30,825 nucleotides of DNA from NCBI RefSeq assembly GCF_006345805.1, contig NW_021832901.1, forward strand, positions 1 through 30,825. The letters are read 5' to 3'. Shown here piece after piece: positions 1 through 30,825 of this stretch (positions are counted from its first letter, which is position 1; every line of letters begins with the position of its first letter). Below the pieces are notes generated by a model. That model did not search any database. It was given only the letters and a program-made list of their open reading frames with translations, and was not told the DNA's origin. A program made the translations under genes and the position numbers. The DNA is from Octopus sinensis. Its lineage: Eukaryota.

Positions 1-1787
1 TTAATAAAATGAGAAAATGATAAAATATATAAATGTATATTTATTCAACCGGTTTTCGTCATTGTATGACTTGTCAGAATATTTATGTTTTAAGAAGTTT
101 TTTAAAAATTAGAAAGGGGAAAAAAAGAAAATTGCATTGTTTTTGTAAAAGAATAATGATAAAATGTACAAAATTAAAAAATAAGTTCTCCGATACATGT
201 GAGTTCGTTGTGTATCTTGCGTTTTAATGGTTGTTTACGAAAAAATTACCTTGAGGTGTTAAGATCCAAGAGATTAAGAGCATGTGTTGTGTGTGTTGTT
301 AAATTCGCATGTTTGCAGGACAGGAAGTAGTAGTAATTGTGGTCCTGGTTCTTCAGTTCCTGTGTTGTGAGTAAGGGGAGACAACTCTTTTGAGTTCTTC
401 AATAAAACCCAAATTATAAAACTATCATTTTAGCTTCATTTGCATTATCTTTTTTATATAATTGCTTGTTAACTTAACTTTCAGATTTTAACACTTTATT
501 TACATTATTTTCTAATAATATAAATCTGCATAGACAATTGCATTTCAAATTGTCATATCATTTATAATAAAAATGATAGTAATAACAACAATAGTAAAAA
601 TGATATTTAAAGAATATAGTTTTAGCTTGAAGTGATGAATGCATGGTATCTTTATATTTGTGTTAGTCCATCCATGAGAGTGAGGTAGAGAAAGGAAGTT
701 TGATCAACGAGGAGTTTGCATATTAAGTTGTGTTTGGAATTTTTAATAAAGAGATTCTCCTTGTTATTCTCTCCTGTGTGGTGATCCCGTCTTTACATTG
801 GTAGAAGGGGAATATATAGAATTTGGGGTTTAGAGTCTTTAGCACATGAGTCTAAGTGGTCACTCAGTGGAATTTGTCGGTATTCCGGGAGATTTATTTG
901 TTCTTTATGCACCGTTACTCGTTTACGTAAACGAGTAACGGTGCATAAAGAACAAATAAATCTCCCGAATACCGACAAATTCCACTGAGTGGCCACTTAG
1001 ACTCATGTGCTAAAGACTTAAACCCCAAATTCTATATATTCCCCTTCTACCAATGTAAAGACGGGATCACCACACAGGAGAGAATTAACAACTTCCTTTC
1101 TCTACCTCACTTTTCATGGATGGACTAACACAAATATATAAAGATACCATGCATTCATCACTTCAAGCTAAAACTTATATCTTTAAATATCATTTTTACT
1201 ATTGTTGTTATTACTATCATTTTATTATAATGATATGACAATTTGAAATGTAATTGTCTATGCAGATTTATATTATTAGAAAATAATGTAAATAAAGTGT
1301 TTAAATCTGAAAGTTAGTTAACAAGCAATTATATAAAAAGATAATGCAAATGAAGCTAAAATGATAGTTTTAATTTGGGTTTTATTGAAGAACTCAAAAG
1401 AGTTGTCTCCCCTTACTCACACACAGGAACTGAAGAACCAGGACCACAATTACTACTACTTCCTGTCCTGCAAACATGCTGAATTTAACAACAACACACA
1501 CATGCTCTTAATCTCTTTGGATCTTAACACCTCAAGGTAATTTTTTCGTAAACAACCATAAAACGCAAGATACACAACGACTCACAATGTATCGGAGAAC
1601 TTATTTTTTAATTTTGTACATTTTTATCATTATTCTTTTACAAAAAACAATGCCAATTTTCTTTTTTCCCCTTTCTAATTTTTAAAAAACCTTCTTAAAA
1701 CATAAATATTCTTGACAAGTCATACAATGACGAAAACCGGTTGAATAAATATACATTTTATATTTTATCATTTTCTCATTTTATTAA
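1..1787. repeat. Large spacer-less inverted repeat (palindrome) centred at 926/927; left arm runs off the window start
   Basis: Centre reads ...CACCGTTACTCGTTTAC|GTAAACGAGTAACGGTG... with no loop. Bases 1-10 (TTAATAAAAT) pair with 1778-1787. Arms differ mostly by 1-nt indels plus a ~60 nt block (about 701-761) missing from the right arm. Confidence 0.95.
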
Positions 1788-1836
1788 AATTTTCTTTCAT
1801 TTGAGCTTGTGCAATTTAAAAAAAAATTTTTCCTTA

Positions 1837-2135
<299 letters not shown>

Positions 2136-2393
2136 AAACTGTAACGTAGCTCAGATCCTGAAAGGAAGTTACAAGAATAACAATTAAACATCAACAACAA
2201 CGTCGAAAATAACGATATGTCTTACATTGCTGCAGGAAATTACAGATTTAACCGGAAAAAAAGACAATAAGAATTATGTTTAAAAATTAAATCAACTTTT
2301 TAAACAGTCAATGACTTCAACGTAATTGTTGTTATAACAGAAAATAGAATTATGAAAAAAAATAGAGAGAAAATGCAGCAGAAAATATGTCAC

Positions 2394-3135
2394 CACGTGA
2401 CGGAAAGTAAAGTGAAAATACAGAGGAATATTTTTTTAAATGGATTCACATTCAAATATGTTGTAAAATGATGCAGAGATAGAAAGAAAAAAAGACTTAC
2501 AATGACGTCACGTTTCCAAAGAGGAAGTGAAGAGTTATGGCAGTGAAAATGCATTAAAATCGAACCGGAAGTAAAATAGTAAAATATCACTTTCCTCCTG
2601 CATCAGTGTAAAATGGAGATCATTCATATATAGAATATATAATCACACACCACACACAACACACACGTGTGTGTGCTCTGTATGTATACACATATACATA
2701 TATACATTATAGCTTATATAATAGATTATAATTATATATATATATATATATATCTAATATATATATATATATTATATATATATATATATACATACATACA
2801 TACTACTACATACATATATATATATAATATACATATATATAATATATATATATATATATATTGACTATATATAAATATAATATATATATATATATATGAA
2901 TATTTATACATATATATATTACATAAAATATATAATATATACATATATGAATATCAATATATATATACATATATATGTATATTTACGTATATTTACACAT
3001 ACACTTGCGTAATATATATACATGTATATGTGTGTCGCCTCCATTTTTTTTGACCGGAAGTGAAAGAACGAGAATAGTAACTTCTTATGACAAGGCGTAA
3101 ATGCAAAAAGTGAAGCATTCATTCGAACCGGAAGT
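2394..3135. promoter_or_regulatory. Possible cis-regulatory cluster: 3x ETS motif ACCGGAAGT, CRE, E-box
   Basis: ACCGGAAGT at 2564-2572, 3053-3061 and 3127-3135; TGACGTCA at 2503-2510; CACGTG at 2394-2399. Motif matches only, no functional evidence. Confidence 0.3.
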
Positions 3136-3429
3136 GAGAGTGGGAGAAATAGGTAGAGAAAAAATATTACTATCCAGAAAGAAGTAAAAGCGATAAGCGG
3201 AAATAAAAAAGAAACAGAATGAAAAGTTCGTCACATTCCGATGCAGACGACCCAAAATAGAAAGAGTTGGAGAAGGAAACATGAAACGTGCAAATGTATT
3301 TATGTTATGTCAAACATTGTTTTTCGGTTCTTGCTTTCATTTTGTTTTTTGCTTTCCTAAGTATATCACGGCACACTTTATTTATCTCTTCGTTTGTAAA
3401 CGAATTAACGAAATGGTAAATACAAATGC

Positions 3430-3467
<38 letters not shown>

Positions 3468-3817
3468 ATGTATATGTGTGTGTGTGTGTGTGTGGTGGTG
3501 TGTGTGGTGTGTGTATGTATGTACGTATGAGTAAATATTCGTGGTTGCAATCGTTGACTGAAATACTGGAAAACAAATAAAACAAATGTGTGTATGTATG
3601 TGTGTGTTTGTGTGTGTGTGTGAGTGTTTGTGTGCGCGTGTGCTCATACGTGTATGTGTGAGTGTGTGCGTGCGTGTGTTGTGTGTTGTGTGTGTGTGTT
3701 TAAGTATGTGAATTGTTGTCTGATATCGTCTGAGAGACATTAGAACATGCGTGTGTTTGCTTGTTTGCATGCGTTCGTATATGAGTTTGTGTATGTGTGA
3801 AAAAGAGAGAATAGAGT

Positions 3818-3850
<33 letters not shown>

Positions 3851-3868
3851 GAAGAGTGAGGGAAAAGC

Positions 3869-3900
<32 letters not shown>

Positions 3901-3916
3901 GAAGAGTGAGGGAAAA

Positions 3917-3959
<43 letters not shown>

Positions 3960-4443
3960 AAAGAGCTCCATTAATTCATGCATGATGTATTGTTGACAAA
4001 CCAATCGGCGAGTATTGCGATGAGGTTAATACCCTCCACGCTGCAAATGATTTGAGACCTTTTAGGGAAATGATGGCTGATTCAAAGCATGCAAATAGTA
4101 GCGTATTTGTTTGCAACATAATGCACTGCATCTAAGCTTTATATAATAATATATATATGATACATATACATATATATATATATTGCCCACGCTTCCTGAT
4201 GAATTCCTTTGCTGTAGAGTAAGGGACTTCATCCTATATTGCTTAGTAGTAAACTCGATGCTTGCTACAGGAGGACTGGTAACCATTACAATTTGTAGCG
4301 GCGAAAGGTCTGGACGTTGTTTTCTGAGGCTGACCAAAGAATTTTTATTTTTAGATATAAGTGATGTACTCAAGTGTAGTTATGTTTTTAGCTTGTGCTT
4401 TTTCCATGATCATACGTGAGTATTTATTTATATCCCATCGAAA

Positions 4444-4511
4444 GTTATCTACTGAAGAAGGATATCTTTTTTTATAAGATTAAGTCGAAATTGATTCAAT
4501 ATAGAGATAAC
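4444..4511 (+). ncRNA. Type I hammerhead ribozyme-like motif, copy 1
   Basis: Stem I 5' GTTATCTA (4444-4451); core CTGAAGA (4452-4458); stem II region; GAAA (4487-4490); stem III ATTG-att-CAAT; H17=A4501; stem I 3' TAGA[GA]TAAC (4502-4511), 8 bp with a 2-nt bulge. The stem II base is weak in this copy (GG/TC). Confidence 0.55.
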
Positions 4512-4636
4512 GAAATTTAAAAATTTTCTAAAGGTTAGTTGCCCGTTTTCAGTTTCAATTTTCCTGTAACAAGCGGATTATAAGTGGATAAAACAGTGTA
4601 TTTGGCTTTAGAATAACCCTCTTAGCCATTATTATA

Positions 4637-4704
<68 letters not shown>

Positions 4705-5134
4705 GTGTGGGTGTGTGTGTGTGTGGTGTGTGTGTGTTTATGTATGTACGTATGAGTAAATATTCGTGGTTGCAATCGTTGACTGAATACTGGAAAAAAA
4801 TAAAACAAATGTGTGTATGTATGTGTGTGTTTGTGTGTGTGTGTGAGAGTGTTTTGTGCGCGTGTGCTCATACGTGTATGTGTGAGTGTGTGCGTGCGTT
4901 GTTGTGGTTGTGTGTGTGTGTTTAAGTATGTGAATTGTTGTCTGATATCGTCTGAGAGACATTAGAACATGCGTGTGTTTGCTTGTTTGCATGCGTTCGT
5001 ATATGAGTTTGTGTATGTGTGAAAAGAGAGAATAGAGTGAGAAGATAGAGAGAGAGAGAGAGAGAGAGAGGAAGAGTGAGGGAAAAGCAGAGAGAGAGAT
5101 AGAGAGAGAGAGAGAGAGGAAGAGTGAGGGAAAA

Positions 5135-5172
<38 letters not shown>

Positions 5173-5654
5173 AAAAAGAGCTCCATTAATTCATGCATGA
5201 TGTATTGTTGACAAACCAATCGCGAGTATTGCGATGAGGTTAATACCCTCCACGCTGCAAATGCTTTTGAGACCTTTTAGGGAAATGATGGCTGATTCAA
5301 GCATGCAATAGTAGCGTATTTGTTTGCAACATAATGCACTGCATCTAAGCTTTATATAATAATATATATATATGAACATATACATATAGATATATATTGC
5401 CCACGCTTCCTGATGAATTCCTTTGCTGTAGAGTAAGGGACTTCATCCTATATTGCTTAGTAGTAAACTCGATGCTTGCTACAGGAGGACTGGTACCATT
5501 ACAATTTGTAGCGGGCGAAAGTCTGGACGTTGTTTTCTGAGGCTGACCAAAGAATTTTTATTTTTAGATATAGTGATGTACTCAAGTGAGTTATGTTTTT
5601 AGCTTGTGCTTTTTCCATGATCATACGTGAGTATTTATTTATATCCCATCGAAA

Positions 5655-5722
5655 GTTCTACTGAAGAAGGATATATCTTTTTTTATAGATTAAGTCCGAA
5701 ATTGATTCAATATAGAGATAAC
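5655..5722 (+). ncRNA. Type I hammerhead ribozyme-like motif, copy 2
   Basis: CTGAAGA (5661-5667), A, stem II base GGA/TCC (5669-5671 with 5695-5697), GAAA (5698-5701), stem III ATTG-att-CAAT, H17=A5712, stem I TTCTA/TAGAG (5 bp including one G-U). Confidence 0.6.
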
Positions 5723-5846
5723 GAAATTTAAATTTTCTAAAGGTTAGTTGCCCGTTTTCAGTTTCAATTTCCTGTAACAAGCGGATTATAAGTGGATAAA
5801 ACAGTGTATTTGGCTTTAGAATAACCCTCTTTAGCCATTAATTATA

Positions 5847-5890
<44 letters not shown>

Positions 5891-6009
5891 ATATATGTCT
5901 ATACTCCCACACACACGTGTGTGTATGTGTGTGTATGAGCGTGTGTGTGTGTGCTGCGCGCGCGCGTGTACATACATCCATTCATTAATACATACGTATA
6001 TGAGCTACC

Positions 6010-6152
6010 GTTTCATTCTTTGGACTGTGGATCGTCCATGAAGAGTTTCGTCGAACGAATCAAGCCCAGGATTTATATTTTTTTTTACGCTTTATACTTG
6101 TTCTGTCAGTCACTTTTGTCAAACGGCTAAGTTACGGGGACACAAACAAACC
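6010..6152 (-). mobile_element. SINE fragment (same family as 25813 and 29770)
   Basis: Shares CCCAGGA.TTAT and GCTAAGTTACGGG blocks with the 29770-29962 copy. Confidence 0.65.
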
Positions 6153-6168
6153 AATATATAATATATAC

Positions 6169-6338
6169 GATGGGCTTCTTTCAGTTTCCGTCTACCAAAT
6201 TCACTCACAAGTCTTCAATCAGCTTGGGACTCTAGTAGATGATACTTGCCTAAGGTGCCTCGCTGCGAGATGTGAGACTGAACCTGGAACCATGTGGTTG
6301 GCAAGTAAACCACGCACCACATACCCACCCATGCGCCT
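6169..6338 (-). mobile_element. tRNA-derived SINE (same family as 30426)
   Basis: Plus strand GGGCTTCTTTCAGTTTCC...CTTGCCTAAGGTGCC...GACTGAACCTGGAACCATGTGGTTG matches 30426-30582. The reverse strand has a B-box-like GGTTCAGTC. Confidence 0.75.
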
Positions 6339-6834
6339 ATATATTTGTGTGTGTGTCTTTTTGTCTGTCTGTATGAAACATCTAGATATCATTTACACAA
6401 ACTAACTTACATATATGTTCATACCATTGTTCAGTCTAACCTTGTCACATGGTGTCGCATTAGTTCTGCATGAGAATTATATATTTAATATACATGTGGC
6501 TTCAGAGCACTTAGCCGTCCATACTTTAGTTCCACGGTTAAATGTGGTTTCAGAGTACATGTTAGTTCCACGTTAGTTCCATGGTTACGAACTAAGTTGG
6601 CAGAACAGCTTCAATGGTCTTTGGTGAAACTGACACAGAATCCACCGATATCTATGCATGCGTGTGTCTGTGTCTGTGTCTGCGTATAGTATACTAAAAG
6701 TAGATATATCGTTTAAAGCCTGTTAAACTGAGGTATTAGTCTCGAAAAGTATCTCTTATAGATGCATAGCGTCAAGAAACATAGCAATATATCAGCAGCA
6801 GACGAAAGTGCGTTCACCTGTGCCCCATGTCTTG

Positions 6835-7197
6835 CTAAATACGTATTTCTACTTCATTTATCCTCGTCAAGAGCAGGTGTCCATCCACCACCAGCTGCAT
6901 GCTAAGAGAAAATCACCAACTACTGATATAGTAAAACATTGATTAAAAAATCGCTGACGTCACAATTAGTTGGCAGGCTGGGTAAACATTCTCTATTAGC
7001 AATGAAGTTGTTTTAAATAGCAATCTGCATAACATACTTCAAGTAGATATATCGCTGAAAGCCTGCTGAGCTGATTCTCCACAGTTTGTACAGTCTACGT
7101 AGCTGTAAAAAACATACACGACTCGGGATCCTGGATAAGAATGCTGGAACAAGAACGTTAACCAACTCAGTGCCATTCTGAAGGTACAGACACGCTC
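6835..7197 (-). CDS. Candidate terminal exon region of the mGluR gene (three alternative phase-2 acceptors, none proven)
   Basis: Acceptors giving exon starts at 7197 (R-SVSVPSEWH*), 7102 (S-YVDCTNCGESAQQAFSDIST*, after ATGTTTTTTACAG) and 6901 (S-MQLVVDGHLLLTRINEVEIRI*, after TTTTCTCTTAG). This is the first non-repetitive stretch with good acceptors downstream of the 7TM exon. Confidence 0.25.
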
Positions 7198-7317
7198 CTG
7201 TGGCATTCATGCATTGCCAAAGCAGATTAGCAACGTAAATTTTCATGGATATGTATGTATGCATATATGTATGTATGTATGTATGTATGTATTATGTATG
7301 TATGCATATGTATGTAT

Positions 7318-7395
<78 letters not shown>

Positions 7396-7831
7396 TGTTC
7401 TTTTTACTAAATTCTGATGGAACTGGAAAAAAAAACGAAAAGAAGGTGAGCAAGACATTCACGGAAAGAATAGGTTCAGCGATTCTTGGAATCAGCAACC
7501 GAAACAACGATAATCATATCAAGTATGTGTGTGTGGGTATATGTATATATATGTATGTATGTATATGCATGTATACGCTGAGTTCTTTGGGGATGTTTTC
7601 TATAGTAATATTAAAACAATATTTTAGATGGATGTCATAACGGATGCAGCAAAAATACAAGGCAAAGAAATGCATCATTTCATTCGATTTTTGTGGCTTG
7701 TTTTGTAAAGAGAAAGAAAAAAACATTCGAAGGCGAATGAAAAAAGAAAATGAAAGAAAAGATCAAAGAAGCTGCTTCGATTTATAGCTTTTCTATTGAT
7801 TGGCATCGAGCAAATCAAAGAAGGAGAAATA

Positions 7832-7902
<71 letters not shown>

Positions 7903-8110
7903 ATGTATGTATAATGTGTCTGTGTGCGTGTGCGTGTGCGTGTGTATGCGTGGTTGTATGTATGGTATTAGTGTGTGGTGTGGTGTTGTGTATACGTTCA
8001 ATCGTTCCCGAATGAAACACTCACCCAAACGGATCCTTTCGTCCGGTGAAATCCCTAGAAAAATTTGAAGATGTGGAAGAAGAATAAGAATAAATTCAAT
8101 AAAAAAGAAT

Positions 8111-8169
<59 letters not shown>

Positions 8170-8200
8170 ATATATATATATATATATTAATATATATATG

Positions 8201-8234
<34 letters not shown>

Positions 8235-8649
8235 CATGTATTATATATACATATATATACATATATATACATGTATATATATACATATATATACATATAT
8301 ATACATATATATATATACATGTATATATATACTATATATACATATATATAAATGTATATATATATACATATATATACATATATATGTAAAATATATATAG
8401 ATACATATACATATATATATACATATATACATACATATAACATATATATACATATATATATATATATATATCTATATATATATATATGCATATTATATAT
8501 TTTATATGTATATATTATATATATGCTATATATATATATATATATATGTGTGTGATATATATATATGCATATATGCATATATAATCGGTCAGTTGTTTTT
8601 AAGTCCGAAAAGCACTCTCTAAAATAAACTTTTTTGAGCATTAATATTT

Positions 8650-9480
8650 TATGTAGACGTTGATTATGGCAGGTCAGAAAATTATTGATTCCATGTATGT
8701 TATGCTGTTAGCCACATGGGTGACCAACTAGACTTGCTGGCCGCAGGCACATTACCCCTTTTCCAATGGAGGTAATACGGTCTTGGTGAGCAAAGTTGTG
8801 AAGAAAATCCCTGAAACAAAATTCTTCTAACTGAATATCCTTTTTAGGTGAGAGGGTACTGTTTCCCTTAGAACGGTTCCAATTGTGTCCTAAAAAGGTC
8901 AGTTTATGTACGATTACCAGTTAGTTGTCAGCAAGCGTGAAAATCCATGTCTTCAACACGAATTTTCTTTCATGAAGGCACCAACTAAATACTTCACTTT
9001 TGGAATTTAAGAAGGTCCTTGGATCGAGCGAATTTTTTCGGATCTTTGCCCTCTTGGCCAAGCAAAGTCTGCATCATCTGCTTTCGTTGTGTCTATTAAA
9101 TAATCGTCCTAGATGATTATTTAATAGATACGAATTTGGGTTTATTCAGCTTTCATGTAGGGTTAACAGTGAATGCCCAGTAAGCGGTGATGCATCTGTG
9201 TCAATGAATGATATTGAATGTATTGATTGTGATGGGAGGGGGGATTATTTGAATGGATTTCATCAAGTGGTAATACTTGTGACAGTGACCCTCACAGATC
9301 TTCTGATATTGGGGAGATTAATGTGTAACTTGAATAGATGTAAGAATAAACGGGGTTGGGAAATGAATTCCAGTGGGACAGTATCTTTGAGAGAAAAGAC
9401 AGGTTCACTGGACTGGAATGATTAGAGAAAATGGGTGACGGGAAGATGAATAACAGCTGGGATTTGGTCTTGCTCACTGA
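8650..9480 (-). mobile_element. Decayed LTR/DIRS-type reverse transcriptase remnant
   Basis: Across frameshifts and stops the minus strand gives QYHSLTQ..SP, then *DDYLI (YxDD-like, near 9105) and LTFLGH (near 8890), in the order expected for the RT palm and thumb. Confidence 0.4.
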
Positions 9481-9601
9481 TTAAGGAATTCATCCACAGG
9501 GCGTTAAGGAGTCGTACATACTGTTATTATTAGTGAAGGTCGTGGCGGGATTGAGGGTTTCTAATTTAGGCAGAAAACCGGCAGTTTTGAGGGGCGGGGA
9601 T

Positions 9602-9712
9602 GGTTTAGTCGGTTACATCACATTGAGTCGCGGTACATGACTGGTACTTCATCTGATCGACCTAATAAGGATGAAAGGCAAAGTCAACTTTGGCGGCATT
9701 TGAACTCAAAAA
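9602..9712 (-). mobile_element. tRNA-derived SINE fragment
   Basis: GGATGAAAGGCAAAGTCAAC.TTGGCGGCATTTGAACTC is the reverse complement of the B-box/body of the copy at 15275. Confidence 0.75.
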
Positions 9713-9713
9713 T

Positions 9714-9757
<44 letters not shown>

Positions 9758-10078
9758 ATATTATATTATATATATATATATATATATACATATATGTGTA
9801 ATGTAATATTGTATATATTATATATATATATAATTATATATATATAATAATATGCATATACATCAATATATATGTTTATATATATACATACATATGTGTA
9901 TATCTGTATATACATACATATACATTGCATACGGATATATATATATATATATAGTCTATATATATATATATACACGTGTATATTTGTATATATATATATA
10001 TAAATATATATATATGTATATATACATACATAGTTACGAACACCACACGCACAACCACACACATGACATACGTACACT

Positions 10079-10182
<104 letters not shown>

Positions 10183-10263
10183 CATATACATATGGACATA
10201 GACGCAAACATAAACGCAGCCATGTACCCGCACACATAAATGTATATGCTATACGATACCAAC

Positions 10264-11161
10264 CTGTAGCCATCGAGGCTGTCACTCGAACTAAAGGATC
10301 TACCCGTGTTTCCAATATGACATCTGACATCTTTAGACGTTGTGAACGCACTGCGCGTGTTTTTCTCCGGGCAGTAGATGATGATGTAGACTTTGGGGAA
10401 GAAGAGCAGCACAAGGGCGACAATTGCTGAAAGACTGACGGACACACACATGGTGAATACTTTGCTCTCACTCTCGAAATAAATGGGCAAGAAACCAAGC
10501 CAGATCACACAAGTCGTATACATTGTAAATCCAATGAATTTGGCTTCGTTGAAGTTTTCCGGCAAGTTACGAGTCTTTACGGCGTATAACGTACACATCA
10601 TTATTAAAAACAGATCGAATCCTAGAGGTACTATTGTGCCAGCGGGACTGGTATTACAGAGAAGGATGACGCGTTTTTCGGTTGGATAGTAAAATGTAGA
10701 GTCAGCCGGTTCAATAACCAGCATTACTGTTATAATAGTTGATTCGATTCCAATTAACAGACATGTGATAACAACCTGAGCCGAAGCACTCATGAAACGG
10801 GGTTTCTTGGTCATTATTTTTTTGCTGCCTTCTAAAATGCGGGCAATTCGGTTGGTTTTCGTGACTAGGGCTCCGTAAATACAGGCGAAAGATAGGCCGG
10901 GTATGATGCGTGTGAAATAACAGCTGACGATTGTCGGTTTGGCAACTAGCACAAAGTTTGAGGTCAGTGCAAAGATAATCCCACCCAGTATAATATAACT
11001 GAGTTCTCGGGTGGATGCCTTCACTACTGGGGTGTCGTTGTAACGGATGAATACTACACCGACGAAACAGGTCGTTAAGATTCCGATGCAGGCCATAGCA
11101 ATGGCGATGATAGCCTCCGTGAAGTGCCAGCTCATGTGTTCGATTCTTATCATGCGGCAGG
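10264..11161 (-). CDS. GRM1/GRM5-like: Group I metabotropic glutamate receptor, 7TM exon (898 nt, phase 1 to phase 2)
   Basis: Acceptor TCTCTTTGCAG|CC; donor TACAG|GTTGGT. Encodes class C motifs [12 protein letters not shown]...[26 protein letters not shown] and the group I signature RSAFTTSxxVRxHxG. Confidence 0.97.
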
Positions 11162-11332
11162 CTGCAAAGAGACAAGCAGAGAGATATAGGACTAAAATGG
11201 CTATGTGTGTGTGTGCGTGTGTGTGTATGTATGTATATAAAGGGAAAGTTTACGAAAATAAACAAAAGACGAAGACAGGTGGTGTACAAAACAAACAGAT
11301 GTATTAGTATGGCGCTCAGGAATAGAAAAAGT

Positions 11333-11368
11333 CTTTTACGTTTCGAGCCTACGCTCTTCGACAGAAAG
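11333..11368 (-). ncRNA. Minimal (Penelope-type) type I hammerhead-like motif with A6U core variant, inside a ~155 bp repeat (about 11239-11393) between microsatellites
   Basis: Minus strand CTTT-CTGTCGA-A-GAGC-GTAG-GCTC-GAAAC-GT-A-AAAG: stem I CTTT/AAAG, stem II GAGC/GCTC, loop-less palindromic ACGT stem III, GUA triplet. Confidence 0.6.
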
Positions 11369-11393
11369 GGACACAGAAAAAACAAGGAGATAA

Positions 11394-11426
<33 letters not shown>

Positions 11427-12151
11427 TATATATATATAATATATATACATACATATGTATGATCGTGATAAGGCTCGTCGATTTAGAGGTATGAGTGTTT
11501 GAAGAAGAGGATTAAAGCAAAGAGACAAAGAGAAAACGACTTTAAAAGAATAAACGAATACAGGAATGTGCATCTTTTTTCGATGAATGCGTGAATGTAT
11601 GTATGAGAGAAAGAAAATTGAATTCACGAGACTATTATTCCCTACACTCTACGCACACAAAGGAATTCCTGAAGAAAATACAGAGGCATTTACCTCCATA
11701 CTCTCCATACTGTTGATGACATCAGCTAGCCGAATACTGAGAACGAGCTTTAAGCGGAATACTACAAGGTGTATACCCTAATGTAAAACTTTTACACACT
11801 TTTACCAATAGATAGATAGATAGTTTACCTAATCCTTGTTTAACCCCAGGTCAGTGCTCACGAATCAGTCATATGAGGAAAATATTTCAGTTATAAGCCA
11901 CTCACCATTTACCCAGAAATATTGTAGCTAAGGCAGCATTAAATAAATAAATGAAAATAGCGTTTGTTAGAGGGTTTAGGGCTATTTAAGGAAGATTCAG
12001 CTGCTATGTTTAGCAGGTCCAACTCTTTCATTGAGTTATGCATATAAAGAGCTATACAGGTATAAAACAGAGCTTTGAGGTGGGAGACATTTGGCCCCTA
12101 TTTCGACCGCATAAAAATGCTATATTCTTTATTCTGCCTTTTTCCTGTTTC

Positions 12152-12224
<73 letters not shown>

Positions 12225-12279
12225 ATCTATCTATCCATCCATCTATATACTACTATCTATCTATCTATTATCTATCTAT

Positions 12280-12316
<37 letters not shown>

Positions 12317-12329
12317 ATATCTATCTATG

Positions 12330-12390
<61 letters not shown>

Positions 12391-12761
12391 GTCTATCTAA
12401 CCAACTACCTGTCTGTTTATCTGTCAATATGTCTGTCTGTCTTTCTACTTATCTATCAATCTATCTATTATCTTACCTACCTGTCTGTTTGTCTGTCCGT
12501 CTGTCTATCTGTCTATCCATTTGTCTGTCTGTCTGTCTGTCTGTCTTTCTACTTATCTATCTATCTATTTAACTAACAACCTTGTTTGTCTGTCTGTCTG
12601 TCTGTCTATCTATCCATCTGCCTCTCTGCGTATCTCTCTATCTACATGTCTGTCTGTTTGTGTGTCCGTCTGTCTATATATCCATTTGTCTGTCTGTCTT
12701 TCTACTTTATCTATCTATCTATCTATCTACCTGTCTGTTTGTCTGTCTGTCTGTCTATCTA

Positions 12762-12799
<38 letters not shown>

Positions 12800-12835
12800 C
12801 TCTCTCTCTCTCTCTCTGTCTATCTATTTATGTCT
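12152..12835. repeat. Compound (CTAT)n/(CTGT)n/(CT)n microsatellite with internal sub-duplications
   Basis: Direct inspection; CTGTCTTTCTACTT recurs three times (near 12438, 12541, 12693). Confidence 0.9.
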
Positions 12836-12997
12836 ACCTATTTGCATATGTCTATCTCTCTACCTCACTGTTGCTAAAGAAATAGCTGACATTTATTCAT
12901 AGGCCGAAGGAAGATTGTAAAATGTAGAAATGATGAAAGAGAATCAAAAATAATGAAAGTTTGAGGATAAAATGTTTCGCTAGGGGGCAGCACCTAC

Positions 12998-13124
12998 CTG
13001 TGAGGTTAGTGTTTGGCCACCAGCCTTTACTACAGGCTTTGCAACGAGATTCATCCAGAAGTATTTCGTTCGGTTCACATTGAGTACAAGTCCAGCAGCA
13101 GGTCGTTCTTCCCGCATGGGTTTT
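12998..13124 (-). CDS. GRM1/GRM5-like: mGluR cysteine-rich-domain exon (127 nt, phase 0 to phase 1)
   Basis: Acceptor GTTTCAG|AAA; donor ACAG|GTAGGT. Encodes KTHAGRTTCCWTCTQCEPNEILLDESRCKACSKGWWPNTNLT. Confidence 0.96.
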
Positions 13125-13416
13125 CTGAAACAGACAAACCACGTGATTCAAACAAACCACACACACACACACACCAACTATATTATATATATATATATAT
13201 ATATTATATTAGTATATATAGATATATATATGTATATATATCATATATTATATATATATATATATATAATATATATATAGTGATTATTATTATATTGAGA
13301 GGGAATATTATTCTAACTTACAGGGAAAAAATCATTTAGAAATACTAAATCAAATTTCACAAAATATATATAATATATATATATATATATCGATATATAT
13401 ATATTATTATATATAT

Positions 13417-13522
13417 AAATTAGAAAAAACCACCTTTTATCAAGTCAAAATGAACAATTAAATTACACCATCTAGAAAATTTCATATAATATATACTATA
13501 TATATATATATGTATATTATAT

Positions 13523-13558
<36 letters not shown>

Positions 13559-13577
13559 GTATATATATATATATATA

Positions 13578-13620
<43 letters not shown>

Positions 13621-13700
13621 TATATAAATTAGAAAAAAACCACCTTTTATCAAGTCAAAATGAACAATTAAATTACACCATCTAGAAAATTTCATATAAT
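13417..13700. repeat. Short tandem duplication (~75 nt unique unit twice) separated by a (TA)n tract
   Basis: AAATTAGAAAAAACCACCTTTTATCAAGTC...TTTCATATAAT at about 13417-13490 and 13626-13700. Confidence 0.9.
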
Positions 13701-13724
13701 AGAAATATTAATTAAAATAACAAT

Positions 13725-13762
<38 letters not shown>

Positions 13763-13930
13763 TATAATATATATATATGAGGAGATAATGGTGTCATTGA
13801 GACCCAAAGGTGTCAGGTAATGCTGAATAAGTGCTATAGACAGACCATAGTAAGTTCCAGATTCGGTAATATTGCGAACGTTGGTTCTATGTCACCGTGT
13901 GTATATAAGAATTTTTTGCGTAATGAAATT

Positions 13931-14059
13931 AAAAACCAAGGCTGTATAGATATTACAGCATTTATAAATAGGTCCGAAGGGATATTATTAATTACTATTC
14001 TAGAAACAGCTGTAAGACCTGTCTATAAATGCTCTAATATCTATACAGCCTTGTTTTTT
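13931..14059. repeat. 44-bp inverted repeat with 41-nt spacer (MITE-like or long hairpin)
   Basis: Arms 13931-13974 and 14016-14059 are reverse complements with 4 mismatches. Confidence 0.9.
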
Positions 14060-15274
14060 TATCTTATTACGCAAAAAAGTCTTATATATATATATACATA
14101 CATACATACATCCCATTCAATGCTTTTCATTCGTTTATCCTTTCTTGTCCTCCCCACTATCTCACTTTACATATCCTTCCCTTCGTTTTTCTCCTTTCTT
14201 TCTCTCTCTGTGTACATATCTTCCCTCCTAACCTAGCAGCCGACTTACTGCTTTAACCATGCATGTATATTGGAGTTTCATCAATTTCTTTATAAATTAT
14301 TTCGTTTTAAAAAGTAAGAATGTGTCTCAAAACGCTATCCATTAACACACAAATAGATTAGTCATCATATTTACATATAAAGCCTGTCTGGCAGTGGCGC
14401 GAGAAGGTCACGTAAAAACTCTCCTCCGTTCAATATGTCGCATGACAAAAAAGAGAGTTATGAATAAATGGTATAGTAATTCTTTACGCGAAAGTGTTAT
14501 AGATAATTATTGTTTATAATTCTGTCGAAGAAAAATGTTATCAATTACTATTAGTTCATATATAATAGATATCTATAATAGCAGTATATTCGCTAATTAA
14601 TCACGCGTTATGAAATCAATATTACGACTATATACGCCATCTTGAAGACGGCATGTTTGTAATAGAGAGAGAAAGAGAAAGTGTGTGTGTGTGTGTGGTG
14701 TGTGTGTGTGTGTATGTGTGTGTGTGTGGGTATATGCATTGAGTTAATGTTTAAATACTATAAAATATATCCAGTGTAGTTAAGAGCTCAATTATTAAGC
14801 TATATCCAACGAAATAACCATAATTTGTCATTAATTTGAATATATGTAAATCAGATAAATCCAATATCCAATACAATACATTTAGAATAAATGATGTGGT
14901 TTAATCATCATATTTAAAGTAATTAATTATGTATTGATGTATATTAATTAACTAATTAATTAATTCTATGAATGATGATGTATGTAGTTTAGTCGCTGAT
15001 ACGACTGTAGAATTTATATTGAAGTTATGAAAAACTGAAATATTTGCTTTTTACCATCCCCCACTCTCTCTCTCTCTCCCTGTGCACACACACACGCACA
15101 CACACACACACACTCACGCACACACACTCTCACACATACTCACGCACACACTCCTGATTTTGACAGGCAGAGTGATACATATTAACGAGTTTTTAGAACT
15201 CAGTAAAAGTATACTTAAGAATTTAAGCGTAAGACGAGTACAAAGTGTAATACCAATAAATGAAAGTCAAAAGC

Positions 15275-15410
15275 GGCGAGGAGCTGGCAGAAGCGTTAGA
15301 ACACGGGGCGAAATGCTTAGCGGTATTTCGTCTGTCTTTACGTTCTGAGTTCAAATTCCGTCGAGGTCGACTTTGCCCTTCATCCTTTCGGTATCGATAA
15401 ATTAAGTACC
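15275..15410 (+). mobile_element. tRNA-derived SINE (5' part)
   Basis: A-box-like TGGCAGAAGCGTTAG and B-box GAGTTCAAATTCC, followed by the body GTCGACTTTGCC.TTCATCC shared by several copies in the window. Confidence 0.85.
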
Positions 15411-15666
15411 TCCACCCCCAACACACCGAGTCATTAGAATTTCCAGCTGAATTCCCAAGCGTGGCCAACTGTGGCTTTGGACATTATCTCATTATTGCTC
15501 TCCCCTCGGGTCTTCTGCCAGTTCACTCAGCTTGAAGAATATCAGTCTTGCAATCCTCTCCTTTCAGAGGAGTGGGAGGCAAGGACGGAAGGATTGTAAT
15601 GTTGATAAATTTATTCGACTTTTATAGTTTTCTTGTTTTATACCATTTTTTTGTTATATTTAAATT

Positions 15667-15814
15667 AAGTACTCAACTGATACTTAATTTATCGACCTCG
15701 AAGGGATGAAAGGCAAAGTCGACCTCAGCGGAATTTGAACACAGAACATAGTGACGGTCGAAATACCGCTATGCATTCTGTCCGGCGTGCTAACGATTCT
15801 GCCAGCTCGTTGCC
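15667..15814 (-). mobile_element. tRNA-derived SINE, inverted relative to 15275-15410
   Basis: Reverse complement aligns to the 15275 copy with about 24 mismatches over ~136 nt (counted by eye). Confidence 0.85.
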
Positions 15815-15815
15815 C

Positions 15816-15859
<44 letters not shown>

Positions 15860-15860
<1 letters not shown>

Positions 15861-16323
15861 CTAACACAGATAGAGAAATTAAGGCCAACAGACAAGATAT
15901 AGTTGTCAGAGATCATGAAGAAAAAAATGCTTTCTAATTGATGTATCAATACCGGCAGATGACAACGTGTCTCAAAAGAAAGGAGAAACTCTCAAATACA
16001 AAGACCTTGAAATAGAGGTAACTAGAATGTGGAACCTGAAAACAGAAAACAATTCTATCATAGTAGGTGCATTAGGCATGATAAAATATTCAGACAAATA
16101 CATAACAAACACACCAGGACTTACAAACACATATAACATACATAAAATTGCACTACTAGGCACTGCACACATCCTACGCAGAACACTTTCCATACAATAA
16201 CCATCAGAGCATCACAACAAATCACAGCACATACCCAAGGCACACAGAGCTGCGCTCGGTAGTGAAGTGAAAGCACGCTATAAAAATAAAACTACTGAAT
16301 GATAATAATAATAATAATAATAA
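15860..16323 (+). mobile_element. 5'-truncated R4/Dong-type non-LTR retrotransposon (RLE endonuclease C-terminus, 3' UTR, (TAA)n tail)
   Basis: Frameshifted translation ANRQDIVV...LIDVSIPADDNV...KYKDLEIEVTRMW...IIVGALG...ALLGTAHILRRTLS* matches the PD-(D/E)xK RLE domain. Flanked on both sides by (TAA)n (15817-15859, 16302-16323). Confidence 0.88.
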
Positions 16324-16529
16324 CGTTTGTAGTAACGCAGCTGTGATCTTTCAGTGCAGAGAAGTAGCGGTTCAGCCTGGACAGGTTCCTTCATCTTCGA
16401 ACTATGCACTCTGTCGAGTAATGAAAGCTACATGAAAATACATCCTCATGATTTTTGTACTTTCATGGTTTAGAATTTTATTTTCTCGCCTTCGTTTTAC
16501 CTCTTTATTGTTTCAGTTACTACTTACGA

Positions 16530-17050
16530 CGGCTCCGACCAACGACCGCACCATGACCTTCACCACTGTCGACCACATCCGAAGGTAGGCGCTGTTAACG
16601 TGTAGAGATTATGTTCGAAGCTTCAGTGAGAATACAAATTAAGATGTCACATGTCACAAGTCACCTGGTCACAAGCATTCATATGTCACATGCATTCACA
16701 TGTCACAAGTCACCGGTCACATGCATTCACACATTGGGGAAGGGTGATCCGTAGCAGTTCATCTTGCGCTCGAATGTCGACTGTCGCAGGGGGTTCGATG
16801 ACCAAGTCCCCACTGGTCATCGGAGAAGACGTAGTCGGGGTTCGAAGCCGGTTCTAGAGACAGGCTTTAACAAAAGTTAAGGGGTGTCTCTCTCCCAGTG
16901 GTCTTCCAAAGACGCCGAGCACGAACCCGGAACGTTTGAGGGGGCCGTGCTATTGCTAGAAGTCGTTGAGCCTACACTAGATTCATCCGTCAAAAGGACG
17001 AAGATTGCTTTAGTGTTCTATGACAAACCATATCGCCTGCCTCACATTCC
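16530..17050. other. Unassigned GC/CpG-rich island with a short TCACATG/TCACAAG repeat cluster
   Basis: Visibly more GC- and CpG-rich than the intron; TCACATG/TCACAAG repeated many times at 16648-16730; no family recognised. Confidence 0.45.
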
Positions 17051-17392
17051 TTTCCCATTCTTATTTGTCAGTTGTTATATAATCATTTAAAGCTAAAACA
17101 ATCATTGTTATCTCCCCTTTCCTGCCTGGGCGTAATTTTCTCCTGTCATCATCCCACATGTCTCGGGGCCCTTGAAAAATAGAATGAGTCTAGCACCTCA
17201 CGCTCAAACAGAGGATATTAAGTTTATTTGTCCTTCTGTTGTTTTTACGTTGAAGAAAGACTCTGCCCGAAACGTTGGATATTCTACTTCCTGCGGCAAT
17301 TTTACTGTATTCTTTTTGTCGCTTTCTATAAATGATACAAGTCTTGAAGATGTAGATCACCACCAGCGTCTTTGCATTCTGTTTCATATGAT

Positions 17393-17427
<35 letters not shown>

Positions 17428-17437
17428 TATATAATAT

Positions 17438-17473
<36 letters not shown>

Positions 17474-17512
17474 CATTCACATGTATGTAGTATATTATCT
17501 ATGTGTATATAT

Positions 17513-17556
<44 letters not shown>

Positions 17557-17624
17557 TGCATGCATATATATATACACACACACATGTACACACCACCACA
17601 CAACACACACACACACACACACAC

Positions 17625-17666
<42 letters not shown>

Positions 17667-17897
17667 AGCACGTGTATATATATATGTATGTATGTATATG
17701 TAAATGTATATACATTCATACACTCATTCCCGCTTCTATTTTTTCTACTTTCTACATCTTGTTGCCTAGCAACTAGAGAGAATTATGGTAAAATCGGTCT
17801 GAAGCTCATATCTGATCTGGCCGAATCTCAGCTAACAACCGAAACTGCCCAATCTTATTCTTTCCCTCAATTTTCATTGATTTTTGTTTTTCTTTCG

Positions 17898-17998
17898 GAG
17901 GAGAGGAGTGGGGGGCAAGGACGGAAGGTTGGGAATTTTGATAAATTTATTCAACTTTCATAGTTTTCTTCTTCTTGTTTTAGACCATTTTTTTTAAT
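17898..17998 (+). repeat. Dispersed repeat copy (partner at about 15565-15652)
   Basis: GAGGAGTGGG.GGCAAGGACGGAAGG...TTGATAAATTTATTC.ACTTT.ATAGTTTTCTT occurs at both sites. Confidence 0.8.
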
Positions 17999-18144
17999 AT
18001 TTTCACAAAATATTGTCTTCACTTTTGTTTCAGTCAAAATGATAATGATGATGATGATGACGATGGCAGTGGTGGTGTTGGTGGTAGTGATAACAATTAT
18101 AATGATCATAGTAATGATGATGATCACAACAACAATAAAATAGC

Positions 18145-18196
<52 letters not shown>

Positions 18197-20654
18197 TAAT
18201 AATAATAGCTGCATTGTTGTCGTTTGTTTTACCATTTTCTTTGGTTATTGCCGAATTTCTGTTTGTTTTGATGTTTGCCTAGCACGCCATTTTGCTTGTC
18301 TTAGTGGTCCCCGCTTCTTCTCTCTCCACTTCTCCACCCCCACCCCATCTCCCCCACACAAACAACTATGTAAACACTTTGTCAAACTACAAACAACTAC
18401 ACCATACTAAATATGAAAGAACTTTGATTTGGAATACAAATGAGGGGGAAACAAATAAAAGTGGAAAATTACTTCAGACACAGGAAAACTATAAACATGT
18501 GAAATGTTGAAGACATTAATACGCATGCGTGAAAAAAAATTAGTTAACGGAAACATTTGCATAATTTTTCTGTTAATGATTTGGTCTGAAAAAAAAAAAA
18601 GTTGCTCATGTTTTTGCTAGTCTCCATGACCGTAGCATGAGCGTCGGTGAGAATCTTAACCAACCGCCAGTTGAGGTTTGGGAAAAAACTTTTTGGAATG
18701 GCGTTTTCAGAAGACTGGTATTTTTCGTCTTTTTGGAGGAAGGATTGGGAATCGGGGTGAAGGGGGTCAGGATGGGAAGCCGCTTTTCCTGTTCCCCAGG
18801 TATCTGTGACATTGCAGTCTTTAGATGTAGAAGAACGGACAGATGCAAAATGTGACCTGCAAAGATGAGAAACCTTGCTTTTGAAAGTGCATTGTATTCA
18901 CCGGATCAGTAACTTGTGTGGACGCCATTTTGTTTATTCTTCCCTCGCTATTAAATTTATCTTTTTCGTCCAATATTATCAGAATACAAACATAAAGTAA
19001 TCTTTGATTCTAGAATTCGATGATAGCCTTATCGATTATTTTCCACTCTGTGTGTATAGTAAGAAATACCATTTTTTTTTATACATCTACCGACAAGGCG
19101 CGCGCGCATATATACAAATACACACACACACACACACACACAAAACGCACATAAACACACACATTCGCAGACATAAAACACACACACACACAAACACATG
19201 AACACACACATACACAAACACACGCACACACACACACACATACACACATGCACACATTACATTTATGAACTATATTTTGAATTTAATTATATCATTAATT
19301 ATATCATGAAATGTGAGGTGTTTATTCTGTGAATATAAAAACAGAAACTTTTAAATAACGTTTTCCGATGTATTTACTCAGCGGATAAAAGCCATGACGA
19401 TGCCGAAAGCGCTGCCGCTCGGATGCTCTCTCTGCTGTCTGTGCGTCTGCTGCTCTTTGTATATGTCTATGTGTATATCGAAATGGCTACTGTGTGCATA
19501 CGTACGTATGTGTATGTACGTGTGTATTTATTAGGTGGTCTTTGTATGTATGAGTATCTAAAAGGCTAGTCTGTGTGTGTGTGTGTTGTGCGTGTGTGTG
19601 TGTGTGTGTGCATGTATGTATTTTCTACTATTCACACTATGTATAGATGTTCGTTGGCCATGGCTACCAGATGTGTGTATGTATGCATGTGTATTTGCTA
19701 CTGTTTACACTAGTTGTTTGTTTGTTGGCCTTGTATTTATGTATGTTCATGTATCTAAACAGTTACTCTGTATGTGTGTGTGTACGTGTGTACGTGTGTG
19801 TGTGTGTGTGTACGTGTGTGGTTGTGTGTGTGTGTGTGTGTGGTTGTGTGTGCCTCTGAACCATTGTCGTCTGTTTCTGTATGTCTGTCTTTCACTGAAA
19901 TATTTAAACATCGCCAATATATACACACGTGTTTACGTATGTGTTTGTATAAACACAACAGCTTTCTTTCAAACATATTATATTAAAACACGACTATGTT
20001 CCTGTTTAATCTTGTATTTTATTTTATGATTTCGTATTTCTATTTAAAACCTTGGCAGTATTTTGGAACAAAAGTCCCTAGACTTATTTTTATCGACACA
20101 TCCAGACTGGCTCAGTATCCTCATCTGGATAAAAAGTGGTGTCCGCTTCCGTTCTGCATCCTTTTTGCAGACGGTGGTTTTTTTATTTATTCAGACTTTG
20201 TCAAGCCAGAGTTTCACCGTTGGACATCTGCGTCATCAGGCGCGTATTTTGGCCGCCGAACTGCCCCAGCATCAATCACGTGCGTAACCTGTTCGTGATG
20301 CGTGTATAATATCTACGTTTATCATAACTCCGTGTTATGATATAAATATTGCTTTCATATTTAATCGCCTATTTTGGGGGAATCTTGAATAGAATTGATG
20401 TATTGCCTGTGAATGTTTTGCTCTTTAGCTCTGCGCATTGTAAATGCATCATGATCCTTGGGGCGGGTGATGTGCTCGTACGGATAATGTAACAGAATCG
20501 TATAGTTTTCAGCAATCGCAATTACAGTTCAGTATATAAATAGCATTGGCCATTTGGAATTTGATTTCGGGTTTACATGTTTGTAATGTGTTAGCAATAA
20601 GCAGGTTCTGGAATTTAATGTCTTATATTATTGGTCTCATAATTTAACACTAGG

Positions 20655-20838
20655 GCAGCAACTTCGAGTGAGGAGGCAAGCCGATTACATCAGCCCCCAG
20701 TACTAAACTGGTACTAATTTTATCAACCCCGAAACGATGAAAGTAAAAAAAAAGAACACACAAAGGTCAACCTCAGCGGAATTTGATCTCAGAACGTAAG
20801 GACGGATGAAATAACGCTGACTCCGCCAACTCGCCGCC
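20655..20838 (-). mobile_element. tRNA-derived SINE (degenerate, with internal insertion)
   Basis: CCCCGAAACGATGAAAG...GTCAACCTCAGCGGAATTTGATCTCAGAACG matches the family of 15667 and 27120. Confidence 0.75.
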
Positions 20839-21504
20839 TTTTTGTAATATCTCATTTCTATCAGCTTCTGGTTTGAGGTGAAGCATTTTGTTCTTCACTT
20901 TATGAAGTTTTTGATTATGGGTTCTTCTGCACCGGGCACTTGGTTCCTGTCATACACTTTGCGTGAACTTGATGCATTTCTAGTTGGAGTAGGGCTTTAT
21001 GCATTTGTTGTATTTCTGTCCATCGTGGCTTCGTCTACATTTCTATTTGAATATTCTTTGCGGTTGTTTTATTCTGTGAAATTCTTTGCCTGGTGATTCG
21101 ACATTTGTGTGTGTGTGTGCGTACGTGTATGTATATGCATGTGTGTGTGTGTGAGTGTGTGTGTGTGAGTGTGTGTGTGTGTATGTGTTGTGTGTGTGTG
21201 TGTGTGAGTGTGTGTGTGTGTGTCCGTCCGCTGCTTAGGATTTATCGTTAATTTGAGCTTCCTTAAATAATCTAATAAAATCTACTTGTTTTGAAAACTT
21301 TGAATCTTGTGTATTATTCGAACTCGTGTGTGTACGTGCGCATGCGTGCGTTCGTGTGTGTGCATACATTATATATATGTATATATTATATATATCTATA
21401 TATATATATATATATATTATATAATATATATTATATATATATATAATATATATATTATATATTATTATATTTATAAATAGTTTTATAACTCCAGTCATAA
21501 GCAC

Positions 21505-22260
21505 GTATATATAGTAAGTAAAAGTATCATGGATTCCATTATTCTTATAATTAGACAAACAACCAATTCACTATTATTGGATAACAATACTTCAGTAATT
21601 AATTGCTTCAACAGCATTAGTAACAAGCATCTCTCTATATTTATACAACTTGACATCATCGGCTTTTATCCTTCGATAACTAAATCTTTGCTCCAAAAAG
21701 CATTAATTTTCGCCAAGAATTATATTTCTCTCACTGATTCTGAGATTAAAGTAATCAGGAATGCAAGATCGTTGCTTTCTTTCGCTAATGATCGATAGGT
21801 TTAGAAGAATGATATTAATTCTTTCAATGTAGCATTTCTAGCCTATATTCTGCGGAAATTTGTTCTTATATTTTACATTTTTGATATTTTACATTTATTA
21901 AATAACAACAATCATAATTTACCAAGTGGTTTTTATTGAGATGATGGGCGCACTATTAAACGTAATATAATGTCTATCAACCAGCCAGTTTTAGAAATAA
22001 AATATCTTTGGTTTATTTAAAGTCTTACACCTAATGATTATTATTGATAAAAATTTAGAATTACTTAGCTTTCTTAGATATGGTTTTAGGTATAGAAATA
22101 AATCAATAACTACCAATTTATAGCTACATGAAAAATTCCATTCAAGAATTTAGCTTCAAACTATTCACTGGCATTATAATAATTTAGTGGAAAGTGTCAG
22201 TATAGATTTATGCAGTATTTCATCTGATATATGTACCTTAAACAAAACATGTCTGTTATA
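21505..22260 (+). mobile_element. Decayed Penelope-like element reverse transcriptase
   Basis: NTSVINCFNSISNK...FIQLDIIGFYPSITKSLLQKALIFAK...ARSLL, then GFY*DDG at 21928-21948 (TGA probably from CGA, i.e. YRDDG), then FLDMVL. These motifs are typical of PLE RTs. Confidence 0.75.
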
Positions 22261-22310
22261 ATTAAGGGTTGGAGCACAATGGTTTGATGTTATAATTAAT
22301 TGCTTTGATG

Positions 22311-22450
<140 letters not shown>

Positions 22451-22719
22451 CTTTGCACAGCTTCTAACGCTGGAGATGTACTGCGTTGCCACCTGCTCAC
22501 TCCCCATGAACTAAGGTAACAGCCCTTATTTTTTGAGCACCATCCGGAGTATTCGAGCGGTTCCAATCAGTGCTGTTTTCTGCAGGTGCTCCACCCTTAT
22601 TACAGCCCCTATTTGTTCCATGTACTTCTCAAGATTTTTACTCACTGTTTCCAGGGCTCCGACAATTATTGGTACAACTACCACCTTTTACAGCGACCAC
22701 AACTGCTTAACCTCAACTG

Positions 22720-22720
<1 letters not shown>
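22451..22720 (-). mobile_element. R4/Dong-type LINE 3' fragment (RLE C-terminus)
   Basis: Minus strand EVKQLWSL*KVVVVPIIVGALETVSKNLEKYMEQIG...LQKTALIGTARILR, followed by 3' UTR and (AAT)n tail. Confidence 0.82.
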
Positions 22721-22797
<77 letters not shown>

Positions 22798-23607
22798 TTC
22801 TTTCAATTCTGTTTCCATTCCTTGCCGAGTGTCTTCCTGACACCTAGGGCAGAGAAACGCACTGTATACAGTAATAGGCCATTAAAATAGACACACCAGA
22901 GTATTCATTTGCAAAGTCATGTGATAGAGAAAACGGGGAAGAAAGTCAGAAAGAAAAAAGGGAAAAATAAAAAATTAGAAATTAAACAAAGAAAATAAAG
23001 GCGGGAAAAGGAAAGAAAATTCACAGCGACAATGCTCTTCTCAGTACGTGTGACGTGCCAGTTAAGACAACCTTTTTCATTTCCTGCATGGATGGTAAGC
23101 CAGGGATCATTCTTAAATAATTTTCAGTTCTTTTTTGATCATTCCAAGTGCTCCTACAATCACTGGTATTGTAACCGTCTTGGGATGCCACTTTTTTTGA
23201 TTTCGAAGAGCAAATCTTTATATTTTCTGAGCTTATCAAATTCTTTTGCAGAGATATTATGGTCACAGGGTATGCTCCTCATGTCAATCAATAAACAGAC
23301 TTTATTGTTTTGGTTTTTCACAACAATATCTGGTTTATTTTCTTTGATGGTCCGGTCTGTACATAATGGGAAGTCTCAAAGAATTGTTACATTTTCTCCT
23401 TCAGTTACAGCCTCATGGTGGTACTTGTACCATTTGTCAGCAGTTTTGATTTTATAATGCCGGCACTTTATCTAATGTAGATATTGGCCAACTTTGTCAT
23501 GTCTTGATTTGTACTCTACAGGTGCTAAAACCTAACACCTAGAGATTAGGTGGTCCACTGTTTCAATCCCATCGTTGCAGTATCGGCACTTTGGGTCTAC
23601 ACCATTT
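22798..23607 (-). mobile_element. R4/Dong-type LINE 3' fragment with CCHC zinc knuckle and RLE domain
   Basis: Minus strand KCRYCNDGIETVDHLISRC...NKPDIVV...LLIDM...KYKDL...PVIVGALG...VLTGTSHVLRRALSL* with stops and frameshifts; 3' UTR 22798-23020; tail (AAT)n at 22722-22797. Confidence 0.88.
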
Positions 23608-23621
23608 TATTGTTATTGTTA

Positions 23622-23655
<34 letters not shown>

Positions 23656-23656
<1 letters not shown>

Positions 23657-24245
23657 GAGTGAGAGAGCAGTGCATGCCATCAAAGTGACACTGGGGTAAA
23701 ATATACGAAGCCCAGTATACCCATCATGATTATCCGTCTGATAAGGGTACATCAGGAACATGCATCACAACCATATTTGCGCGACATGGTGACCTCATAT
23801 CAAGATAAACAGCGCATGACCTTGCAGGTGGGGCCCAGTTAGAAATGTCTTCGAGTAGAGTAGCCCATCCCGCTCAAAAGGTCCCTCAATAAGGATTGTT
23901 TAAGGATGTTGAACGAACCACCCATGTTTCCATCTCGTTCCAAAGGTCTCTGAATAAGGTTTGTTTAAGAGTGACGAACAAAACACCCATATTTCCAGAG
24001 GTGAATTATTCAAATCTCAAAGAATTCCCCTCAACATATGGCTACGATGCTCCCCCACCCTTCCTTTTGATGATCAGAGATGCCTATATCGTCAACAACC
24101 AAGGGACATGCTCAAATAGTTACGGTCAAACAACTGACAAGCAGATCTGTGATATTGAGCAGAATATTTGCTGTGGCAAAACAATGTACACGATAACACT
24201 TCCAACCAGATAAGATAAGCCATGACAGCCGCTGCCTGGTACTTG
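23656..24245 (-). mobile_element. ~590 bp interspersed repeat with (AAT)n tail (SINE or LINE 3' UTR type)
   Basis: Non-coding, GC-richer block sharply bounded by trinucleotide arrays (23608-23655 and 24245-24300); contains an internal duplication of GGTC.CT.AATAAGG.TTGTTTAAG. Orientation inferred from the tail. Confidence 0.55.
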
Positions 24246-24268
24246 CATCATCATCATCATCATCATCA

Positions 24269-24300
<32 letters not shown>

Positions 24301-24304
24301 GTAG

Positions 24305-24492
24305 TTTCAAATTTTAGCACAAGGCCGGCAATTTCGGGGATTGATGGAGGCTAAGACGATTACTTCGACCCCGAGAGGATAAAAGGCGATGTGGAACTTG
24401 GGAAATATAAACTCTGAACCTATAAATGGATGAAATACTGCTGACCATTTTGACCGGCGAGCTGCTAATGACCCTACCACCTCGTCGCCTTA
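24305..24492 (-). mobile_element. tRNA-derived SINE (degenerate)
   Basis: GCACAAGGC 3' end as in the 27120 copy, CGACCCCGA.AGGAT.AAAG core and a decayed head ending TCGTCGCC. Confidence 0.7.
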
Positions 24493-25484
24493 GAAACAGT
24501 ACATATTAACAGTAAAACTCTTAAATATTTATCTAAACCCCATTTTTCCCGTCGTGTAATTATTAAAACCAGTAAATTGTTTATTAAATAATTTATCGTT
24601 TGAAATGAAAGCGTTATTGGCGGTAAGTGTTTACATTTGGTTCCTTATGAAATCGGTTGAGTAGGAAACCTTTTAACTCAAGATTCAAACAGCGCTAACG
24701 TACTTTCAGAAATCCTCAAAGATATTCTGATATAAGTCTATCGAATTATATCTATTCATTACGAAATAACAACATCTGATGAAGTACAATTATTTAAAAG
24801 ATATTAGAACATACAAAGTTTATGTTCAGACTAACGGTGGATAAAATCATTGTATTTTCGAGAAAGAGAAGATATTGTTTCATAACAATTCTAACATAAA
24901 ACAGCTGAACAAAGTTAATATGTTTTTGTCTCCAAAAGAAGGAATATTATTAAAATATTATTAAAATTGCACGATGGACAACCTCTTATTACACTAATAT
25001 ACGCCGAAAACAAATAATAAATTTCTTTTCTTAACATCATCTTGAGGTATATAACCTGATATACCCCTCCACCCTTTTTTCTCTTTGTTTCCTTGGTGAG
25101 GTAGTTATGGGTCTTATTACTCGATAATTTCACCGTTTTTCCTTTCTTTTCTTCCTGTAAAATTACCTTCTTACATTTATTGTTTTTCACGCTAGGAAAC
25201 AGAATTCTTTTATTGAAATATTTCGAAATGTTTACAACATCGAATTACCTTCTGAAATTCTGTGACATACTACAAGTTATTGTTAAGGTTGTCACAGATT
25301 TCGTGATTGTTATTTCTTATATGAATATAAAATCGAAATATACATCGCATTTTGTTGCCCGAGAAACGATAAAAGGTAAAACTTTGAGTCACATTCAAGT
25401 GAAGTTTCATCTTAAGATACATAAATCCCAAATACATATTAGGGTAAAGGTAGACGGTTAAAAGTGCCCTTTCGGTTACAAATA

Positions 25485-25722
25485 ACAATGGGATGGCACC
25501 TAGAAAGCTCCCCTCCGAGGCACAAGTCCGGACAAGGTTGTCTATGGAAGACCAGCAGTCCGCCATGCACACCAGCTTCCCCTCACCATGCCACTCATGT
25601 TATCCAAGGGAAAAGCAAAGGGGCCGATACAGCTTGGCACCAGTGACGTCACAATTCATTTCTACAGCTGAGTGAACTGGAGCAACGTGAAATGAAGTGC
25701 CTTGCTCAAGAACAGAACGCGG
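25485..25722. mobile_element. Interspersed repeat or SINE fragment
   Basis: GC-richer block ending GGAGCAACGTGAAATGAAGTGCCTTGCTCAAG, similar to the CTTGCCCAAGG motif of the other SINEs in the window. Confidence 0.5.
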
Positions 25723-25731
25723 TATGTCTCT

Positions 25732-25765
<34 letters not shown>

Positions 25766-25812
25766 TAATATAATATATATATATATATATATAATATATA
25801 TATACATACAGA

Positions 25813-25882
25813 TACTCTTTACTCTTTACTCTTTTACTTGTTTCAGTCATTTGACTGCGGCCATGCTGGGGCACCGCCTTTA
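25813..25882 (-). mobile_element. SINE 3' fragment with (AAAGAGT)n-like tail
   Basis: TTGTTTCAGTCATTTGACTG.GGCCATGCTGG.GCACCG matches 29785-29826. Confidence 0.8.
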
Positions 25883-26056
25883 GTATGTATATATATATAT
25901 ATATATCTATATATATATATATATATATAAACACGCTCTCACTCATACACACACACACATATATATATCTGTGCACCACACAAAATAAATATAGATATAG
26001 GTATAGACAGAGAAACAGACAGACAGACAGACAAATAGATAGATAGATAGATATAT

Positions 26057-26136
<80 letters not shown>

Positions 26137-26191
26137 GAAACATAACTGGAAACATATAGAATGAAATCAATCATATTCGTTTTAATCTAAC

Positions 26192-26390
26192 CTTGATGAA
26201 ACCTTTCTGACACGGTTTACTGCACACTGATTCGATAACTTTGGTGATTCCTCGACCAACGGAAGGCCAGAAGATATTACTGTCGTTCATCTCAAGACGG
26301 CCATTATTCCAGGACCCTACCTTCACGTAGGCATATGTGGCATTTTCTTCACCGTCACTTTCGAATTGTTGGAAGTTCATTATATCATAT
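26192..26390 (-). CDS. GRM1/GRM5-like: mGluR exon, end of Venus flytrap domain and start of Cys-rich domain (199 nt, phase 2 to phase 0)
   Basis: Acceptor TTCTTTACAG|A; donor AAG|GTTAGA. Encodes YDIMNFQQ...YVKVGSWNNG...SVCSKPCQKGFIK. Confidence 0.96.
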
Positions 26391-26497
26391 CTGTAAAGAA
26401 AATAGAAAGAAAGGGAAGTGTTAATGGAGAACCGTATATACAAATCTCTCTTTCCATATCGGCCTCGCCGTCTCTCGTATTTCCCTTTCTATATATA

Positions 26498-26542
<45 letters not shown>

Positions 26543-26622
26543 GAATCGATAGATGTACAAATAAACATAGACTGACAGAGAGATACACAGACAGATATCT
26601 CGATAAATAGCTTGATAGAGAG

Positions 26623-26693
<71 letters not shown>

Positions 26694-26817
26694 AAGATTG
26701 ATAGATAGACAAGTACAGACAGAAAGAAAGAAACAAAGACGGATAGGTAGATAGATAGATAAATAGGTAGATAGATTTCATGGTCGATAAGTGGAAGGAA
26801 GAGTTAGGACGTCTCAC

Positions 26818-27061
26818 CTCCCTGGCGGGTCACCGCTCTCGTCAAAGTGCACCTCCTCCCCAAAATAACTGGTAAAGGATGTGTTCATGAGATATTTGAA
26901 GTATGTGGTACCCTTGATGTTTATCATCGCTTCACACATTCCAGGTTTGCCATGACACAGGTTCTGCTGCATGGCATGAAGGGCATACGCCATGGTGTAC
27001 ACGGCCTTCCTCACAAAACCAAGTTTCGGATCTTGCTCAAAATCTTCCATTACTTCTTTAC
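26818..27061 (-). CDS. GRM1/GRM5-like: mGluR Venus flytrap exon (244 nt, phase 1 to phase 2)
   Basis: Acceptor ACTTGTAG|GT; donor GAG|GTGAGA. Encodes FEQDPKLGFVRKAVYTMAYALHAM...EEVHFDESGDPPGR. Confidence 0.96.
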
Positions 27062-27119
27062 CTACAAGTAACAAAAATAATTATTACAACAATAAGAACA
27101 GCAACAACAACAATAATAA

Positions 27120-27292
27120 TCCTTTATATTAAAAGCACAAGGCTTGAAATTTTCGGGGAATCGACCAGTCGATTCCATCGACCCCATGCGTAACTGGTAC
27201 TTAATTTATCGACCCCGAAAGGATGAAAGTCAAAATCGACCTCGGTTGAATTTCAACCCGGAACGTGAAGACGGACGAAATGCCGATAAACA
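27120..27292 (-). mobile_element. tRNA-derived SINE close upstream of the mGluR acceptor
   Basis: TCGACCCCA...CTGGTACTTAATTTATCGACCCCGAAAGGATGAAAG matches the family of 15275/15667. Confidence 0.85.
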
Positions 27293-27629
27293 TGGAGGTG
27301 GTAGTAAGTTAAGCTATTGTGATGAATAAAAACCTGTTTATTTATTATTTATTTTATATAGCATTTAGAGGCAAATAACGTCGTTAGTTATATGTTACTT
27401 ATAGCGTCGTTGTTGAAAGTGTGAAACGGACTAATCACTGAATTACAGCGACGTTTGACTGTAGAAATGCTAAAGAAATGTCGGTAAAGATACCAAAAAC
27501 GTTTTTATTTCGGAATTCTACTCCCTCAGACTCCCTTCTCTCTCTCCCTCTCCATCGCTCTCTCTGACACACACATACACACACGCATTTATGAATGTGT
27601 GTGTGTTTGTATATATGTAGTGGATGTCG

Positions 27630-27840
27630 ACTCGTGCCCGAGTTAGAGCATTTCCTAGAATCAAGAATCCGAGAAGTTCCTGTGCTAGAATTTGTTTTGA
27701 ATGGATAAAACGTTGAACAGAACTGAACCTGCTCTTTTCAGTGCAATGAACTCTCAAACCAACAGCAAAAGCATCGGTTGAGATTACTAGATAGTTTCTC
27801 CGAGGGGGAAGTTCAAATGAGAATTCGGGGTCCTTCACTC
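27630..27840 (-). mobile_element. Possible decayed RNase H of a DIRS/LTR retrotransposon
   Basis: YLVISTDAFAVGL...HSKQILAQELLG...AL resembles the TDAS..G / HINxLEL.A..AL spacing; similarity is weak. Confidence 0.33.
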
Positions 27841-28269
27841 CCAGTTGTCAATATCCTAGTTAACCCGTAGCTGGGACTACTCCGGCTCAGCGTGGACGGG
27901 GATTAAATAATGGCTAAGGTGTGGTTCCACTCTCCTCAAATCTGTGGAACTCTCGAACCAGAGACCTGCTACCGGATGCAGGTTGGTGGTGGTGGTTGTT
28001 GTTGTGCTTCTTGTGGTTGTTGTTTCAATCCCAGCTCAGTTCTGAGCGAATCATTCAATTACATCGCACCTTTTGTCTAGACATAGTGTATGTGACTGCA
28101 TTATTTCATCTGACCTTCCACATTTACACTGGGAAGGTGCAGTTTTAAGCAAACTTCTATGTCTAGCAGGTTGACTGACCACGTTACAGCAGACTCCTTT
28201 CACTGCATTTTCGGAAAGTTTTCAAAGAAACTACTTTAAAATGGCGGCTGCATTCAATTGCATTGTCTG

Positions 28270-28525
28270 TGGTGAGGGTCATAGCAGTGGCGGTGGTTGT
28301 GAAGGTGGTGGTTCCGTTGATTGTAGTGATTGTAGTGATGGTTGTGCCAGTAGAGGTAGTGATGGTTGTGGCAGTAAAAGTAGTGTTGGCGGCAGTGGTG
28401 GTGATGGTGGTGGTGGTGTTACTGGTGGTTGTTGTTATTCTTGTTGTGACGGCGGTTGTAGTGTTAGTACTTGTGGCGATGGTGGTGGATGGTGATGGTG
28501 GTGGTGTTGGCGATGGCGGTGGAGG
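28270..28525. repeat. Degenerate (GGT/GAT/GTT)n low-complexity tract
   Basis: Direct inspection; gives poly-V and poly-G ORFs. Confidence 0.8.
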
Positions 28526-28755
28526 TCAAGATATAAAGACAACAAGGTTGTTTGCAGAAAAAGAAAAATGGAGAAAGAAATAGGAGGTTCAGATGAGACA
28601 ATTACTACAATACACACACACACACACGCTTGCACACACACACACACACACACACACACGTACACACACAAACATACACATATGCATATACATGCACAGG
28701 GATATATGTAGGTAGAAAGATACAGATACATAGGCATATATGCATCTCTTCTCTT

Positions 28756-28807
<52 letters not shown>

Positions 28808-28808
28808 G

Positions 28809-28849
<41 letters not shown>

Positions 28850-29167
28850 CGTACGTGGTGTATACGTATATATATATATATATATATAATGTATGAATGT
28901 ATATATATATGTATACATGTACACATATATATATATAAATGTATATATGTATACAGAAACAGACACATATAACGGGGAGATTGGGAGGATGTGAGACGAA
29001 GGGAGGGAATTACTGCACTGAGGATTATAAAAAAACAGAAACAGGGGGTGAAGGAAAAACGAGGAATTTATCTGTGAAAAATAGATATTGTTTTGTAAAT
29101 GTCAGACTGCTAACGGGCAAGACATAAAGAATTTGGTTCATTTGTGGAGATCTAAAGAGGTATGTGT

Positions 29168-29234
<67 letters not shown>

Positions 29235-29314
29235 CGAAAAGAATAGCGCGGAAGGGGTCGGAGAGGAAGAGGAATAGAAAACTACCAGAAATAGATGAAC
29301 TCAGAAAAGAATTT

Positions 29315-29352
<38 letters not shown>

Positions 29353-29357
29353 CCTCT

Positions 29358-29427
<70 letters not shown>

Positions 29428-29571
29428 TATATATATATATATGTATTATATATACATATGCGTCGTTACGGGGCTGTGATATACATTGCAGGGATGTGAA
29501 TTATGTCGTCAGTATAATGTTAGGTCTGTTACTATAGTTGTGTGTATATATATATATATATATTATATAAT

Positions 29572-29617
<46 letters not shown>

Positions 29618-29635
29618 TATAATATATATTATATT

Positions 29636-29745
<110 letters not shown>

Positions 29746-29769
29746 ATATAATACTATATATTCTTTTTT

Positions 29770-29962
29770 CTCTTTTACTCATTTATTTGTTTCAGTCATT
29801 TGACTGTAGCCATGCTGGAGCACCGACCTATGCATTTTAGTGGAAGAAATCGATCCCAGGACTTATTCTTTGTAAGCCAAGTAATTATTCTATCGGTGAC
29901 TTTGCCGAACCGCTAAGTTACGGGCACATAAACATACCAGCATCGATTGTGAGGCGATGTCG
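29770..29962 (-). mobile_element. SINE (same family as 6010 and 25813)
   Basis: GTTTCAGTCATTTGACTG...CCCAGGACTTATTCTTTGTAAGCC...GCCGAACCGCTAAGTTACGGG. Confidence 0.8.
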
Positions 29963-30425
29963 GGGAGGAGGATAACACAAACATGCACACAGATATATGC
30001 ATATATATATATATCTATACAGTATGTTACATTACTCGGTAGTCAAGATAAAACTCTGAGTTTCAGATGCCGAAGTGGAAATCCACAACACCATCTCTTC
30101 GGTTATCTGGCTATTTGAAAACGTTATGAAAAAATACCGTTAAATAAAGGGAAATTACTCTGTTATAACTCTGCTTGCCTGCGTACTTATACATCGCTCG
30201 CATTTTTCGTCATAAAAAATTATATAAAAATACATTAAAAAATATATAAAAAATATATAAAAATTTATAAAAATATATAAATTCTTCTTGGGACATAACA
30301 CAGAAAGCATGTTCTATCTGTTTTCTTTAGGGGACCAAAAACGTAACAGAAATTTAGTCACATGTGGGCATGATCCGAAAAGCTCTGTCCTTGTATTTAG
30401 ACATGTAGTAGGGTATATATATATA

Positions 30426-30582
30426 CGACGGGCATCTTTCAGGTTTCCTTCCACCAAATCCACTCAAGGCATTGGTCAGCATGGGGCTATAGTAGAAGAC
30501 ACTTGCCCAAGGTGCCACGCAGTGGGACTGAACCTGGAGTCATATAGTTGGGAAGGAAGCTTCTTACGACTCAGCCACGCCT
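30426..30582 (-). mobile_element. tRNA-derived SINE (same family as 6169)
   Basis: CTATAGTAGAAGACACTTGCCCAAGGTGCCACGCAGTGGGACTGAACC; the reverse strand has a B-box-like GGTTCAGTCCC. Confidence 0.8.
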
Positions 30583-30825
30583 ATTTATATACCTATTTTA
30601 TATATCTATATATATGTATACGTAAATAGGGGTAGTACCCGTCAAAATTGATGGGGTTGATTTTTTTCCTTTCAACTGAAGGTTAATATATTTTGCTTCT
30701 TCTTGTGTTTCATTTGCATTCTTTCAGTTGTTACCGGTTGTGTAGGACGTGTTGTGATCGAAGGGTAATGCTGTTTATCTTGTGCTATTGAACTAAAAGC
30801 ATCTTCAGACAAATATAGAACAGTA

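What the first reader, a model, noticed from the sequence alone, without database searches (positions are those of the whole stretch)
4444..5722. Complete type I hammerhead ribozyme fold downstream of the glutamate receptor gene (two copies)
Seen: the two copies give a consensus GTTATCTA-CTGAAGA-A-GGA[~24 nt with ATCT/AGAT stem]TCC-GAAA-TTG-att-CAA-T-A-TAGA[GA]TAAC. Both core strands are intact, stem III is 4 bp with a tri-loop, stem I is 8 bp with a 2-nt bulge, stem II has a GGA/TCC base and the triplet is AUA. Each copy has one defect that the other corrects (copy 1 lacks a C in stem II, copy 2 lacks AT in stem I). Known: CUGANGA/GAAA/NUH with helix I open defines type I hammerheads; stem I bulges contact loop II; an extra A after the core is common in retroelement-linked hammerheads. 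Inference: a possibly active, unannotated self-cleaving RNA antisense to the mGluR locus.
Basis: partly seen in the sequence, partly recalled or inferred. Interest (0 to 1): 0.85.

Follow-up and report, generated by a model that had tools for sequence, protein, structure and literature searches.

The report
Hammerhead-like RNA motif, unproven, duplicated
The window holds a sequence with every conserved letter of a hammerhead self-cutting RNA, but it is one locus copied twice; no model, relative or covariation backs it, so it is more likely a lucky match in AT-rich DNA than a working ribozyme.

Summary
It has the core CUGAAGA / GAAA / UA, an open helix I (type I) and three helices.

The two "copies" are not independent. 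They lie in a 2.08-copy tandem duplication of a ~1.22-kb, microsatellite-rich unit whose borders sit in (TA)n(TG)n tracts. In the unique part the copies differ by 2 substitutions and 21 mostly homopolymer-length indels, which looks like unpolished assembly noise. Four of those indels fall inside the motif. Only a hybrid of the two copies has all helices intact.

No Rfam hammerhead family matches, even at E<=10 on 106-nt slices.

In favour:
- The extra A after A9, G10.1-C11.1, the long helix II and the short helix I match published Penelope-like-element hammerheads.
- A match with these hallmarks is expected by chance in fewer than about 1 in 1,400 windows, though still about 10-20 times per 2-Gb genome.

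Against:
- A7, A17 and U15.2-A16.2 are the choices AT-rich chance favours.
- No reverse transcriptase lies nearby, and no second family member could be found.

My estimate is about 0.6 fortuitous and about 0.3 a genuine retroelement-type hammerhead. Even if genuine, it would be a new member of a known kind.

The parts
4444..4511 (+). Hammerhead-like motif, copy 1. Layout: helix I 5' 4444-4451; core CUGAAGA 4452-4458; extra A 4459; helix II 4460-4486 (its base is only G-C and G.U, because one C is missing compared with copy 2); GAAA 4487-4490; helix III 4490-4500; A17 4501; helix I 3' 4502-4511 (8 bp with a GA bulge).
   Evidence: Sequence; descriptor scans.
5655..5722 (+). Hammerhead-like motif, copy 2. 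Layout: helix I 5' 5655-5660 (AT missing, so 5 contiguous pairs); core 5661-5667; extra A 5668; helix II 5669-5697 (GGAU/GUCC base, internal loop, AUCU/AGAU); GAAA 5698-5701; helix III 5701-5711; A17 5712; helix I 3' 5713-5722.
   Evidence: Sequence; descriptor scans.
3413..4635 (.). Tandem duplication, unit 1 (~1.22 kb). It runs (TA)n(TG)n, short unique stretches, (TG)n, (GA)n, then a ~680-bp unique part (3961-4640) that carries the motif about 130 bp from its end.
   Evidence: Self-BLAST; pairwise alignment; borders.
4636..5953 (.). Tandem duplication, unit 2, followed by a third (TA)n(TG)n-like tract. The overall layout is SSR-X-SSR-X-SSR, and the two A17 positions are 1211 nt apart.
   Evidence: Self-BLAST; pairwise alignment; borders.

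Best explanation
A fortuitous hammerhead-like sequence in AT-rich, microsatellite-laden non-coding DNA, on the strand antisense to a class C (mGluR-type) receptor gene. One ~1.2-kb segment flanked by (TA)n(TG)n tracts is present twice. That arose either by unequal exchange or slippage between those tracts, or as an assembly duplication. The motif therefore appears twice, each time blurred by unpolished long-read indel errors. It has no ribozyme biology, although an RNA of the hybrid sequence might still cut itself slowly in a test tube, because any RNA that satisfies the hammerhead consensus can.

Shown: the anatomy, the non-independence of the copies, the lack of any model or homology support, and the chance rates.
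Inferred: that it is not maintained as a ribozyme.
For: 1. One locus, not two. The tandem units align at 93.9%, with 2 substitutions against 21 indel events in the unique part. A nearby inverted duplication shows the same profile, 3 against 24. The single-copy 7TM exon stays in frame over 900 nt.
2. Neither assembled copy passes an ordinary descriptor; only a hybrid does.
3. No hammerhead family of Rfam 15 matches at gathering score, at E<=10 on 1.4 kb, or on 106-nt slices. The only hammerhead-named hit is RAGATH-1 at 13.5 bits (gathering score 56.3), in a different register.
4. A covariance model built from four ribozymes of PMC7229834 plus the Schistosoma one, run with filters off, does not list the motif among its 10 hits at E<=10 (below 6.9 bits). 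Unrelated sites score higher.
5. At the three free positions the motif has A7, A17 and U15.2-A16.2. That combination is about 10 times commoner among chance hits (3.3-3.5%) than U7/C17/C-G (0.25-0.4%). None of the five reference ribozymes has A7 or U-A, and one of the five has A17.
6. The architecture differs from the four published retrozyme ribozymes and the Schistosoma one, which have helix II of 4 bp (GC-rich in three of the four) with a 5-6-nt loop, GAAAC, and a short helix III with a palindromic loop.
7. The duplication borders lie in (TA)n(TG)n, about half of the unit is microsatellite, and no RT or endonuclease remnant lies within 1-9850.
8. A genome of this size is expected to hold at most about 20 chance matches with the hallmarks and roughly 300-850 without them.
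Against: - The chance of such a match in this one window is small: 0.5-1% without the hallmarks and at most about 0.03-0.07% with them.
- The extra nucleotide between A9 and 10.1, G10.1-C11.1, Y15.2-R16.2, the long helix II and the short helix I are exactly the features reported for Penelope-like-element hammerheads. Those are numerous in invertebrates, including shrimps.
- Two motifs in consecutive tandem units meets the operational definition of an 'active' non-LTR retrozyme used in 10.64898/2026.07.22.740005.
- The covariance models used represent canonical hammerheads and may simply miss this architecture.
- The folding-energy argument I first made against the motif failed its control and is withdrawn.
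Confidence: 0.6

Rival explanations
1. A genuine, retroelement-derived type I hammerhead of the Penelope-like-element / non-LTR-retrozyme kind, possibly a decaying relic of a non-autonomous copy. When the + strand is transcribed, the RNA would cut itself after A17, as a monomer or through a dimeric helix III (AUUGAUUCAAU is a palindrome apart from its central U).
For: - Complete core and type I topology.
- Hallmarks listed in PMC4209133: a nucleotide between 9 and 10.1, G10.1-C11.1, Y15.2-R16.2, helix II of 8-9 bp with an internal loop, and helix I of 4-5 contiguous bp.
- Chance rate with these hallmarks and >=13 bp: 0-3 hits per 600 Mb of simulated sequence, and 0 of 719 decoy cores on real sequence.
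- Low GC (36%) and a tandem arrangement, as in metazoan retrozymes.
- Penelope-like elements insert as partial tandems with a bias for microsatellites, including (TA)n.
- If each indel difference is resolved to the longer variant, all three helices are complete.
Against: - No covariance-model score.
- No second family member in the window or in any collection searched.
- No RT/EN open reading frame nearby.
- Helix III (4 bp plus an odd 3-nt loop) is larger than the 'small and palindromic' helix III described for metazoan Penelope-type hammerheads.
- A7, A17 and U-A are the chance-favoured choices.
- Half of the unit is microsatellite, and its borders are explained by SSR-mediated duplication.
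Confidence: 0.3
2. A working two-ribozyme retrozyme. A + strand transcript through both units is cut after A4501 and A5712. That releases a 1211-nt RNA with 5'-OH and 2',3'-cyclic phosphate ends, which a tRNA ligase (RtcB) closes into a circle. (This is a subset of the previous rival.)
For: - Two motifs in the same orientation in consecutive units, 1211 nt apart.
- Published ribozyme-flanked repeats give circles 'from 150 to >1000 nt'.
- The locus fits the operational retrozyme criterion.
Against: - The period is above the reported 51-972-bp range of consensus lengths.
- The would-be monomer is only weakly more structured than shuffles (z = -1.9, 62% paired), whereas retrozyme circles are described as highly self-paired.
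- There are only two units, and they are indistinguishable from one sequence read twice.
- No evidence of transcription is available.
Confidence: 0.05
3. This rival concerns the 'two copies' only and is compatible with any of the readings above. The tandem duplication may not exist in the animal at all. It could be an assembly artefact at microsatellites in a long-read assembly, so that there is a single motif.
For: - The copy differences are almost all 1-2-nt indels, mostly homopolymer length.
- A nearby inverted duplication shows the same pattern.
- The duplication borders lie in (TA)n(TG)n.
- The unique exon nearby is frame-intact, as expected if only multi-mapping regions escaped polishing.
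Against: A real, very young duplication would look the same in an unpolished assembly. Nothing here can separate the two.
Confidence: 0.35

Closest known systems
Hammerheads of Penelope-like elements (Cervera & de la Pena 2014, PMC4209133)
   Same: [quoted passage not shown]
   Different: Those lie in the pseudo-LTRs that flank an RT-GIY-YIG reading frame, or occur as thousands of dispersed copies forming families with covariation. They have no helix III or a tiny palindromic one. Here there is no RT/EN, no family could be shown, and helix III is 4 bp with an odd 3-nt loop.
Non-LTR retrozymes of metazoans (Cervera & de la Pena 2020, PMC7229834; 10.64898/2026.07.22.740005)
   Same: Type I hammerhead once per unit of a low-GC tandem repeat; at least two consecutive units; reported in crustaceans and insects.
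   Different: Their monomers are mostly 150-450 bp (51-972 bp at most). Their ribozymes are canonical: helix II of 4 bp with a 5-6-nt loop, GAAAC, GUC or GUA. They are often multi-copy and highly self-paired. Here the unit is 1.2 kb and half microsatellite, there are two units only, z = -1.9, and the ribozyme architecture is non-canonical.
Canonical type I hammerhead (Rfam Hammerhead_1 and clan; Schistosoma Sm-alpha)
   Same: Core CUGANGA / GAAA / UH and open helix I.
   Different: No Rfam hammerhead family matches at any threshold tried. The motif also has an extra A, a 20-23-nt insert in helix II, U15.2-A16.2, and no recognisable loop 1 / loop 2 pair.
False positives of relaxed hammerhead descriptors
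   Same: A single locus, AT-rich stems, the chance-favoured A7/A17/U-A, and no family. PMC6155905 notes that early searches with relaxed motifs gave mostly false positives.
   Different: This one keeps the strict core and also carries the 9/10.1 insertion with G10.1-C11.1, which chance rarely gives.

Membership tests
Hammerhead ribozyme (any type) | Conserved core C3 U4 G5 A6 N7 G8 A9 / G12 A13 A14 / A15.1-U16.1 / H17 | tested here: met
   Present in both copies: CUGAAGA, GAAA, A-U, A17.
Hammerhead ribozyme (any type) | Three helices around the core | tested here: inconclusive
   All three are complete only in a hybrid of the copies. Copy 1 has a 2-bp base of helix II, and copy 2 has 5 contiguous pairs in helix I. 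The assembly is unreliable at four indel sites.
Hammerhead ribozyme (any type) | Site-specific, Mg2+-dependent self-cleavage 3' of position 17 | not testable with these tools
   Needs in vitro transcription and mapping of the RNA ends.
Hammerhead ribozyme (any type) | Match to a curated covariance model (Rfam Hammerhead_1, _3, _II, HH9, HH10) | tested here: not met
   No hit at gathering score or at E<=10, even on 106-nt slices. My own model of five type I ribozymes, filters off, scores it below 6.9 bits.
Type I topology | Helix I open; helices II and III closed by loops; order I-core-II-GAAA-III-H-I | tested here: met
   Sequence order at 4444-4511 and 5655-5722.
Penelope-like-element hammerhead | Extra nucleotide between A9 and 10.1, followed by G10.1-C11.1 | tested here: met
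   A4459/A5668, then G...C. The feature is described in PMC4209133.
Penelope-like-element hammerhead | Large helix II (6-8 bp) and short helix I (4-5 bp) | tested here: inconclusive
   Helix II totals 8-9 bp but is broken by an internal loop and is AU-rich. Helix I has 4-5 contiguous bp, plus 4 more after a GA bulge in copy 1.
Penelope-like-element hammerhead | Palindromic 15.2-16.2 and loop 3; helix III absent or very small | tested here: inconclusive
   U15.2-A16.2 fits. AUUGAUUCAAU is a palindrome except for the central U, but helix III is 4 bp, larger than described.
Penelope-like-element hammerhead | Lies in a pseudo-LTR next to an RT-GIY-YIG reading frame, or belongs to a multi-copy family with covariation | tested here: not met
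   No RT/EN domain in reading frames of 1-9850. No other copy in the window. The source genome could not be searched.
Metazoan non-LTR retrozyme | Tandem repeat with a complete type I hammerhead in at least two consecutive units | tested here: inconclusive
   There are two units, each with a motif. But each motif has a weakened helix, and the units may be one sequence assembled twice.
Metazoan non-LTR retrozyme | Monomer of about 150-450 bp (51-972 bp reported) that is highly self-paired | tested here: not met
   The period is 1211-1222 bp. The monomer gives z = -1.9 and is 62% paired.

The most novel reading that the evidence does not exclude
The locus is a live, unusually large (1.2 kb) and microsatellite-rich two-ribozyme retrozyme of an arthropod-like genome. 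It would carry a Penelope-type hammerhead with a full helix III, be transcribed antisense to the 3' part of an mGluR-type gene, and release a 1211-nt linear and circular RNA.
Probability: 0.05. Interest if true: 0.5.

Novelty: new member of a known kind. Interest (0 to 1): 0.25.

Why it matters
If genuine, it adds one more hammerhead of the Penelope/retrozyme kind in an invertebrate genome. Thousands of these are already catalogued, so it would be useful for annotation but would not change what is known. A 1.2-kb circular RNA antisense to a neurotransmitter-receptor gene would be mildly interesting.

The more general lesson is methodological. Two copies inside a young or mis-assembled duplication are not replicate evidence. 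And 'each copy repairs the other's defect' is what unpolished long-read noise produces.

Tried and rejected
1. Folding energy as evidence against the motif.
- The hammerhead fold is not the minimum-energy fold, and z is -0.5 to -0.7.
- Only 1e-7 to 1.4e-3 of the ensemble is compatible with the hammerhead fold, for all 16 indel variants.
- I rejected this argument after a control. The coral, mussel and axolotl ribozymes tested in vitro in PMC7229834 give 4e-6 to 1.5e-3 in the same calculation. Only a Schistosoma construct with an artificial helix III gives 0.56.
- The competing hairpin UGAAGAAGG/UCUUUUUUUA is no stronger than helix II in copy 2 or in the hybrid.

2. Retrieving homologous non-coding DNA through the spurious reading frame 4062-4373(-). 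It has no homologue.

3. Exact 25-mer scans of the metagenome, viral and prokaryote genome collections. All gave 0 hits.

4. The orthologous position in the nearest relatives of the receptor exon.
- The best relative is only 77% identical in protein.
- Loci L001 and L002 (about 75% identical in protein) have no hammerhead-like motif and no similarity to the unit.
- This is uninformative at that distance.

5. A positive control for the Rfam tool, by fishing the coral and mussel ribozymes out of the collections. Both gave 0 hits.

6. The plain MAFFT alignment of the reference ribozymes mis-aligned GAAAC (A1). I replaced it with a length-equalised, N-padded alignment (A2).

I replaced it with stop-to-stop segments.

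8. A SINE or tRNA origin for the unit. No tRNA-like gene was found in 3300-6100.

9. A second hammerhead at CTGATGA 4196/5410. I inspected the sequence by eye and rejected it: the only GAAA lies about 100 nt downstream, and what follows lacks U16.1.

Full report
WHAT IS THERE

The motif is at 4444-4511 and 5655-5722 on the + strand. It reads helix I 5' strand, CUGAAGA, an extra A, helix II, GAAA, helix III (AUUG-AUU-CAAU), A17, helix I 3' strand. Helix I is the open one, so the topology is type I, and the coordinates of the predicted cleavage sites (after A4501 and A5712) are right. A search for CTGANGA finds 13 sites in the window, and only these two have a hammerhead context.

THE TWO COPIES ARE ONE OBSERVATION

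- Self-comparison shows that 3413-4734 aligns with 4636-5953 at 93.9%. This is 2.08 copies of a ~1.22-kb unit.
- The unit consists of (TA)n(TG)n, short unique pieces, more (TG)n, (GA)n, and a ~680-bp unique part that carries the motif about 130 bp from its end.
- Both ends of the duplication lie in (TA)n(TG)n tracts. The layout is SSR-X-SSR-X-SSR, the expected product of unequal exchange or slippage between flanking microsatellites, or of a mis-join in assembly.
- In the unique part the units differ by 2 substitutions and 21 indel events, mostly changes in homopolymer length.
- An inverted duplication at 1-700 / 1090-1787 shows the same profile, 3 substitutions against 24 indel events.
- The single-copy 7TM exon at 10254-11153(-) stays in frame for 900 nt and matches Pfam 7tm_3 end to end.
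- My inference is that the duplicated stretches escaped polishing and the two units are, within error, the same sequence.
- Four of the indel differences fall inside the 68-nt motif, so 'each copy corrects the other's defect' is what noise would produce. With an ordinary descriptor neither copy passes; only a hybrid does.

MODELS AND HOMOLOGUES

- No Rfam 15 family reaches its gathering score anywhere in the window.
- At E<=10, no hammerhead family appears on 1.4 kb or on 106-nt slices around each copy. The one exception is RAGATH-1-hammerhead at 13.5 bits (gathering score 56.3), aligned in another register.
With filters off it lists 10 sites at E<=10, none significant. The motif is not among them.
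- Both kinds of model describe canonical hammerheads and penalise the extra A and the 20-23-nt insert in helix II. The negative result is therefore real but not decisive.
- No homologue could be obtained. The adjacent spurious reading frame has no relative.
- Exact 25-mers are absent from the three DNA collections.
- The receptor exon's nearest relative is only 77% identical, and the named hits further down the list (65% or less) are arachnids and insects.
- Two relatives' loci show nothing downstream.
- The source genome is not in reach of these tools.

CHANCE

Markov-1 simulation of 400-600 Mb per composition:

| Descriptor | Expected per window |
|---|---|
| What the real copies satisfy | 0.006-0.009 |
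| The hybrid | 0.0003-0.0005 |
| Broad type I descriptor (recovers 3 of 4 verified ribozymes), >=13 bp | 0.009-0.013 (570-850 per 2-Gb genome) |

As a null that keeps real sequence structure, I ran 719 decoy cores of the same composition on 129 kb of real sequence. Forty-nine decoys give a broad hit, and 10 give one with >=13 bp. This agrees with the simulation.

WHAT CHANGED MY MIND HALFWAY

PMC4209133 reports features of hammerheads in Penelope-like elements that were not in the authors' descriptor:
- G10.1-C11.1;
- palindromic 15.2-16.2 and loop 3;
- a long helix II (6-8 bp, with a bulge in D. virilis);
- a short helix I (4-5 bp).

Such motifs are genome-wide in flies, rotifers, shrimps and mosquitoes.

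With these hallmarks added, chance gives 0-3 hits with >=13 bp per 600 Mb. That is at most 0.0003 per window and at most about 20 per 2-Gb genome. None of the 719 decoys reaches this.

Penelope-like elements also insert as partial tandems with a bias for microsatellites, including (TA)n. A 2026 preprint defines 'active' retrozymes simply as tandem repeats with complete hammerheads in two consecutive units.

WHAT PULLS THE OTHER WAY

- At the three free positions the motif has A7, A17 and U-A. That combination occurs in 3.3-3.5% of chance hits, against 0.25-0.4% for U7/C17/C-G. All five reference ribozymes have C15.2-G16.2, four have U7 and four have C17.
- Helix III (4 bp, odd loop) is larger than the 'small and palindromic' one of metazoan Penelope-type motifs.
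- No RT or endonuclease remnant lies in 1-9850.
- The period (1211-1222 bp) is above the reported 51-972 bp.
- The would-be 1211-nt product is barely more structured than shuffles (z = -1.9).
- SSR-mediated duplication explains the tandem without any mobile element.

A WITHDRAWN ARGUMENT

The hammerhead fold is not the minimum-energy fold, and it takes 1e-7 to 1.4e-3 of the ensemble in all 16 indel variants. However, the coral, mussel and axolotl ribozymes tested in PMC7229834 give 4e-6 to 1.5e-3 in the same calculation. Nearest-neighbour energies therefore do not discriminate here.

VERDICT

- The sequence feature is real and, for a single window, unlikely by chance. But it is one locus of uncertain exact sequence, with no model, family or covariation behind it.
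- Weighing a rough base rate of real hammerheads in invertebrate genomes against the chance rates, the atypical architecture and the chance-favoured free positions, I put about 0.6 on a fortuitous match. I put about 0.3 on a genuine Penelope/retrozyme-type hammerhead (including 0.05 for a working 1.2-kb circle-forming unit), and leave the rest open.
- The estimate rests mainly on a base rate I could not measure. A whole-genome count of true-core against decoy-core motifs would settle it.
- Either way it lies within a known kind. Interest is low to moderate.

Noticed in passing
window 1-700 and 1090-1787: An inverted duplication of ~700 bp (96% identity) with a 389-bp spacer at the very start of the window. 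The arms differ by 3 substitutions and 24 indel events, the same noise profile as the tandem duplication. It could be a young inverted repeat (a TE-type or Penelope-type inverted copy) or an assembly artefact at a contig end.
   Followed up: partly
window 10254-11153 (-), 12897-13172 (-), 26171-26443 (-): Exons of a class C GPCR of the metabotropic glutamate receptor type on the minus strand: 7tm_3 (E 2e-62) and two NCD3G pieces (E 1e-7 and 0.0025, both below Pfam's cut-off). The best database relative of the 7TM exon is only 77% identical. The named hits, further down the list at 65% or less, are arachnids and insects among the invertebrates, so the source species is not in the protein collection.
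   Followed up: partly
window 10254-11153 versus 3413-5953 and 1-1787: Sequence quality looks uneven. The unique exon is frame-intact over 900 nt, whereas duplicated stretches differ by about 3% indels. This suggests that polishing skipped multi-mapping regions, so any single-nucleotide reading in the duplicated parts is unsafe.
   Followed up: partly
window 13364-13570 and 13569-13778: A second, older tandem duplication of ~207 bp (89% identity; 11 substitutions and 10 indel events), just downstream of the NCD3G exon on the + strand.
   Followed up: no
window 6155-6308 / 30414-30558 and 8101-8519 / 29357-29769: Two dispersed repeat pairs: 77% identity in direct orientation and 80% in inverted orientation. 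The second pair is largely AT-rich simple sequence. They may be copies of short interspersed elements.
   Followed up: no
window 320-363 (-) and 1423-1466 (+): CUGAAGA flanked by a 6-bp inverted repeat (CAGGAA/UUCCUG) is the top hit of my type I model (11.2 bits, E 0.55). There is no GAAA strand, so it is not a hammerhead. It shows how easily half-motifs arise here.
   Followed up: yes
whole window: Extreme density of microsatellites ((TA)n, (TG)n, (GA)n, (GATA)n, (CTGT)n, (ATA)n), which generates many spurious low-complexity reading frames. Weak sub-threshold Rfam microRNA hits (mir-297, mir-1277) are caused by these tracts.
   Followed up: partly
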